Assembly (NCBI GenBank): GCA_963708255.1
Contig: CAVPSE010000002.1
Span: 437,842 to 501,841 of the forward strand
Reading direction: 5' to 3'
Origin: an uncultured Thermoplasmata archaeon
GTDB taxonomy: Archaea > Thermoplasmatota > Thermoplasmata > Lutacidiplasmatales > UBA184
Length of the DNA stretch: 64,000 nt
In this document: positions 1 to 64,000 of the stretch, in pieces
How positions within the stretch are numbered: position 1 is the stretch's first letter
How the letters are laid out: each line of letters opens with the position of its first letter
Translations under genes and position numbers: made by a program
The notes under the pieces: model-generated
Told to the model about the DNA's origin: nothing
The model's input: the letters and a program-made list of their open reading frames with translations, nothing else
Database searches by the model: none

Positions 1-1243
1 GCGTCCAGTCCCCGGTCCGGTATGCGCTCGAGCCGCTTTCGAAGGTCCAGTTCACCCCGCTCGACGGAGATTCGCCCGTCGCCGGGCCCGCGTTCTTCGA
101 GGAGCACCCGATGGCGTCCCAGTACGGCGCGTTGGGGCGGGAGGGCGACCGATGCCTCGTTCTCCGAGATTCGCGGGGGTCGATCCTCAGCCTCCCCCCC
201 GTCCTGAACAGCCGGGAGGCGGGCGAGGCGCGGGCGGGGGACGGGGCCCTCCTCCTCGAGTCGACCGGCCTTCGGGAGGGCCGGGTCGAGGAGGCGCTCG
301 GGCTCCTCTCCCTGGTCTTCGTCGCACGGGGCTGGCACCTCTCCCCCGTCCACGTCGAGAGGGCCGCCCGGACGGAGACCGGGACCCAACTGGTCCACCC
401 ACGCCATGTGACCTTGCCGGACCGGGTCCTGGAGCGTCTTGCCGGCCGGTCGATCCCGGCCGACGAGGTGAGCGAGGGGCTCCGACGCTGCCGACTGGAC
501 CCGGCGAGAACCTCGGAGGGATGGACGGTCGATGTCCCGCCGTGGCGGCCGGACCTGCAGAGCTCGACGGACCTCGCCGAGGACCTGCTCTTGATCCGGG
601 GGGTCCGCCCGGAGGACGGCCTCCTCATACCGAGCCAGACCCGGGGGCCCGGACCCCGATGGCGCGGTTCCGTGCGACCTTCTCGGATCGGCTTCTCGGT
701 CTCGCGTTCGTCCCGCTCTACACCCCGGTGCTCGTCTCGGAGCGGAGCATCTCGCTCACGGGACGGGCCGAGGCGATCGCCCTCTCGAACCCGGTCTCGG
801 ACTTGTATGCGTACCTTCGGGACTCTCTACTTCCGTCGCTCGTCACGACCCTGGAACGGAACCGCCGGCACGGCTACCCCCAGCGGTTCAGCGAGGTCGG
901 GCCGGTCGTAGTCCCGTCCCCAGGCGCCGAAACCGGATCGGAGACCCGGTTCCACGCGGGGACGATGGTCGCGGGAACCGGGGCCGGGTTCGCGGAGGTT
1001 GCGGCGGTAGTGGACTACCTGATGCGGGCATCGGGGGCCGCCGGGGTTCGGGAACCCATCGAGATCGCCGGGACCATCCCGGGGCGCGCGGCCGTCGTGC
1101 GCCTGGCGGGCGAGCCCGTCGCCTGGCTCGGCGAGATCCACCCGGAGCTGCTGGCCGTGACCGGGGTGCCGGTCCCCGTGGCCTGGGCCGAGCTGGATCT
1201 GAGTGCCCTCGCGGTCCTCGTGGGCGGCGGACCCCGACGGTAG
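1..1243 (+). CDS. pheT: Phenylalanyl-tRNA synthetase beta subunit, C-terminal part (5' end outside window)
   Basis: Frame 3 from pos 3 reads ...[11 protein letters not shown]...DVPPWRPDL...[11 protein letters not shown]. It continues in the frame of ORF 152..1243 ([15 protein letters not shown]...[12 protein letters not shown]...GEIHPELL). One frame change near 640-670. Confidence 0.85.
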
Positions 1244-1274
1244 AGGCTTTATCGAGGGGCTCGGTCGACCCGCG

Positions 1275-2948
1275 ATGCCGGCCCGACGGCGCCCATCGGC
1301 CTCGAAGGCTCGCTGGGAGGCCGAGGCCCGGTCGGCCCTCGGGGACGCCGTGGACGGCGGGAGCGTCCCCCTCCTCGTCGGGCCGCCCGACGACGAGAGC
1401 GGCTACATGGACCACCTCGGGTTCCCGGGGGCTCCCCCGTACACCCGCGGCGTCCAGCCCACGATGTACCGGGGCCGGCTCTGGACCTTCCGCCAGTACT
1501 CTGGCTTCGGGAGCGCCCGGGAGACGAACCGGCGTTTCCGCTACCTCCTGGCGGGAGGGCAGACCGGTCTCTCCGTCGCGTTCGACCTTCCGACCCAGAT
1601 CGGCTACGACTCCGACCACGTGCGATCGAAGGGGGAGGTCGGGCGCTGCGGGGTCGCCATCTCCTCGCGGACCGACATGGAGACACTGTTCGGGCAGATC
1701 CCGCTCGATACGGCAACGGTATCGATGACCATCAATGCCACGGCGCCGATCCTCACCTCGCTCCTCGTCGCCGTAAGCGAAACCCAGGGCGTACCGAGGG
1801 CGAAGCTCGGGGGCACGGTCCAGAACGACATCCTGAAGGAGTACATCGCGCGGGGAACGTACATCTACCCCCCGGGGCCGTCGCTGCGGCTCACCACCGA
1901 CCTGATCGAGTTCGCCACCCGCGAGATGCCCCAGTGGAACTACATCTCCGTCTCCGGCTATCACATGCGCGAGGCGGGCGCCACCGCGAGCCAGGAGGTC
2001 GCCTTCACCATCGCGAACGCCATCGCATATGTCCGGGCCGCCCGGGACCGGGGGCTGGCCGTCGACGAGTTCCTGCCGAGGCTCTCGTTCTTCTTCTCCG
2101 CCGACCGGAACTTCCTCGAGGAGATCGCGAAGTTCCGGGCCGCCCGCCGACTGTGGGCCTCGGTGGCGCGGGAGCTGCTCGGGGCGAAGAGCTCCCGCTC
2201 GTGGGCCATGCGGTTCCACACCCAGACCGCGGGCTCGTCGCTCACCGCCCAGCAGCCCGAGCTCAACGTCGTCCGTACCACCCTGGAGGCGCTCAGCGCC
2301 GTCCTCGGCGGCACCCAGTCCCTGCACACCAACGCCCTCGATGAGGCCCTCGGGCTCCCGACCGAGTCATCGGCCCGGCTCGCGCTTCGGACCCAGCAGA
2401 TCCTCGCGGAGGAGTCCGGTGTCCCCTCGACGATCGACCCACTGGGCGGGGCCTACGAGATCGAGTACCTGACCGACCGGATCGAGCGCGAGGCGCGCGA
2501 GTACCTCGACCGCGTCGAGGCGATGGGTGGCTCACTGGTCGCCGTCGAGAAGGGGTTCTACCAGGGCGAGATCGCCCGGGAGGCGTACCGCGTGGCCCAG
2601 GCACGGGAGTCGAAGGAGGAGCTCGTTGTCGGGGTCAACGCGTTCCCGGAGGGGAACCCGGAGTTCGATCTGTTCCCGGCGCGAAAGGGCCGGCAGGCCG
2701 CCGGCCGGTTCCAGCGGGTGGATCCGGCCCTCGAGGACCGTCAGGTCCGCTCGGTCGCCCGGTTCCGTTCCCACCGGGACGCTCGGAAGGCCGACCGGGC
2801 GCTCCGGGAGCTCATCCGGGCCACGGAGGCCGGATCGAACGTGATGCTCCCGGTCCTGGCCGCGGTGCGGGCCGATGCGACCCTCGGTGAGATCGCGGGC
2901 GCGTGGCGCGAGATATTCGGCGAACACCGACCCTCCCGAGCCTTCTGA
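1275..2948 (+). CDS. Methylmalonyl-CoA mutase, large (catalytic, N-terminal domain) subunit
   Basis: ORF 1203..2948. [65 protein letters not shown] is the classic MCM signature. ATG at 1275 chosen to avoid overlap with pheT. Intact frame. Confidence 0.9.
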
Positions 2949-2958
2949 GCGGGTCACC

Positions 2959-3355
2959 GTGAAGATCGATCATCTCGGGGTCGCGGTCGCCAGCCTCTCG
3001 GACGCCCTCGCGCTCTGGGAACCGACCTTGGGGGTGCGGGGCAGCCCACCGGAGGTGGTCGAAGGCCAGAGGGTGCGGGTCTCGTTCCTTCCGGCGGGCG
3101 ACTCCCACCTCGAGCTCCTCGAGCCGACCGATCCGGCCTCCCCGGTCGGGCCGGTTCATCGCGGAACGGGGGGGCGGGATCCACCATGTGGCGTTCCACG
3201 TCCCGAGCGTCGACGCGATGCTCCGCTCGGTCTCCGAGCGGGGGTACCGGCTGATCGACACCGTGTCGCGCCCCGGCGCCCGCGGCCGCCGGGTAGGGTT
3301 TGTCCATCCGAAGTCGTTCCACGGTGTCCTTGTGGAGTTCGTCGAGGGGCCATGA
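2959..3355 (+). CDS. mce: Methylmalonyl-CoA epimerase (glyoxalase/VOC family)
   Basis: GTG 2959: [21 protein letters not shown]...[14 protein letters not shown], then next frame [25 protein letters not shown]...[10 protein letters not shown]. Frame break at GGG 3148-3150. The stop overlaps the eno ATG (ATGA). Confidence 0.85.
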
Positions 3356-4572
3356 GCCGGATACGATCCTCCCGGATCCGCCAGGTGTATGATAGCCGAG
3401 GAAAGCCGACGGTCGAGGTGACCGTGGTCTCCTCGGACGGCAGTGTCGGGGTGGTGGCGGCTCCGAGCGGGGCCAGCACGGGTACCCACGAGGTCCAGGC
3501 GTTCCCGGAGGGCGGAGTGCCCGCGGCGGAACGGACCTTCGTCTCCGAGGTGGCCCCGGCCCTCGCCGGTGCCTCCCTGGATGATCTCCGATCGTCGACG
3601 GGATCCTCCACCACGTCGACCCGTCGACCAACTTCGCGAGGATCGGCGGGAACACCGCCACCGCCGTGTCCATCGCCTCGGCCCGCGCGGCCGCCACGGA
3701 CCGGGGGCTGGAGCTCTGGGAGTGGCTGAAGCGGCCCGGGGTGACGGGGGAGCGGTTCCCCGCGATCGTCGGTAACTGCCTCAACGGGGGCCGCCACGCG
3801 ATCGGTGGGCCGGAGATCCAGGAGTTCATCGCGTTCGCTCCGGAGGCCCGCCCGTCGGACGCGGTGCGGGTCGCCCTGGAGGTCCATGGCCGTGTCGGGG
3901 CGGCCCTCCACGCTAAGTTCCCGACGGCCTCGCTCGGACGGGGCGACGAGGGCGGTTGGGTGGCGCCGATCGGCAACGTGGAGGCGATCGAGCTCCTGGC
4001 CGAGGCCTGCCACGGGGCATCCGACGCCCTCCACCTCGCGGTCCATCCCGGCCTCGATCTCGCCGCCAGTGAGTTCTTCGAGGGTGGCCAGTACCGGTAC
4101 CGGGAGCAGACCCTCGACCCCGGAAGGCCAGCTGGGGTTCCTGATCGAGCTCGTCGACAGGTACGGGATCCGGTATCTCGAGGACCCGTTCGAGCAGGAG
4201 GCGTACGACTCCTTCGCCGAGCTCACGAAGGCGGTGGGATCGAAGACCCTGATCGTGGGGGACGATCTCTACACGACCCGACTGTCCCGGCTCGAGGAGG
4301 GGCTCCGCCGGCATGCCACCAACTCCATCCTGATCAAGGTCAACCAGGTCGGGACCCTGACCGACACCCTGGCCACGGTGGACTACGCCCGGGCCCACGG
4401 GCAACGGACGGTCACCTCCCACCGGTCCGGGGACGTTCCCGACGGCTGGCTTGCCCACCTCGCCGTCGCCACGGAGGCGGCGGCGCTGAAGTGCGGGCTG
4501 CTGGGCGGCGAGCGGGTGGCAAAGCTAAATGAACTCCTACGTCTCGGCGCCCCCCACCCAGAGGGTCGATGA
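3352..4572 (+). CDS. eno: Enolase (phosphopyruvate hydratase)
   Basis: [23 protein letters not shown]...ASTGTHE, then [34 protein letters not shown], then [14 protein letters not shown]...[14 protein letters not shown]...SHRSGD. Two frame breaks, at ~3590 and at the C-run 4118-4121. Confidence 0.9.
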
Positions 4573-5222
4573 GCGCCGAGGACGTCGAGCAGATGGCCAC
4601 CGACGAGGAGGGTCAGGACACCCGCCCGGGCGAGCTGCTCGTCCCCGAGGAGACGTATCTCACCTCCGGCGTCCATATCGGCACCCAGCAGAAATCGGCC
4701 AGCATGCGCCGGTTCGTCTACAAGGTCCGCTTCGACGGTCTCCACGTCCTCGATATCCGGGAGACCGACCGGCGGATCCGGATCGCCGCCAAGTTCCTCG
4801 CCCGGTTCCCCGCGGAGAAGATCCTCGTTGTCTCGCAGCGCCAGTACGGCCAAAAACCGGTCAAGGTGTTCGCGAAGGCCGTTGGCGGGGTCTCGTACGC
4901 CGAGCGGTTCGTCCCCGGCTGCCTGACCAATCCCAACCTGGCGGAGTACTTCGAGCCCAAGGTGTTGCTCTGCACCGACCCCGCCACCGACCAGCAGGCG
5001 CTCAGCGAGGCCGTCTCCATCGGGATCCCCGTCGTCGGGCTCTGCGACGTGAACAACGAGACCCGGAACGTGGACCTGGTCGTGCCCGCCAACAACAAGG
5101 GCCGCGTCGCCCTGGCGACGGTCTACTGGCTCCTCGCGCGGGAGGTCCTCAAGTCCCGGGGCGGTGCCGCCGCCGAGGCCCCCTATACGCTCACGATCGA
5201 GGACTTCCAGGCCGCGCTCTAG
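4569..5222 (+). CDS. rps2: 30S ribosomal protein uS2
   Basis: ORF 4569..5222. [52 protein letters not shown] overlap with the eno stop. The eno-rps2 pair is typical of archaea. Confidence 0.9.
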
Positions 5223-5263
5223 CGGGTCCGGGGAGTTTTACGGCCTCTCCGTCTCCCCGTTCT

Positions 5264-6542
5264 ATGCGGCGGGCCACCGGCTCCCTGCTCGAGCTCTTGG
5301 TGGAGCACGGCGTCCCGGAGCGGGGCGCCCGCCTCTACCTGGCGGCGTGCCGGGCCGGGCCCCAGACCGCGAGCGCCCTCGCCAGATCCGCCGGCCTCAA
5401 CCGGGTCGAGGCGTACCGGTTCATCCGCCTCCTCGAGCGGGACGGTCTGCTCCAGGCGACCGGCCGCCGGCCGATGCGCCTTGCCGCGGTCCCCCCCGGG
5501 GAGCTGCTCGAGAAGTACGTCCGGCACGCGGCGGACCGTTTGGAGCGCCTTGAGGGGGACCGGCGCCGTCTCCTCAGCGACCTTGAGGAGGAGCTCGCCG
5601 GGCCCGACCCCGGGGACGACCAGAAGTTCGCCGTCCTCGAGGGTCGCTCCCGGATCCAGACGTTCCTGAAGCGCCGGTTCGGCACGGCCGAGAAGGAGAT
5701 CCTCCTCTCGGTGAGCGGCTTTTCGCTCGGCTGGGCGATCGACGGAGGTGTCGACAGGGCGCTGCGCGATGCGTCGGCCCGAGGCGTTCGGGTACGAATG
5801 GTCACCGAGGTCACCGGCGCGACGCTCGGGGACTCCAAGCACTTCGCCTCCTTCTCCGACATGCGCCATGCGGCGGCCCCCGTGACCAACCGGGCGATCG
5901 TGGTGGACCGGTTCGGCGCGCTGGTGTTCGTGTCGGGTGAGGAGGGGCTGGGCCCCACCGGCGAGTCCCAGGTCGCCCTCTGGTCAACGGCTCCCGGAGT
6001 TCATCGCGCGCACCCGCCAGTACCACCAGCGCCTCTGGGGGCGCGGCACGCCGGCCGAACAGCGGATCGTGGAGTTGGAGTCGCCGCCGGGCGCGAGCCT
6101 CGCGGTCATGCAGGGCCACCTCGCCGAACCGTTCCAGCGGCTCCGGGAGATCACCGAGCTCGGCATGCGCGCCACGGGGGTCCGGGAGGTGCGGTTCGAC
6201 CTCCCCGAGATGATCGAGACGGTGGCCCGTCAGCTCGGTTCGACCATCGCCACCCGGGTCGAGGGGAGCACCCCGGAGGAGGTGGCCCGCTCGCTCGTCG
6301 GCTACTACGCGACCCACGCGCTCGGCCAGCTCGAGGTCCGACGGGAGGACCCGCTCACCCTGCGGGTGACGCAGTGCTTCGCCTGCACGCCCCAGTCGCC
6401 TGAGATCGGTCGCGTCCTCTGCCCCCGGATGCTCCGAGGTGTCCTCGAGACCCGCCTCGGGAGCGGGTGGGAGGTCTCCCGCCCGGACCCCCGACGGCAC
6501 GCGTCCAAGGGGTGCGTCTTCACGGTCACCCCCGTGGCGTGA
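5264..6542 (+). CDS. TrmB-family transcriptional regulator with C-terminal V4R-like domain
   Basis: ATG 5264. N-terminal wHTH (LLELLVEHGVPERGARLYLAACRAGPQTASALARSAGLNRVEAYRFIRLLERDGLL) and a TrmB-type middle domain. After a frame break near 5985-6000 it continues as PEFIARTRQYHQRLW...RVTQCFAC...VLCPRMLRGVLE...KGCVFTV (V4R-like Cys pattern). Confidence 0.65.
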
Positions 6543-6608
6543 ACCCCCGTGCTAGGGCGAAACATTGTGTTGCATGTGTACACACAACGGTGACAGTAAC
6601 GGAACCAA

Positions 6609-6618
6609 GCTATATATA
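6609..6618 (+). promoter_or_regulatory. TATA box upstream of tfb
   Basis: gcTATATATAc lies in an AT-rich island of an otherwise GC-rich sequence, about 30-38 nt upstream of the tfb ATG (6647). This implies a leaderless or short-leader mRNA. Confidence 0.6.
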
Positions 6619-6646
6619 CGGGCCCTCCGATGAGCTTAAAGGTCCC

Positions 6647-7771
6647 ATGAAGGCAAACTCCCCCAAGAACCGGCCCGTGGCTCCGTCGAGCCGGGCGGCC
6701 CCGTCCCGTCCCTCCACGAAGGCGAAAGCCCTGAAAACACCCTCGATCGCCATCGTTCCTCCTGAGGTCGATGCCAGCGTCCCCTCCCGAAAGGGTCACG
6801 CCACCACCTCGCCGGCCGAGGATGTCTGCCCGGAGTGCGGCTCCACCCACCTGACCCGGGACGACATGCGCGGCGAGATCGTCTGCGCGGACTGCGGGCT
6901 CGTCGTCGACGCGTCCGCCCTGGTCTCGGACCGGGGTCAGCGCGGCAGCAAGGAGGACACCGGCCGGGAGGCCCGCGGCTGGGGCCCGGTCATCTCTCCC
7001 CTGATGCCGGACAAGGGACTGTTCAGCGAGATCGGCGTTCCCACCCGCGATTTCCAGGGCAACAGCCTCTCGCGGAACACCTCGCTCAAGTTCTACCATC
7101 TGCGCAAGCTCAACCACCGCCTCCGGGCGGCCCGCACCCACCAGCGGAACCTCGTCGTGGCGCTGGGCGAGCTGAACCGCCTCGCCGGGGTCCTGGGCCT
7201 CTCGCGGGAGGTCAAGGAGTCCGCGACGTACATCTACCGTCGCGCGCTCGAGCACAAGGCGACGCGCGGCAAGAAGATCGTCGCCCTGGTCGCGGCCAGT
7301 GTCTATGCGGCCTGCCGGCAGTGCCACGTCCCCCGGACGATGAAGGAGATCATCGCCCACTCCAAGGCGACCAAGATCGAGGTCGGCCGCGCCTACACGC
7401 TCCTCGCCCGGGAGCTCAAGCTCGGTCTGAAGCCGGTCGAGCCGCGCGACTACCTGGTCCGGTTCACGCAGGACCTGAACCTCTCGAAGGAGGTCCGTCA
7501 CAAGGTGCTCTCGCTGCTGGAGCAGGTCGAGCAGGTCTACTCCACGAGCGGCGTCCTCCCGAACGGGATCCTGGCGACGATCATCTACATCGCCTCGAAC
7601 CTGATGGGGGAGCCCCGCAGCCAGGACCGGATCGCGCTCGTCGCGAACGTCACGCCGGTGACGATCCGCAACCACTACAAGGAGCTCCTCGACCTCCTGG
7701 GGCTGCCGAAGAACCTCACCAACCCGCAGGTCCGGGGCGGCCCCCGGCCTGCCCCCGCTCCCTCGCCCTGA
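6647..7771 (+). CDS. tfb: Transcription initiation factor IIB (TFB)
   Basis: Within ORF 6467..7771. Zn ribbon CPECGS...CADCG and two cyclin-fold repeats (ATYIYRRALEHKATRGKKIVALVAASVYAACRQCHVPRTMKEI...ILATIIYIAS). About 60 aa low-complexity N-terminal extension. Intact. Confidence 0.95.
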   Translation: MKANSPKNRPVAPSSRAAPSRPSTKAKALKTPSIAIVPPEVDASVPSRKGHATTSPAEDVCPECGSTHLTRDDMRGEIVCADCGLVVDASALVSDRGQRGSKEDTGREARGWGPVISPLMPDKGLFSEIGVPTRDFQGNSLSRNTSLKFYHLRKLNHRLRAARTHQRNLVVALGELNRLAGVLGLSREVKESATYIYRRALEHKATRGKKIVALVAASVYAACRQCHVPRTMKEIIAHSKATKIEVGRAYTLLARELKLGLKPVEPRDYLVRFTQDLNLSKEVRHKVLSLLEQVEQVYSTSGVLPNGILATIIYIASNLMGEPRSQDRIALVANVTPVTIRNHYKELLDLLGLPKNLTNPQVRGGPRPAPAPSP

Positions 7772-7873
7772 GGGCGGCAAGCTCGAAGAGGACGCCCTGG
7801 CCGTCGGCCACTAGGCCGGCGGACCCACCCGGGGGCGGGGAAACGCGTTAATCCCCCGCTCCTACGGGACGAC

Positions 7874-9086
7874 GTGGGGGCCCACGGCGCGCTGAGCTAC
7901 TCCGCGGTCCGGGCCTACACCGAGTGCCCGCTCCGGTGGAAGTTCCTGTACATCGACCAGCTCCCGGAGGCGCCCGCGGGGCTACTTCTCCTTCGGCCGG
8001 ACGGTCCACTCCGTCCTCGAGGAGCTGCTCAAACCGCTGGTGGTCCCCGCCGCCCGTCGGATGCCCGACGGAGAGCGTCAACGCACCCTCGACGAGTTCC
8101 CGCCCGGCGCCCACGGGCCGGTCCCGACCGGGCGTCTCCCCGCGGTCGAGACGATGCTCGGTCTGGTACGACGAGCAGTGGGTCGGCGAGGGGTACAACT
8201 CCCCCGAGGAGGAGGCGAGGTACAAGGCCGCTCGGCCGGGAGCTCCTGACCGCGTACCGGGACGCCGATCGTCCCGGTCCCCGCCGGCCCCGGTCGCCGT
8301 CGAGCAACACCTCGAGGCGAAGTGGGAAGGGGTGCCGGTCCACGGCTATCTCGACCGGATCGACCGGACGCCCACCGGCGGCCTCGAGATCATCGATTAC
8401 AAGACCTCCCGGGAGCTCTCGCAGGACGACGTCCGACAGTCGGACCAGCTGACCGTCTATCAGGTGCTGGTGGAGTCGAACTACTCCGAACCGGTCGAGC
8501 GGCTCACCCTTTACCACCTCCGGGGCCAGACCGCCCTCTCGGCCCCCCGGAGGGTCCCCGACGCCATCAGCGTGGTCCGGGACCGGGTGGGGCGCACCTA
8601 CGATGGGATCCGGAGCGCGTTTGTACGAGCCGACCCCCGGTCGCCACTGCTCCCGGTGCGAGTTCAAGGGAATGTGCCCGGAGTTCCGGAACGTCCCCGA
8701 GCCCGATCGGGAGCGGCTCGGGGAACTGGTGGACCGGTTCGAATCGCTCCGGGCCCAGGAGGTCCGCCTCGAGCAGGAACTGCGAGCGGCCGCCGAGAGC
8801 CTCCACCGGGAGGCCGAACGGCTCGGCGTCCATCGGATCCCCGGGACCGCCTCGACGGTGGTCCGGCGGTCGGGAGGAGACCTGGCGGTTCCGGGAGGAG
8901 TCCGTCGGTCCCCTCCTGGCGGCCCACGGCCTTAGCGCCCGGGCCCGCCCGGACGACCCCGAGGCGCTCCGCAAGCTGGTCCTCGACCGGACCCTGGACC
9001 CCGAGGTCCGTCGACGACTTTCCGAGACGGGCGGCCGCCAGGTCCGGTGGTACTGGGAGCTCGAGGGCGGCGGGTCCCGGGACTGA
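7874..9086 (+). CDS. PD-(D/E)XK nuclease, Cas4/AddB-like with 4-Cys cluster and C-terminal coiled-coil extension
   Basis: GTG 7874. YTECPLRWKF (N-terminal Cys), GYLDRIDRTPTGGLEIIDYKTS (D...E-x-K), QLTVYQVLV (QxxxY), GRHCSRCEFKGMC (CxxCx5C). Reconstructed across 5 frame segments (ORFs 7874, 8040, 7924, 8603, 8322). Confidence 0.7.
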
Positions 9087-9095
9087 ACCGGCAAC

Positions 9096-9107
9096 GGTTA
9101 TCAATCG
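9096..9107 (+). promoter_or_regulatory. TATA-like element upstream of purP
   Basis: GGTTATCAATCG is centred about 25 nt upstream of ATG 9126. Confidence 0.4.
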
Positions 9108-9125
9108 CACCCGATAGGCGTCGGT

Positions 9126-10195
9126 ATGGGGGTACAGCTCTCCAACTCCGCACGTCTCGCCTCCCTCGAGGGACGGACGCCGGCCGTCGCGACCCTCTGC
9201 TCGCATTCGTCCCTGCAGATCTTCCACGGGGCCCGCACCGAGCAGCTCCCGACCCTGGGGATATGCGTGGGAGCCCCCCCCAAGTTCTACGACGCCTTTC
9301 CGCTGGCCCGCCCGGACAAGTTCCTGACCGTCCCGAAGGTCAGCGTCCTCGCCTCCCAGACCCAGAAGCTCAACGACGAAGCGGCGATCCTCGTCCCCCA
9401 TGGCTCCTTCGTGGAGTACCTCGGTCCCGAGGCGTTCGGCAAGCTCGAGGTCCCCGTGTTCGGGAACCGGGCGGTGATCGCCTGGGAGTCGGACCGCGAG
9501 AAGGAACGGGAGTGGCTCGAGTCGGCCGGCGTCCCCATGCCGCGTCGGTACGCGACCCCCGAGGAGGTCGACGGGCCGGCGATCGTGAAGTACTACGGGG
9601 CGAAGGGCGGGAAAGGGTTCTTCCTCGCCCAGAACCGGGAGGCCCTCGCAGAGTTCCAGCCGACCGGGCCCCACGTCATCCAGGAGTACGTGCTGGGAAC
9701 GCGGTACTACGTCCACTTCTTCTACTCCCCGCTCTCCGACCGAGGCTACCGCGTCGGCCATGGCTCGCTGGAGCTATTGGGGATGGACCGCCGGGACGAG
9801 GCGAACATCGACGAGCTGTACAAGCTGGGCAGCCCAGGACGAGCTCCTCAAGACCGGCATCCGTCCGACGTTCGTCGTCACGGGCAACGTCGGGGTGGTG
9901 CTGCGGGAGTCGCTCCTCCCGAAGATCTTCGACGTGGGGGCCCGGATCGTCGAGCGGTCGATCGAGCTGTTCGGCGGGATGGTCGGACCGTTCTGCGTGG
10001 AGGGGATCATGACCGAGAACCTCGATTTCAAGGTCTTCGAGATCTCGACGCGCATCGTCGCTGGCACGAACCTGTTCGTGTCAGGCTCCCCGTACTCCGA
10101 CCTCATCGCCCCGAACCTTTCGACGGGCCGGCGCATCGCGCTCGAGATCCAGCGGGCCCGGCGAGAGGAACGGCTCTCGGAGATCCTCGAGCTAG
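9126..10195 (+). CDS. purP: FAICAR synthetase PurP (5-formaminoimidazole-4-carboxamide ribonucleotide synthetase)
   Basis: ORF 9126: ATLCSHSSLQIFHGAR...ILVPHGSFVEY...VKYYGAKGGKGFF...VIQEYVLGTRYYVHFFYSP. After a frame break at ~9831-9838 it reads TFVVTGNVGVVLRESLLPKIF...GPFCVEGI...FEISTRIVAGTN. No in-frame stop before the next gene, so the 3' end (TAG 10193-10195 in another frame) is provisional. Confidence 0.85.
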
Positions 10196-10242
10196 CGGGC
10201 TCCGCCAGCCTTAACGGACCCCGAGGTTCGGAGCCGTCCAAG

Positions 10243-11179
10243 ATGCCTCCCCCTGCCCTGCGGGCCCGTGCCCTCGGGAAGCGGTACCCCGCTGGCAACG
10301 TGGCGCTCCAGGGCGTGGACCTGGAAGTGCCTACGGGCCAGGTGTTCGGGCTCATCGGGCGGAACGGCGCCGGCAAGACCACCTTCGTCCGGATCGCCGG
10401 CACCCAGCTGACGCCGACGAGCGGCAGCCTCGAGGTGTTGGGGTTCGATGTCCTCCGGCAGACCGGCGAGATCCGGACCCGGATCGCCTCCGTCCCCCAG
10501 GAATCGCGGCCGCTCTACTTCGTCAACGTCGACGAGCTCGTGTTCCTGTACCTCCGGATGCGAGGCATGGAGCGCGCGGACGCCCGGATCCGGACCGACG
10601 CGGCGCTGGAGGAGCTCGGCCTGACCCAGGTCCGCAAGCGGATGGTCAACCAGCTGAGCGGCGGTATGCGTCGCCGGGCGATGGTGGCCATGATCCTGGC
10701 GTCCGACGCCGAGCTGTTGTTCCTCGATGAACCGACCACCGGTCTCGACCCGATGGCGCGCCGGGAGGTCTGGGGCGCGATCCGGCGGATCGAGCGCGAG
10801 GGACGGACCATCGTCCTCACCACCCACTACCTCGACGAGGCGGAGGCGCTCTCGACCCGGCTCGCGCTCATCGACGGTGGCAAGGTCCTCCTCCAGGGGA
10901 CCCCCGAGGAGCTCCGGGGGACGGATCCGACGGCCGTACCGGGTCACGGTCCAGGGGGGCCTCGCTCGCGCGGACCTGGACGGGTTCGGGGACGTGAGCG
11001 AGATCGCCGGCGGGTTCCTCGTCTTCGCCACCGAGTCGGACGCCCGGGAGCTCGCCCTGCGGGCCATGAAGGCGGGCGCCCGGGTTTCGTTGGGGCCGGC
11101 GACCCTCGAGGACATCTTCCTGAAGGTCGTCGGCCACCGGATCGACGAGGACGACGCGGCTCCTTTGGAGAGCGCGTGA
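10243..11179 (+). CDS. ABC transporter ATP-binding protein (ABC-2/DrrA-like)
   Basis: Walker A GRNGAGKTT, signature LSGGMRRR, Walker B LLFLDEPT. Frame break in the G5 run 10916-10920. The C-terminus comes from ORF 10727..11179. Confidence 0.85.
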
Positions 11180-11926
11180 CCGTCGTTCGCCACCGCCTCC
11201 GCGCCCTACTGACCCTGACCTACCTCAACGGCGCGCTGCCGATCCGGACCCAGCCGCTGTACCTGATCAACATCGTCGCCTCCCCGCTCTCGTTCCTGTT
11301 CTTCATCACCATCGCCTCCAACGGCGTGCTCCTCGCGTACGGGATCGGCGGGGGGATGCTGATGACGATGCTCTCCATCGGCACCTCGCTCCAGACCGAC
11401 ATCTCCCACTACCGCCAGGACCTCAAGCTCCAGGACGTGGTCGTCGCCTCCCCCGTCGAAGCGTGGGTCTATGTGGCGGGGATCGCCCTCTCGGAGCTGG
11501 TCTACTCCCTCCCCGGCCTCGCGGTGTTTGTCCTGCTCTGGGGGTACTGCGGCTGGGCGAACCTCGCCGGCGGGCTCACCCTCATCCTTGTCCTGCTCCT
11601 GGTGTGGGCGTTCGCCTCCGCCCTCGGCTTCACCCTCGCCACGTTCCTGCAGGACGTTCGGGAGACGTTCGTCTTCTCCGGGATCATCTCTCTCGGGCTC
11701 TCCGTGCTCCCGCCGGTGTACTACCCGATCCAGCGCCTCCCGGGGTGGCTCGTGCCGCTGGCGTACGCTCTCCCCGACCACGTACGCGGCCGACCTGCTT
11801 CACCGGTCGTTCGGCGAGCCGGCGATCCCGGGGGTCAGCCCCCTCGTCGACTGGCTCGTGCTGATCGGGTTCACCGTGTTCCTTCTGGCGCTGGCGGCCT
11901 GGAAGGCGCGGTGGCGCGAGCCCTAG
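11176..11926 (+). CDS. ABC-2 type transporter permease
   Basis: GTGA overlap with the ATPase stop. Six hydrophobic segments (LYLINIVASPLSFLFFITIA... etc). Frame break ~11771-11782. The end comes from ORF 11471..11926. Confidence 0.6.
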
Positions 11927-11969
11927 TCCTGGCGTCGTTTTTTCCGTCGACCGGCCGTCGAGAAGACCG

Positions 11970-12256
11970 GTGGCCGACGCAAGCCCTTATGTACCGCCAC
12001 GCGGGTGCGCGAATCCCATGCTTCAGTTCGCCGACAACCGGAGCTTTTCTTCGATGGAGGACCGCCTCCAGCCGTGCACGTTCTGTGGCAAGGACCTGGT
12101 GGTCCTTCCCAACGACCGGCGCGGGGGCGCATGCTTCGATTGCCTCTCGCTCCTCGGCGAGGAGACGACCCCTTGCTCGGAGTGCGGATCGCCGGTCCAG
12201 GCCGGTACCCCGCCCGGCGCTGCCCCCGGTGCGGCGGGTCCGGCTGGCGCATCTAG
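11970..12256 (+). CDS. Small zinc-ribbon protein (four CxxC pairs), function unknown
   Basis: CTFCG...CFDC...CSECG, then after a frame break (~12195-12212) CPRCGG...*. The start is uncertain (ATG 11970, 12018 or 12054). Confidence 0.4.
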
Positions 12257-12293
12257 ACTTCCGGCGTCCTCGCCTTCGCGTCGGTTCTGCCGC

Positions 12294-12304
12294 TAACCTT
12301 ATCC
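12294..12304 (+). promoter_or_regulatory. TATA-like element upstream of tRNA-Ser
   Basis: TAACCTTATCC lies about 30 nt upstream of the tRNA 5' end (12332). Confidence 0.35.
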
Positions 12305-12331
12305 TTCGGATTCGGTCCGTCGACCGGGCGT

Positions 12332-12449
12332 GCCGAGGTGGCTCAGTCCGGTACGGCGCGAGTCTGGAAAGCTCGTGGCGGAATACGCCTCGGGAGTTCA
12401 AAGGCCGACGGCGGATCCGACCGCCCGGCGGGGATTCTCCCCCTCGGCG
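12332..12449 (+). tRNA. tRNA-Ser (anticodon GGA) with a 33-nt intron in the T-loop (12403-12435, position 59/60)
   Basis: Hand fold. Acceptor GCCGAGG/CCTCGGC. Anticodon stem CGAGT/GCTCG with loop CTGGAAA. Long variable arm GGCG-GAATA-CGCC. T-stem GGGAG (12392-96) pairs with CTCCC (12437-41) only if 12403-12435 is removed. Discriminator G. No encoded CCA. Confidence 0.85.
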
Positions 12450-12465
12450 CTCCCTCCCGGAGCCC

Positions 12466-12897
12466 ATGACCCTTCCCGTCCGTAGGACCCCCGCCGCGTT
12501 GCTCCAGGTCGACGCGATCCTGAGCCGGCTGGACGGTCGCCCCGCCCTCGACGAGGTGGCGCGATACCTCCTCGCCGAGTTCGCGGAGCTCGCCGCGGTC
12601 TCCTTCTATCGGGCCGATCCGCCACCGACGTCGTTCGCGGGGGGCACCGTTCCCGAGGGTCGGACGGTCGCGGAGATCCCTCCCTCCGTCGACGAGGCGG
12701 TGCGAGTGGGTCGGCGCGTCGACGACCCGGCTACCGCCGAGGTCGCCGTCCCGGTCCGCGAGGGGGAACGGACGGCCGGGGTGGTGCTCGCCCGCGCGTC
12801 GAAGGGCCCCCTGGACGCGGTCGACGGGCGGTTCCTCGCCGAGATAGCGAAGCGGTCCTCCGGCGCGATCGAGGACCGCCCGAAGCGACTGCTGTAG
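12466..12897 (+). CDS. Small stand-alone GAF-like domain protein
   Basis: Tail of track ORF 9760..12897 starting at ATG 12466. Strong G/C third-position bias. GAF-like pattern (...AAVSFYRAD...VAVPVREGERTAGVVLARAS...DGRFLAEIAKRS). The family call is tentative. Confidence 0.4.
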   Translation: MTLPVRRTPAALLQVDAILSRLDGRPALDEVARYLLAEFAELAAVSFYRADPPPTSFAGGTVPEGRTVAEIPPSVDEAVRVGRRVDDPATAEVAVPVREGERTAGVVLARASKGPLDAVDGRFLAEIAKRSSGAIEDRPKRLL

Positions 12898-13629
12898 CCG
12901 CCAACCCGGCCGACATCGCCCGGCGGGCGGCCCGGCGGGCCCATTCCGCGTCGAAGGGAGGGAATTCGCCGGGGAGGGACCGGCCGCGGACGCCGTGACG
13001 CCGCGACGGATCCCGTCGAGCGCCCGGGTGAGCTCGTCGACGATCGGAATGTCGGCGACCTGCGAGGTCCTCGAGAGGGGGTTGAGGTCGATCGAGATGA
13101 CCCGGAGGCCCATCCGCTTCAGTGCCGACGCCCGGTCGCCGTCCTCCAAGGGGATCACGCAAACGTCGGCGGCGCCGATCCCGCGGACGTCCACCCGACC
13201 ACGGTCCGAGTCGAGGCCCGGGACCCGGCCCGTCGGCCGGAGCCCGAGGACCGACCGGACCCCGGCGCCGGTCAGGCGCCGGGCGACCGAGCGGACCCGC
13301 GCGGGGGTCCGGTGGAACAGGTTCACTTCGATGCGGAGAGACGGGAGCGCGCGGGCCAGGGCCGCCACCTGGGGGGCGGCGAGCGCCGCCACGTTCCCGT
13401 TGACGCTGAGGACGGGACGGTGGGCGGCGAGGAGCCATTGGGCCGCGACCCGCTCGGCTCGTCGGGCGGACGGGATCGTCCGTTCACCGAGGAAGTAGTC
13501 GAACGCCTCCCCCCGGCCGTGGGCGATGAGCCCCTCGGGGACGACGAGGCCGGCCCGGGCTGCCTCGGCGAGGTCGGCCCGGACCTTCAGGCTCCGGTAA
13601 CGGGGATGCGAGGGGGAGATGCGGGTCAT
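12731..13629 (-). CDS. 4-phosphopantoate--beta-alanine ligase (archaeal phosphopantothenate synthetase)
   Basis: ORF 12343..13629, N-terminal 210 aa: HPRYRSLKVR...LIAHGRGEAFDYFLGE...VLSVNGNVAAL...EVNLFHRT...IPLEDGDRASALKRMG...ISIDLNPLSRT...IVDELTRAL. The 3' end is unresolved. No minus-strand stop exists in any frame between ~13020 and 12733. Confidence 0.8.
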
Positions 13630-13638
13630 CCGAGCGCG

Positions 13639-14390
13639 TTAGGCCCCGTCCGCGGGGGAGACCGGGTGGTCGGACGCCGCTGGCGCCGGGGCGGTGCCGT
13701 TGGGGGCGATGCCGGCGTGGGCCTCCAAGCTCGACACGCGCTGCTCCAGGGGGGCCAGCGCCTCCTCGATCGCCTTCGTGACCACGAGCTTGAGGCTGTC
13801 CTCGAGGGCGAGGAGGTCGCGGCTCAGGTCGGTGATCCGACGGGCGTTCTCGTTCAGGAGGAGCCGGGTCTGGGTGGCGACCCGGTAGGTGTCCGCCACG
13901 TCCTTGAGGACCTCCCGGGAACTGATCGCGAACGTTTCGATCGACTCCCCGATCGGCTTCCACCGCTGGTCGAGGTCCTTGAGCACCCGGGCGCCGAGCT
14001 CGCCGGAAAGGCGGTCGAGGCCTGGCCGAGAACCCCAGGTCCATCCGCTCGCCGACCGCCGCGGAGACCGCATCGACCCGCTCCCGGAGGTCGCCCGTGG
14101 CGGTCGTGGCCTGCTCTTCGACCCGGGCGACACGGTCATCGAGGGCCTGGAGCCGCGAAGAGGAGGTTCGAGTACGCGGTGCCGATCAGGGTATCGAAGT
14201 GCGACTGGTTCGACTCCTCCGCGCGGAGCAGGAGGTGGAGGACCCAATGCTCGCGTCCTTTGGTCTCAGAGAGGGGTCCGCGGTCGATCCGGTCGCGGCT
14301 GTCGCGGTTGTCGATGAGCTGCTGAAGCTCCTTGAGGACCTCCAGCCGAAGGGCGGCGGCAGGCGCGGCCGGCGGAGGCCTTCCGCTCAT
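13639..14390 (-). CDS. Coiled-coil protein, function unknown
   Basis: ATG 14390 (MSGRPPPAAPAAALRLEVLKELQQLIDNRD...HWVLHLLLRAEESNQSHFDTLIGTAYSNLLF). Joined through 2 frame breaks to LQALDDRVARVEEQATTATGDLRERVDAV... and to ORF 13639..14247 (LDRLSGELGARVLKDLDQRW...LAPLEQRVSSLEAH). Confidence 0.4.
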
Positions 14391-14413
14391 CGTCCGGCGA
14401 TTGGAGTCGAGAC

Positions 14414-14427
14414 GGTTAAATATGTTC
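14414..14427 (-). promoter_or_regulatory. TATA box for the coiled-coil gene (overlaps the sfsA stop codon)
   Basis: The minus strand reads GAACATATTTAACC, 26-33 nt upstream of ATG 14390. The TAA inside it is the sfsA stop. Confidence 0.5.
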
Positions 14428-15150
14428 TCGGCCGGGGTCAAGGACGGGGACGGGTCGGCCCCAGCGGACACCGTCGGGCCGTACCTCCAATCGGTAGGCG
14501 GATACGCCGACCCCTGCGCGGCGGGCCCGGTCGAACGCGGCGGCGAACGCTGGGTCGAGCGCTCGGTTGGGCGCGAACGCCTCCACATCGGATCGCTGGA
14601 TCGACGATGATCACGTCGGCCCGGACCCGGCGCGGCACGCCCTCGCCAGGGCGACCATGTGCCGGGTCCCGCGCTCGGTGGGGGCGTCCGGGAAATCGGG
14701 CGATCCGTCCCTCCTTCAGGTTGGAGCTCTTCACTTCGAGCAGGTGAACTGTCCGCGCGCTCGGGCGACCGAGGCGGGCGAAGTCGAACCGGTGGTGGCC
14801 GACCGTGAACTCGGACCGCCACCCGGTACGTGGGAGGTCGCCCACCTGTCCGGCCGCCAGGGCCCGGCCGACGATCCGATTGGCGAGCAGCGTATCGATG
14901 GAGACGAGGGTCCCATCATGAACGACCGAAACGAGCGTCGCGGACGTGGCGCGCGCCGGATTCCGGGCCGGACGGTGAACCCCCGAGTCTCCCCTGGGAC
15001 GAGCAGTTCGACCATCCGCCCCGGGTTGGGGACATGCACCGCCCGTGTTACTCCGCCCTCGAGCGGCCGGACCTCCGCAAGGAACCGGTTCGGGCGTCGT
15101 AGGAAGACGACCTCCTCGGGCGGGCCGTCGTACCGAAGGGAAACGCTCAC
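14416..15150 (-). CDS. sfsA: SfsA-family nuclease (sugar fermentation stimulation protein homolog)
   Basis: GTG 15150 (GTGA overlap with the ACAD stop). FLRRPNRFLAEVRPLEGGVTRAVHVPNPGRMVELLVPG, HHRFDFARL...VHLLEVKSSNL...ARFPDAPT..., ...VSAYRLEVRPDGVRWGRPVPVL. At least 3 frame breaks. Confidence 0.7.
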
Positions 15151-16312
15151 GCTAGTACCGCGTCGAAGCCGGGACCGAGGAGCTCCCGGGCCACGACGAG
15201 GCGGCGGATCTCGGAGGTGCCAGCGCCGATCTCCAGGAGCTTCGCGTCCCGGGCGAGACGCTCCAGCGGGGAGGTCCCGCATGTACCCATACCCGCCGAA
15301 GATCTGGATGGCATCGAGCGCGACCCGGGTGGACGCCTCCGAGCCGAACGTGAGGGCCGCGGCGCTCCACCGCATCGACCGCTTGTCGGTCTGGACGTGG
15401 GCGAGCGCCTGGTAGAGGAGGAGTCGGGACGCCTCCAGCAGCGTGTGCATGTTGGCGAGCTTCTCCTGGACGAGTTCGAACCGGCCGATCTGCCGGCCGA
15501 ACTGCTCACGTTCCTTCGCGTACGCGATGCGACCGGTCGAGGCACTCGGCCATAATGCCGACCGGGATGGCGGCCAGCACTGCCCGCTCGACGTTGAGCC
15601 CGCTCATCATCACCCCCGCCCCCTCGTTGAGCCCACCGACCAGGTGGTCGTGGGGGACCTCCACGTCCTGGAATGCGAGTTCACCGGTGGGAGAGCCCCG
15701 CATGCCCATCTTGTCGAGGCTGCGGGAAACGGTGAACCCGGGGGTCCCTTTCGGGACGACGAAAGCGCTGATCCCGCGGGCCCCGTCTTGGGGCGAGGTC
15801 TTCGCGTAGACCAGGAGGGTGTCGGCGACCGGGCCGTTGGTGATGAACTGCTTGGAGCCGTTGATCACCCAGGTGTCGCCCCGACGCTCGGCCCGGGTCC
15901 GTAGCGAGACCGCGTCGGAGCCACTGGACGGCTCCGTCAGGGCGAGGGCCCCGACGGTGGCGCCCGAGGCGAGCCCCGGGAGATACCGGGCGCGGAGGTG
16001 CTGGGAGCCGTTGCGGGCCAGGTTGTCGGCGCAGAGATTGGCGTGGGCGCCTACGGAGAGGGCCAGGGCCGGGCTGGCGCGAGCGATCTCTTCGAGCACG
16101 ACGGCCTGGGCCAGGTACGACTGTCCCAGTCCTCCGTCGGACTCGGGGAGCGTGACCCCGAGGAACCCATGTTCGCCGAGCCGCCGGAAGAGCTCCCTCG
16201 GGAACCAGTCCTCCCGGTCCATCCGGTCCGCCACGGGGGCGATCTCACGGGCCGTGAACTTCTGAGCGGCCTCCCTCAGGTCGCGCTCGATCGGGGACAG
16301 CTCGAGGTCCAT
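15147..16312 (-). CDS. Acyl-CoA dehydrogenase
   Basis: ORF 15506..16312 (LTEPSSGSDA...WVINGSKQFITNG...GMRGSPTGEL). Then ASTGRIAYAKEREQFGRQIGRFELVQEKLANM (ORF 14731..15450 frame). Then LERLARDAKLLEIGAGTSEIRRLVVAREL (ORF 15147..15545). Two frame breaks (~15525, ~15265). Confidence 0.85.
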
Positions 16313-16374
16313 GCTCCTCCGAGGAGCCGGCCCGCATAACCCTAACCGCGGCGGCTCCGGGGGTCGACCACCGA

Positions 16375-17923
16375 TCAGCCGCCCCGGACAAGTCCCAGGT
16401 GGCGTCGCCAGCTCCCCCGGGGTGCCGGATGGTCGGTCCGATAGTGAGCCCCGCGACTCTCGGTACGGGTGAGGGCGGCCCGGGTGATCAGGGACGCCAG
16501 GAGGGCGTGGTTGGCGGTCGCTCCGGGGAGGTCATCCTCGGATGAGGGTTCCGTGAGGCGCCGGAAGCGGTCCAGTGTACCGACGGCGGCCTCGAGCTCC
16601 GTGCCCTGCCGAACGATCCCCACCTTCTCCCAAAGCAGCCCCTGGATCGCGGTCGTCGTCCGGGGGTCGAACCGCCGGCCCTCGCCGGGGACCGGCGCGA
16701 TCCGGAGGCATTCCCGGGGGGTCAGGGGGCCCCCATGGGCGGGGCTCCGGAGGAGCCTCGCCACGCGCTCGCCGAACACCAGCCCTTCCAGCAACGAGTT
16801 GCTCGCCAGCCGGTTCGCTCCGTGGACCCCCGTGCTGGCCACCTCCCCGCAGGCGAGCAGCGAAGGGACGCTCGTCCTGCCCATTCGATCGGTGGCGACG
16901 CCCCCGATCATGTAGTGGGCCGCGGGGGAGATCGGGATCATCTCGCGGGCGGGGTCGATCCCGTGGTCCCGGAGGAACTGGCAGACCTGCGGGAACCGGG
17001 CGTAGAGACGATCTCGAGGGATCCCGGTCGCATCGAGGAACACCTCCCGGTCCCCCGATCGTCGTAGCTCGGACCAGATCGCCCGGGCCACGATGTCGCG
17101 AGAGGCCAGTTCAGCGGCCCGGTCGGTACGACGGGAGAAATCGACGGCCGGCGGAGTTCCGGACCACGGCCCCTTCCCCCCGGACCGCCTCCGTGATGAG
17201 GTAGCGCGGGGCGCCCCGGCGGAGGAAGACGGTGGGGTGGAACTGGATGAACTCCATATCGGTGAGGAGCGCCCCCGCCCGGAACGCCACCGCTACCCCC
17301 TCGCCGGTGGCGATGGACGGGTTCGAGCTCTCCCGGTAGAGGCCCCCGGCGCCGCCGGTCGCCAGGACCACCGACCCTGGCTCGGTCTCCTCAATGCCCC
17401 CCCCGTCGGGGCGCGACAAGGTCGCGACGATCTTGCGCCCCTGCGGACGGAGGCGTCGGAGCACGCACTTTTCGCGGGTGTCGATCCCGGCATCGAGGAC
17501 ACGCGCCCGTAGGGTCTCCTCAATTCGGAGGCCGGTCGCGTCCCCGCCAGCATGGAGGATACGCGCCCGGGAGTGGGCCGCCTCGCGCCCGAGGGCGACC
17601 GAGCCGTCCACGGTGTCGAACGGGACCCCGTACCGGACGAGGTCAGCGATGCGCGCCGGCGCCTCTGCGGTCAGGCACCGGGCCGCGGCAACGTCCACAA
17701 GCCCTGCGCCGGCCCGGAGGGTGTCCCGAAGATGGGACTGGACCGAATCCCCCGGTCCCACGGCGGCGGCGATGCCGCCCTGGGCGTAGCGGGTGTTCGA
17801 CTCCTCGAGCCGCGACTTGGTCACCACCGTCGGGTGGAGGCCTAGTTCGTGGCTCCGGAGCGCCACGTAGAGGCCGGCGATCCCGCTTCCGATGATCAAG
17901 GGACCCCGGGGGCCGGCCGCCAC
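16375..17923 (-). CDS. nadB: L-aspartate oxidase
   Basis: GTG 17923. GSGIAGLY FAD-binding fold, YAQGGIAAA, FIQFHPT, ITEAVRGEGA. After a frame break ~17100-17115 comes ORF 16375..17091 (HYMIGGV...VHGANRLASNSLLEGLVFG...ESRGAHYRTDHP). Confidence 0.9.
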
Positions 17924-17977
17924 ACTGCGAGGGAGCGGCTGGCGTACTAAACGGCGGGGGCCAAGGCCAAGAGGGAA

Positions 17978-19364
17978 GTGCCGCCGGAGATGAGGGCGTC
18001 CGTGTCCGCCAACGCCCTCGACACTACGGGCTGGGGCGCCACGGCCCGACCTGACGAGCTCCTCCGGAGGGCCCTCGTCGACCGGCAGAAGGCAGGGCCC
18101 CTCGAGAGGTCCGTCTCGGTCACCGAGCTGCTGGATCCCCGAGCCGCCTACTGGCGGAGGGTTCGGCCGGTGCCGGCGAGCCCGGAGCGCGCGGCGCGGA
18201 TGCGCGCCGGCCAGGAGATGCATGTGCGGGCCGGCCACGTGTTGGCCCCCGCGAGCGCGAGAGAGGTCCGCCGGCGGCGGGAGGGGATCGTGGCCCGGAT
18301 CGACCTGTTGGACGAGCGGGTGACGGAGCTCAAGACCACCTCGCTCCGGAGCGGGGCGGAGGGGGCGGCGGTCCGGCCCTCGTACCTCCAGCAACTGGCG
18401 ATCTACTGCGGCCTCCTCGAACGATCGGAGGCGCGCTTGATCCTGATCGACCCTACCTCGGAGGGCGGGCCGCGGGCCGAGGCGTATGACGCCGAGTTCC
18501 CCGCGGCTGACGTGGCCTGGGCCGAGGCGCTTCGCCGGGCGACGGCCCTTCGAGCGGCGCTGGAGCGCGGTACCCCCGATGCCCTCCCCCGCTGTGTATG
18601 GAGGGACCGGGGGTGTGAGTTCCAGGCCGCAGGGGTCTGCGACTGCCAGGGGACCGAACCGGAGGCGGCTTTGGATGCCTTCGGGCCGCTGCCGAAGGTC
18701 GCGCCGGTTCCCGACGTCGCAGGGCGGCTCGTCGACGGCCTGACTCCCCAGTCCGAGGCCCCAGGCATCCGACGATTCCGGGACCTCCTATACCCCCGAC
18801 GGGCGTACTTCGACCGGACAATGCCACCCGACGAGGCAGAGCGGGAGTGGACCCCCCCCGCGGGCGGCGGGACCGAGGACCTTTGGCGGACGCTCTCGGA
18901 CCTGCTCGAGAGCGGGGTCGCCGGCGAGGTCGCCGCGGTGGACGCCCCAGACGGCGAACCGCTGGAGCGAGTAACGACCCTCGCCGGTCGGCCCCTGCTG
19001 CTCAAGACCAACCGCTCCTGGAACCCTCCAGCGGAAGAGCGGGTCGTCACCGACCAGCCCCAGGTACATCCTGGAGCTCGGCCTGAGGTGCGCCGCCCTC
19101 GGCGCGCGGGAGGGTTCGCTGGTGGTCGGGTATGAACGGGTCGTCCCCTGGGACCGGCGGATCCACGCCTACCGGGTGACGTTCGATGGGGGGTCGGACC
19201 CCCGGACCCTCGCGGGCGACCGGATCCGGGGACTGCGGCGCGCCCTGTCGGATCGGGATCCCTCCAAACTGCCAGTCTGCCCGCGCTGGATGTACGATGG
19301 CTGTCCCTACCGACCGGACTGCGGATGCGCGGCCGGCGCCGGCCCCGGCATCGACCAGCGGTAG
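17978..19364 (+). CDS. Tandem PD-(D/E)XK (Cas4/RecB-like) nuclease-domain protein with two C-terminal Cys clusters
   Basis: Module 1: GQEMHVRAGH, ARIDLLDERVTELKTTS (D..ExK), QQLAIYCGLL (QxxxY), CVWRDRGCEFQAAGVCDC. Module 2: LLLKTN (degenerate), QPQYILELGL, CPRWMYDGCPYRPDCGC. Frame break at ~19062. The end comes from ORF 19122..19364. Confidence 0.6.
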
Positions 19365-20271
19365 ATCGCGGTCTGCAGGTCCGGCTGGAAACCGAGCCGC
19401 TCGTAGAGGGCGCGGGCCGGAAGGTTCGTCTCGGTCACCCAGAGGGTTACCGTAGCGTACCCCAGTGCCGCGGCGGCCCGGATACCCCATCGGAGCAGCA
19501 GGGACGCCATCCCGTGTCGGCGGAACGCCGGGTGGACCACCAGATCAAGGAAGATCGCATCCCGAGGGGACTCCTCGGCCGTCAGCACGGCCCCGACCAA
19601 CTGGTCATCCGTGTTCACAAGGGCCGCCGAAGCTTCGTCCAAGAACCGCCCCAGCCGGCCGGCGAGGATGTCGGAAAGGAGCCGCTGGTCGGCGGCGGCG
19701 TCCTCGGCAACGAACGCCTCGTCCGGTGTCCCCTGGAACGAGGCCCAGTCGAGCTGGGCGAGCATCTCGAGGGGGAGATCGCGGACCGGGACCCGCCGGA
19801 GCGGAGGCGCCAGCAGCGGCGCGTCCTGCGGGACCACGTCCCCGGTGGGGCGGACGAGCCGGAACCGGCGGAGGACGGAGAACCCCGGATCGCCTTCAAA
19901 GACGCCGGCGACGGCCCGCTCCTGCTCGTCGGTGAGTCCCGTCACCCCCACGTCGCTCCGGAGAGCGTCTCGGGGCACGGCCGCGCGCAGCCCCGCCAGC
20001 AGGGCCACGCCGCGCTGGGACGCCTCGGGACCGGGCTCGATGTGGAGGTGGCCGACCGCCCGGGCCCCGTGGATCGACACGACCGCGAGCCCCCCGGCGG
20101 GCTGGGGAGTGCCCAGCCGGTCAGTCGTCCGGTGCGAAGATCGTTCGCGGCCTCTTCGACCCAGTCCGGGGGCAGGTACTCGCCCCGGGCGGTCAGGGAT
20201 CTTCGAAGGGCATGGGTGAGCTCCAGCAGGCGGTCGGCGGGGACCTCGGAGGCTCGGACGGGGCTAGGCAC
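19307..20271 (-). CDS. GNAT-family N-acetyltransferase (two-domain)
   Basis: ORF 19942..20271 joined (~20085) to ORF 19307..20080. The C-terminal domain has a GNAT core (VVHPAFRRHGMASLLLRWGIRAAAALGYATVTLWVTETNLPARALYERLGF). Confidence 0.6.
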
Positions 20272-20279
20272 GGGACGCG

Positions 20280-21197
20280 CTAACCCGACGGCATGTCCCG
20301 GAGCAGGATCTGGGCAATATCCGGGGCCACGGACGCCTTCTCGGCGGGGTTGTCGAGGGTATCGGTGGAGAACACCGCGTCAGTCACGGCCTTGATCCGT
20401 TCGAACGCGTCGCGCAGGAACAGCCCGTGGGTACACGCCGCGGTGATGGCGCCGACCCGCTGCCGCTTCAGGAGCCGGGCGGCTTCGACGATCGTCCCCC
20501 CGGTCGAGATGACGTCGTCCACGATCACGATGTGCTTTCCCTCGAGCGGGACCGGGACGTCCTTCGGGAGGCTGAGTTCGACGTGCTCGCTGTCGATGCG
20601 CCGTTTTTCCAGCGCCATCCACGGCTTCTCGAGGATCCCGCCCATCCGCTTTGCCCGTTCGATGCCGCCCTTGTCGGGCGAGACGAGGAGGTCCACGGGG
20701 CGCTCGCGGAGCAGGCGGGCCACGGCCGGGATCCCGCTCGCCTCGAAGACGGGCTTCGGGAACGCCTTCAGGATCTCGGGCGAATGGAGGTCGACAGTGA
20801 CCACGGCGTCGGCGTCGATCGCGATGTGGCGCCCCAGCGCCCTTGCGCTCACCGCCTCTCCCGGGTAGAACAGGCGGTCCTGGCGCGCGTAGCCGTAGTA
20901 CGGCACCACCACGTAGAGGCGCCGGGCCCCCGCCTGGCGGATAGCGTCCTGTAGCAGGAAAAGTTCGATGAGATCCTGGTCGGTCCGGGTCGACTGGACA
21001 AGGACCACGTCGTCCCCGGAGACGCGGCCGCCGACCCGGAGGTAGAGTTCCCCATCGGGGAACCGCTTCATGAAGGGGATCCCGAACGGAACGTTCCCCA
21101 GTTCCCGGGAAATCCGCTCGGCCAAGGCGGTGGACGCCGAACCCCCGATGACGTGCACGACGAGCTCCTCGGACCGTCGGGACGTGGGAGCGGCCAA
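20280..21197 (-). CDS. prs: Ribose-phosphate pyrophosphokinase
   Basis: ORF 20280..21197, intact. VVPYYGYARQDR, LVSPDKGG, VIVDDVISTGGT. The true start may be GTG 21158. Confidence 0.9.
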   Translation of the reverse strand: MAAPTSRRSEELVVHVIGGSASTALAERISRELGNVPFGIPFMKRFPDGELYLRVGGRVSGDDVVLVQSTRTDQDLIELFLLQDAIRQAGARRLYVVVPYYGYARQDRLFYPGEAVSARALGRHIAIDADAVVTVDLHSPEILKAFPKPVFEASGIPAVARLLRERPVDLLVSPDKGGIERAKRMGGILEKPWMALEKRRIDSEHVELSLPKDVPVPLEGKHIVIVDDVISTGGTIVEAARLLKRQRVGAITAACTHGLFLRDAFERIKAVTDAVFSTDTLDNPAEKASVAPDIAQILLRDMPSG

Positions 21198-21530
21198 AAA
21201 GGTTGTGGGGCGCGCGGCCCGCCCGACGCGGTCCGAGGGCCAGAATCCTTTCGGTGCCGGTGGGACCCCCTGGGCGGGTCGGTGGAGCGCAATGTCTGTA
21301 CAATTCGGTCACGCGGGAGCCCCCCTTCCCCGGACCGTGCTAGGACATGGGCTACCCGGTGCCACCTCTCGGAATGGTTCCTATCGGTGGCCCGAGGGTC
21401 GGATGCGCATAGGTGTGTGTCGAAGTCAATATCGTCAAACGACGATTAAGTTTGCCCAACCTTCAAATACCACTGGCCACACGTCGCGTCCTTCGGCGGA
21501 GCGACGACGGCACCGCGGAGGAAAGACCGA

Positions 21531-22082
21531 ATGAACATGCGGACAAGGAGCCAGCGACAGTGGAGAAAGAAGGCCAAGCGCGGGGTGTCCCCCATCATCG
21601 CGACGATTCTGCTCGTCGCGATCACGGTCGTATTGGCGGCCGTGCTGTACATCCTGATCTCGGGCCTGACGAAGGGGCCGGGCAACACGCCCCTCGGAAC
21701 GTCCCTCGCCCTCGGCACTCCCGCTGAGGCGCAGAAGGGCGCGGGCGCTACGACGAACAACTGGTACAACTTCACCGTCCAGTCGGCGGGCGGCGGCATC
21801 ATCCTGAACAACATCCAGTTCCAGGTGGTCACCGCGACCGGCTCGATCGTCACGCCGGGCGGCAGTTGGACGATGAGCGCGCTCGGGATCACGGGTACCT
21901 CGGTGGGTACCTACTCGTTCGCGACCGGCCTGTGGACCGCGGGCGGAACGACGATCATGACCAGCTCCCAGACCCTCGTGCTCAACGCCGTCGGAGCGAC
22001 GAGCCTGAGCGCGCAGGGCGATCAGCTGAATGTCATCGGAACGGGTTCCTTCCAGGGCTCGATCTCGGTGAACATCCCGTAA
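21531..22082 (+). CDS. Archaeal type IV pilin (class III signal peptide, Pilin_N/DUF1628-like), paralog 1
   Basis: MNMRTRSQRQWRKKAKRG|VSPIIATILLVAITVVLAAVLYILISGL is a canonical KRG|VSPII prepilin-peptidase site plus a hydrophobic helix. GGAGG lies 10 nt upstream. Confidence 0.8.
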   Translation: MNMRTRSQRQWRKKAKRGVSPIIATILLVAITVVLAAVLYILISGLTKGPGNTPLGTSLALGTPAEAQKGAGATTNNWYNFTVQSAGGGIILNNIQFQVVTATGSIVTPGGSWTMSALGITGTSVGTYSFATGLWTAGGTTIMTSSQTLVLNAVGATSLSAQGDQLNVIGTGSFQGSISVNIP

Positions 22083-22112
22083 GGGAAGGAACAATCGTAG
22101 GAGCAAACCAAG

Positions 22113-22664
22113 ATGCAGGTATTGAGTGACAGAAAGAAGGCCTGGCGACGGGCGCGCAAGCGCGGGGTGTCCCCCATCATCGCGACGATTCTGCTCGTCG
22201 CGATCACGGTCGTGCTGGCCGCGGTGTTGTACATCCTGATCTCGGGTCTCACGAAGGGACCCGGCAACACGCCCCTCGGAACCTCCCTCGCGCTGAACAA
22301 GCCGGCGGAGGCTAGCAAGGGAGCGGGCGCCACCACGAACAACTGGTACAACTTTTCCATCCAGTCGGCGGGCGGCGGGATCATCCTGAACAACATCAAC
22401 TTCCAGGTGGTCACGTCCACGGGCGGAATCGTGACGCCGGGCGGAAGTTGGACGATGAGCGTCCTGAACCTGGGCGGCACCGTCATCGGCACGTACAGCT
22501 GGGCGACTGCGTCGTGGACCCTCGGCGGGACCACGCCGATCACCAGCTCTCAGACCATCGTCATGAACGCGGTCGGGGCGACGAGCCTCTCCGCTCAGGG
22601 CGACGCGATGAACGTCATCGGGACGGGCACCTTCCAGGGCTCGATCTCGGTCGCGATCCCGTAG
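22113..22664 (+). CDS. Archaeal type IV pilin, paralog 2
   Basis: Same length (183 aa) and same RKRG|VSPIIATILLVAITVVLAAVLYILISGL N-terminus. About 80% identical to paralog 1 by eye. Confidence 0.8.
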   Translation: MQVLSDRKKAWRRARKRGVSPIIATILLVAITVVLAAVLYILISGLTKGPGNTPLGTSLALNKPAEASKGAGATTNNWYNFSIQSAGGGIILNNINFQVVTSTGGIVTPGGSWTMSVLNLGGTVIGTYSWATASWTLGGTTPITSSQTIVMNAVGATSLSAQGDAMNVIGTGTFQGSISVAIP

Positions 22665-22691
22665 GTCTGAACCCGCGCCCCACGCCAAACC

Positions 22692-22710
22692 CCTTCCTTT
22701 TCCCTTTTTC
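22692..22710 (+). terminator. Oligo-T tract downstream of the pilin pair
   Basis: ccTTccTTTTcccTTTTTc lies 28 nt after the pilin-2 stop. T-runs are the usual archaeal termination signal and are rare in this GC-rich sequence. Confidence 0.4.
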
Positions 22711-22887
22711 ATGAGCTGGGTCGGACGACCGCCCCTGCGGTTCCACACCGCGGAGCGACGAGCCGCCCCGTGGCCGACTCGCCCCTCCGCTTGGGCGGCA
22801 CCCCGTCGCTCGGCGGCGCGGGTCGAGCCGAGGCGTCCTGGTCCCCCCTAGGGGATGATCCAGGGGACGAGGACCGGAGCCGGACGC

Positions 22888-24183
22888 CTAGAGATCCTCG
22901 TCTGAGTCGTCGTCGTCCTTTCGCGGAGGTCGGCGCCCGATCCGAGGCCGCGGCCGGCCGCCGGCGGAACCGTCGTGGGAGGTACCCCCGTGGGACCGAT
23001 GGGGCGCCTTCGAGGCTCCGTGGGGGGCATCCTCCTCATCATCAAGGGACCGGAACGGATGGCGCCAACTTCGGCCGTGATCGGGGGGAGACTCGTCGGG
23101 TTCCTCGGGCTCCTCCTGAGCCTTCCGCCGGGGGTCCTCGATCCCTTCGGCCCGGAGGAGGTAATGGAACCCGAGGGCGAGGCCGACGAGCCCGGCGACG
23201 GCGAGGCCCATGAACTCCCAGGACTGGGTCGGGACCTCCTGGGCGTTGCCGTTCAGCAGGAGCTTCACCGAGCCGAACCAGGGCAGCATCCCGCGGGCCA
23301 CGCCGACGATCCAGCCGGGCTGGACGAGGCTCGTCAAGGCCGGTTCGTCGGGGATCCCCTGCCCGGAGGCGATATTGTTGTCGCCCATGGTGACGAACCC
23401 ACTGGAGCTTCCGACGCTGGCAAGGTCGACGTGGATGTAGACCGACTGCCATCCGATGTCGCGGAGGGTGAGGACGCCGCGGAGGTCCGTGAACGCGCAC
23501 CCGTTCCCGATCAGGGAGGAGTTCGCGCTGTAGACCCAGTTGGGGGCGGTCCCGCACGGCAGGCCTGAGAGCTCGGGGGCGCTGAACGACCCGTCCGAAT
23601 TGGCCGTCAGGTAGACGATGGCTCGGTGGATGATAGGTGTCCCCCCGGAGGCCCCGTTCGGGTTATACAACAGTACGTCCCCGTACTCTCCGTAGGTGCT
23701 GTACCCCCGGGTCATTCCCACCACGTACGGCGTGATCGTGGCCAGGGAGGCCTTCTGGGCGAGCACGAGGTCGCCCGTATTGATCAGCCCGACCTGGTCA
23801 ACGTCCCCGTGTTGCATGCTGCTGGATTCGACGACGTACAACGGTGGCCAGTTCTGCGTGTAGGCGTACAAGGAGACGAGGATCAGCACGATGACCGCGA
23901 GGGCCACAAGAGGTTCGAAGAAGACCGAGTCGCGGGCCCGGTAGTAGATCGGTTCGCGCTCTCCCTTGGGGGGACGCCACCGCCGCTTGCCGCGCGAGGG
24001 CTTCGCGTCGTCGCCCTCCTCGGGGTCCTCCTCCTCGCCCTCCTCCCCGGCGGGCCACGGCTTGGGGGGAGCGCGATGATGGCGGTGGGACGCTCTTCGC
24101 GGGGGAGCGCGTTTGGGTGACTCCTCCTCGTCCTCTTCGTCGTCCTCGTCAGGATCGTCGTCCGGGGGATCCCGCCGACGCAT
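22888..24183 (-). CDS. Signal peptidase I, archaeal/ER type (S26B, Sec11/SipW-like) with charged low-complexity termini
   Basis: ATG 24183 inside ORF 22888..24486. VVESSSMQHG (Ser motif), IIHRAIVY (His motif), VTMGDNNIASG. N-terminal D/E- then K/R-rich ~100 aa. C-terminal charged tail after a second TM. Confidence 0.8.
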   Translation of the reverse strand: MRRRDPPDDDPDEDDEEDEEESPKRAPPRRASHRHHRAPPKPWPAGEEGEEEDPEEGDDAKPSRGKRRWRPPKGEREPIYYRARDSVFFEPLVALAVIVLILVSLYAYTQNWPPLYVVESSSMQHGDVDQVGLINTGDLVLAQKASLATITPYVVGMTRGYSTYGEYGDVLLYNPNGASGGTPIIHRAIVYLTANSDGSFSAPELSGLPCGTAPNWVYSANSSLIGNGCAFTDLRGVLTLRDIGWQSVYIHVDLASVGSSSGFVTMGDNNIASGQGIPDEPALTSLVQPGWIVGVARGMLPWFGSVKLLLNGNAQEVPTQSWEFMGLAVAGLVGLALGFHYLLRAEGIEDPRRKAQEEPEEPDESPPDHGRSWRHPFRSLDDEEDAPHGASKAPHRSHGGTSHDGSAGGRPRPRIGRRPPRKDDDDSDEDL

Positions 24184-24214
24184 CTCCCCCCGGCCTCCGT
24201 TTTGGGCCTTAACG

Positions 24215-24913
24215 CTATCCGTGGACCGGCACGACCGGCCGATCGAGGATCGCGACGCCGCCCCGCACGACCACGAGCCCGAGCACGAACAGCGGGACCA
24301 GGAACAGGTCCGAGAACGGCCACGAGATCCCGAGGGCCTCGCCGCTCCAGAAGACCGCGAACGCGAGGACCAGGGCCGTTGTGCCGAGCTTGAGCCACGG
24401 GACCTTGATCCGGCGGATCCTCTCGTGGAGGAGCGCGGCGAGGGCCACCAGGAGGACCCCCGCGAGGGCGGTGCCGATGAGCGCATCCGAGCCGTACCCC
24501 CCCGCCGCCAGGGCGATCAGGACCACCACGGCCTCCGTGGCCTCGGTGGCGCCGACCGTGAAGCCGCCGGCGAACAGGAGCGAGGGGGCAGGAGGCGGGG
24601 AGGAGGCCCCTGACGCCCGCGCCCGGGCCCTCCGATACGACTTGAGGGTGCTCCGGAACAGGAAGATCGTGAAACCCGTCAGCACGATCGCCGAGCCCGC
24701 GAGGAGCCACATGTGGGGGACCCGGAGGAGGGCCGCACTGAACCCGAGGGCGATGCCACCGACGACGGCAGTTCCGGCGACCGCCCCGAGGCTCCCGTGC
24801 CGAGCCGACTCGGCGTGGGCGGACAGTGCGAAGACGAGGGCGACGACCTCCGTCATCTCCACCATGACGATCAGGAACGCGGCCACGACCGCCGGCAGGT
24901 AGACCGAGACCAC
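24215..24913 (-). CDS. Polytopic membrane protein, family not recognised
   Basis: ORF 24215..24913, about 6 hydrophobic helices and two similar halves (…MTEVVALVFAL… / …ATEATEAVVVLIAL…). Confidence 0.4.
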   Translation of the reverse strand: MVSVYLPAVVAAFLIVMVEMTEVVALVFALSAHAESARHGSLGAVAGTAVVGGIALGFSAALLRVPHMWLLAGSAIVLTGFTIFLFRSTLKSYRRARARASGASSPPPAPSLLFAGGFTVGATEATEAVVVLIALAAGGYGSDALIGTALAGVLLVALAALLHERIRRIKVPWLKLGTTALVLAFAVFWSGEALGISWPFSDLFLVPLFVLGLVVVRGGVAILDRPVVPVHG

Positions 24914-24966
24914 GCTTGCCCGACGACCGCCAGATTTTAACGCATGCTGAGCGGCTGAGAGAGCCG

Positions 24967-25602
24967 ATGGGTCGCCGTTTCATCGACATTTCTACCCCGA
25001 TCGAGAACGGCATGGCCGGGTTTCCGGGAGATCCCGAGGTCCGGATCCAGCGTTCGCACTCCCTCGAGCGCGGGGATCCGTACAACCTCTCCTCCCTCGC
25101 GTTCGGCACCCACACGGGGACCCACGTCGACCCCCCGATCCACTTCATCCCCGGCGGGGCCACCATCGACCAGCTCGACCTCGACCGTCTGAACGGGCCG
25201 TGCTTCGTCGCGAGCATCCCGAGCTCGGTCCACGTCGTCCAGGCGTCGGATCTTGCGTCCGTCCCACCGGACGTGGAGCGGCTCCTCCTTCAGACTTCCA
25301 ACTCGGCCCGATGGGAGTCCTCGGCCGGTTTCTTCCCGGACTACGTCGCGCTAGCGCCATCGGCGGCCGAGGCGCTGGTGGCCCGGGGGGTCCGGCTGAT
25401 CGGCCTCGATGCTCAGTCCATCGAATCGGACCCGACGAACCGGTACCCGGTCCACCACCTGCTTCTCGGCGCCGGCGTCCTCATCCTCGAGGGGCTGCGG
25501 CTCGCCGGGGTCGCTCCCGGCCGCTATGAGCTCGGCTTGCTCCCTCTGCGGATTCGGGACGGCGACGGCGGCCCGTCCCGGGCGGTCCTTCGCGCCCTCT
25601 AG
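24967..25602 (+). CDS. Cyclase-family protein / arylformamidase-like
   Basis: ATG 24967 in ORF 24916..25602. FIDISTPI...FGTHTGTHVDPPIHF...LIGLDAQSIE, characteristic of the PF04199-type cyclase fold. Confidence 0.7.
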   Translation: MGRRFIDISTPIENGMAGFPGDPEVRIQRSHSLERGDPYNLSSLAFGTHTGTHVDPPIHFIPGGATIDQLDLDRLNGPCFVASIPSSVHVVQASDLASVPPDVERLLLQTSNSARWESSAGFFPDYVALAPSAAEALVARGVRLIGLDAQSIESDPTNRYPVHHLLLGAGVLILEGLRLAGVAPGRYELGLLPLRIRDGDGGPSRAVLRAL

Positions 25603-25610
25603 GAGATCCG

Positions 25611-26042
25611 ATGGGTTGGCCGGCGGTGCCAGGGCACGGGTCGTTCCTGTTGGCCCTCGACACGACCGCGTTCTACGTCCTGGTCGCCTCCCTGTTCGTC
25701 TTCGTCGGAATGCTCTGGCTGCTCCATGCGCGCTACCCGGGCCGGAAGCGGGGGCTCGAAGGGTACCTCGAGGCGGCCGGCATCACCCTCGTGTTCCTCT
25801 CCTCCGGCCTCGCCTTAGTGGTCGCCCTCGTCATGCACGACCCCCACGGCAACCGTACCTCGTACGCCCTCTACCAGGTCGTGCTCTCTGGGTACTGGTT
25901 CTCCTTCGCGATCCCCGTCGTCACGGTCGGGAGCTCGGTGGAGAGCCGTTCCCGTGGCCGGATCCCATGGCTGATCCCCTCCGTGATCGTGGCGGTCGCG
26001 ATGTTCGGCGTGCTGTTCGCGTACTACTTCGCGGTCCTGTAG
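25611..26042 (+). CDS. Membrane protein (4 predicted TM), unknown function
   Basis: ORF 25611..26042. Hydrophobic segments, GC3-rich frame. Confidence 0.35.
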   Translation: MGWPAVPGHGSFLLALDTTAFYVLVASLFVFVGMLWLLHARYPGRKRGLEGYLEAAGITLVFLSSGLALVVALVMHDPHGNRTSYALYQVVLSGYWFSFAIPVVTVGSSVESRSRGRIPWLIPSVIVAVAMFGVLFAYYFAVL

Positions 26043-26057
26043 GCGGGCGCGGGGGGT

Positions 26058-26240
26058 CTAGTCCCGGTCCGACGGGGGCAGCAGGTCGGGGATCCCATCC
26101 TGGATCGGGTAGTCGGCCGGGCACGTGGGGCACTTCAAGGTCCCCTCGAGGATCTCATCGCGGTCCTTGCGGACCACCACCAGCGTGAGGTCGCCCTTGC
26201 AGACAGGGCAGCACAGGATCTCCAGTAGGTCCGGTCTCAT
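26058..26240 (-). CDS. trm112: Trm112-family small zinc-ribbon protein
   Basis: [18 protein letters not shown]...[20 protein letters not shown]. 60 aa. ATGA overlap with the aIF2-gamma stop. Confidence 0.65.
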
Positions 26241-27474
26241 CGCCCCGGGCTCTCCACGATCCCGTACCCGATCAGCCGCCACGCGGCGATCTTCCGGGAG
26301 ACCGCCACGCGGCTTCCGGGGAAAACGGTGACGGCCCGGGCGAGGTTCAGTTCGATCTCGTCGCCCCGGGCGCTCGTGACCTTCCCCGGCGCCACGGTAG
26401 TGCCCACGGTGATCGAGAGCATTTCGCCGGTGCGGACCTTCTCGACCTTGAGGTCCCCCTTGGAGCCGAGGACCCGGTCCAGGAGGGTGACCTTCAGCCG
26501 TACCTTCTGGCTCACGGGAGGGAGGGTGCCGGCGGTGCCCACCAAGCGGCCGGTAAGGCCATCCCCCTTCGCCAGCGCCGGGTCGAGGCTGGTGCCCACC
26601 GCGGCGAGGCCGCCCGGGCCGCAGCTCGTCGAGCTCGTGGCCCCCGGAGATGAGCGAGGTGACGGTGCCATGGAGCGACTCGGCCTGGACCTCATTGGGG
26701 CCCGCGATCCCGGGCCGGATCTCGATCGCTTCGCCGATCTTCATGTGCCCCTGGACGAGCGAACCGCCCAGGACGGCCCCCTTGAGGTCCCGGGGCCGGG
26801 TGCCGGGGCGGTTGATGTCGAACGACCGGGCGACATACAGTAGAGGGGGTTTGGTGAGGTCACGGGGCGGGGTGGGGATCGTCGCCTCGATGGTGCCGAT
26901 GAGGGCATCGATGTTCACCCGGTGGTTGGCCGAGATAGGGACGATCGGCGCTTGCGCGATCGGGCTCCCCTTCAGGAACTGGGTGATCTCCTCGAAGTTC
27001 TTGGTCGCCTCCTCGCTGGTGACCAGGTCGATCTTGTTCTGGACGACCACGACCTTGCGGACCCCGATGATGTCGAGGGCGTACAGGTGCTCCCGGGTCT
27101 GCGGCTGGGGGGCCTTCTCGTTGGCCGCGACGAGCAGCAGGGCCCCGTCCATGATGGCGGCGCCGCTGAGCATCGTCGCCATCAGGGTCTCGTGGCCCGG
27201 CGCGTCGACGAAGGAGACGGCCCGGAGGAACTTCGCCTTGCCCCCGCAGCCGGCGCAGGTAGGCTCGATGGAGTAGCAGGTCGGGGGCGGGCAGTCGGGG
27301 CACTTGTAGAAGGCCGCATCGGCGTACCCGAGCTTGATGGAGATGCCCCGGCGGAGCTCCTCGGAGTGCCGGTCGGTCCACTCCCCGGTCAGGGCCTGGG
27401 TAAGGGTGGTCTTCCCGTGGTCGACGTGGCCCACGAGTCCGATGTTGACCTCGGGTTGTTTCGGGAACTTTCAT
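26237..27474 (-). CDS. eif2g: Translation initiation factor aIF2 gamma subunit
   Basis: [10 protein letters not shown], zinc knuckle CPDC...CAGCG, NKIDL. Domains II/III come from ORF 26237..26695. Frame breaks occur two codons after ATG 27474 (AAA run 27469-27471) and at ~26650. Confidence 0.95.
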
Positions 27475-27850
27475 GACGCGCTGAGCAGCTCCGAGAGCGG
27501 CTTGCTTCCCTTCTGCTCAACGACGAGGTTGATCTGGACGGTGTCTTCGCTGATGGCGCTGCCCCGGAAGGTCCGACGCTTCCGCTGCCCCTTCCGAGGG
27601 GCGTGGAAGCCGAAGCCCCTCGCCGACGAAGATCCGCACGAGGCGCGACCCGGGGACCTCGTGCCGGAGCGACGAACCCGCTCTTGTCGGTCCCACCCGA
27701 GATCGTGAGGGTGTAGCCCGGTAGGCCGATCAGCTCGCCGCCGATCGTCTCGCCGATCCGCTTCCCGAGGAAGCCGGCGGACTGGGGGTCGGTGACGGGG
27801 CGGGCGTACGACTTCGCCGCCTCGGAGATGACGAGCTTGAACTCGACCAT
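27471..27850 (-). CDS. rps6e: 30S ribosomal protein eS6
   Basis: MVEFKLVISEAAKSYARPV...LIGLPGYTLTISGGTDKSGF, then RLVRIFVGEG and GFHAPRKGQRKRRTFRGSAISEDTVQINLVV in other frames (2 breaks, ~27655 and ~27610). The stop overlaps the eif2g ATG. Confidence 0.85.
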
Positions 27851-27881
27851 GCGATAGGTGCCGCGCGCCAAAGGGGGTCGG

Positions 27882-27889
27882 TTTAAAAG
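27882..27889 (-). promoter_or_regulatory. TATA box for the rps6e-eif2g-trm112 operon
   Basis: The minus strand reads CTTTTAAA, 32-39 nt upstream of ATG 27850. Confidence 0.5.
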
Positions 27890-28033
27890 CTTGACCGAGG
27901 CGCGGCGGTCCGGCCGACGGGAAACCCCGCGCCGCCCGAACCCCGGGGGTCGTGGCCGGGCGCCCCGTCTCGTCGGGCGGTGGGCTCTTAACCCACGGTC
28001 CGCGTCGGGCTCCGGGGCGGTAGTCACACCCCC

Positions 28034-28945
28034 GTGGACGTTACCCAGGTCGCACCCCCGGCGGGGGCCGCACTCCTCCTCATCGGCCTGGGCGTGGCCG
28101 CCTATGCCGACTGGCGGTACCGGGAGGTATCCGATGTGCTCTGGATCCTGCTGGCCGTCGGCGGGCTGGCCGTTGGGATAGGGACCCTGGCCGCCTCCGG
28201 CGCCCTATCGCTGGTGCTGTGGGTGGTCGTGGCGTTGTTCGTCCTGGAGCATATGGTCCCATGGGACGACTACGTCGGCTCGATCGATTGGCTGCCCGGG
28301 GCGCTCGAGATGGGCGCCTATGGCGGGGTCGGCGTGCTCCTGCTCGTCGTCGGCCTCAAGGACGGGTTCGGGACCTCGGGCGTTCCGACCACCGTGGCGG
28401 CCGTCTACATCTCGGTCCTGTTCGCGCGGGGCCTCTTCGAAGCCCGCGTCCTGTACGGGGGCGCCGACGCAAAGGCCCTGATGGTGGCGGCTCTCCTCGT
28501 CCCGGTGTACCCCCACCCATGGCTACCGGTCGGGGCGAACCCGACGATGGCTCTCTCGGTGTACCCGTTCGCGTTCACGCTGCTCCTTAACGCCGCGGTC
28601 ATCGCGATCGCGGTCCCTCTCCTCCTCTTCGTCCGCAATGCGATGCGGGGGGAGCTCGACGGGCTCCGATCGTTCACCGGGTACCGGATCGATGTGGCCG
28701 AGCTACCGGAGCGGTTCGTCTGGGTGAGGGACCCAACGTTCCATGCGGACCCGGAAGAGGAGGATGTGGAGACCTCCGAGGACGACCGGCACCTCCGGGA
28801 ACGCCAGCGCGACCGGTTGATGGCCGAGGGGGTCCGACGGATCTGGGTGACCCCGCAGATCCCGTTCGTCGTGCTCATGGCCCTGGGGGCCCTCGTCGGG
28901 ATCCTCGCCGGGAGCCTTGCGTTCGACCTGTTCTCCGTCCTCTGA
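28034..28945 (+). CDS. Prepilin/preflagellin peptidase (A24 family, FlaK/PibD/EppA-like)
   Basis: ORF 28034..28945. First Asp motif [13 protein letters not shown], second GGADAKAL. About 8 TM with a large cytoplasmic acidic loop. Confidence 0.75.
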
Positions 28946-28989
28946 GCGCCCCGGGAACTCTTATGGCGCTCCGAGCTCCCCGGCCCTCG

Positions 28990-29411
28990 ATGCCTCGGTC
29001 CACGAAGCCCGGCACCGCCCGATCCGGGTCCTGATCGCGAAGCCCGGGCTCGATGGTCACGACCGGGGCGCCAAGGTCGTCGCCCGCGCACTTCGGGACG
29101 CCGGGATGGAGGTCATCTACGCCGGCCTGCGCCAGACACCCGAGGAGATCGTCGAGTCGGCGATCGAGGAGGACGTGGACCTGATCGGTCTCTCGTGCCT
29201 CTCGGGGGCGCACATGGCCCTGTTCCCGAAGGTCCTGCAGATCCTGAAGGAGAAGAAGATCCAGGACGTTCCGGTGTTCGCCGGCGGGATCATCCCCGAC
29301 GAGGACGCCCGGTCCCTTCGGAAGGCTGGCATTAAGGCCGTCTTCGGCCCCGGGACCTCTCTCGAGGAGATCGTCGCCACCGCGCGACGGATCGCCCGGC
29401 CCCACGCATGA
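28990..29411 (+). CDS. Methylmalonyl-CoA mutase small subunit (B12-binding domain)
   Basis: [44 protein letters not shown]...[15 protein letters not shown] 28990 is out of frame with the body, so a frame break in the first ~12 codons is assumed. The alternative is the TTG 28917 of the track ORF. Confidence 0.85.
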
Positions 29412-30374
29412 CCTCGTCTGGCTCCCTGCCCGGGCCAGCTCGGGCCGTCCTCCAGGGCGACCGGCATGCGCTCGCTCGCCTCATTACCGCCGTCGAGAAC
29501 CAGGACCCCTCGGCGGTGGCCTCGTTACGGGCGCTCTACAAACGCACCGGGCACGCCCAGATCATCGGGATCACGGGGCCCCTCGGGGTCGGAAAGTCCT
29601 CGCTGATCAATGCCCTCCTCGCGCGCCTCCGGGCGCAGGGCCGGAAGGTCGGGGTGGTGGCGGTCGATCCGTCCAGTCCGTTCTCCGGGGGCTCGGTTCT
29701 CGGGGACCGGATCCGGATCGAACGGCGTCCGGGGGACGACGGGGTCTTCCTCCGATCCATGGCCGAGCCGGGGACATACGGGCGGCGTCGCAGCGTCGAC
29801 CCGGCGAGGTCTGCCGCCTCCTGGACGCCTTCGGGATGGACGTCGTGATCGTCGAGACCGTCGGCAGCGGGCAGGTGGACGTGGAGATCCGTGAGGTCGC
29901 CTCCACCAGCGTGGTGGTCGTGGTTCCCCACCTGGGCGACGAGGTCCAGTCCCTCAAGGCCGGCCTGTTCGAGATCGCCGACGTGTTCTGTGTCAACAAG
30001 TCCGACCTACCGGGCGCTGACCTGGCGGCCAAGGACCTGGGGGAGCTCGTCGGGCTGGGGCCCGGCCGCGATGCCTGGCGACCGGCCGTGGTCACCACAT
30101 CGACGACCGATGGTCGCGGCCTCGACGACCTGTGGAGCGCGGTGGACGCGCACGAGAAGTTCCTCGACCGGAGCGGCCTCCGGGCGGCGGCCGATCGGCG
30201 ACGGCTGGCCCAGAGATCGCCGGGATGGTGGCCGACCGGGTCGGGCGGGAGCTTCGGGATGCCATCGACAGGGACCCGGACCTTCAGGCGCTCCTGGACC
30301 GGGTCGTTCGGCGCACCCTGGATCCGTACTCGGCGGCGGACCGCCTGTACAAGGACATCCGCCGCGAGGGGTGA
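29408..30374 (+). CDS. meaB: MeaB/ArgK-type G-protein chaperone of methylmalonyl-CoA mutase
   Basis: [13 protein letters not shown] (P-loop), [34 protein letters not shown]. Assembled from ORFs 29408, 29610, 29836 and 30132 (3 frame breaks). Confidence 0.85.
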
Positions 30375-30947
30375 TCCGCCCTGTCGCTCGTCGCCATCGC
30401 GCTGCTCCTCCTGATCATCGCTATCCTGGTGGCGATCTACTTCGTGTTCGCCTCCTTCGCCTGGGGCGCCGGGTACCAGCCGGCCCCGGGAAGGTTGCGC
30501 GGCGCATGCTCGAGCTTGGGGAGGTAGGCCCGTCGGATGTGGTCTACGACCTCGGGGCCGGGACCGGCGCGATCATCTTCCGAGCTGCTCGGGACCGGGG
30601 GGCCACCACCTTCGGGGTCGAGCTCGAGCCGATCCGGATCGCGGTCCTTCGGCTTCGCCGACGGCTGGGACCGGCGAGGGACAGGATCGACCCTCGTTTG
30701 GGGAGACATCTTCTCGGTGGACCTCACGGCCGCCACCGTCGTGACGGCGTTCCTGTGGCCAGACGCCATGGCGAAGCTCCGTCCGATATTCGAGACGCAG
30801 CTAAAGGCCGGCACCCGGGTGGTCAGCCACTGGCACCCGGTCCCCGGGTGGAAGCCTCAGGACGAGGACACCCGGCTGCGCGTCTATCTGTACCGGATGC
30901 CGCCGACGCTCTTGGACGACGGAGCTACGGGAACCCGTGGACGTTGA
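30371..30947 (+). CDS. Membrane-anchored class I SAM-dependent methyltransferase
   Basis: TM segment LSLVAIALLLLIIAILVAIYFVFASFAW. Then VARRMLELGEVGPSDVVYDLGAGTGAIIF...GVELEP (SAM motif I). Then the C-terminus from ORF 30537..30947. Two to three frame breaks. The start codon is uncertain. Confidence 0.6.
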
Positions 30948-31044
30948 ACCAGAGGCCGGCGGCGACCAGCAGGACCGCGAGGATGATGACCGTCCCGGCG
31001 ATCCAACCGGCGTAGGTCCCTTCGGACGCGCTCCCGGCGGCCAT
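30925..31044 (-). CDS. Possible 39-aa single-TM peptide
   Basis: ATG 31044: MAAGSASEGTYAGWIAGTVIILAVLLVAAGLWFNVHGFP*. Below the ORF-track length cutoff. It overlaps the methyltransferase 3' end. Weak. Confidence 0.2.
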   Translation of the reverse strand: MAAGSASEGTYAGWIAGTVIILAVLLVAAGLWFNVHGFP

Positions 31045-31098
31045 GCGGGGCGCGAGAGTTCCCGGGCTTATTTCCACTAGGGTACGTGCGAGGGCCGG

Positions 31099-31368
31099 TT
31101 ACCGGCCCGCGCCCGCCGCGTCGACCGGAGCGACCGTTATCCGAGGAGGGGCAGACGCTCGCAGGTCGGACGCTCCGCCAAGGCCGACCGGCGCCACCCC
31201 GTTGTGGGCGGGCGGCGTCTTCTCGCCGGGGATCCCCGTGTCGAGCCGGCCGGAGAGGCCCAGGTAGGCGATCGTCAGGGTCAGGGCGATCGCGATCGCG
31301 ATCACGATCACGAAGAGACGGATGGGGATCGGCGGAGGTCGGGCGGAGGGGGTCTGGGGGGTCGACAT
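31099..31368 (-). CDS. Small membrane-anchored protein, unknown
   Basis: ORF 31099..31368. One TM (IRLFVIVIAIAIALTLTIAYLGL). No convincing promoter seen. Confidence 0.3.
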   Translation of the reverse strand: MSTPQTPSARPPPIPIRLFVIVIAIAIALTLTIAYLGLSGRLDTGIPGEKTPPAHNGVAPVGLGGASDLRASAPPRITVAPVDAAGAGR

Positions 31369-31444
31369 CCCGGCGAACCGACCTCCTCCCGGTTCTTCTC
31401 CCCTTGGTCCGTCCGAACGTCCACCCGGAGGTCCGCTGGTTTAG

Positions 31445-31457
31445 GAAAGTTTAACTT
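31445..31457 (+). promoter_or_regulatory. TATA box upstream of the aquaporin gene
   Basis: GAAAGTTTAACTT is centred ~28 nt upstream of ATG 31479. Confidence 0.5.
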
Positions 31458-31478
31458 CGTCACGCCGTCCGGAATTTC

Positions 31479-32215
31479 ATGTCCTGGACTTCGTCGCAGA
31501 AGTACCTCGCCGAGTTCGTGGGGACGTTCGTCCTGCTTCTGCTGGGCGGCGGGTCCGCGGTGTTCACGGCCAGCGCGGGCTTCGAGCCGTTGGCCCGGGT
31601 CGTGGTCGTCTCCCTCACGTTCGGGTTCGTTCTCCTCGCCCTGGCGTACGCGTTCGGTGACATTTCGGGCGGCCACTTCAACCCCGCCGTGACGATCTCC
31701 ATGGCCGTCAACCGGCGGCTCCCGATGCGGGACGTGGTCCCGTACCTCGTCGCGCAGATCATCGGCGGGATCGTCGGGATCGCCGTGGTCTGGGGGATCG
31801 TCATCGGGTACGCCGGCCAGGTCACTCGAACGCCAAGGCGGCGGCGCTCGGCTCGCAGTGCTACGCCGGAGGCAGCGCCCCGTGCAACTACTCCCTCGGC
31901 TCGGTGTTCTTGCTGGAGGTCGCGATCACGTTCGCCTTCATCCTGGTGATCCAGCTGGTCACCCGCCCCGAGAACAGCGCGAAGAACCTTGCGCCCCTCG
32001 CCATCGGCGGCGCGCTACTCGTCGGGAACCTTGTGGCGATCCCGGTCGACGGGGCGTCCCTGAACCCGGTCCGCAGCTTCTCCCCGGCGTTGCTCTCGGT
32101 GCAGTTCTCGGGGGCCAACTGGGCCATCGACCAGTCGTGGCTGTTCTGGGTGGCCCCGATCATCGGCGGCATCCTGGCGGCGCTCGTCGAGATGTGGCTC
32201 CGGCCCAAGCCGTAA
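31479..32215 (+). CDS. Aquaporin (MIP family, AqpM/AqpZ-like)
   Basis: GGHFNPAVT and ASLNPVRS (two NPA boxes). ORF 31479 joined at ~31825 to the frame of ORF 31904..32215. Confidence 0.85.
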
Positions 32216-32267
32216 GCGGGCGAGGATGGGTCCGGCCCAGGGCCGGATCCCTGAATCCGAACGGGCC

Positions 32268-33128
32268 TTACGGTTCCTTCGGCTTCGCAGCCTTGGCGTG
32301 GGAGTGGCCGGCGTGCGCCTCTGGCGGCTCGGCGGGCGCCGGTTCGGCGGGGGACTCGTCGTCCTTCGGCGTCTCCGAGTCCTTGGCCTTCTCCTTGGCG
32401 GCCGGCGTGGCGAACTCCTCCACGAGCCGGATCATCTCGGGCTTGAGGTGACTGCGGATCTGGTCGATGACGCGGGGCTTGGCCGCGGCCCAACCGAAGT
32501 CGAACTTGGACCGGTCCGGGACCGTCACGGTCACGGTGTGGTGGTCCACGTCGACCTTGAACTCCGATCCGCGCCCGTACGTGAGATCGATGATCGCTCG
32601 GGCCTTCTCGACGGGCTCGGCGATCTTGGAGATGATCTTGAACGTGCCCTTGAGCTTGCGACCGGCGAACGGGGGGTTAAAATCCACCCGGACCCGGGCG
32701 GCCGTCAGCGTCACGACCCGGCCGCGCCGGCCGTTGATCGTCAGGACCGTTCCAATGTCGAGCGAGGCGTCGTCGCGCCGCATCTCGGGAAGACGGGAGA
32801 CCTCGTGCATGCTGAACAGTTCGATGAGCTTCGGGTCCCGCTCGCCGAACGCGTCCGCGGGGGCGAACTCCTTCGACCACTCCTCGCCGACCTTGGCACC
32901 CACCAGGGCGTTCTCGACGCCGCCGGGGAAGTAGTCGCCGCCGATGAGGTGGGCGTGGGGGCCCCACTTGTGGCCCTCGGGGGGCCGGAGTTCCGCCTTC
33001 TGGGCCACCTCCTCTCGGGTCGTGTCGACCAGCTCCGTCTTGCCCGCGCCCTCGGCCCACAGTTCATAATCGATGAGGACGAGGTCGCCGCTCTCCGTCG
33101 GAGCGTGCGCGTCCGCGTGGGGTGTCAT
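32268..33128 (-). CDS. Long-type FKBP peptidyl-prolyl cis-trans isomerase
   Basis: ORF 32268..33128, intact. IDYELWAEG...GGDYFPGGVENALVGAKVGE...VDFNPPFAGRKLKGTFKI plus an IF-insert and a C-terminal domain. K/E/P-rich tail with a His cluster. Confidence 0.85.
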   Translation of the reverse strand: MTPHADAHAPTESGDLVLIDYELWAEGAGKTELVDTTREEVAQKAELRPPEGHKWGPHAHLIGGDYFPGGVENALVGAKVGEEWSKEFAPADAFGERDPKLIELFSMHEVSRLPEMRRDDASLDIGTVLTINGRRGRVVTLTAARVRVDFNPPFAGRKLKGTFKIISKIAEPVEKARAIIDLTYGRGSEFKVDVDHHTVTVTVPDRSKFDFGWAAAKPRVIDQIRSHLKPEMIRLVEEFATPAAKEKAKDSETPKDDESPAEPAPAEPPEAHAGHSHAKAAKPKEP

Positions 33129-33152
33129 TGCGGCGCCGAGCCCGACGGCCGC

Positions 33153-34226
33153 TTAAGGCTTTGCGATGGCCGGGCCGTCGGACCTGTCCGGGGCGCCGGC
33201 GCGTCCGCCCCAACCGAACGTGAGGAGCCCGTGGAACGCGCCTACCAGGGTCGCCCATCGACGGGGAATCTCGAGAACGGCGTACCGAAGGCCCGGGTAG
33301 GTCCGATCGAGCTTCCGGCCCGCGAGGGTGAGCCCGAGTGAGAGCCCGGCGAACCCCACCGCCGCGATCAGCAGGAGGAGCTCTCCGAGCTCCCGCGTGG
33401 CCGGCGGGAGCAGCAGAACGGCGCCCACAACGGCCGTAAGCGGGAGCAGAAGGTACGGCGCGAGACGGCCGGTCGTCGCCTCGTAGGTCGTCCCCCGTCG
33501 ACGCCAGACGACATAGCCCCCCTCCGCGTAGATGCGTTGCTTCCTCAGCAAACCCCAAGTCGTGATGTCCGAGAAGTCGTGGTCGACCCACGCTTCAGGA
33601 ACGTACACGCCCTTCCAGCCTTTCGTGAGCACCCGGTCGGCGATCTCCTGGTCCTCGCTCGCGGCCCGACGGTACAGCGTCGTGTCCAGTAGCCCGACCT
33701 CCCGGAACACGGCGGCCCTCCAGGCGGAGTTCCCCATCGGCAAGGCGTGAGGCTGTCGCCGCGCGACCTCCTCGTAGAATCGACGCAGATACCCGTCATA
33801 GTAGCGGGCGCCCACCGTTCGCGCGGTGCCGGCCATCGCCGGCGTCGGACCCCCCGTGAACCCGACGTTCGGGTCTCCGAAGGGGCGGAGGAGGGCCTCG
33901 AGCCACCCGGGGGGAGCTACCTCGTCCGCGTCGAGGAACGCCACGAACTCGCCCGTCGCGGCCTTCAGCGCGATGTTCCGGCTCTCCGGGATGTTGCCGG
34001 GGGCCGGAAGGTGGCGCACCCGAGGGTCTCGGCGATGGAACTCCTCGGTGATGCGTTGGACGCGGTCATCCCCACCCCCGTCGTCGACCAAGACCTCGTC
34101 CGCCCCCCGTCGCTGCGCGAGCAGGCTCTCCAGGGTTCGGGCGACCCGGGGGTCCTTCAGGACAGTGACGATGACGCTCACGCGACCCGGGACGGTCTCA
34201 GAAAGGCCCTCGGGCGGCGCGCCCAT
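33153..34226 (-). CDS. Family 2 glycosyltransferase with C-terminal TM segments
   Basis: ATG 34226 within ORF 33153..34601. VSVIVTVLKD...VLVDDGGGDD...FLDADEV (DxD)...MGNSAWR. Three C-terminal TM helices. Confidence 0.8.
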   Translation of the reverse strand: MGAPPEGLSETVPGRVSVIVTVLKDPRVARTLESLLAQRRGADEVLVDDGGGDDRVQRITEEFHRRDPRVRHLPAPGNIPESRNIALKAATGEFVAFLDADEVAPPGWLEALLRPFGDPNVGFTGGPTPAMAGTARTVGARYYDGYLRRFYEEVARRQPHALPMGNSAWRAAVFREVGLLDTTLYRRAASEDQEIADRVLTKGWKGVYVPEAWVDHDFSDITTWGLLRKQRIYAEGGYVVWRRRGTTYEATTGRLAPYLLLPLTAVVGAVLLLPPATRELGELLLLIAAVGFAGLSLGLTLAGRKLDRTYPGLRYAVLEIPRRWATLVGAFHGLLTFGWGGRAGAPDRSDGPAIAKP

Positions 34227-34227
34227 G

Positions 34228-35187
34228 CTATGCCGACCGGGCGGCCAGCTCCGTGATCGTCTGATCGACCGCCTGGTGGGAGTTCCATCGTGGAGCCCAC
34301 CCGAGACCGCGGATCCTCGTCGTATCGAGGAGCTGGACTGGGATGTCGCCGGCCCAGCCCCGGCTCCCCCCGTGTACTCGATGCGGGCGTGGGCCCCCCG
34401 GGACGCCACGACCTTTTCGGCGATCTCCTTGACCGACACCTGATCCTCGGTGCCGAGGTTGTAGACGTCCACGGGCCCCGTGCCCTTCTGGGCGGCCACG
34501 AGCATCCCGAGGACGCAGTCCTCCGTCCTGAGCCAGCTCTTGGACTGACGACCGTCGCCCAGGACCTCGAGCCGTGCCGGGGTCCTTCCGTAGCTTCTCA
34601 AAGAAGTCGAAGATCACACCGTGGGTCATGGTGGGGCCGATGATGTTGGCGAACCGGTAGATCGTGGTCGAGAGCCCGTAGGTGTGGGCATACGCCCCGA
34701 GCAGCGCCTCGGAGGCGAGCTTGGAGGCCCCATAGAGCGACTGGGGGATCAGAGGCCCGTACTCCTCCGGGGTCGGGAACTTGTCCGGCAGCCCATAGAC
34801 CACCGACGAGGAGGAGAAGGCGACGAACGGGACCTCGGCCTTGCGCGCCGCCTCAAGAACGTGGAAGGTACCGACCGTCCCGTGTTCCAGGTCGAGGGAC
34901 GGCTCTTCGGTGCCGAGCCGGATGTCCGGATTGGCGGCCAGGTGGAACACGGACCCCGCACCTCGGACCGCCCGTGCCACCTCGGGGAGGTGCCGGATGT
35001 CCACCCGGTGGACGGTCAGGTGCGGGGCGTGGCCTCCCCCGGGCAGGTGGTCGGACCGGCCGGAGGAGAAGTTGTCGAGGACCCGGACCGCGGCCCCTTG
35101 GGCCAGCAGCTCCTGGACGAGGACCGAACCGATGGCACCGGCACCGCCGGTGACGACGACCGGCCGCTGGAGGTCGAGGCGCACCAT
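34228..35187 (-). CDS. NAD-dependent epimerase/dehydratase (UDP-glucose 4-epimerase family)
   Basis: VVVTGGAGAIGS Rossmann motif, YGASKLASE (YxxxK). The middle part is read in the frame of ORF 33153..34601 (LEVLGDGRQSKSWLRTEDCV...VYNLGTEDQVSVKEIA), then back. Two frame breaks. Confidence 0.8.
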   Translation of the reverse strand: MVRLDLQRPVVVTGGAGAIGSVLVQELLAQGAAVRVLDNFSSGRSDHLPGGGHAPHLTVHRVDIRHLPEVARAVRGAGSVFHLAANPDIRLGTEEPSLDLEHGTVGTFHVLEAARKAEVPFVAFSSSSVVYGLPDKFPTPEEYGPLIPQSLYGASKLASEALLGAYAHTYGLSTTIYRFANIIGPTMTHGVIFDFFEKLRKDPGTARGPGRRSSVQELAQDGGLRPRDARGRPEGHGARGRLQPRHRGSGVGQGDRRKGRGVPGGPRPHRVHGGSRGWAGDIPVQLLDTTRIRGLGWAPRWNSHQAVDQTITELAARSA

Positions 35188-35212
35188 CCGCAGGAAGAGT
35201 TCACCGGGGGAA

Positions 35213-35224
35213 GCATATATAACC
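35213..35224. promoter_or_regulatory. Palindromic TATA element between divergent genes
   Basis: GCATATATAACC lies 26-38 nt from the minus-strand ATG 35187 and ~46-57 nt from the plus-strand ATG 35270. Confidence 0.45.
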
Positions 35225-35269
35225 GCAGGGCCGCCTACTCGCCACTACCCACCCGTGGGGGTCGGGCCG

Positions 35270-35495
35270 ATGCGCACCTACGTACGCATGATCTTCCACT
35301 CGGAGGGTGCGAGCCCGGCCGCCATCGTGGGCGTCATGCGAGGGCTCGGGTTCGAGGAGTCGATGGGGATGCATGATTTCGTTTTCAAGTGGAAGGAGAA
35401 GGCCACCCTCGAAGAGGTCCTCCGGCTCATCGGCGAGATGCACGCGAAGATGAAGGGCTTCGAACGTCAACTACGAGATCACGACGATCACCTAG
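35270..35495 (+). CDS. Small conserved-looking alpha/beta protein, unknown function
   Basis: MRTYVRMIFHSEGASPAAIVGVMRGLGFEESMGMHDFVFKWKEKATLEEVLRLIGEMHAKMKGF, then (frame break ~35455-35463) NVNYEITTIT*. In the track it is fused in-frame to the next gene. Confidence 0.35.
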
Positions 35496-35515
35496 GCCGC
35501 GACGACGGACCAGGC

Positions 35516-35902
35516 ATGGGAAAGGAAGAGCTGGACCGGTTGGAACGCTCCCTCCTAGTCCACCTGCTGGACCACCGGGGCCAACAGGTCCGGTTCGAGG
35601 CCGATCAGTGGACCACGGAGTTCGGGATCTTCCGTGCGTTCGGGGAGGTGGACGGCTCCAGTCTGAAGGTCGCGTTACGGGCCCTCGAGATGGGTCGCTA
35701 CATCTACCGTCGTGTCCAGTACGTGATCGGCTACAGCGAGCCAAAGCTCGTCTACTCGCTCACCCCGTCAGGCCACCGCAAGGCGGTCGATATCCGCCGC
35801 GAGGTGGAGGGCGACGCCGTACCGGCCGTGACGGGCAATCTCGCCGAGCCGGACCCGGACCCCGCGCCGTTCGCCGCGCCGGCGCCGTGGCGCGACGGGT
35901 GA
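35516..35902 (+). CDS. Putative winged-helix DNA-binding protein
   Basis: ATG 35516: MGKEELDRLERSLLVHLLDHRGQQV...SSLKVALRALEMGRYIYRRVQYVIGYSEPKLVYSLTPSG. wHTH-like recognition helix plus wing. Tentative. Confidence 0.35.
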   Translation: MGKEELDRLERSLLVHLLDHRGQQVRFEADQWTTEFGIFRAFGEVDGSSLKVALRALEMGRYIYRRVQYVIGYSEPKLVYSLTPSGHRKAVDIRREVEGDAVPAVTGNLAEPDPDPAPFAAPAPWRDG

Positions 35903-35905
35903 CCC

Positions 35906-36470
35906 ATGCCGGCGCCCGTGCCGGTCCTGGAAGGGCCGACGGTCCGGCTGCGCCCACCGCGGTCCGCGGACATGATGACCCTGTTCGGGTGGTACAACGA
36001 CCCGGAGACGGTCGCGCCGTTCGATCGGTTCAGCCTCGACACGCTTTGAATCCTTCCAATCGGCGGTGTCGGCGGCGCCCGACGATCCGCGCTCCCTGGC
36101 CCCACGGTTCGTGGTGGAACGCCGGGAGGGGAGCAAGGTCGTCGGCTTCGTGGGCCACTACCAGGCGCACCCGGTCCTGGAGATGACGGACGTATGGTAC
36201 GTGCTCGGCGACCGCGCAGAGCGCGGCAAGGGGTACGGCCGGGAGGCCGTCGGCCTGCTCGTCGACTACCTGTTCCACGAGCTCCACCTGGCCCGCGTGG
36301 GGGCAACGGCGGACACCTCCAACGCCCCGTCGCTGAAGATCCTCGAGCGCCTCGGCTTCCGACGGGAGGGGACCCTCCGGTCGGCGCTCTACCACCACGC
36401 GGCCTGGCACGACGTGGCCGTCTTCGGGGTTACCCGGTCGGAGTGGTCGGCGCGACCGCGGCCAGCGTGA
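35906..36470 (+). CDS. GNAT N-acetyltransferase (RimJ/RimL-like)
   Basis: MPAPVPVLEGPTVRLRPPRSADMMTLFGWYNDPE..., frame break ~36045, then ORF 36066..36470 (RGKGYGREAVGLLVDYLFHELHLARVGATADTSNAPSLKILERLGFRREG). Confidence 0.7.
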
Positions 36471-37192
36471 ACCGGACTCGGGTACCGCCTTCGGGAAGCG
36501 GCTCGAACGGGGCGAGGACGAACTGGCCCGCCTCCGTGGTCGACCGGAGGTGAGTCCCGCCGCACGGGCACCGGTCCGCGGCCTCGATCTCCACGACCCG
36601 TACCGGGTCCACATGGGGGGGGAGGGGGACCAGCCCGCTCCGGGCTCCCGGGTCCCGATCGTAGTCGGCCCGTGGGACCTGGCGAATCCGGACCGGGCAG
36701 GTTCCGGTCGAGCTGGGTGCGAAGGTCCGCCGAGATGTCGGCGAGCTCCTCCGACCCTTCGAGCGCCGGGGCCTCGAGGTCGAGCGTCCCGGAGCTGCCG
36801 TCCAGCCGGGCGCGGACCGTCCGACGGCCCTTCCTTTCGAACAGGCGAGCGCTGAGGAGGTGCTGGGTCGTGTGGAGCCGCATGTGCCGGTACCGGCGGT
36901 CCCAGTCGAGGACCCCCTCTACTTCCTGGCCCAGTGCCGGCACGGCGGTGCCGCGGTGTCGGCCGATCCGGTGAAGGACGGCGTCGCCGCTCTTCGACAC
37001 GTCCGCGATGGGGAGCTCCGTTCCGCCCGGGAGCCTCAGGACTCCCCAGATCGGCCGGCTGACCGCCGCCCACCGGATAGAAGAACGTCCGATCGAGGAC
37101 CACAGCACTGGGCGGCAGCGCGACGATATGGGCCCGGAACGAACGGACGTACGCCGCATCGCTGTCGCTGAGGTAGATAGCTCGGTCCCCAT
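36430..37192 (-). CDS. alaX: Alanyl-tRNA editing protein AlaX (AlaRS second-additional-domain homolog)
   Basis: LDRTFFYPVGGGQPADLG, MRLHTTQHLLSA (HxxxH), CPCGGTHL. Pieces from ORFs 36030..37238, 36389..37192 and 36430..36612. At least 3 frame breaks. Confidence 0.8.
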
Positions 37193-37237
37193 GGTAGCTC
37201 GCGGCGTCGACGGTGCGCCGCCCGTACCGGTTACGCA

Positions 37238-37249
37238 AACCTATTTAGC
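37238..37249 (+). promoter_or_regulatory. TATA-like element upstream of pcn
   Basis: AAACCTATTTAG is centred ~39 nt upstream of ATG 37283. Confidence 0.4.
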
Positions 37250-37282
37250 AGGCCCCTCCGTGGACGCGCCCCGAGGCTCCCG

Positions 37283-38020
37283 ATGTTCAAAGCACGCATC
37301 CGCATGGAGGTCCTCCGGGAGGTCACGGAGGTCATCTCCACCCTGGTCTCCGAGGTCAAGCTGGCGGTCTCCAAGGACGGCATTGACGTCAAGGCGGTGG
37401 ACCCGTCGCACGTGGCGATGCTCGTCCTCAAGCTCAACAAGAGCGCCTTCGAGGAGTTCACCGGGGAACCGACCGAGATCGGTATCGACGTCGAGAAGGT
37501 GAAGGAGGTCCTTCGGCTCTCGAAGCCGGGCGACATCCTCGACCTGCAGTACGACGGCGGAAAGAACCGGCTCGTGATCAAGGTCGGGAAGCTCACGCGC
37601 CACATGTCGGTGGTCGATCCCGCCGGCATCACCGACCCGAAGGTCCCGAACGTCACCCCCCCGGGGATGGCGATCGTCAAGATGGATGACCTCCGGCAGG
37701 GGATCCGCGCCAGCGAATCGATCTCCGACCACGTCACCCTTACCCTGGAGCCCGATGGGTTCACGATGTACTCCGAGGGCGAGACCGACCGGGTCGATCT
37801 CAAGCTCCCGAAGGACAGCCTCGGCAAGCTCGAAGCGAAGGAGACGGTCAAGAGCATGTACCCGCTCGATTTCTTCTCGAGCATGGTGAAGTCCATCAGC
37901 ACTAGCTCGGACGTCACCCTCCACATCGGGAACGAGTATCCGCTCAAGCTGGAGTTCTCGGTGGCCGACGGCAAGGGCGAGGGTCGGTTCCTCCTGGCCC
38001 CCCGCGTCGAAGAGGACTGA
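37283..38020 (+). CDS. pcn: DNA polymerase sliding clamp (PCNA)
   Basis: ORF 37283..38020, intact, 245 aa. Typical archaeal PCNA two-domain pattern ending FLLAPRVEED. Confidence 0.95.
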   Translation: MFKARIRMEVLREVTEVISTLVSEVKLAVSKDGIDVKAVDPSHVAMLVLKLNKSAFEEFTGEPTEIGIDVEKVKEVLRLSKPGDILDLQYDGGKNRLVIKVGKLTRHMSVVDPAGITDPKVPNVTPPGMAIVKMDDLRQGIRASESISDHVTLTLEPDGFTMYSEGETDRVDLKLPKDSLGKLEAKETVKSMYPLDFFSSMVKSISTSSDVTLHIGNEYPLKLEFSVADGKGEGRFLLAPRVEED

Positions 38021-38113
38021 CCCCGACCGCGGCGCCCGCCCCGCGACTCGTCGAGCGGCCGGCGGCGCGACCGGGCCGCCAGCGTCTTAATCGCGCCCGG
38101 GGTGATTGACGAC

Positions 38114-39313
38114 GTGCCCGTCCCCCCCGACGCGTAGCGATCCTCAGCGCCGTCCGGACCCCGATCGGAAAGTACGGGGGCGCGCTCCGGACCACGCCGG
38201 CGGTCGCCTTGGGCACGCTGGCGGCCCACGCTGCCCTAGAACGAGCGAAGGTCGCCCCGTCGGACATCCCGATGCTCTACTTCGGTCACTGTGTCCAGGC
38301 GGGCACGGGCCAGAACCCGGCCCGCCAGGTGCTCCGGGGGGCTCGCATCCCGGACACGTCCGGCGCCCTGACGGTCAACATGGTCTGTGGCTCCGGGATG
38401 GCCGCTCTCTTCAGTGGGGCAGCGGCGATCCGGGCCGGGGACCACGAGATCGTCGTCGCCGGCGGCATGGAGAGCATGTCCGGCGCACCGTACCTGTTGC
38501 AGCCGGGTGCGGTGGGGGCTCCGTCTCGGCCCGTCCACCGTCGAAGATGCGCTCCAGCGGGATGCCCTCTCGGACGCGTACGGCGAGCACGAGGCGATGG
38601 GGCTGACCGGGGAGCGGATCGCCCGCGAGCTCGGGCTGTCCCGGGCGCAGCTCGACGCGTACGCCCTGCGGAGCCACTTGGCGGCCGCCAAGGCCCGGTC
38701 CGATGGCACCTTCCGGGCCGAGTCGGTCCCAGTGCCCGCGTCGCTGACGCCGGGCGGAGCCGGCCTCTCAGACGACGAGGGCCCGAGAGCGGACACGACC
38801 CTCGAAGGACTCTCCAAGCTCCGCTCGTCGTTCGACGCCCACGGGGTCCTGACGGCCGGGAACTCCTCCCAGCTCTCGGATGGGGCCGCCGCGGTCGTCC
38901 TCGCGTCCGAGGAAGAGGTCCGTCGGCGGGGGGCGACCCCCATCGCATGGCTCCACAGCGGCGCGGTGAGCGGCGTCTCCCCGGAGCGGGTGATGGAGGC
39001 GCCCATCCCGACGGTGCGGGCCCACCTCGCGCGGGAGAAGATCGCGCCGTCGGAGTTCGATCGGGTCGAGCACAACGAGGCATTCGCCTCCGCCTCCATC
39101 GCCGTCCAGAAGGCGTTCGGGTTCACGGACCGTCAGTTCAACGTCAACGGCGGCGCCATTGCGCTTGGCCACCCGATCGGGGCGAGCGGCTGCCGGATCG
39201 TGGTCACCCTCCTTCACGAGCTGATCCGGTCGAACGGGCGGTTGGGCCTCGCCACCCTCTGCATGGGCGGGGGCAATGGTCTCAGCCTGATCGTCGACCG
39301 GCGCGACCTCTAG
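38114..39313 (+). CDS. Acetyl-CoA C-acetyltransferase (thiolase)
   Basis: VAILSAVRTPIGKYGG, NMVCGSGM (active Cys), NEAFAS, GGAIALGHPIGASG, LCMGGGNG. GTG 38114 (or 38102) followed by a frame break in the C7 run 38122-38128. Second break ~38510. Confidence 0.9.
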
Positions 39314-40534
39314 GCCGCGCCCAGCAGGGAAACCCCGAGAAGTCTCTCGATCGACCGGAGCGCTCGACGCGCATGGGGCCGTTCCCCCCGGGCCACGGTC
39401 GGCTGGTCCGTCGCCCCGATCTCGTCGGCCAGGGCCCGCAGGTGGTTGAGGGCGTCATGGCTGCGCAGGCCGTCCTCGAGGGCGACCGCGACCGCGGTCT
39501 CAGCGGCCTCGTAGCGGGAGCAGCCGATGGAGCCGCCGCTGGAGGCCACGGAGGCCGTAAGGATGGCGGCGATCCGGTCATGCTCCGCCTTCGCCCGCTG
39601 GAGTGCGGTCTCATTCCACTCCAGACGGACCGAGTACCGGCGGCCCGAGAAGGTACCACCGAAGCGCCGACCGCCCGACATCCTCGAGGGCGGAGCGCAG
39701 GGGGACGAGATGCCCCCGGGACTTGGACATCTTCCGGCCGTCCTCGGTGACGAACGCCGTATGGACGAGCGTCCGGGAGAACAGGGTCCCATTGAGGGTG
39801 AGCGCCACCTCGTTCTCGGCGTAATGGTGGGGGAAGATCAGGTCCATCCCGCCGCCATGGAGGTCGACCGGGAGGCCGAGGAGGTGGCTCGCCATCGTGT
39901 AACACTCCAGGTGCCACCCGGGCACGCCCGGCCCCCAGGGGCTCGGGAAGGAAGGTAGAGGAGGATCCTGGGGCTTCCAGACGAGGAACTCGAGGGCCGC
40001 GCCCATGGCGGCCTCGATCGGGTGGCCCGGCTCGGCGACCGCATGGCGTTCCAGCTGGGGGCCAACGGGGAAGTTCTCGGACGCGTGGGTCGGGTCGGGG
40101 GAGTAGACGTACCCCTCGTCGGTGCGGCGGACCCGACCCGTCCGCTCGAGCCGTCGTGCGACCTCGACCATCCGCCCCACGTACGCGGACGCCCTCGGGC
40201 GGACGTGCGGGGGAAGCACCCCGAGGTCCCCCAGGTCCTTCGAGAACCGTTGTTCCTCCCGACGGGCGAGGGTCTGCCACGGGACGCCGAGGGCGTGGGC
40301 CCGAGCCGTGATCTTGTCCTCCACATCTGTGAAGTTCATCACGTGACGGACCGGGACACCATCCTCCCGGAGGAGCCGCCGGACCAGGTCGAAGTACAGG
40401 TACGTGCGTCCGTGGCCGACGTGGGCGACATCGTACACGGTCGGACCGCAGACATAGAGGGTCAGGGGCCGTCCCCGGATGGCGCCGAGGCGGTGGGTTC
40501 GCCCCGTCAGGGAGTCGCGGATCCGCAACGACAT
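39310..40534 (-). CDS. cysS: Cysteinyl-tRNA synthetase
   Basis: ORF 39611..40534: CGPTVYDVAHVGHGRTY (HIGH), GWHLEC, KMSKS. The C-terminal domain continues in ORF 39310..39792 after a frame break ~39650. Confidence 0.9.
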
Positions 40535-40657
40535 TCGGACGACCCTGCCGGGGCGGAGGCCCGCTTAACCCTTGGGGAGGCCGGGAGGGCCAGTAGGCCT
40601 CCCCGCCCGGGACGCTAGGCTCAAGAGGTGCCCCGCTGGTGGGCCTTCGCAGGTCGG

Positions 40658-40895
40658 ATGGAGGCCCTCTATCTTCTCGTCGAGACGGACGTGGGGGCCC
40701 TTGAGGAGGTCGCCCGCCGGGTCCGGCTCATCGCCCACGTCGTGGAGGTGCACGGGGTCACCGGCCCGTACCGATCTGATCGTGAAGATCGAGGCCCCCC
40801 ACATCAACACCGCGCTCGACGTGGTCGTCTCGAAGATCCGCAAGATCCCCGGCATCAAGGCGACCGAGACCCTCGTCACCATGGGCCAACCGTAG
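40658..40895 (+). CDS. Lrp/AsnC ligand-binding (RAM) domain-only protein
   Basis: MEALYLLVETDVGALEEVARRVRLIAHVVEVHGVTGPY, then (frame break ~40775) DLIVKIEAPHINTALDVVVSKIRKIPGIKATETLVTM. Confidence 0.65.
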
Positions 40896-40937
40896 CCCTC
40901 CGGACCGGGTTATATGGGACCGTCGGCCTGAGCGGGC

Positions 40938-41375
40938 ATGCCAGCTCCCGGCGAAGCCGCCCCCGATTTCGACGCCCCGACCCACGACGGAAAGCGCCTG
41001 CGACTCTCCTCGCTCCGCGGTCATCCGACCGTATTGTACTTTTACCCGGAGGCCGACACCCCCGGCTGCACCTCCGAGTCGAAGGGGCTTCGGGACATCT
41101 ACCCCCAGCTGAAGGCGAAGAAGGTGGAGGTCGTGGGGGTGAGCACCGACTCGGTCGGTGCCCAGTGCAATTTCGCGGAGAAGTACTCTCTGCCGTTCCC
41201 TCTCGTGGCGGACGACTCGAAGCAGGTTGGGACCGCGTACGGCGTCCTGAACCCGCGGGGCCGTGCGCGACGGGTCACGTTCTTCATCGATGCCGGGGGA
41301 AAGGTCACGGACGTCCTCGACACCTCGAACGCCGCGGCGCACGTCACCAAGGTCCGTGAGATGTTCCTCGCCTAG
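40938..41375 (+). CDS. bcp: Thiol peroxidase Bcp (peroxiredoxin Q type)
   Basis: ORF 40938..41375, intact. APDFDAPTHDGKRLRLSSLRGHPTVLYFYPEADTPGCTSE. Confidence 0.9.
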   Translation: MPAPGEAAPDFDAPTHDGKRLRLSSLRGHPTVLYFYPEADTPGCTSESKGLRDIYPQLKAKKVEVVGVSTDSVGAQCNFAEKYSLPFPLVADDSKQVGTAYGVLNPRGRARRVTFFIDAGGKVTDVLDTSNAAAHVTKVREMFLA

Positions 41376-41394
41376 GCGCCACGCTCGAGGTCGG

Positions 41395-44365
41395 TCAGGG
41401 CGGCGGCGGGTTCGGTCCGGAGCCGGCGGGTTTCCGGGAGCGGCCCGGCCACCACCATACCCGTTCCCCGAGGAGATAGAGCGAGGCGGGGACGAGGTAG
41501 GTCCGGACGACCATGGCGTCCAGTAGGACGGCCGCGGCAACCGCGAACCCGATCGCCTTGAGGAGGATGAACTGGCCGGTGATCAGGATCGCGAAGGCGC
41601 TCGCGAGGATGATGGCGGCCGCCGTGATGATCCCGCCCGTGCTGGCCACGGCCTGCACCGTGGAGTCCGACGTCGTGCGTCCCCGCAACCGTTCCTCCCG
41701 GACCCGGGTCAGCAGGAAGATGTTGTAGTCGATCCCGAGCCCCAGGATCAGGATGAACAGGACGGTCGGGGCGAAGTAGAACAGCGGGAGGCCGAACCCG
41801 TTCGTGAACACGAGGTTCGTCACCCCCCACGCCCAGCCGATCGACAGGCCGATGGTCGCCACGGCCATGGGGGGGATGACCACCGAGCGCAGGACCACGA
41901 GCAGGACGATCATGAGGCCGATCGAGACGGCGATCGCCATCCGCTCGGTCGCCTCCGCGACCTGGTTGCGGATGTCGGTGGTCTCGGAGGCGCCTCCCCC
42001 GTACGCGATGCCGGCGACCGACGTGTGGCTCGCGGCGAAGGCTCCGACGCTGGACTTGAGGGTACCCAGCAACCCGACCGCCGAGGAGGAGAGGCCGGGC
42101 GACGAGGGGGCGATCGACACCAGCACGGTCCTCCCGTCCGAACCGACGAACCCCGCGAGGGTCCCGTTCAACAGCCCTCGTTCCCCCGCGGGGAGCGTCG
42201 AGAGGTTCTCCCACACCGAGAGCGGGGCACCGGAGGGGCTCGTCGGAGAGGCCACCGACGCGACCCCCGGGGTCGCGGCCACCATCGCTGTCAACGCGTT
42301 CAGGTCCTGGAACTCGCCGACGTTCGGAACCCCACTGGCGACGAGCGGGGCCTGGAACGTGACGAGAAGCACCATCGGGAACGCATCAGCCGGGGCCGAA
42401 GTGGTCGTTGAGGACCGTGAGGCCGTCGGTCGACGAGTAGCCGCTGGGGAGCTGACCGTAGAAATCGTAGGAGACCGGCGCCGTGAGGGCCACGTAGGCG
42501 AGGGGAACCGAGACGACGAGGACCAGCACCACCACGAGCCCGGGTCGGGCCCGGACCCGGTGGGCGGTGCGGAAGAAGTAGGTGTCCTCGGAGGCTCGTT
42601 TCGCCATCGTCGCCGCGGCGGCCCGGCGGAACCGTTCGCCGGTGCTCGGCCAGAAGACCCGGGGGCCGACGAGCTTGAGCATCGCCGGGACGAACGTCAG
42701 GGAGACCAGCACGGCCATCAGGACCGCGAAGGAGAGGACCTCCCCCCACTGGCTCAGGAGGGCGACCCCGGAGAAGGCGAGGGCCAGCGTCGCGATCACC
42801 GCCGTCGCGCCGCTGGTGGCGATCGACTGGCCGGCCCAGGTCACGGTGGTCACCAGGGCCTCGTCCGGAGCCGCCCCCTTCCAGAGCTCCTCCCGATACC
42901 GGGCGATCAGGAAGATCGAGTAGTCGGTCCCCACGCCGAGGACGAACGTCGTGGCGAGGGTGAGCGAGGTGGAGTCCACCGGGGCGATCCACGTCCCGAT
43001 GAGGACCACCCCCCCGAGCCCGAGACCGAGCGCGATCCCGAGTCCCGCGAACGAGACCGCGGGCGCGAGGGGGGAGCGGAAGTAGATGATCGTGATCCCC
43101 ACGAGCGTCAGCACCGTCAGCGGTAGGACGAGGGCGAGGGTCGTCGAGAGGACCGTGTTCTCGGTCTGGTCGAGCGGGGCCGGCCCGGTCTGTAGCGCGG
43201 TGAATCCGCCCGACGGGTCCGACGATGCCACCGTCGCCGGGAGCAGGGCGTTGATGGCGAGGACGTCGGAGAAGACGGGGGTCGCCCCCGTCGAGTCGGT
43301 GTAGCCGTCGGAGACATCGAACTGGACGCTCACCAGCGAGGCGGCGTCGTCCGACGCAACGTACTGCTCCCACAGCCCGATCGGGGCCGGTACCGGCCAC
43401 GAGGCCACGGGCACGTTCTCGGCGACGTTCGAGGCCCACGCTTCGAGGGCCGCCGGGGTGGCCACGCCGGTCGGGAACGCCAGGTAGACCGCGAGCACCG
43501 CCGGCGCCGGTATCCCGGCGTCCCCGGCCAGGAACGTCGACACGATCCCCTGCTGGAGGGGGACGGAGGAGTAGTTGGATACCCCCAGCTCCCCGAGGAT
43601 GCCCGCGAGGGTCGGCACCGCGGCCAGGGGCGGGAACCCCGCCAAGGTCGCCCGCGCGACCGTTTCGGCGCACGGCACCACCGACGCGGGGTCGGAGGCG
43701 CACGAGGAGGCGTTGAACCCCGGCGCGGCCGGGGTACCGTAGAACTGGGTGAGCACGGCCTCCGCCGAGGGACTCGTCGAGAGGGCCGACTGCGTCGCGT
43801 TGTACGAGGGAGCGTTCCAGGTCGACGGCGGGACGCCTGGATGGGCCGCGACCATCGACTGCCAGGAGGTCAGGTACGCCCCGACGGTCCCCCACACGAG
43901 CGACGCGGTCTGGTTCGTCGCGTCGGGAAGGGAGGGGGAGGAGCTCAGCGCCGGGCCGAGCGCCCCCAGGGCGATCTGCGCGACGCCGTCGAGATAGCCC
44001 GCGTACGCGGTGTAGGCCGTGGAGACCGAGGCGACATGGGTGAGGGAACGGTCGCTCGAGACCGCCGAGGCGATCCCGTCGGTGAGCCGCTGGCCACCCG
44101 GCCCCGTCACGTTGGCCCCGGCGATGACGATCAGGCTCTCGGAGCCCCGGCTCGAGTTCGGGAACAGGTGCGCGAGCTCCGCGTTCGCGATCGCGCTCGG
44201 CGCCGAGCTCGGAAGGTTGGTGGCCGAGTTGGTGGTCACCGAGCCGAGCCGGCCGAGGAACGGGAGCGTGACGAGAAGGAGCAGGACCCAGAAGAGGATC
44301 GGGTACCACGGGTGCCGGACGACCCCGCGGCCGAGCCCCCGGAACAGGCGCTCCCCTCCGCCCAT
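41395..44365 (-). CDS. MMPL/RND-superfamily membrane transporter
   Basis: ORF 42386..44479 (start taken at ATG 44365) and ORF 41395..42375 are the two halves. They join as ...LNDHFGPG/ADAFPMVLLVTFQAP... if one base is corrected near 42385-42392. There are two 6-TM bundles with large external loops. Confidence 0.75.
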
Positions 44366-44442
44366 ATTGGACGGCGCTGCCCCGGCCACGGCGGGGCGAG
44401 CCCCGCGGACGGATAATCCCTGCCGGGCGGGCGCCCGTGCGT

Positions 44443-45387
44443 CTACCCGACGGTCTTCGGGGGAGCGCTGCCCGACCACCGGGGCGGATACTTCGCGGGG
44501 TCCGCGAGCACGCGCTCCGCGTCCACGACCCAGCCTTTGCGGACCCGGGGGATCTCCGCGGCGTCGACCAGGGCGGTGCCGTAGGCGACCATCTCACCGT
44601 TCGGGGCGACCAGGACCACGTGCGCCCCCCTGGAGAACGATCGGGAGGTCGAGGAGATCCCGCCCCGGGCCAGGTCGGCCCCGTGGGCGACCGCGGCGGC
44701 CGCCGACTCCTTGAGCCGTAGGACCGGGAACTCCCGCCAGACCTCCTCGATCGGGTGGAGGAGCGCGAGGAGCGCTTTCGGGCGACCCGCCCGGGCCTCG
44801 GCGGCGGCGTCGGACAGCGTGGTCACGCTGACCGATTGCGACTCCTGGAACGGCCCCGTGGCGACCCGGCGAAGCTCAGCAAGGTGGGCCCCGACGCCGA
44901 GCGCGTCCCCGGTATCGACCGCCAGGGTCCGGACGTACGTCCCCGAGTCCGCGGTCACGTCGAGCAGCGCGGTGTGGGGGTCCCCCTCCAGGCGCGTGAG
45001 GTGGTGGATCGTGCGGATGCGCCGCTCGCGCTTCACCGCGGACCGGACCGGGGGGGTCTGGAAGACGGGCCCGGTGAACTCGGCGATCACCCGCGCGAGC
45101 TCCGGTTCCCGGACCGCGGCGTGGAACGCCACGACGCCGATGTACCGCTTGGGCAGGTCCAGCATCAGGGGCAGGAGCTTGAGGGCGGGCCCGACCCCGA
45201 TCCAGAGCAGCCCCGAGACGCCGGGGTCGAGGGTCCCCGCGTGGCCGGCCTTCTCGATCCCGAGGACGTCCCGGACCCAGGCGGTCACCTGGTGCGAGCT
45301 CGGGCCCCGGGGCTTGTCGATGAGGAGGAACGTGCCGCGATGGAACCGTTCGAGGACCTCCGGGGGCAGAGGGGTCGCGTCGGTCAC
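44443..45387 (-). CDS. cbf5: tRNA/rRNA pseudouridine synthase Cbf5 (H/ACA RNP catalytic subunit)
   Basis: GTG 45387 (GTGA overlap with the cmk stop). LIDKPRGPSSHQV, AGHAGTLDPGVSG (catalytic Asp), C-terminal PUA domain. Intact. Confidence 0.9.
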   Translation of the reverse strand: MTDATPLPPEVLERFHRGTFLLIDKPRGPSSHQVTAWVRDVLGIEKAGHAGTLDPGVSGLLWIGVGPALKLLPLMLDLPKRYIGVVAFHAAVREPELARVIAEFTGPVFQTPPVRSAVKRERRIRTIHHLTRLEGDPHTALLDVTADSGTYVRTLAVDTGDALGVGAHLAELRRVATGPFQESQSVSVTTLSDAAAEARAGRPKALLALLHPIEEVWREFPVLRLKESAAAAVAHGADLARGGISSTSRSFSRGAHVVLVAPNGEMVAYGTALVDAAEIPRVRKGWVVDAERVLADPAKYPPRWSGSAPPKTVG

Positions 45388-45929
45388 GGTGCCCCGGGAG
45401 ACTGCGACTGCAGATAGGAGAGAAGCCGGCCGCTGACGTCCCGGGCGGAGAGGTGCGTGGAGTCGACGCTGAGGTCGGGGACCTCCCGGTCGAGGTCGAT
45501 CCCGTAGTATCGGAGGTACCGGTCCCGCTCGCTCGCCTCGCGGGCGACGGTCCGGGCGGTCGCGTCCTCCAGGCTGCGCCCGTCCCGTCCCGCCAGTCGA
45601 CGGTACCGTTCGGCCGCCTCGCACGTCACGCGCAGGTAGTGGCACGGGACCCCCCGTCGTCGGGCCAGCGCCCCGGTGAGGCGGCCGTCCAAGAGGCGGC
45701 CCGGGGCCGCGAGCTTCACCATCTCGTCGTCGAGGGTCCGGTCGACGTCCTCGTGGAGCTCCGCGTACCGGGAGAACGCCTCCACGTCCATGGAGCGGTG
45801 GGCCGCCTCGGCGCGGAACAGCTCACCGGCCGACCGGAAATCGAGGGCCAGCGCGGCGGCGACGAGTCGGCCGGCGGTGGATTTGCCGCTCCCCGGTGGC
45901 CCGGTGATCGTGACCACCCGGTCGATCAC
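45384..45929 (-). CDS. cmk: Cytidylate kinase, archaeal type
   Basis: GTG 45929. ITGPPGSGKST P-loop; ...REASERDRYLRYYGIDLD... typical of archaeal Cmk. Confidence 0.8.
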   Translation of the reverse strand: MIDRVVTITGPPGSGKSTAGRLVAAALALDFRSAGELFRAEAAHRSMDVEAFSRYAELHEDVDRTLDDEMVKLAAPGRLLDGRLTGALARRRGVPCHYLRVTCEAAERYRRLAGRDGRSLEDATARTVAREASERDRYLRYYGIDLDREVPDLSVDSTHLSARDVSGRLLSYLQSQSPGAP

Positions 45930-46717
45930 GCGAGGCCCCCCGCCGCCTCCGGGGGGCTGCCGGAGCTCGGCAGGGTCGCGAGCTGGCGGCGGAGCGAATA
46001 GTGCTTGAGGACCCGCCGCAGCACGATGGACGACGGCACCGTGTACAGCGAGAAGACGAGGAACCAGAGCGGGATGAAGTTCGCGACCTTCCCGAGGAGG
46101 TTCACGGAGATCCCTCCCATGTTGACGAGCAGCATCGCCCCGCCGCCGCCCAGGTTCGTGGAGACCGCCACGATGTAGATCCCCACCCACGTGTAGATGG
46201 CGATGACGAGGAACCAGGTGACCGCCATCCCCTTCAGCTGCGCCATGGACACCTCGCCCGTCATGGCGGTGAGACGCTGCTGGTGCTGCTTGAGCGCCTC
46301 GATCCGGTCCTTCTTGCCGGAGCGGACCGCCTCCATCTGGACCTTGCGGAACGCCGCGTTCCACTTGGCGACCTTGGCCGCCTTCACCCAGTCGGTGGCC
46401 CAGTTGTAGGCGAGGGCCGTGGCGAGCATCTCGATCACGCCGGCGAGGAACATCGTCAGCAGGATGGTGTTCGCGCTGTGGCTCCCGAACCCGATCGCGG
46501 GCTGGAGAACGTAGCCGATGGAGTTCGCCACCTCCGTCCGAAGGCCGGTGTCGAACAGCATGAAGATCCCGAGGATGAACAGGAAGAACAGGATCGTCGT
46601 CGACGGCTTGAACGCCGGGACCGGCGGTCTCGGCGGGGTGGCCGCGGAAGGAGGGGCGACCGGGGGGGCCGCCTCCGTCGGCAGGGGGGCCTCCGAAGGG
46701 TCGCCCGGCGGGCTCAC
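45926..46717 (-). CDS. DUF106-family membrane protein (archaeal YidC/Oxa1-like)
   Basis: ORF 45926..46717. It occupies the conserved position between secY and cmk. TM - coiled-coil (KWNAAFRKVQMEAVRSGKKDRIEALKQHQQRL) - TM layout. Pro-rich N-terminus. Confidence 0.6.
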   Translation of the reverse strand: MSPPGDPSEAPLPTEAAPPVAPPSAATPPRPPVPAFKPSTTILFFLFILGIFMLFDTGLRTEVANSIGYVLQPAIGFGSHSANTILLTMFLAGVIEMLATALAYNWATDWVKAAKVAKWNAAFRKVQMEAVRSGKKDRIEALKQHQQRLTAMTGEVSMAQLKGMAVTWFLVIAIYTWVGIYIVAVSTNLGGGGAMLLVNMGGISVNLLGKVANFIPLWFLVFSLYTVPSSIVLRRVLKHYSLRRQLATLPSSGSPPEAAGGLA

Positions 46718-48477
46718 GTCTCGCCCCCGAGGAACCGACGGAGCAGCGGGTTCATCTCCATCAGCTGCTCGCGGCCCATCGCCTCGTACAGATTGATGAT
46801 GATCCCCACGGTGAGCAGGACGCCGGTGCCGCTCGCGTTCCCGACCGTACCGATCAGGTCGGCGCCGGCCGCGAGGGCCCCGACGGCCGCCCCCGAGATG
46901 ACGGTGATCACGGGGATGTACCGCGCGAGCACGCGGCGGAGCACCCGGGGCTCACGGCGGAACCCGGGGATCTGCATCCCGGATGATTCGATCTGGCGGG
47001 CCACGGCCTCGGGCCCCATGTTCGTCGTCTGGATCCAGAACTTGGCAAAGATGATCGACCCGATCACCAGGACGGAGAAGTAGATCACGACGTGCGCGAT
47101 ATCCTGCCACCAGCTGTGGCCGACGAGGAAGTTCCCGTAGGTCTGATAGTTCAGGAGCGGCAGCAGCCATGACTCGAGGCCGTTGACCGTCGACAGGTAG
47201 TAGGCACCTCCGGTAAGAGGGGTCGTCTGCGACACTCCGAGCGCCGTCGCCTGGGCCGCCGTCGGGTACGACCCGACCCACCACTGGTGGCCGAGGTACG
47301 GGAAGTGCGAAAGGGTCCCGTTCCCCCAGAGCAGGATCGAGAACATGGAGACGTTCGCGAGGAGCGCGGACATCAGGATGACCGGGATGTTGCTAGCATA
47401 GATCAGCCGCAGGGGGTAACGGCCCCGGGCCCCCCGCGCCTCGGCGTGGGAGAGGGGGAGCTCGATCCGCGTCGATTCGGTCCATGCGACGATGAAGAAG
47501 ATCGTGGCCGTTCCGGCCAGGGCGACCACCGGGTTCGGCGAATGCAACAGCACCTGTTCCCAGCCGCCGCTCGCCATCTGGTTCGCATTGTAGTTGGTGA
47601 AGAACCAGATCGCCTTCGGGATCGTCCCGGCCGGAGGGTTCTGGGCGGAGATCGCGCCCGACGACGCCGGTAGCCAGTTGAGGGTCCCCTGAACGATCTG
47701 TTGCGAGACCCCGGCCGCGATGAACAGCGAGATCCCCGAACCGATCCCCCACTTGGAGACCACCTCGTCCATCAGGAAGACGAGGTAGCTGCCGAACACC
47801 AGCTGGGCGATGATCACGGTGTCCGCGAGGAGCATCCCGTTCCCCGGCGAGGCGACGTTGAGGGAGGAGATCAGCGACCCCGACGGGGTCAGGTACCCGA
47901 ACACCTGGGGGATCGCCTCCACGAAGATCATGGCGACGACGACGACCTTCTGGGAGCCCTGGTACATCCCCTTGTCCTCGTCGTCGGTGAGGTCGAGGTT
48001 GATGATCTTCGCCCCGGTGAACAGCTGCATGATGATCGACCCCGTGACGATGGGGCCGATCCCGAGGTGCATGAGCGTACCCTGGGCGCCCGCCAGGATC
48101 GCCCGGTAGCTCTGGAACAGGTCGATGACCGTCGCCTGGTCGACGCCGTAGAGGTAGATGTTGGTGAGGAGGAAGTAGAGGAGGAGGACGACGATCGTCC
48201 AGAACATCTTGGTCCGGAAGTGGACGTGGCCCTTCGGCTGGGCGACCGCCGGCATCCTCGACGTGATCGGCTTCAGTCCGTAGAGCCGGGACTTCGGGCC
48301 GTCGTAGGAGAGGCCCAGGAACAACAGCGTGCCGATCGCCGCCAGCGCGACGCCGGTGACGATGAGCCCGATGAGCGTCGGACGGGCCCAGTAGTAGTCG
48401 ACCAGGAGGAGCAGACCGAGGACGACGACGACCGGTACCGCCCAGCGGTAGTCCCGGGGGATCTCCTCCTCCGCCAT
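46714..48477 (-). CDS. secY: Preprotein translocase subunit SecY with ~60-aa N-terminal two-TM extension
   Basis: ORF 46714..48477, intact, 587 aa. Canonical SecY begins around ...LKPITSRMPAVAQPKGHVHFRTKMFWT. Confidence 0.95.
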   Translation of the reverse strand: MAEEEIPRDYRWAVPVVVVLGLLLLVDYYWARPTLIGLIVTGVALAAIGTLLFLGLSYDGPKSRLYGLKPITSRMPAVAQPKGHVHFRTKMFWTIVVLLLYFLLTNIYLYGVDQATVIDLFQSYRAILAGAQGTLMHLGIGPIVTGSIIMQLFTGAKIINLDLTDDEDKGMYQGSQKVVVVAMIFVEAIPQVFGYLTPSGSLISSLNVASPGNGMLLADTVIIAQLVFGSYLVFLMDEVVSKWGIGSGISLFIAAGVSQQIVQGTLNWLPASSGAISAQNPPAGTIPKAIWFFTNYNANQMASGGWEQVLLHSPNPVVALAGTATIFFIVAWTESTRIELPLSHAEARGARGRYPLRLIYASNIPVILMSALLANVSMFSILLWGNGTLSHFPYLGHQWWVGSYPTAAQATALGVSQTTPLTGGAYYLSTVNGLESWLLPLLNYQTYGNFLVGHSWWQDIAHVVIYFSVLVIGSIIFAKFWIQTTNMGPEAVARQIESSGMQIPGFRREPRVLRRVLARYIPVITVISGAAVGALAAGADLIGTVGNASGTGVLLTVGIIINLYEAMGREQLMEMNPLLRRFLGGET

Positions 48478-48505
48478 TTCGCCTCCGAGCGAGCCGGCGG
48501 ACCGA

Positions 48506-48943
48506 CTATATACTCTTCGCTTCGCCGGCGGGCGGCTCGGCGAGGACGGTCACTTTCTCGCGCGCGTGCTTCGTGGCGTGGGCGACATAGATCGACCACG
48601 TGCCGACGGCCTCCCCGGCCCCCAGGAGGCGGTCGACGCCGATCTTCGACAGGTCGGCGACCTTCCGATCGCCCTCGGTGCGGACCGCGCGGGCGGCGAG
48701 AAGCACCGGGACGATCCGTTCCAGGTCCCCGACGTTCACCGAGACGGGACGTGCGGTGGACTCGTCGGGGCGCTTGAACCCGTGCCGGCCGAAATGGTCC
48801 GGCGCGTAGATCAGCATCGACTTGAACTTGTACTTGTGAAGGCCCGCGTTCCCCCGGCCGCCCTGCTTGCCGGCGCCGCGGCCCGCCTTGATCCCCCGGC
48901 CGTGGGTGCGAGATCCCCGGAACTTCCTGGTGCGGCTCGGCAT
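48506..48943 (-). CDS. rpl15: 50S ribosomal protein uL15
   Basis: ATG 48943: [43 protein letters not shown] lies upstream. Confidence 0.9.
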
Positions 48944-48951
48944 TCTTCCTC

Positions 48952-49407
48952 CTACATCATCCGGCGCGCGAGCTCGTTGATCGCCCGGCCCCGGTAGCCG
49001 AGGGCCCCGCCGCGGGCGTACGGCCGCTTGGTGGAGCGCCAGCCGCCCTTGGGGGCCTTGAGCCGGAACAGGGGGCGGAGCCCCGGGGCCTGCAGGAGGC
49101 CGTTCGCATGGACCGTCTTCGCGAGCTCGGCCATGTCGACCGCCGGCGCGCCCTCCGTCGGGGGCTCCGACAGGCGCCGGCCGTCGGGAGTGATGCCGCG
49201 CTCCTTGAGGAGCAGCGCCACGGTCTCGGGCTCGGCCTCGCCCCAGGTGACGTACCCCTGGACCTTGGTGAGCATCCCGCGGAGCTCGGGTCGCTCGGGG
49301 AGGAGCGTGGCGTGGTTGGGGCGCGTCAGGTGCAGGTGCTGGAGGGTCTGGACCAGGTCGTGCCGGGCGTGGATCGTCCCGCGCACTCGGATGACCATCC
49401 AGGTCAT
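48952..49407 (-). CDS. rpl30: 50S ribosomal protein uL30
   Basis: ORF 48952..49407. [31 protein letters not shown]. Confidence 0.9.
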
Positions 49408-50296
49408 GGCCGCCTCCCCGGGGGCGCGGACGACGGAGGCCCGGGCCGCCGGCCGGGTGGGCCGCCCCGTCCGGGGGGACCGCCGCGGCCCGGCGGGCCG
49501 CGCCCGGGTCCGCCCCGTCCGGGCGGACCCCCCGGCGCCCGCCGCGGCGTTGGCCGCCGCGCGCGCCGGGAGGCAGGTCCTCCTTGGGCGGCAGGATCGA
49601 GGTGCCGGTGGCGCCGCGGATGATCTTGAGCCGGAGGGAGTCCTCCTCGCTGACCTTCACGTGGGACAGGTCGACGAGCGATCGGAACGCCGCCTGGGCG
49701 TAGTTGACCGTGGTCTTGGTGTGGCCGTCGGTATACCCCCATGCGTCGGTGATGCCGGCGAACCGGAGCACCGGCTTCGCCACATCGCCGACCGCGAGGC
49801 CGACGCCCCGGGGGGCGGGCCGGAAATGGACCACGACGGAGCCGGCGCGCCCGGCCGCCTGGAACGGAACGGTGTGCGGGCGACCGCAGCCGCACTCCCA
49901 GCTGCCGCAGCCTCGGAACACCTCGACGATCTCGAGCTTCGCGCGGTCGATGGCCCGCCGGATGGTGGGGCCGACCTCCTTCCCCTTGGCCCGGCCAAGG
50001 CCCACGTAGCCGTCGCCGTTGCCGACGACGACCGTGACCGCGAACTTGAACCGTCGACCGGAGTCGGTCATCCGCTGGACCATGTTGACGTCCAGGACCT
50101 CGTCGTGGAGGCCCGGGAGGAGAGCGTCGACGATCTGCGCCTCCCGGAGCGGGAGGCCGGAGCGGATCACCTCCGCCATGGTGGTGATCTGACCGGAATG
50201 GACCTTTCGACCGAGCTCGGTCTTCGGGACCCACGGCGGGGGGGCCGGCGGGCCTCCGGGGGCCCCCATGGGGGGTCGGCCGTACGAGCCGCTCAT
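49404..50296 (-). CDS. rps5: 30S ribosomal protein uS5 with G/R/P-rich C-terminal tail
   Basis: ATG 50296. [39 protein letters not shown]...[14 protein letters not shown]. The tail frame ending at the TGA that overlaps the rpl30 ATG requires one frame break (~49560-49590). Confidence 0.9.
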
Positions 50297-50825
50297 GCCT
50301 TCGCCTCCCGGTGCCGCTCCGCGATGCCGGCGAGCTGGCCGCGGTACGTCTCCAGGGGCTGCGCGAGTGGGGTCTTGAGGTGCTTTCCGTTCAAGCGATC
50401 CGCCTTCGGGAACTCGGTCTCCCCGTGCGGGATCTCGAGGCCCGCGTCGAGGAGGCCCTTGAGGGCGCCCAGGAGCCGCCCACCCTCGGTGGGGCGGCGG
50501 AGCCCGGCGTCGAGGACAGCTTCGGTGGCTCCCGCCTTCTTCGCGCGAAGGCCGGCGAGGTAACCGGTCAGGTACGCCGCCGGGGTGGCGGCGTGGGCGG
50601 AGCGCGGGGAACCCGATCTTTGTGAGCTCCGCGCTCTCGGCGGCCGCGACGACCCGGTCGCCGGTCGGGTCGTACGTCGTGACGGCGACGAGGACCCGCT
50701 GCGTTCGAGAACCGGACGACGGCCCTCGGCCGGTCGGACTTGAGGAGCTTCAGGCGGACCCGGTAGTCGGTCTTCCCATCGCGGCGCCGCCGGAAGGGCA
50801 CCTTGTAGCGCGGCCCGCTCGTCAT
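50293..50825 (-). CDS. rpl18: 50S ribosomal protein uL18
   Basis: ORF 50568..50825 ([38 protein letters not shown]). Then ...[20 protein letters not shown]... and ...[15 protein letters not shown]...LDAGL... in other frames. Two breaks. Confidence 0.85.
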
Positions 50826-51288
50826 GGGGCCGCCTCGGGCGGCAGATGGCCCGCCAGGCGCAGGTTGATCACGAGGTGGGCGCGGCTGCGGAACATGCCA
50901 CCCTTCGCGCGCCGGTAGAACTCCCGGTAGATGGCCGGAGTGATCTTCTTCTGGAGTCGCAGGTCTCGGCGAGAAGGTCCCGCTGCGCCCGGATGCGGCG
51001 CATCCACCGCTCCTTCTTGGTGGAGCGGGCGAACGGGGTGCCGCGGCGGGAGCCGTCCCCGGAGTGGCGGCCCTTTCGGACCTCGACGGCGTGGAGACGG
51101 GCTCGGACCCGCGACGTTCCCTGGATCGCCTTGCGCCGGATGACGCCCGCCTTGATCGCGCTGCGGATGTCGGCGCGGGTCACCGCGTCGGCGAGCTCCT
51201 CCTGGCTCGCAGGGTCGACCCAGACGCGGCCGAGGCCGCACTTCAGGATCTTGGCGGCGAGACGCCGCTGGTTCGTGAGATCGGGCAT
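50822..51288 (-). CDS. rpl19e: 50S ribosomal protein eL19
   Basis: ORF 50869..51288 ([23 protein letters not shown]...GRHSG.GSRRGT). Frame break ~50960. The end is ...[24 protein letters not shown]. Confidence 0.85.
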
Positions 51289-51855
51289 CTACTCCTCCCG
51301 CTCCTGGACGATCGGGTTCAGGATATGGATCCCCCGCTTTCGGCAGGCTTCCTCGAGGACGAGCCGGCGTCGGGTCCCGACGGTCCGAGCGATGATGGCC
51401 GCCTCGTCGCCCACCTCGATCCGCCCGATGTCCTCGGCGGTCCGAACGATGATCGGCAGGAATCCGGTCGGGGTCCGGCCCCGGGTCCGGGCGGGCGAAC
51501 CGTAGCCGATCTTGACGATCTTGGCCCGGTAGCCGTAGTGGCGGCGCTGCTTCGACTGGAGCCCCCGAGGCCTCCGCCAGGATCCCCAGCGGCCGATGCG
51601 CCAGTACCGGTTCGCGGCCTGACGACCGAAGATCGGGGTCCGCCGGGCCCGGTCGGCCCGCTCCGCCATCAGGCGGCGCATCTCGGGGTCGAGGGTCGGC
51701 CGGCGGGGCGCCTTGGGCCCCTCGGACTTCGCGGGGGACTTGGAGGGGGCTGGCGCGGCCGCGGGGGCGGGCTCGGCCGACTTCTTCGTCCGCTTCCCCG
51801 AGGGCTTCGCGGGGGCGTCGTCCTTGGGCGAGGCGGCCGTCTTCTCGTCCGCCAT
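51289..51855 (-). CDS. rpl32e: 50S ribosomal protein eL32 with K/A/P-rich N-terminal extension
   Basis: ATG 51855 in ORF 51289..52032. ...RYWRIGRWGSWRRPRGLQSKQRRHYGYRAKIVKIGYGSP...VRTAEDI. Confidence 0.8.
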   Translation of the reverse strand: MADEKTAASPKDDAPAKPSGKRTKKSAEPAPAAAPAPSKSPAKSEGPKAPRRPTLDPEMRRLMAERADRARRTPIFGRQAANRYWRIGRWGSWRRPRGLQSKQRRHYGYRAKIVKIGYGSPARTRGRTPTGFLPIIVRTAEDIGRIEVGDEAAIIARTVGTRRRLVLEEACRKRGIHILNPIVQEREE

Positions 51856-52421
51856 CAGGCCGCTCTCCGTGACGTGGGCGCGTTCGATGATGTAGATGCC
51901 GTCCTGGAAGACCCGGGGGTCGTAGTCGCGGATCTTGGTGGCTCGCTCGATGTTGGCCGCAGCTCTGGCCGACCTGCTCGACGTCGGCGCCCTTGAGGAC
52001 GACGAACTCGCCCTCGACGAGGGCCTCGACACCGGGGACCAGGGGCGCGGTGCGCGGGTGTTTCTCCCCGAGGAAGTTCTCGATGACGAGGGTCGAGTCC
52101 TTCACGGAGACCTTCATCGGGAAGTGGGCGGCGACCGCCTTCATCTTCGCCTCGAAGCCGAGGGTGACGCCCGCGACCAGGTTCTTCACGTGGCTCTCCC
52201 AGGTGTGGAGGAGCGCCTGGGCCTGGCGGCGGTTCGGCGGGAGGCGCAGCACCAGCTCCGCCGTGCCCGGGGCGACGACGAGCGTGAGCGCCTCGGACGG
52301 GAACTTTCGGTGGGTGGTCCCTTTCGGGCCCTTGACGGTGAGCGCGGTGCCGTCGAGCTTCACGGTGACCCCGCTGGGCACGACGACGGTGACCCGGTCC
52401 TTCCGGGCGATCAGTAGACAT
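51855..52421 (-). CDS. rpl6: 50S ribosomal protein uL6
   Basis: ATG 52421. VVVPSGVTVKLDGTALTVKGPKG...HFPMKVSVKDSTLVIENFLGEKHPR...ERATKIRDYDPRVFQDGIYI. Breaks occur right after the start, at ~51960 and probably at the stop, since there is no in-frame stop before the rpl32e ATG. Confidence 0.85.
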   Translation of the reverse strand: MSTDRPEGPGHRRRAQRGHREARRHRAHRQGPERDHPPKVPVRGAHARRRPGHGGAGAAPPAEPPPGPGAPPHLGEPREEPGRGRHPRLRGEDEGGRRPLPDEGLREGLDPRHRELPRGETPAHRAPGPRCRGPRRGRVRRPQGRRRRAGRPELRPTSSEPPRSATTTPGSSRTASTSSNAPTSRRAA

Positions 52422-52800
52422 AGGCGAGGAGCCTCCCTCCGATCTTGAGCTCCCGGGCCTTGGCGTGGCTCATGACGCCCTGGTTCGTGGAGAGGACCAG
52501 GAGACCGAAGTCCTGGGCCGGCAGGAAGCGCGACTCGTACCGTTCCAGCATCCGCCCCCGGACCGAGAGACGGGGCTTGATGACGCCGCAGGAGTTGATG
52601 CGCCGGGAGAGCGTGACCTCGAACTTCCCGCCCCGACCGGTACTGACGAACGAGAAATCCTCGATGTACTTGTGCTCCCGGAAGATCCGCAGCACCTCCC
52701 CGATCAGGTGCGAGGTCGGGGCGAGCTCGACGCGTCCCTTGCCGTCCCGGTCGGCGTGCCGGAGGGCCACGAGGGCGTCGTTGAGCGTATCGTGCTGCAT
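52411..52800 (-). CDS. rps8: 30S ribosomal protein uS8
   Basis: ORF 52411..52800, intact. Confidence 0.95.
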   Translation of the reverse strand: MQHDTLNDALVALRHADRDGKGRVELAPTSHLIGEVLRIFREHKYIEDFSFVSTGRGGKFEVTLSRRINSCGVIKPRLSVRGRMLERYESRFLPAQDFGLLVLSTNQGVMSHAKARELKIGGRLLAYVY

Positions 52801-52807
52801 GGCTCCC

Positions 52808-52954
52808 CTACTGGAACTTTCTGAACCCGAGGTCGACGGCGACCTCGCGGAAGCACTGGCGGCACACGTGGAGTCCGTACCGGCGCACGATCCCGCGCTT
52901 GCGGTCGCACCGCAGACACCCGACCTTCCGACCGAACTGCTTCCTCGTCTTCAT
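52808..52954 (-). CDS. rps14: 30S ribosomal protein uS14 (zinc-binding type)
   Basis: Not in the ORF track (48 aa): [48 protein letters not shown]. Confidence 0.85.
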
Positions 52955-52959
52955 CGCAC

Positions 52960-53526
52960 TTACTCCAGGAAGACGACGCGCAGCTGTTCCCCGAGGAACT
53001 TGCGGGTCTCCTCCTTCGAGATCCGCTGCCGCTTCGGCAGCGCGTGGGTCTGGATCTTGCGGTCGCGGATCCGCTGGCCGGCCCGCCCGAGGACGACGCA
53101 GATGTCCATGCCGCGGATGCCGATCTGCGGGTCGTACTTCTGGCCCGCGAAGTCGGTGTAGTCGGAGAGGCCGAAGGAGAAGTTCCCGACCTTGTCAATG
53201 GACGCGGGGTCGAACTGGCGGTCGCGCGCGTCGAGCGCCCGGTCGAGGAACTCGCGAGCCTCGGGGCCCCGGAGGGTCACCTTGGCGCCGATCTCCTGCC
53301 CCTCCCGGATGCCGAAGTCCCGGTTGGTGGACTTGGAGCGGGTCGGGACGGGCTTCTGGTGAGTGATCATCTGGAGGACCTTGACGGCCTTGGTCCGAGG
53401 GTCGCCGGATTCGCCGACCCCGGCGTTGACGACGACCTTGAGCACCCGGATCGCGCGGGGACCCGTCTCGGGCCGGACCGAGGGCGCGGCCGGCGGCGGC
53501 GGCGCGGGGGCGGCCGCGGCCGTCAC
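52960..53526 (-). CDS. rpl5: 50S ribosomal protein uL5
   Basis: GTG 53526 (GTGA overlap with the rps4e stop). [17 protein letters not shown]...[12 protein letters not shown]...GMDICVVL. Confidence 0.9.
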
Positions 53527-54239
53527 TTCGCCACCTCCTCGCCCAGGGTCACCTGGGGCGAGGCGTCCCCGACGACGAAGACATACTCCTTGATGGTGGA
53601 GAACCCTTCCTTGAAGTGGACCCGGTTGGGCTGGGGCGAGTTGAGGACCTCGATCTTCTCGACGCGGGCGACCTCGCCGACGTGGGAGCCACCGACGATG
53701 TAGGCGAGGCGCCCGGGGGCGAGCGTCAGATGGGTCGCGACCTTCTGGCTCGGGAGGTCGATCTTCAGCGAGTCGCCGACCTTGTACGGCGTGGTGGAGG
53801 GGAGCAACAGGTTGCGGCCGTCGTGGAGGGTGACCTCGACCTTGCCCCCCCGGACGGCGTGCTTGAACCGCACGCGCGCGATCTTCGTGGTCGCCTCGGG
53901 ACCCGGGATCGAGACCAGGACCAGCTTGCCCCGCCGGTTCCGGACCATCCGGAAATGCTCGTTGAGAGGAGCGCCGAAGGAGACCGTGTCCATGAGGCCG
54001 ACCCCCCGGTCGAGGTCCTTCGCGACCTTCCCATCGATCTTGACCGCGCCCCCGCCGACGAGGATGCGCGCTTCGCGGGCCGACTGCACGATCCCCCGGA
54101 TGTCCCGGAGGACGAGGAGGAGCGGGACGGAGGCGTCCTGGGCGTGGGGACCCGGGGCGGGGCGCTTGATCCACTTCGTCCCCTTCCGGGGGATGGTCCA
54201 GCTGCGGGGCGCCGCGCGCCGCTTCAGCCGGAACGTCAT
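53523..54239 (-). CDS. rps4e: 30S ribosomal protein eS4
   Basis: ATG 54239. RLKRRAAPRSWTIPRKGTKWIKRP...VKIDGKV...GLMDTVSF. Intact. Confidence 0.9.
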   Translation of the reverse strand: MTFRLKRRAAPRSWTIPRKGTKWIKRPAPGPHAQDASVPLLLVLRDIRGIVQSAREARILVGGGAVKIDGKVAKDLDRGVGLMDTVSFGAPLNEHFRMVRNRRGKLVLVSIPGPEATTKIARVRFKHAVRGGKVEVTLHDGRNLLLPSTTPYKVGDSLKIDLPSQKVATHLTLAPGRLAYIVGGSHVGEVARVEKIEVLNSPQPNRVHFKEGFSTIKEYVFVVGDASPQVTLGEEVAK

Positions 54240-54676
54240 TTGTCCGCCTCCTTCGACGGGGTCGCGGGGGCGGCCTCGGTCGCGTCGGCGCCCTCGGTCG
54301 TCTCCTCCGGGGGAGCTTCGGTGACCTTCAGGATCCGGCGCCGCCAGGCGTCGGAGAGGTTGAGCTTCGTCAGGACCAGGTGGCTGGTGCGGATCGGCAG
54401 GGGCTTGAGCTTGGAATCGGCGGTCTTCCCCGTGACGTTGTCGAGGGTGACCGCGTACTTCTGGAGGTTGACCTTCGCGACCCGTTCCTCGCGGCCGACG
54501 TAGCTTCCTGAGAGGACCCGAACGGTGTCCCCCTTGCGGACGGGGAGGCTGCGCCGTCCGTAGCGGCGGCGAAGCTCCTTCGAGAGCGCCACGCTCATCT
54601 TGCGGTGCCGCTCGAACAGGTCGGCGTTGTACATCGCCTTGCGCTGCTGGCGCGGAAGGGCCGAGGTCGTCGACAC
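54236..54676 (-). CDS. rpl24: 50S ribosomal protein uL24
   Basis: ORF 54236..54676. LPVRKGDTVRVLSGSYVGREERVAKV (KOW). Confidence 0.9.
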   Translation of the reverse strand: MSTTSALPRQQRKAMYNADLFERHRKMSVALSKELRRRYGRRSLPVRKGDTVRVLSGSYVGREERVAKVNLQKYAVTLDNVTGKTADSKLKPLPIRTSHLVLTKLNLSDAWRRRILKVTEAPPEETTEGADATEAAPATPSKEADK

Positions 54677-54688
54677 GCTTCTTCCCCC

Positions 54689-55087
54689 CTACACGATGAT
54701 CGAGGAGGCCGCGGCGATCCGCGGCCACCGCTCGGCAGCTTCCTTGGCGACGGGGCCCTTGATCTGGGAGCCCTTGATCTCGCCGGTCTCGGTGGTGATG
54801 ACGGCGGCGTTGTCCTCGAACTGGAGGCGCGTCCCGTCGGCCCGCCGCATCGGGGAGCGGGCGCGAACGATCACGGCGTGGAGCACCTGGCGGCGCATCT
54901 CGGGGGTCCCCTTCTTGACGGAGACGATGACGAGGTCCGCGATCCCGGCCCGCGGGTAGCGGCGGTGGGTGCCGTGCCAGTTCCGGACCGCGATGATCTC
55001 GACGACCTTCGCCCCGGTGTTGTCGACGCAGTCGAGGCGCGCCCCCTTGGGGAGCCCGCGGCCCCGCCGCCCCGCGAGGCCCTTCAT
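54689..55087 (-). CDS. rpl14: 50S ribosomal protein uL14
   Basis: ORF 54689..55087, intact. [15 protein letters not shown]. Confidence 0.95.
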
Positions 55088-55524
55088 GTGCGTCGGCCTC
55101 CGTGGGCTTGGGCGCTCGGCGTCGGTGGGCCTCCGGCTCCTCGCCCTTCACGCGGAGCGCCGCCTCCCCGAGGTCCTGGACGATGCAGAAGGAGACGGTC
55201 TTCGAGAGCGGACGGGTCTCGGCGATCCGGACCTTCCGCCCGACGGCGATCTTGAGGCACGGCGGGTTGTGGGCGAGGTAGCGGCGGCGCCGCTTCTCGA
55301 ACCGCTCGTACTTGGGACGAAGTGCAGCAGGGTGCGCTCGACGACGGCGGTGCGCTGCATCGCGGTGGAGACGACCGTCCCCTCGAGGACCTGGCCCCGG
55401 ACCGGGAGGCGCCCGTGGAACGGGCAGTGGGCGTCGTCGCACGCCTCCTTGGGGGCGCGGACGTCGAGACCGATGTCCCGGCCGCGGCGCTTGGCTGGGA
55501 GTTCGACGGACGTGCAGGCGTCAC
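55084..55524 (-). CDS. rps17: 30S ribosomal protein uS17
   Basis: [49 protein letters not shown], then [42 protein letters not shown]. The stop overlaps the rpl14 ATG. Two to three frame breaks. The GTG 55524 start is provisional. Confidence 0.8.
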
Positions 55525-55839
55525 GAGGAACCTCTCCGACCGCGGCCGAGAAGGCGCTTCGGTACGGTCTTCGGGACGCACGCGAAGGGCGTCGCCATCT
55601 TAAGGGTAGCGGCCGCCGTCGAGGACGATGGTGCCGATCGGCCCCCGCCTTCGGGATCCGGACGATCCGGCCATCGGCCCGGCGCGGACGAGGAACGTCT
55701 CGAGCGCTCTCGTCCACCAGGGTGCCCTGGAGCGGGAGGCGCGCGAGGCCGGGGTGCGCGTCGATGCGAGACCGGCGAGCCGAGGATCTCCCCGGCGAGG
55801 CGGTCCGGCGACGGTTCCGAACGGTCAGGGGCGCGCCAC
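55521..55839 (-). CDS. rnp1: RNase P protein component 1 (Rpp29/Pop4-like)
   Basis: Conserved slot between rpl29 and rps17. Fragments [35 protein letters not shown] and [13 protein letters not shown] are scattered over three frames. Boundaries are provisional. Confidence 0.55.
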
Positions 55840-55848
55840 GTACAGCTC

Positions 55849-56083
55849 CTACGACCGGGTCGGCGAGGCCGTCGGCCCGGGCGGCGTTCGTCGCGCTCGG
55901 AGAGGACGGTGAGGGAGCGCGCGACGTTCGTGCGGAGCGCGCGCATCCGGCCGGGGCTCGGCGGCGCACCGCCCATCGCGGCGATCCCGCGCTCCCGCAG
56001 GAGGTCGTTCTCCGCCTCGGCGATCTTCGGCGGAGCTCCTCGTCGGTGAGGGCGCGCAGCTCCTTCATCCGAAGGAGGCTCAT
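55849..56083 (-). CDS. rpl29: 50S ribosomal protein uL29
   Basis: ATG 56083: [19 protein letters not shown], then [45 protein letters not shown]. Two frame breaks. TAG 55849-51 is taken as the stop. Confidence 0.8.
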
Positions 56084-56770
56084 GCGACGGTCCCTCCGGC
56101 GGGGCGCCTCGGGACGGCGGCGGCGCCCTCCTCGAGCGAGGCAGGACCTCGACGACCGGCTTCGGCGCGGTCCTCGACGCCCTTGACCTGGATCTCGTCC
56201 GGGAGCTTCGCGGTCGGCTTCATGATCCAGACGTTGACGCCGATGACGCCGGGCTTCAGGCGGGCCTGGTAGAACCCCTTCGCCATGTGGAGGTGGACCG
56301 CCTCGCCGCAGTACTTGATCGTCCCGGCCTTGAACCGCTCCGTGCGGTGGCGCTCGCCGGTGAGCTTCCCGGAGAGGATCACCTGGCAGCCGCGGGCGCC
56401 CGACTCCATGATCCGCCGGACGGTCGAGTGGCCCGCTCGCCGGAAGTGCCAGCCGCGCTCGAGGGTCGAGGCGAGCTTCTCCGCCATCAGCTGCGCGTTG
56501 AGCGACGGCTGGCGCTCCTCCTGGACCTCGATCTGCGGGTTGTCGAGGCTTGAACCGGTTCGCGATGTCCTGCGTGAGCTGCTTGATGAGCTCGCCGCGG
56601 CGGCCGATGAGGATCCCGGGCCGCTCGCAGATGAGCGTGACGCGCGTGCCCATCGGGGTCCGCTGGATGTCGAGGCCGCCGAACCCGGCGCGGGCGCTCT
56701 CCCGGACGAGGAAGTCCTTCAGCAGCACCCGGCGCGTCGCCTCCTGGATGACCTTGCGCTCGCTCGTCAT
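56080..56770 (-). CDS. rps3: 30S ribosomal protein uS3
   Basis: ATG 56770. [19 protein letters not shown]...[31 protein letters not shown] (KH). Frame break ~56550, then ORF 56080..56487. Confidence 0.9.
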
Positions 56771-57231
56771 CGCCGTTGCTCTCCGCCGCTCGGCGAGGAC
56801 GATCTCGACGTTGGTCGTCTGCTCGTTCCACGCCGTGGCGCGGCCGTGGGCCCTCGGCATGTTCGCCTTCTGGATCCGGCCCCGCGCGCACGCGGCGACG
56901 CGGACGACAGGCCGTCGGTGTCGAGCCCCTCGTACTCGGCGTTCGCCTCCGCGTTCGTGAGGACCTGGAGGACGTGCTTCGCGACCTTCTTCGGGTAGCG
57001 GCCGGGGCCGATCCGCTTCTTGTGGGCGGTCTCCTGGTTGTAGCGCCGGAACGGGATGGCGCGCTTGAGCTCCATGACGTCCTCGAGGAGGGATCTTGGC
57101 GTCGTCGAGCGGGCAGCCCGCGGATGGCGTTCAGGACCTCGTAGGTCTTCTTCGGGGAGATCGGCAGCTCGATGCCCCGGGCCCGGGCGACCGTCTGCCC
57201 CCGCGCCGGGCTGGAACGTGTAGCCTCGCAT
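56767..57231 (-). CDS. rpl22: 50S ribosomal protein uL22
   Basis: ATG 57231. [32 protein letters not shown]...[50 protein letters not shown]. 3-4 frame breaks. Confidence 0.85.
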
Positions 57232-57240
57232 AACTTCCTC

Positions 57241-57669
57241 CTACTTCAGCGGCATGAACTTCGACGACCGGGTGGCGCCGACGCCCGGTCCCGAGTGCTT
57301 CTCGAACCGGCGGGTCAGGGCGAACTCCCCGTAGTAGTGGCCGATCATCTCCGGGCGGACCTCGATCTCCTTGAACTCCTTGCCCGTGTAGACGGCGACA
57401 CGGTGCCCGACGTGGGACGGGAGGATCAGGGCGTCCCGGACGTGGGTTCGGAGCGGCTGGTCCTTCGGATGCTCCCGCAGACGCTCCTGGAACGTCCGCT
57501 GGTCGCATCGGTGAACCCGCGGCGGATCGACCGGCGGGCGCGGCGCCGAGGAGCTTCGCCAGGTCTTCGAGGGTCATCGCCTGGAGCTCCGGGAGCGTGC
57601 GGCCCTTGAGGGTGAACTCGCGCTTCCGCCGGACCTCGACCTTCTTCGGGCCTTCCGACCCTTCGCCAT
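57241..57669 (-). CDS. rps19: 30S ribosomal protein uS19
   Basis: ATG 57669. KREFTLKGRTLPELQAMTLEDLAKLL, RTHVRDALILPSHVGHRVAVYTGKEFKEIEVRPEMIGHYYGEFALTR, GVGATRSSKFMPLK*. About 3 frame breaks. Confidence 0.85.
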
Positions 57670-57673
57670 GAGG

Positions 57674-58399
57674 TTACATCCCCCCGCCGCGCGCGCGCTT
57701 CTTGCGCCGCTGGGAACGTGAGAACCGTCCGACCTTCGCGCCCGGCCAGGTCCCCGAGGAGACCGTGCTCGGGCGACCGACGTGCTGGTGGGCCCCGCCG
57801 CCGTGCGGGTGGTTGACCGGGTTCATCGCGACGCCGCGGACCTTGAACGCGGGCTTCGAGAGGGTATGGTAGGCGTGGACCTTCTTGCCGGCCTTGATGA
57901 TCGGCCGCTCGAGACGGCCGCCGCCGGCGATCGTCCCGACCTGGGCGCGGCAGGTCGCGAGGAACACCTTGAACCGCCCGCTCGGCAGCTGGAGGGTCAC
58001 CTCGCGACCCGCGTGGGCCACCACGAGGGCGCTGGTCCCGGCGGCGCGGACGAGCCGGCCGCCATCGAACGGATTGACCTCGATGTTGGAGACGAGCGTC
58101 CCGTCCGGGATCTCGCCGAGGGGCAGGATGCTCCCCCGGTCGACCTGCCCGGCGTTGAGGGAGACCTTGTCGCCCGTCGAGAGGCCGGCCGTGGCGAGGA
58201 CGGTGAACGTCGCCCCTTCGGACGGGCTGACCGCGGCGACCGGCGCGGAACGGCCGGGAGCCTGCTCGATGGCGACCACGGTCGCCTCGCCGGTGACCGA
58301 GGCCGTCGGATGGTAGACCGCCCCGTGGTGCCGGTGGCTCGGAGAGCGGTACGGACCCGTGCCGGCCCCGCGCCGGCGGGAGATGATGCGCTTCCCCAT
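57674..58399 (-). CDS. rpl2: 50S ribosomal protein uL2
   Basis: ATG 58399 in ORF 57674..59332. GVAMNPVNHPHGGG. Intact. Confidence 0.95.
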   Translation of the reverse strand: MGKRIISRRRGAGTGPYRSPSHRHHGAVYHPTASVTGEATVVAIEQAPGRSAPVAAVSPSEGATFTVLATAGLSTGDKVSLNAGQVDRGSILPLGEIPDGTLVSNIEVNPFDGGRLVRAAGTSALVVAHAGREVTLQLPSGRFKVFLATCRAQVGTIAGGGRLERPIIKAGKKVHAYHTLSKPAFKVRGVAMNPVNHPHGGGAHQHVGRPSTVSSGTWPGAKVGRFSRSQRRKKRARGGGM

Positions 58400-58663
58400 T
58401 AGAACACTCCTGCCCGGCTCCCAATGTCCTCGGCCGAGAACGGCGGGGCGAACTTGACCGTCGCGATCTTGCCCGGCGAGGACGATCTTGACGTTGACCT
58501 TCGCGACCTTGCAGCTGTAGACCTCCTCGACCGCGCGGCGGATCTCCTCCCGGGTGGCGCGGTGGTCGACGACGAACTCGAGCTTGTTCTGGCGCTCCAT
58601 CTCGTCCATGGACTTCTCGGTCACATAGGCGTGGAGAAGGATCCGGTGGCGGAGGTTCGTCAT
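58399..58663 (-). CDS. rpl23: 50S ribosomal protein uL23
   Basis: ATG 58663. ILLHAYVTEKSMDEMERQNKLEFVVDHRATREEIRRAVEEVY.CKVAKVNV. Frame break ~58480. TAATG junction with rpl2. Confidence 0.85.
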
Positions 58664-59489
58664 GCGACCGCCCCCTCGAGCCGCTGCTTCAGGCTTTCCA
58701 AGGCTGCGAGCGAGAAGATCGTGAGACGCCCGGAGTCGCCGCCGGGGGCGAGGTCCTCCGTGCCGAGGCGGCTCGACCGGGACCACGTCGACGCCGGGGA
58801 GGTTGCGGAACCCGAGCGCCTTCCCGGGGGCGCTGGTGACCATGAGCAGGCTCTTCGGCGCGCGACGGGTGCGGCCCCGCCGCTTCCCTCGACCGGCACG
58901 GACATGGACCCCGTCGCTGGCGCGCTGGATGTCGTCCCAGAGATGGAGCGTCGCGAGGAGAGCACGGGCCTCCGCCGAGGTGCCGATGTTCTCGGCGGTG
59001 GTGTCGAGGACCACGGGGAGGTGCAGCCCCTCGGGAATGTCATGGCCGCGGGCCCGTACAAGGTCGGTGTCCCGGGTCGCCGCGAGGGCGGCGGCGAAGG
59101 CCAGGCGGCGTTCCTTGGTGTTGATCTTCTTCGTCCAGATCGTCTCGATCGTCGGGGGGTGGGTAAGGCGCCCCCCGACGGTGTTCGGGGCCTGGGCCCC
59201 CCGCATCGAGTCCATCAGCCGGGGCGAGCGGGAGACACCCTTGCCCTTCCCGGACCACTCCACCGAGTGCCGGAGGCCGGCCGTAGGCGAGGTTCCGTGG
59301 GGCTGACGGCGGTGCGACTGGGCCGCGACCACCGCGCGCCGGACCAGGTCCGGGCGCAGGGGCGAGGAGAAGGCGAGGGGGAGCGGGACCTGGCGCGCCG
59401 GGCGTCCCCTTGGGGTCGACCACGTGAACGCGGTGGTGCGGCGTCGCGTGTTCCTCGGGCTCCGAGCCCGGCGGCTTCGGCGGGCTCAT
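58660..59489 (-). CDS. rpl4: 50S ribosomal protein uL4
   Basis: ATG 59489. RPDLVRRAVVAAQSHRRQPHG...VGGRLTHPP...KINTKERRLA...RAGRGKRRGR...LAPGGDSGRLTIF. Two frame breaks (~59400, ~58790). Confidence 0.85.
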
Positions 59490-60486
59490 ACGCCCTGCTT
59501 CGAGGCGAGGCTCAGGTAGCGGAGGTCGACCTTCTCGACCATCGCCACCTGGCTACGGATAGGGAGGCGGAACCGAAGCAGGCGCTTCGCCGGGCCGGGG
59601 AGCGAGCCGTGCGAGGACCACGCACGCCGAGCGGACCTCGCCGTAGTGGGGGAACCCGCCGGCCGGCGACGATCGGCTCGGTCCGGGGGTCGCGGACGAT
59701 CTTCAGGACCCGCATGTTGTACTGGGTCCGGCGGTGGTAGCCCGTCTGACCCGCCTGCGGGATCCGGTACGTGACGAAACTCGGGTTGTGGGGGCCGAGC
59801 GTACCGATCATCCGCCGGTGCTTGGAGTTCTTCCGAGGCTGGAGTTTGACGCCCCAGCGCTGGATGTGGCCCTGGAACCCGTACCCTTTCGTGACGCCGA
59901 TGACGTCGAGGAACTCGCCTTCCTTGGCGAGCTGGTCGAGCGGCACCTCGGTGCCGACCTTGGAGAGGGCGAACGTCCGACGGTCCGCGAGCTTCTCCCC
60001 CGAGACGCGGAGCTCGAACAGGCGGGGGGTCTTCGAGCCGACCCCCGTGATGAGCTGGGGCTGGGAGTGGACGATCAGACGGACCTCGTCGCCGGCCGCG
60101 TGGGAGAACGTCTCGCGCGCCTCGGGGGAGGACGCGGGGTGGGGGGAGATGCGTCGGTTGATCTCGCCCTCCGTGCAGTCGCTCCACACCTCGGCCACGA
60201 CCCGGCTCCCGTACGGCTCGCGCCGATAGATCCGGGCGCCGACGACACGCATGGGGGGGACCTCGACGACGGTCACGGGGACCGATACCTCCTGGCCGGC
60301 GGTGGTCGACCGCTTCCGGTAGTCGACGATGAACGCATGGGTCATCCCGACCTTGAAGCCGGCGAACCCCTCGATGGTGGGAGCCTTGGGGCCGGGGGGC
60401 CAGCTGCGGACCCTCGGCACGGGCCGAACGGCCCGGGAGCGGGGGGAGAAACCGAGGGAACCTCGGCGGGGACGATGCCGTGCCAT
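59486..60486 (-). CDS. rpl3: 50S ribosomal protein uL3
   Basis: ORF 59512..60486 (RPRRGSLGFSPRSRA...FKVGMTHAF...GVTKGYGFQGHIQRWGVK...). The C-terminus (GSLPGPAKRLLRFR...) is in the frame ending at 59486. Two breaks ~59620-59650. Confidence 0.9.
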
Positions 60487-60533
60487 AGGTCGATGGGGGG
60501 AGCTACCTCCGGTGGGGACGGGGGAGAAACGTA

Positions 60534-60545
60534 CCCTATATAACG
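60534..60545. promoter_or_regulatory. Palindromic TATA element upstream of the rpl3 operon
   Basis: CCCTATATAACG lies ~50 nt upstream of the minus-strand ATG 60486. Orientation cannot be decided by eye. Confidence 0.4.
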
Positions 60546-60748
60546 ACTGGGAGGAAAACGCCCGGAGTCACGTCGAAAACGAGGCGTTCTTCGAGAGTGG
60601 AACGCACCGGAACACGGCACGTTCCGAACGCGCGCGTAGAGGAGCCGCCGTTCCGGGGGCGCACGAGCGTGGCCGTTTCTCCCGCCGTGGGAGAGCGCGA
60701 CGGCCCATCCAAGCGGTAAATAGTCATCGCGACATTCTATCGTTGCCA

Positions 60749-61234
60749 ATGGACACCGACCGGGAAGGTGCCGGCGGCCCCCTCCCGTCCCCAGGGCGAC
60801 TGTGGACGGTCGAGGAGGCGAACGCACGGCTGGGCGATCTGCGGGAGCTCCTGCCGAGGCTCCGGGCCGCCGCCATCCGGCTTCGGAAGGCGCAGGAACA
60901 GCTCGAGCGGCTCAGCGCATTCTGGGGCAAGGAGCTCGATGCCCCCGACCAGCCGGACAAGGCCGTCCACGCCCGTCTCCGGGAGGAGGCGGTCCAGCTC
61001 GAGGGGATGCTCGAGGAGGAGCTCCACAAGCTCCACGAGGAGGGGATCGAGGTGAAGGACCTCGACCGGGGGCTGTTGGACTTCTACGGGATCCAGTCGG
61101 GGGAGGTCGTCTTCCTCTGCTGGCAGCGGTCGGAGGACGAGGTCGGCTACTTCCACGCGCTCGAGGGCGGGTTCCGGAACCGGCGGCCCATCGACCCGGC
61201 CGCCCAGCGCGTTCCGCCAGCCCGGCGCCCCTAG
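60749..61234 (+). CDS. DUF2203-family protein
   Basis: ATG 60749 in ORF 60329..61234. LWTVEEANARLGDLRELLPRL...GIEVKDLDRGLLDFYG...VFLCWQ..EDEVGYFH. A TAAATAG element lies ~30 nt upstream. Confidence 0.5.
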   Translation: MDTDREGAGGPLPSPGRLWTVEEANARLGDLRELLPRLRAAAIRLRKAQEQLERLSAFWGKELDAPDQPDKAVHARLREEAVQLEGMLEEELHKLHEEGIEVKDLDRGLLDFYGIQSGEVVFLCWQRSEDEVGYFHALEGGFRNRRPIDPAAQRVPPARRP

Positions 61235-62139
61235 CGCTCGGTCTCCATCGGGACCGCCCAGGCGAAGTCCACCAGACCGAGCGTGAGGGCCGTCACGCCG
61301 GCCGCCACCAGGACAAAGAGGGGGATCTCCACCAGCGGGAACGCGGACGCGATCCCAAGCTCCACGAGTGCGAACGGCACGACCGCGGCCGCGGTGCCTC
61401 CGGCCACGACCCACGTGGGCCCGCGGCGTCGCCACGCGGCCACCGCCGCGATGCCGGCCAGGCCGGAGGCGATCGCCAGCACCGCCGAGCCGGACCAGAC
61501 CCCGGTGAGCATCCCCTCCATGTCCCCGTAGACGGCGGACCCCTGCACGGTCGCGTTCTCCGGGGAGCCGGGCGCGAGGAGCACCGTGAAGTTCGTCGGG
61601 TCGGGGATCGAGGAGTAGACGGGAGAGAGGAAGAGGCTCACCAGGGCCGCTTGGGACCGGGGCGTCGTGATGTTCAGGAGAACGCCGCCGGCAGGGACGC
61701 CGGGGACCAGGAACCGGCCCTGGGGCCCCGTCGTGACCGATTGGTTGAACCCCGCCTCCCCGGTGACGTGAACGGTCGCCACCATCGTGGGCGGGAGCCC
61801 CTCCACGGTTCCGCCCACCTCGTAGGTCGCCGGGCCGAGCGCTGCCACGCCGGTCGCGGCGAGGCCCCCGGCGAGACCGGCCAGCACGATCGCGAGGCCG
61901 AGCAGGACGATCGCGGTGGCCGGGGTCACCCGGGGATTGGGGGCCTGGGGCGCCCGAAGCGCGGGATATAGACCCGGGAACGCCTCCCAGGTGAACAGCG
62001 GGGCGGGGTCCCGGGGACTCACGACCGGCAGGGGGGTCGAGCAATGGGGGCAGGTGGCCCAGGTGGGAGCCATCGTCGGGTACGCCGGCGCGGCGACGTA
62101 GGCGCCGCACCTCGGGCATCGCAGGGTGACCCACGCCAT
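61231..62139 (-). CDS. Membrane protein with N-terminal zinc ribbon and Ig-like/carboxypeptidase-regulatory-like domain
   Basis: ORF 61231..62139. RCPRCG...CPHC. TM. YEVGGTVEG...GPQGRFLVPGVPAGGVLLNITTP. Three C-terminal TM helices. Confidence 0.4.
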   Translation of the reverse strand: MAWVTLRCPRCGAYVAAPAYPTMAPTWATCPHCSTPLPVVSPRDPAPLFTWEAFPGLYPALRAPQAPNPRVTPATAIVLLGLAIVLAGLAGGLAATGVAALGPATYEVGGTVEGLPPTMVATVHVTGEAGFNQSVTTGPQGRFLVPGVPAGGVLLNITTPRSQAALVSLFLSPVYSSIPDPTNFTVLLAPGSPENATVQGSAVYGDMEGMLTGVWSGSAVLAIASGLAGIAAVAAWRRRGPTWVVAGGTAAAVVPFALVELGIASAFPLVEIPLFVLVAAGVTALTLGLVDFAWAVPMETER

Positions 62140-62178
62140 CGTCCGCGCCGGCCCCAGCCCCGCCGGCAGACTTTAGCC

Positions 62179-62804
62179 TTGAGGAGGGCCCTTGCGAAGC
62201 CGCACCTCCGCGTCGCGGGCGTGGATGATGGACCGTTCCGCCGCCGCCAGCGGTACGCCCCTCTGGCGGCGGTCGTCATCTCGACCCCCGACGAGCTGGA
62301 GGGGGTCCGGGTCGGCGCAGTGCGGGTCGACGGGCGGGACGCGACGACGGAGATCGTCCGCCTCCTCCGGTCGACCGATCAGTGGGACGGTGTGCGGGCG
62401 GTCCTCCTCGATGGGGTGGCGTTCGGCGGCTTCAATGTGGTGGACCTCGACCAGCTCCATCGGCGGCTGCGTCGCCCGGTCATCGCGGTGACACGGCGCC
62501 CGCCGGATTTCCGGCGGATCCACGATGCCCTCACGAAGTACTTTCCCCGCGACGCGCGGGCCCGCTGGGCCCGGCTCACCGCCCGGCCCCTGTTCCGGGT
62601 CCCCACCGAAGGCGAGCCGCTCCTCGCGGCGTGCTCGGGATGCACCCGAGCCGAGGCGCTCCAGGTGATCCGCCGTGCCACCCGCCGGGGTACTGGCCCG
62701 AGCCGCTCCGCTGGGCCCGGCCGATCAGCCGCGCCGTCGGCCGGCCGGTCGGTGGGGCGGCCCGCCCCCGGTCCGATCGACGCCGTCGAGCGGCGACTCC
62801 TTAA
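62179..62804 (+). CDS. DUF99-family (endonuclease V-like, UPF0215) protein
   Basis: TTG 62179. LRVAGVDDGPF...VRVDGRDATTEIV...VLLDGVAFGGFNVVDL...PVIAVTRRPPD. Frame break ~62690, then PEPLRWARPISRAV (ORF 62382..62804). Confidence 0.5.
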
Positions 62805-62829
62805 ACCCGGGCCCCCCTCGACGTTCCGC

Positions 62830-62935
62830 GGGCCTGTAGCTTAGCTCGGACCAAGCACCGGCCTTCTAAGCCGGAGAACTCGGGTTCAAAGGCGCCGGCG
62901 TGGGAGCGCCGGAGCGGAAACTCCCGACAGGCCCG
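62830..62935 (+). tRNA. tRNA-Arg (anticodon UCU) with a 31-nt intron in the T-loop (62891-62921, position 59/60)
   Basis: Hand fold. Acceptor GGGCCTG/CAGGCCC. D-stem GCTT/AAGC. Anticodon stem CCGGC/GCCGG with loop CTTCTAA. T-stem TCGGG (62880-84) pairs with CCCGA (62923-27) only after removing 62891-62921. CCTTAAAC lies ~25 nt upstream. Confidence 0.85.
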
Positions 62936-63099
62936 CCTCAGCCGCCCGCAGGGGCGCCGACCCCGCGGAAGCGCCGGGGACCGTCGCCACCCCCGACCCC
63001 GTCAGGTCGATCACGCGCCTCGCGAGGGGCGTGCGGGACACATCGCGGCGGGGAGAGACACGGGTCCCGGAGGGACAGAGAGTCCCCCGGCGCTCCCGG

Positions 63100-64000
63100 T
63101 CAGGCCGAGCCGCCGCTGACCTCGGCCTGGCAGCGGGCGCAGAGGATCGACCCCCGACCGGGCGGCAACGCGTCCCCGCAGAGGGGGCAGGTCGCCCGGG
63201 AGTCGGCCGCCGCCTGGAGCTCCATCACACTCGTCCGGAGGGCGGCGTTCGGCATCGGACCGGACCGCTCGCCGGCTCCGGGGGCCGTGCCGGTCGCGCC
63301 GAACGCGTCGAACCGGGGACGGTAGACCCCCGTCCGCTTGTCGTACGTCGCGAGCCCCCGGGCGGTGAGCCCCTGGAGCGCGGAGCTTCCCATCTCCAGT
63401 ACCCCGCCAAGGATGTGTCCCATCTCCAGGGCCGTCAGCCCATGGGTCTCGACCAGGATCTCCAGGGCCCGGGAGATGGTGATCGGCAGCTCGCCGCGGG
63501 CGACGTACCCGTCGATCGCGAAGGAGATCCGGGAGGAACGGCGGACCCGGCGCTCGAGCCCGAGCCGGCCCGCCCGAGGGTCCTTCTGGAGCGCGTTATC
63601 GATCAGATCGAACTCGAGCCGGTACCGCTCGTCCGCCGTGTAGAGGAGGATGGCGATACAGAAAGGGAGGACCCGGTTCGAACGCGCGAACCGCGCCGCG
63701 AGCCCGATGGGGTCGAGGGCCATCTTCGGTCCGCCGCCCGTCGGGCCGGGACGCGGGGCATCGTACTCGGCCGCGAGCCGAGGGATGTAATGCTCGCGGA
63801 GCAGGACCCGAACGATGGCGCGACGCGAGGGCCCGCGACGTGCGATGGGAACGATCTCGGCGCTCCCGTCCGCGGCGAACTCCAGTCGTTCGAACGGGGT
63901 GATCCACTCCCAGGCGCGGGGGTCCCGGGGCGGGTCGGCGAGGGTGAGTTCGACGGTGTCGAACGTGGTGGAGAGGTCGGCGAGCGCCGCGAGGATGGAC
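63100..64000 (-). CDS. Hypothetical protein, wHTH-like region plus C-terminal CxxC...CxxC zinc ribbon (5' end beyond window)
   Basis: ORF 63100..63723 stays open in the same frame up to the window edge (…ILAALADLSTTFDTVELTLADPPRDPRAWEWITPFERLEF…KMALDPIG…). Ends …TCPLCGDALPPGRGSILCARCQAEV. Confidence 0.35.
   Translation of the reverse strand, partial: SILAALADLSTTFDTVELTLADPPRDPRAWEWITPFERLEFAADGSAEIVPIARRGPSRRAIVRVLLREHYIPRLAAEYDAPRPGPTGGGPKMALDPIGLAARFARSNRVLPFCIAILLYTADERYRLEFDLIDNALQKDPRAGRLGLERRVRRSSRISFAIDGYVARGELPITISRALEILVETHGLTALEMGHILGGVLEMGSSALQGLTARGLATYDKRTGVYRPRFDAFGATGTAPGAGERSGPMPNAALRTSVMELQAAADSRATCPLCGDALPPGRGSILCARCQAEVSGGSA

Follow-up and report, generated by a model that had tools for sequence, protein, structure and literature searches.

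The window, by which is meant the whole 64-kb stretch of DNA analysed here, carries a tRNA-Ser(GGA) gene that is interrupted within its T-loop, between positions 59 and 60, by 33 nt which are very probably a bulge-helix-bulge (BHB) intron, excision of which is predicted. Archaeal tRNA introns of this kind are already known, but they were previously undescribed in the present lineage, the Lutacidiplasmatales (UBA184) of the Thermoplasmatota. The interest of the case lies in this lineage, in a splicing endonuclease (EndA) of the alpha'2 type that is apparently unmodified, as judged from related assemblies, and in a conserved A.G opposition within the central helix of the motif.

The interrupted tRNA-Ser(GGA) gene

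The first exon of the gene (Table 1) comprises the 5' strand of the acceptor stem, the D-arm, the anticodon arm, the long variable arm, the 5' strand of the T-stem and T-loop positions 54-59. Its sequence runs GCCGAGG, UG, D-arm, the anticodon arm CGAGU-CUGGAAA-GCUCG with the anticodon GGA at 12366-12368, and the variable arm GGCG-GAAUA-CGCC, and it ends with GGGAG-UUCAAA; after the 33 nt (12403-12435) the 3' part continues as U-CUCCC-CCUCGGC-G. The T-stem is formed by GGGAG (12392-12396) with CTCCC (12437-12441). The long variable arm, the serine anticodon GGA, G73 and an acceptor stem of 7 bp identify the gene as a class II tRNA-Ser. The coordinates given in the original prediction for the T-stem, the insertion, the central helix, the bulges and the hairpin all agree with the sequence.

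With ARAGORN no tRNA was found in the 64-kb window or in the unspliced segment 12332-12449, and the gene was recognised only when 12403-12435 was left out, the 85-nt spliced form being called as class II tRNA-Ser(GGA) with the T-loop TTCAAAT and a 5-bp T-stem. This result, with which 32 orthologous loci agree, upholds the interruption at 59/60 that had been read from the window. The Rfam tRNA model gives just a partial match (12332-12395) of 22.8 bits, below its gathering score of 29 bits. ARAGORN, with or without its intron option, models introns of the anticodon loop only and reports nothing at either of the two interrupted genes of the window; it also produces false tRNAs with kilobase "introns" in the GC-rich DNA of the window and of the loci.

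Upstream of the gene an AT-rich island, TAACCTTATC, lies within DNA of 70% GC. It resembles a BRE/TATA element and is the putative promoter of the tRNA-Ser gene.

Table 1. Features of the two interrupted tRNA genes in the window
Feature	Position	Strand	Remarks
Promoter-like BRE/TATA element TAACCTTATC	12294..12303	+	At -38 to -29 relative to the 5' end of tRNA-Ser
Interrupted tRNA-Ser(GGA) gene, whole	12332..12449	+	118 nt; CCA not encoded; discriminator G at 12449
tRNA-Ser(GGA) exon 1	12332..12402	+	ARAGORN cloverleaf of the spliced sequence
Central BHB helix, 5' strand (U54 U55 C56 A57)	12397..12400	+	Pairs with 12433-12430
5' bulge, A58 A59 / G	12401..12403	+	3-4-3 geometry; predicted 5' cleavage between 12402 and 12403
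tRNA-Ser intron, 33 nt	12403..12435	+	Cloverleaf restored by its removal
Intron hairpin (inner helix h')	12404..12429	+	Minimum-free-energy folding; covariation in orthologues
Central BHB helix, 3' strand (GGGG)	12430..12433	+	Columns of A or G only opposite U54 and U55 in orthologues
3' bulge, A U / U60	12434..12436	+	Predicted 3' cleavage between 12435 and 12436
tRNA-Ser exon 2	12436..12449	+	U60; T-stem 12437-12441; acceptor 3' strand 12442-12448; discriminator G
TATA-like CTTAAA	62800..62805	+	AT-rich island 30 to 25 nt before tRNA-Arg; putative promoter
Interrupted tRNA-Arg(TCU) gene, whole	62830..62935	+	Read by eye; scanner; ARAGORN tRNA-Arg(tct) on the spliced form
tRNA-Arg exon 1	62830..62890	+	
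tRNA-Arg intron, 31 nt	62891..62921	+	At 59/60
tRNA-Arg exon 2	62922..62935	+	

Host and genomic setting

The window has a G+C content of 70%, and among its genes are housekeeping genes of archaeal type, namely a ribosomal protein cluster and those for SecY, Cbf5, CysRS, PCNA, TFB, PurP, archaeal pilins and methylmalonyl-CoA mutase. Convergent with tRNA-Ser lies a gene for an archaeal phosphopantothenate synthetase (PPS). In species-representative genomes the closest relatives of this protein all belong to uncultured soil Thermoplasmata, including UBA184, Candidatus Lutacidiplasma silvani AcS3-62 and other AcS/SubAcS assemblies, the AcS and SubAcS assemblies being members of the GTDB order UBA184, Lutacidiplasmatales, with a GC content of about 69% (PMC9287336). 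The Thermoplasmatota-like host that had been suggested from the gene content is supported by the PPS relatives, with named Lutacidiplasmatales among them.

Conservation and covariation in orthologous loci

A scanner for insertions at 59/60 was written for this work and ARAGORN was then run on the spliced candidates. With this combination the same interrupted tRNA-Ser(GGA) was detected in 31 other Thermoplasmata assemblies (UBA184, Lutacidiplasmatales). Setting aside repeated or wrongly extended calls at these tRNA-Ser loci, the scanner gave no more than two spurious calls (L123 and L181, both unrelated) over some 2 Mb of DNA, and its recovery of the gene is thus well above chance expectation. 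In all 31 assemblies the tRNA-Ser gene is convergent with PPS and lies about 0.5-0.7 kb beyond the end of the PPS match. The site of the insert is identical throughout and its length is 33 nt in 31 of the 32 loci and 32 nt in the remaining one (L015). An intact tRNA-Ser(GGA) without the intron, the existence of which would by the original prediction speak for a decayed copy, was found by BLAST with the spliced tRNA in none of the loci examined; in the close relatives L021 and L028, which gave no tRNA-Ser match, the contigs stop before the expected site. The lack of any ARAGORN call in 80 loci could have reflected masking of tRNAs in the genome collection, an explanation that was rejected as no long runs of N are present, and ARAGORN does find normal tRNAs in metagenome loci.

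Among the 32 loci (alignment A1) mean pairwise identity is 99.0% for the exons and 68.4% for the introns, with 31 distinct intron sequences, and the neighbouring PPS protein is 65-77% identical among the same relatives. From these values it follows that the exons are under strong selection, and that the insert is constrained in its length and fold but not in its sequence. The few exon differences lie in the D-loop, in the anticodon stem, where one G.U is replaced by C-G, and in the loop of the variable arm, and exon 2 is invariant in 32/32 loci. The putative promoter is also retained, a motif (c)TAAnCTTATC being present at the same distance of 38-29 nt in nearly all 32 loci.

When the cloverleaf and the BHB fold were tested for covariation on the same alignment, 94% of cells held a standard pair, compared to 43-53% when the partners were slid by 1-3 columns. 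Two-sided changes occur in seven pairs, all within the intron hairpin, and the observed covariation was reached in 0 of 500 shuffles.

Structure of the proposed bulge-helix-bulge motif

In the tRNA-Ser precursor the central helix sets UUCA (12397-12400) against GGGG (12430-12433), giving two G.U pairs, one C-G pair and one A.G opposition. On one side it is flanked by the T-stem, an invariant outer helix (h) of 5 bp, and on the other by an inner helix (h') of at least 4 bp followed by a second helix, the pairs being GCCG (12404-12407) with CGGC (12426-12429) and GGCGG (12410-12414) with CCGCC (12421-12425), closed by the loop AUCCGA (12415-12420). Bulge size and spacing are an exact fit to the 3-4-3 geometry, with three standard pairs and A57.G in the central helix. 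No bulge or flanking helix is missing or irregular, as would mark a relaxed variant, in either tRNA-Ser or the tRNA-Arg gene described below. The motif is thus close to strict and not truly relaxed, the conserved A57.G being its only departure. Of the relaxed BHB originally proposed, the junction geometry at 59/60 stands, and the term itself is less apt, neither 3-nt bulge nor either flanking helix being absent.

The orthologues bear this arrangement out position by position. In the 31 distinct sequences U54 faces intron position -3 as U.G in 17 and U-A in 14, U55 faces -4 as U-A in 21 and U.G in 10, and C56 forms C-G with -5 in all 31. A57 and -6 never form a standard pair in the 32 loci, the partner being G in 30 and C and A in one each. 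Since the T-loop UUCA is fixed, the 3' end of the intron is constrained to GGRR. A58 and A59 (A70 and A71 of the alignment), the bulge A at -2 and U60 are invariant. The first base of the intron is C in 26, G in three and T in three of the 32 loci and the last is T in 23, A in four, C in four and G in one; both vary and are for that reason taken to be intronic, because all exon bases of the T-arm are fixed.

Folding by free energy predicts the T-stem and the intron hairpin with a symmetric internal loop between them; the 3-4-3 motif itself is obtained only when it is enforced, at a cost of about 1-5 kcal/mol. This counts against the BHB reading, as does a central helix that in tRNA-Ser never reaches a full 4 bp. 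Given the cost, the central helix is marginal alone and would depend on the enzyme for its stability.

A second interrupted gene, tRNA-Arg(TCU)

The tRNA-Arg(TCU) gene near the other end of the window is interrupted at the same site, its junction reading UCGGG-UUCAAA / 31 nt / U-CCCGA-CAGGCCC-G. In its BHB motif TTCA (62885-62888) lies opposite GGAA (62916-62919), the bulges are AA/G and AC/U and the hairpin occupies 62892-62915. This intron was absent from the earlier reading of the window. The Rfam tRNA match at 62830-62888 is the only one in the window to reach the gathering score, with the T-arm appearing to be "missing". No third tRNA-like sequence was found in the 64 kb by a permissive Rfam scan, and both tRNA genes of the window are consequently interrupted in the T-loop at 59/60. 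At default thresholds ARAGORN and Rfam miss both genes, so that tRNA counts used in judging assembly quality may be underestimates in this lineage.

A metagenome scan was also made with a pattern of the tRNA-Arg anticodon arm and T-loop. The pattern was too general, and tRNA-Arg(TCU) genes lacking an intron, of diverse archaeal and bacterial origin, predominate among the matches listed, of which L132, L098 and L182, the last truncated where its contig ends, were the only informative ones, L119 being a scaffold gap. The related contig L132 shares the tRNA-Arg gene of the window, interrupted by another intron of 31 nt with the same layout; the two introns are unrelated in sequence, but in each UUCA faces GGAA or GGGG and A57.G recurs. 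Contig L098 (GC 0.70) carries a different tRNA-Arg(TCU) with a 42-nt intron at 59/60 and a perfect 4-bp central helix, adjoining a tRNA-Trp with a canonical intron of 83 nt, and contig L109 has a near-identical tRNA-Arg(TCU) that lacks an intron. Further tRNAs or other RNA families were looked for in the loci of the relatives and none were found.

The splicing endonuclease

Neither the window nor any of the 32 loci with the intron contains an EndA gene. The enzyme was therefore sought in relatives using as query the EndA of M. jannaschii, the sequence of which was checked against PDB 1A79. In four Methanomassiliicoccales loci EndA adjoins PPS, and these proteins served as a stepping stone to a large family of 354-aa EndA proteins in soil assemblies labelled "Thermoplasmata archaeon" with a GC content of 0.695, in which the neighbourhood is conserved (CarS-like, phosphoribosyltransferase, EndA). 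The soil enzyme (P0273 and relatives) consists of two tandem EndA units, with the Pfam order N-C-N-C, which is the alpha'2 type. Residues 187-354 of P0273 align to residues 4-171 of the M. jannaschii protein with one gap of 1 residue and one of 2 residues, and the C-terminal unit keeps the catalytic-site contexts. Gaps as small as these mean that this unit has no insert of the L1/L2/L3 type, inserts which have been linked to broad endonuclease specificity (PMC5829648).

Habitat, GC content, taxon labels and the position of the Methanomassiliicoccales as sister order make it probable that this EndA belongs to the Lutacidiplasmatales. The alpha'2 type was read in related GC-matched assemblies rather than in the genome of the window, and it is the only EndA found there. 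Ten EndA look-ups (JBKQKZ, DATJUJ, DASPQG, DATJNY, JBARHY, DAHUZN, CDBEQG, JBJKRJ and JBARNH among them) gave no assembly that is also one of the 31 with the intron, and the EndA loci and the window have no genes in common.

Alternative explanations

Standard tools make no tRNA-Ser call at the locus, as would be the case if it were a decayed pseudogene, that is, a tRNA-Ser copy broken by a random insertion of 33 nt with a working copy elsewhere. The probability of this is negligible, as it is the interrupted form itself that is conserved in 32 assemblies spanning an order, with exons that are 99% identical, stems that are intact after splicing, the promoter-like motif kept and compensatory changes upholding the structure of the insert, and with an intron-less copy in none of the loci examined. 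In this order a near-complete genome encodes 45-47 tRNAs, with each of the 20 amino acids represented (PMC9287336), which leaves little room for redundant copies. Taken together, conservation at 31 loci, covariation and the promoter-like motif exclude both a pseudogene and an assembly error, and an assembly artefact is also rejected by the agreement of 31 independent assemblies. The insert is a stable and conserved hairpin and might instead be retained, the mature tRNA then having an extra hairpin that expands its T-loop. This is very improbable: an insert between 59 and 60 would disrupt the T-loop itself as well as its contact to the D-loop, the BHB geometry is matched in detail, with bulge bases that do not vary and nothing but purines facing U54 and U55, the sequence of the insert evolves freely, unlike every exon position, and the same design is found in tRNA-Arg.

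A spliced intron could also be cut in another register (58/59 or 57/58), or its motif could be a relaxed one with a central helix of 3 bp, needing an endonuclease broader than plain alpha'2; the likelihood of these taken together is low. Because of the run A57-A59 and the invariant bulge A, the mature sequences for 59/60, 58/59 and 57/58 are nearly the same. However, only 59/60 sets the bulges four positions apart, with an outer helix, a 4-position helix, two 3-nt bulges and an inner helix all correctly placed, and the last intron base varies where T-arm exon positions are fixed. In favour of the shorter helix, and against the main reading, the C found as first intron base in 26/32 loci could pair with the conserved G opposite A57, leaving a 3-bp helix that would not give a 7-nt T-loop when the standard rule of cutting is applied, and no standard pair occurs at the fourth position of the central helix. 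Against the shorter helix, this C-G pair is impossible in three of the 32 tRNA-Ser loci (the window, L018 and L068) and in both tRNA-Arg introns, and no EndA other than a plain alpha'2 enzyme was found in GC-matched Thermoplasmata. Among other kinds of element, group I and group II introns were rejected, the insert being far too short and without a ribozyme core, as was a C/D-box guide RNA within the intron, for which 33 nt is too short.

Proposed splicing pathway

For the spliced BHB intron at 59/60, which is the reading preferred here, the tRNA-Ser precursor would be transcribed from the conserved BRE/TATA-like promoter. In the precursor the 5-bp T-stem would act as the outer helix, and U54-U55-C56-A57 would meet the purine-rich 3' end of the intron (GGRR) to form three standard pairs and A57.G. 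The 3-nt bulges would consist of A58-A59 with the first intron base and of the last two intron bases with U60, and the GC-rich hairpin of the remaining intron would provide the inner helix. EndA is predicted to cut each bulge behind its second base, at 12402/12403 and at 12435/12436, and a ligase of the RtcB type would then join the exons. The expected product is a class II tRNA-Ser of 85 nt with a canonical T-loop UUCAAAU, to which CCA would be added later. The tRNA-Arg(TCU) of the window, being built alike, may be processed in the same way.

As both tRNAs of the window carry an intron at 59/60, there is a hint of a higher frequency in this genome. It is a tentative suggestion, and on balance an unlikely one, that such introns are common across the tRNA set of the Lutacidiplasmatales, a euryarchaeal order whose plain alpha'2 enzyme is free of specificity loops having then expanded non-canonical introns at one site. 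If true, an order-wide expansion would contradict the accepted link of non-canonical introns to (alpha-beta)2, epsilon2 and loop-bearing enzymes, and A57.G could be a recognition feature specific to the lineage.

Comparison with known systems

A strict 3-4-3 hBHBh' motif is reported to be needed by the alpha4 and alpha'2 enzymes (PMC3239211), a point against the reading preferred here, and according to reviews the Euryarchaeota with these enzymes have tRNA introns only at the canonical site 37/38 (PMC4090602), the evolution of non-canonical introns being held to be coupled to that of endonucleases with a wider specificity (PMC5829648, PMC3239211). The motif described here has the 3-4-3 geometry of the canonical one, and 59/60 in the T-arm is the structural counterpart of 37/38 in the anticodon arm, both being reached by counting four and then two positions from the last stem pair; it differs in being built on the T-arm and not on the anticodon arm. 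Since geometry and counting rule agree, splicing by one and the same enzyme and ligase is to be expected, and an exotic endonuclease is not needed in principle. The apparently unmodified alpha'2 enzyme, the only one found in matching genomes, together with the T-loop introns retained in the order, supports the view that it is the shape of the motif, and not its position or the subunit type, that limits splicing.

With tRNAscan-SE 2.0, 25 introns at non-canonical positions were counted among 6970 tRNA genes of Euryarchaeota; Methanosarcinales have 11, Methanocellales four, Methanomassiliicoccales six (138 genes, three genomes) and Thermoplasmatales one (231 genes, five genomes) (PMC8450103, Supplementary Table S7). 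The Thermoplasmatota cases come from the same phylum, with the same expected type of enzyme, and show a low level of tolerance for non-canonical positions; the table gives no positions or isotypes and Lutacidiplasmatales are outside its data set. The original expectation that such introns would be out of place in this lineage is hence justified as regards their rarity in Euryarchaeota but has to be tempered by these precedents (six and one) in Thermoplasmatota. The Methanomassiliicoccales loci examined here contain no tRNAs at all. The paper on Lutacidiplasmatales reports, with tRNAscan-SE 2.0.5, 45-47 tRNAs covering all 20 amino acids in the best genomes and does not mention introns (PMC9287336); the program probably detects these interrupted genes. 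In a literature search no paper was found that describes T-loop introns in Lutacidiplasmatales or Thermoplasmatota.

The site 59/60 is a listed non-canonical position of archaeal introns (PMC4090602), with examples in Crenarchaeota (Thermoproteales), Nanoarchaeota, Thaumarchaeota and ARMAN-2 (PMC3239211, PMC4090602). In ARMAN-2 they are found in pre-tRNA-Cys(GCA) and pre-tRNA-Pro(GGG), one of which has been cleaved in vitro by the epsilon2 enzyme (PMC3239211). The gene described here shares with these the site, the T-stem as outer helix and a central helix made of T-loop positions 54-57 with the 3' end of the intron, and the tRNA-Pro of ARMAN-2 is likewise of the strict hBHBh' type (PMC3239211). 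It differs in its host, an order of the Thermoplasmatota with a predicted plain alpha'2 enzyme in place of (alpha-beta)2 or epsilon2, and in the length of its introns, which is 31-33 nt compared to 13 nt in the ARMAN-2 tRNA-Cys. A T-loop intron in an essential tRNA has here been kept throughout the diversification of a widespread soil order, and a second tRNA has one too. The A.G opposition conserved in the central helix offers a natural substrate for probing how strict the "strict" enzymes are, and it is this A57.G, together with a tRNA-Ser intron that is fixed across the whole order, that further sets the present case apart from those earlier 59/60 introns.

A second intron-containing tRNA gene in the window and its counterparts

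The sole further tRNA gene within the 64-kb window besides tRNA-Ser(GGA) is a tRNA-Arg(TCU), which also carries an intron at position 59/60; the two introns have in common the bulge-helix-bulge layout and the A57.G mismatch in the central helix. In Rfam this gene gives a tRNA match lacking the T-arm, and nothing more. A different tRNA-Arg(TCU) with an intron at the same site is found on the 3-kb metagenome contig L098 (GC 0.70), where the central helix is a perfect 4-bp one, and it is followed approximately 180 nt downstream by a tRNA-Trp(CCA) with an intron in its anticodon loop. A near-identical tRNA-Arg without the intron is present on metagenome contig L109, and the presence of the intron therefore differs among close relatives.

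Features of the window and of the comparison loci
Feature	Locus	Position	Strand	Details
143-codon ORF	Window	12466-12897	+	Begins MTLPVRRTPAALLQVDAILSRLDG...
PPS ORF	Window	12343-13629	-	
Type IV pilin-like gene (Pilin_N)	Window	21531-22082	+	183 aa
Type IV pilin-like gene (Pilin_N)	Window	22113-22664	+	183 aa
GTP_EFTU and Trm112-like domains	Window	26058-27434	-	458 aa
Prepilin peptidase-like gene	Window	28034-28945		
sR-tMet match	Window	48312-48388	+	25.7 bits (threshold 50), E = 2.2
L4, L23 and L2 domains	Window	57674-59485	-	604 codons
tRNA-Arg(TCU)	Window	62830-62935	+	31-nt intron, 62891-62921, 59/60
tRNA-Arg(TCU)	L098	1867-1983	+	42-nt intron, 59/60
tRNA-Trp(CCA)	L098	2165-2340	+	83-nt intron, anticodon loop
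EndA (Methanomassiliicoccales)	L030	1180-2319		
EndA (Methanomassiliicoccales)	L036	6066-7238		
EndA (Methanomassiliicoccales)	L039	7439-8560		
EndA (Methanomassiliicoccales)	L040	1-288		

Other features of the window

Several ORFs of the window appear fused or frame-shifted. The ribosomal protein domains L4, L23 and L2 lie in a single frame, with what reads as out-of-frame sequence at the C-termini of L4 and L23. A GTP_EFTU domain shares an ORF with a Trm112-like domain, and the phosphopantothenate synthetase (PPS) ORF extends approximately 180 codons beyond its domain into the tRNA-Ser gene. These forms suggest small indel errors, perhaps of long-read assembly, rather than biology. The intron finding is unaffected by such errors, as the lengths of tRNA-Ser(GGA) and its intron match those in 31 other assemblies.

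The 143-codon ORF is co-oriented with tRNA-Ser and begins 17 nt past that gene, and similar start contexts occur 3′ of tRNA-Ser in relatives. Two neighbouring archaeal type IV pilin-like genes lie in a region whose first codon positions are clearly less GC-rich than those of neighbouring genes, and the window also has a prepilin peptidase-like gene. The match to sR-tMet, a C/D-box RNA family, is weak, falls within the SecY coding region and is most likely due to chance.

Genomic setting of the splicing endonuclease

In Methanomassiliicoccales, the gene for the tRNA splicing endonuclease EndA and the PPS gene are no more than a few kb apart. In the high-GC soil Thermoplasmata (L201-L236), EndA is instead located in a conserved block of CarS-like, phosphoribosyltransferase and EndA genes, which adjoins genes for aromatic amino-acid biosynthesis.

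Follow-up and report, generated by a model that had tools for sequence, protein, structure and literature searches.

The tRNA-Arg(UCU) gene at 62830-62935 of the window (the whole stretch of 64 kb that was analysed) is interrupted by 31 nt in its T-loop. The question raised is whether this is a working tRNA gene with a spliced intron at an uncommon site and, if so, how such an intron fits the splicing machinery and the other tRNAs of this archaeal lineage. In Euryarchaeota with a splicing endonuclease (EndA) of the α4 or α′2 type, introns are described almost solely at position 37/38, and non-canonical sites are said to go with enzymes of broad specificity. An intron in the T-loop is notable here, since a splicing endonuclease of narrow specificity is what one would expect in Thermoplasmata: only the α′2 EndA has been reported in Cluster II Euryarchaeota, Thermoplasmata included (PMC5829648), and the α′2 enzyme of the Thermoplasma type is placed in the narrow-specificity class (PMC6379350). 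Archaeal EndA recognizes the bulge–helix–bulge (BHB) motif anywhere, including in precursors of rRNA and mRNA (PMC6379350).

From its sequence, the locus is a tRNA-Arg(UCU) gene with a BHB-type intron, predicted to be protein-spliced, between positions 59 and 60. The parts of the gene are the following:

62830-62935, + strand: tRNA-Arg(UCU) gene, insert included (sequence, ARAGORN on the spliced form, Rfam)
62830-62890, + strand: 5′ exon, with the acceptor 5′ strand, D-arm, anticodon arm (TCT), variable loop, T-stem 5′ strand and T-loop bases 54–59 (ARAGORN on the spliced sequence, Rfam tRNA match, conservation)
62880-62884, + strand: 5′ strand of the T-stem
62885-62890, + strand: T-loop bases 54–59, TTCAAA
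62891-62921, + strand: intron of 31 nt, GGCGCCGGCGTGGGAGCGCCGGAGCGGAAAC, at tRNA position 59/60 (cloverleaf restoration, fold, orthologues)
62922-62935, + strand: 3′ exon, with U60, T-stem CCCGA (62923-62927), acceptor CAGGCCC (62928-62934) and discriminator G (62935) (sequence and ARAGORN on the spliced form)

The 5′ part of the gene is laid out as GGGCCTG TA GCTT AGCTCGGACC AAGC A CCGGC CTTCTAA GCCGG AGAAC and the 3′ part as TCGGG TTCAAA (insert GGCGCCGGCGTGGGAGCGCCGGAGCGGAAAC) T CCCGA CAGGCCC G. CCA is absent from the 3′ end of the gene. On the unspliced window, ARAGORN calls no tRNA at all, and the Rfam tRNA model matches 62830-62888 with 32.5 bits (gathering score 29) and skips the T-arm. 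Without 62891-62921, ARAGORN returns a tRNA-Arg(tct) with a perfect cloverleaf, including a 7-bp acceptor stem, the T-stem TCGGG/CCCGA and a 7-nt T-loop TTCAAAT. The spliced junction is expected to join GGGUUCAAA to UCCCGA. A permissive Rfam scan of the 64 kb yields no further tRNAs besides this one and a tRNA-Ser(GGA). The intron option of ARAGORN was also tried and rejected, as it produces either false tRNAs, with introns from tens to well over 1000 nt, or misfolded calls of the Arg gene.

The T-arm and the insert can be folded together into the following elements, in which the helix between the two bulges is called helix H:

62885-62888, + strand: 5′ strand of helix H, U54 U55 C56 A57, facing 62919-62916
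62889-62891, + strand: 5′ bulge, A58 and A59 followed by G; predicted cut 62890/62891
62892-62915, + strand: intron hairpin, with its loop at 62901-62906
62916-62919, + strand: intron strand of helix H, GGAA
62920-62922, + strand: 3′ bulge, A and C followed by U60; predicted cut 62921/62922

Helix H thus opposes UUCA (62885-88) to GGAA (62916-19) and contains the pairs U-A, U-A and C-G followed by an A·G apposition. The first base of the intron, G, is the third base of the 5′ bulge, and its last two bases, AC, are the first two of the 3′ bulge. The inner helix consists of GC/GC, a G·A mismatch and CCGGCG/CGCCGG, and is closed by the hairpin loop UGGGAG. Two 3-nt bulges therefore lie on opposite strands around a four-position helix, as in a BHB motif, with the caveat that three positions are standard pairs and the fourth is a purine–purine apposition. 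The T-stem provides the outer helix and the intron hairpin the inner helix of the full hBHBh′ form, and removal at the bulges gives a canonical tRNA according to ARAGORN. The relaxed forms (hBH, HBh′ or BHL) were considered and rejected, since both 3-nt bulges are present and closed by a helix on each side. All of these elements, the extent of the insert and the T-stem and T-loop restored by its removal had been put forward, with a fold drawn by hand, in a first-pass annotation of this DNA, and each is found here at the same coordinates and with the same sequence.

The fold of the T-arm with its insert has an energy of -25.7 kcal/mol (z = -2.68; none of 200 shuffled sequences is as stable). 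In the minimum-energy fold, the T-stem and the hairpin are formed and helix H is open. The form with the three standard pairs of helix H lies 2.9 kcal/mol higher, so that helix H is marginal by itself. The specificity of the motif was assessed by a scan of all (position, length) pairs that give an outer helix, a four-position helix and an inner helix with two 3-nt bulges, each BHB candidate then being spliced and its product run through ARAGORN. Of all (position, length) pairs in 1.3 Mb of related DNA, just 0.17% survive the BHB filter. The site that restores the cloverleaf, which is fixed independently, is among the survivors in both tRNAs of the window. About 12 other products of the scan in the 1.3 Mb lie in coding DNA and lack the tRNA invariants; they were treated as false positives, at a rate of about 0.6 per 64 kb. 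The same holds for a 'tRNA-Val(GAC)' called by plain ARAGORN in locus L055, which is coding DNA without the tRNA invariants. Because such a scan yields false tRNAs in coding DNA, conservation is needed as a second filter, and the decisive evidence is comparative.

Two features upstream of the gene are used in that comparison:

62218-62844, + strand: DUF99/Endo_dU gene (Pfam PF01949, E = 1.8e-42), the synteny anchor
62801-62805, + strand: TATA-like box TTAAA, 25–29 nt 5′ of tRNA-Arg, within the 3′ end of the DUF99 reading frame

The DUF99 reading frame overlaps the first 15 nt of the tRNA-Arg gene. Its homologues are labelled 'Thermoplasmata archaeon' and have 47-64% identity; for the phosphopantothenate synthetase of the window, identity to relatives reaches 74-84%, and the gene order is also shared. 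The window has a G+C content of 67-73% and contains an archaeal ribosomal-protein operon, and the relatives retrieved include UBA184 and AcS/SubAcS MAGs. The genomes of Lutacidiplasmatales (formerly TMEG) are described with about 69% G+C and about 2.1 Mb, from acidic soils (PMC9287336). Judged by these protein identities and by the common gene order, the window probably belongs to Lutacidiplasmatales or to a near relative of it.

Orthologues were collected with the DUF99 profile from archaeal assemblies, one genome per species, which gave 80 loci. All of them come from Thermoplasmata MAGs of soil, peat or sediment ('Lutacidiplasmatales'/TMEG-like). Two of the 80 reach a contig edge and were left out as not assessable. 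In 76 of the remaining 78, a tRNA-Arg(UCU) lies directly 3′ of DUF99 and carries an insert of 28-36 nt at exactly 59/60; in the other two (L045 and L054), the tRNA-Arg gene is absent after DUF99. The exons are strongly conserved. Across 77 sequences, 62 of the 75 exon columns do not vary and another 3 are conserved to at least 90%; the T-stem is the same in every sequence, and so is the 3′ exon apart from the discriminator base. In the intron, the interior varies freely, and only the second base and base -5 are invariant. The first base is G in 71 of the 76 orthologues, base -2 is A in 71 of 76, and base -1 is variable.

The variable interior keeps its pairing. In the Arg alignment, 94.6% of the cells are paired, against 32.7-52.0% when the partners are slid by 1-3 columns, and the covariation score is 0.185, against 0.088 in shuffled alignments (0 of 500 shuffles reach it). 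Nine of the ten pairs of the intron hairpin show compensatory changes on both sides, and 91% of the cells of the inner helix are paired. RNAalifold, unaided, predicts the T-stem and the intron hairpin. In the 76 distinct Arg sequences, the partners of helix H follow a regular pattern: opposite U54 there is A or G (38/38), opposite U55 A or G (65/11), and opposite C56 always G (76/76). The base opposite A57 is a purine in 76 of 76, namely G in 75 loci and A in one, so that a standard pair is absent from this position throughout. In 78 orthologous upstream regions, in DNA that otherwise has about 85% G+C, the A/T content is 83-96% at positions -29 to -26 (consensus TTAA) and 59-81%, mostly A, at positions -34/-33; the window itself has the purine A at -34 (62796), upstream of the TATA-like box. 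Judged by base composition, the A/T box with its A-rich step is probably an archaeal TATA/BRE promoter.

These data bear on two readings in which the insert is not a spliced intron. A disrupted pseudogene, or an insert created by assembly or chimera formation, would be in line with the failure of standard tools on the Arg gene, where ARAGORN finds nothing and Rfam scores barely over threshold. Yet 76 independent assemblies, produced in many studies, show the gene interrupted in the same way. Purifying selection on the exons is strong, the fold of the insert is maintained by compensatory changes and the putative promoter box is conserved in related loci. Further, no intact second copy of tRNA-Arg(UCU) occurs in the loci collected. 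Conservation, covariation and the conserved A/T box together therefore exclude both an error of assembly and a pseudogene in decay, and we give that reading practically no weight. Alternatively, the mature RNA could retain the insert and so have a larger T-arm, or the insert could work as a small RNA in its own right, for example a C/D-box guide, an idea whose sole source is the haloarchaeal tRNA-Trp intron that doubles as a guide RNA (PMC4090602). Neither a C box (RUGAUGA) nor a D box (CUGA) is present within the 31 nt, the conserved bases are those needed for the BHB motif only, and the interior varies provided that pairing holds. An enlarged T-loop would also occupy U54, U55, C56 and A57. 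These four residues are needed for the tRNA elbow. Retention in either form is thus extremely improbable. We conclude with high confidence, as one joint statement, that the locus is a working tRNA-Arg(UCU) gene whose 31-nt BHB intron at 59/60 is predicted to be spliced, and that this old intron has been passed on by vertical descent within a high-GC clade of soil and peat Thermoplasmata.

T-arm and anticodon arm are alike, with a stem of 5 bp and a loop of 7 nt. The geometry at 59/60 copies that at 37/38 because both arms have this 5-bp stem and 7-nt loop and are split after loop base 6. In the proposed precursor, the T-stem would be the outer helix, UUCA (54–57) would pair with GGAA at the 3′ end of the intron to give the central helix, and the remainder of the intron, a GC hairpin, would be the inner helix. 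A58, A59 and the first intron base would form the 5′ bulge, and the last two intron bases with U60 the 3′ bulge. EndA cleaves each bulge behind its second base; the cuts would fall at 62890/62891 and 62921/62922, and an RtcB-type ligase would join the exons into the T-loop UUCAAAU. Residues U54 to A57 would be sequestered before splicing, and therefore the formation of the elbow and the T-loop modifications would have to follow splicing. A search by phmmer with the EndA of M. jannaschii in the reading frames of the window and of 200 loci, which make up a small part of any genome, gives no match; the query itself retrieves PDB 1A79 with E = 7.9e-111.

The other tRNA of the window is built in the same way:

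12332-12449, + strand: tRNA-Ser(GGA), with a 33-nt intron at 59/60 (12403-12435) (ARAGORN, orthologues)

In both genes, the 5′ junction reads GTTCAAA followed by GGC. In the orthologues of tRNA-Ser(GGA) that lie beside the phosphopantothenate synthetase gene (L201-L205), a 33-nt intron at 59/60 is present in all, and that of L201 is identical to the intron of the window. The scan for BHB candidates finds a tRNA-Ala(GGC) with a 59/60 intron in 46 of the 80 DUF99 loci, about 7 kb away and on the opposite strand. Its introns are 28-36 nt long, and the central helix is U:R, U:R, C:G, A·G in 46 of 46, so that the fourth position never holds a standard pair there. Compensatory changes are seen for all ten pairs of the inner hairpin in these 46 genes. 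The Ala(GGC) genes keep the G3·U70 pair, which is typical of tRNA-Ala.

Metagenome contigs were scanned with the junction pattern GTTCAAAGG…CGGRRANTC. Once spliced, ten of the 120 matches are tRNAs, and the contigs that carry them have 64-73% G+C: three are Met(CAU), two each are Ser(CGA) and Arg(UCU), and one each is Leu(UAA), His(GUG) and Ala(GGC). Viral contigs scanned with this pattern as a control also gave 120 matches, and splicing turned none of them into a tRNA. A protein encoded on a Met(CAU) contig has close homologues named Thermoplasmata, and Met(CAU) with a 31-nt intron at 59/60 was found without the pattern in five further loci, two of them in NCBI Thermoplasmata MAGs. The Ala, Ser(GGA) and Met introns lie on identified Thermoplasmata contigs, and those of Ser(CGA), Leu(UAA) and His(GUG) on high-GC metagenome contigs. 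No 37/38 intron occurs in the DNA examined, a handful of genome regions. The tRNA-Asn(GUU) that adjoins Met(CAU) is intronless in 7 of 7 loci examined (contig L164 included). The DNA between the Asn and Met genes differs among genomes, and in L208 a gene for a phage-type integrase directly follows the intronless tRNA-Asn. In that variable DNA (L206-L209) and near the integrase of L208, no attachment repeat of tRNA-Asn longer than 13 nt is present.

With cases in Arg, Ala, Ser, Met, Leu and His and an intact Asn, at least seven tRNA species have a T-loop intron and at least one has none. The first-pass annotation had drawn attention to the junction architecture common to Ser(GGA) and Arg(UCU) and had suggested from these two genes a lineage-wide habit. 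Both points hold: the Arg intron is found in 76 of 78 loci, and introns at the same site occur in Ala(GGC), Ser(GGA), Met(CAU), Ser(CGA), Leu(UAA) and His(GUG). At least six other tRNAs of the lineage thus have 59/60 introns. Introns at 59/60 are lineage-wide without being universal, since Asn(GUU) is intronless. The Arg intron is one of a set of 59/60 introns kept in many, not all, tRNA genes of the lineage.

Might all these introns, in the window and in the other tRNA genes, descend from a single mobile intron that jumped from gene to gene? The intron families begin with G-G (or N-G), end with C-G-G-R-R-A-N, have similar lengths (28-36 nt) and share one insertion site. The exon pairing partner, UUCA of the T-loop, is identical in all intron-bearing tRNAs, so that one intron could work in any of them. 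The similarity is, however, circular for four of the seven families, because the pattern used to find them imposed the ends. Most of the bases in common are constrained by structure, since GGRR has to face UUCA; the others belong to the bulges or to the pair that opens the inner helix (G:C), and a preference of the endonuclease for such ends would mimic common descent. Between the Arg and Ala intron cores of 46 genomes, the similarity has a mean of 0.76 within the same genome and of 0.22 across genomes, with a permutation p of 0.095. The families also keep their own signatures over 46-76 species. In Arg, the third intron base (I3) is C or T and the pair I3:-8 is Y:R; in Ala, I3 is G and this pair is G:Y. 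The first intron base departs from G in other families: it is C in four of five orthologous loci of Ser(GGA) and A in two Met(CAU) loci. Common origin by movement between genes is, on this evidence, doubtful. The intron interiors of Arg and Ala give no sign of recent movement or of gene conversion; an ancient burst from one founder intron may have taken place, an attractive idea given that the exon partner does not differ among the tRNAs.

A spread of the type known from Thermoproteales had been offered as an alternative to a lineage-wide habit, and it is left unsupported, in this single test, by the p value of 0.095 for the Arg and Ala cores and by the persistence of the family signatures. 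In the transposition model for Thermoproteales, very similar introns are found in unrelated tRNA genes (Fujishima et al. 2010, summarized in PMC4090602). There, as here, introns are present in many tRNA genes of one lineage, but in Thermoproteales the intron sequences are similar, whereas here Arg and Ala have in common only the structurally constrained ends. Near-alike introns across the tRNA genes of one genome, the mark of that type of transposition, are thus not what is seen between Arg and Ala.

The intron is of a known kind, BHB introns at 59/60 having been described before in Crenarchaeota and ARMAN-2, and it occurs in a group for which we found no earlier description in the open-access literature. 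There, no account of 59/60 introns in Thermoplasmata, Thermoplasmatota or Lutacidiplasmatales was found, and the paper that names the Lutacidiplasmatales makes no mention of introns (PMC9287336). Position 59/60 is among the listed non-canonical sites of BHB introns (PMC4090602). In ARMAN-2, tRNA-Cys(GCA) and tRNA-Pro(GGG) have 59/60 introns; that of Cys is cleaved in vitro by the ε2 enzyme and that of Pro(GGG) is a strict hBHBh′ motif (PMC3239211). The introns at 59/60 of ARMAN-2 (Cys, Pro) and of Crenarchaeota, Thermoproteales included, resemble the present one in their T-loop site, short length, protein-spliced class and BHB borders. They differ in several ways. ARMAN-2 and the Crenarchaeota have broad-specificity enzymes, (αβ)2 or ε2, whereas the host here belongs to the Thermoplasmata, a group reported with α′2 only. 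They have many intron positions, often several per tRNA, and often relaxed motifs, whereas here there is one site with one intron per gene, a near-strict motif, a fixed purine–purine mismatch in the helix and an intron fixed across many species. In nucleomorphs and Cyanidioschyzon merolae, tRNAs have introns outside the anticodon loop, the T-arm included, with BHB-like motifs (PMC4090602); these are eukaryotic genes, some with 3-nt introns, and another enzyme complex, and no relationship is implied.

Compared with the canonical hBHBh′ at 37/38, the present motif has the same 5-bp stem, the same split after loop base 6 of 7, the same pairing of loop bases 1–4 with the 3′ end of the intron, an inner hairpin and the same two 3-nt bulges, cut after base two (predicted for the present gene). 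The 37/38 intron lies in the anticodon arm. Here the intron is in the T-arm, where the exon strand is the near-universal UUCA and is not specific to an anticodon, and, unlike in the 37/38 case, the precursor would have no elbow between D-loop and T-loop until it is spliced.

These genes go against the expected correlation between enzyme class and intron position: in this Thermoplasmata clade, at least seven tRNA species have their intron at a single non-canonical site, where it is fixed across dozens of species. The lineage offers a clean natural system, with one site, one intron per gene and many orthologues, for the study of intron gain, of retention and of what a 'narrow' endonuclease needs. 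As a tentative and on balance unlikely scenario, a single ancestral intron cassette might have colonized many tRNA genes at 59/60 and later been kept for a benefit at the level of the gene. Such a spread is conceivable because the T-loop UUCA is near-universal and the T-arm mimics the anticodon arm known to a strict BHB endonuclease. A candidate benefit would be that the intron breaks the T-arm sequence used by integrases as attachment site. The published idea is that introns shield tRNA genes from integration (PMC4090602). If a cassette did spread in this way, intronless tRNAs such as Asn(GUU), with its adjoining integrase in L208, would stay targets of integration, and this single L208 case fits the idea of protection. 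It would also make this the first euryarchaeal order to have shifted its tRNA introns largely out of the anticodon loop and into the T-loop while lacking an endonuclease of broad specificity.

The introns at 59/60 also affect how these genomes are annotated. Run on the interrupted genes collected here, ARAGORN returns none correctly, as it either misses them or folds them wrongly. With the Rfam tRNA model they reach 22.8-37.5 bits, near the threshold or short of it, compared with about 70 bits for the intact tRNA-Asn. Following from these failures, the tRNA counts used for MAG quality will be too low in this group unless the tool models such introns; tRNAscan-SE 2 looks for them by default (PMC8450103).

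The tRNA-Ala(GGC) gene is a third intron-bearing gene, found about 7 kb downstream from DUF99 (the upstream neighbor of tRNA-Arg) and on the opposite strand. An intron of 28–36 nt occurs at 59/60 in all 46 loci containing this region (46/46, in the range L001–L078, fetched from relatives via DUF99), for example:

L011:18799-18904, minus strand, tRNA-Ala(GGC)

The Ala intron forms the A57·G helix (with A57·G at the fourth position of the central helix), as in the Arg intron, and the hairpin pairs are compensatory in 10/10. In the window's own genome, the gene is expected just past base 64000.

Within positions 62796–62844, the DUF99/Endo_dU ORF overlaps the tRNA-Arg gene by 15 nt, and ends within the tRNA itself:

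62842-62844, plus strand, TAG stop codon of DUF99/Endo_dU, inside the D-arm of tRNA-Arg

The conserved A/T box of tRNA-Arg, its probable promoter (62801–62805), is contained in the 3′ end of the DUF99 ORF, an end that is itself poorly conserved. In two loci, L045 and L054, no tRNA-Arg gene was found after DUF99, with downstream DNA present in both; the Arg gene of these genomes has presumably been relocated elsewhere. The contig of L045 (JAKIVU010000001.1, MAG AcS1-36) is also that of L204, fetched for the Ser region, and there tRNA-Ser(GGA) carries the 59/60 intron.

The tRNA-Asn(GUU) gene is without intron in the seven loci examined (7/7). In one of the loci of the Asn/Met region, it is directly followed by an integrase gene:

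L208:11278-12381, region of tRNA-Asn(GUU) with the Phage_integrase gene directly after it

The stretch between tRNA-Asn and the intron-bearing tRNA-Met varies in length and gene content among genomes (L206, L207, and L209, ∼11350–15840; also L208). Together, the adjoining integrase and the variable stretch suggest integration at the intronless tRNA-Asn gene, but a search of the loci revealed no attachment repeat. A gene with the domain of Trm56, the enzyme methylating C56 of the T-loop, is located at a distance of about 5 kb from the Asn/Met pair:

L206:4481-4987, Trm56-domain gene
L207:5179-5688, Trm56-domain gene
L208:5168-5677, Trm56-domain gene
L209:5164-5673, Trm56-domain gene

Detection by standard tools was compared for window positions 12332–12449 and 62830–62935 and for loci L003–L051 and L206–L209, and falls off steeply at the interrupted genes. 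With the Rfam tRNA model (gathering score 29), the intact Asn scores about 70 bits, the Arg, Ala, and Met genes with their introns score 29–37.5 bits, and the window's Ser (12332–12449) reaches only 22.8 bits. At the intron-bearing genes, ARAGORN either makes no call or, for Arg, reports an incorrectly folded tRNA. For such MAGs, tRNA counts will be too low if the tool used has no model of 59/60 introns. Elsewhere in the window, positions 48312–48388 (plus strand) match weakly the C/D-box family sR-tMet (E = 2.2; 25.7 bits, where the gathering score is 50).
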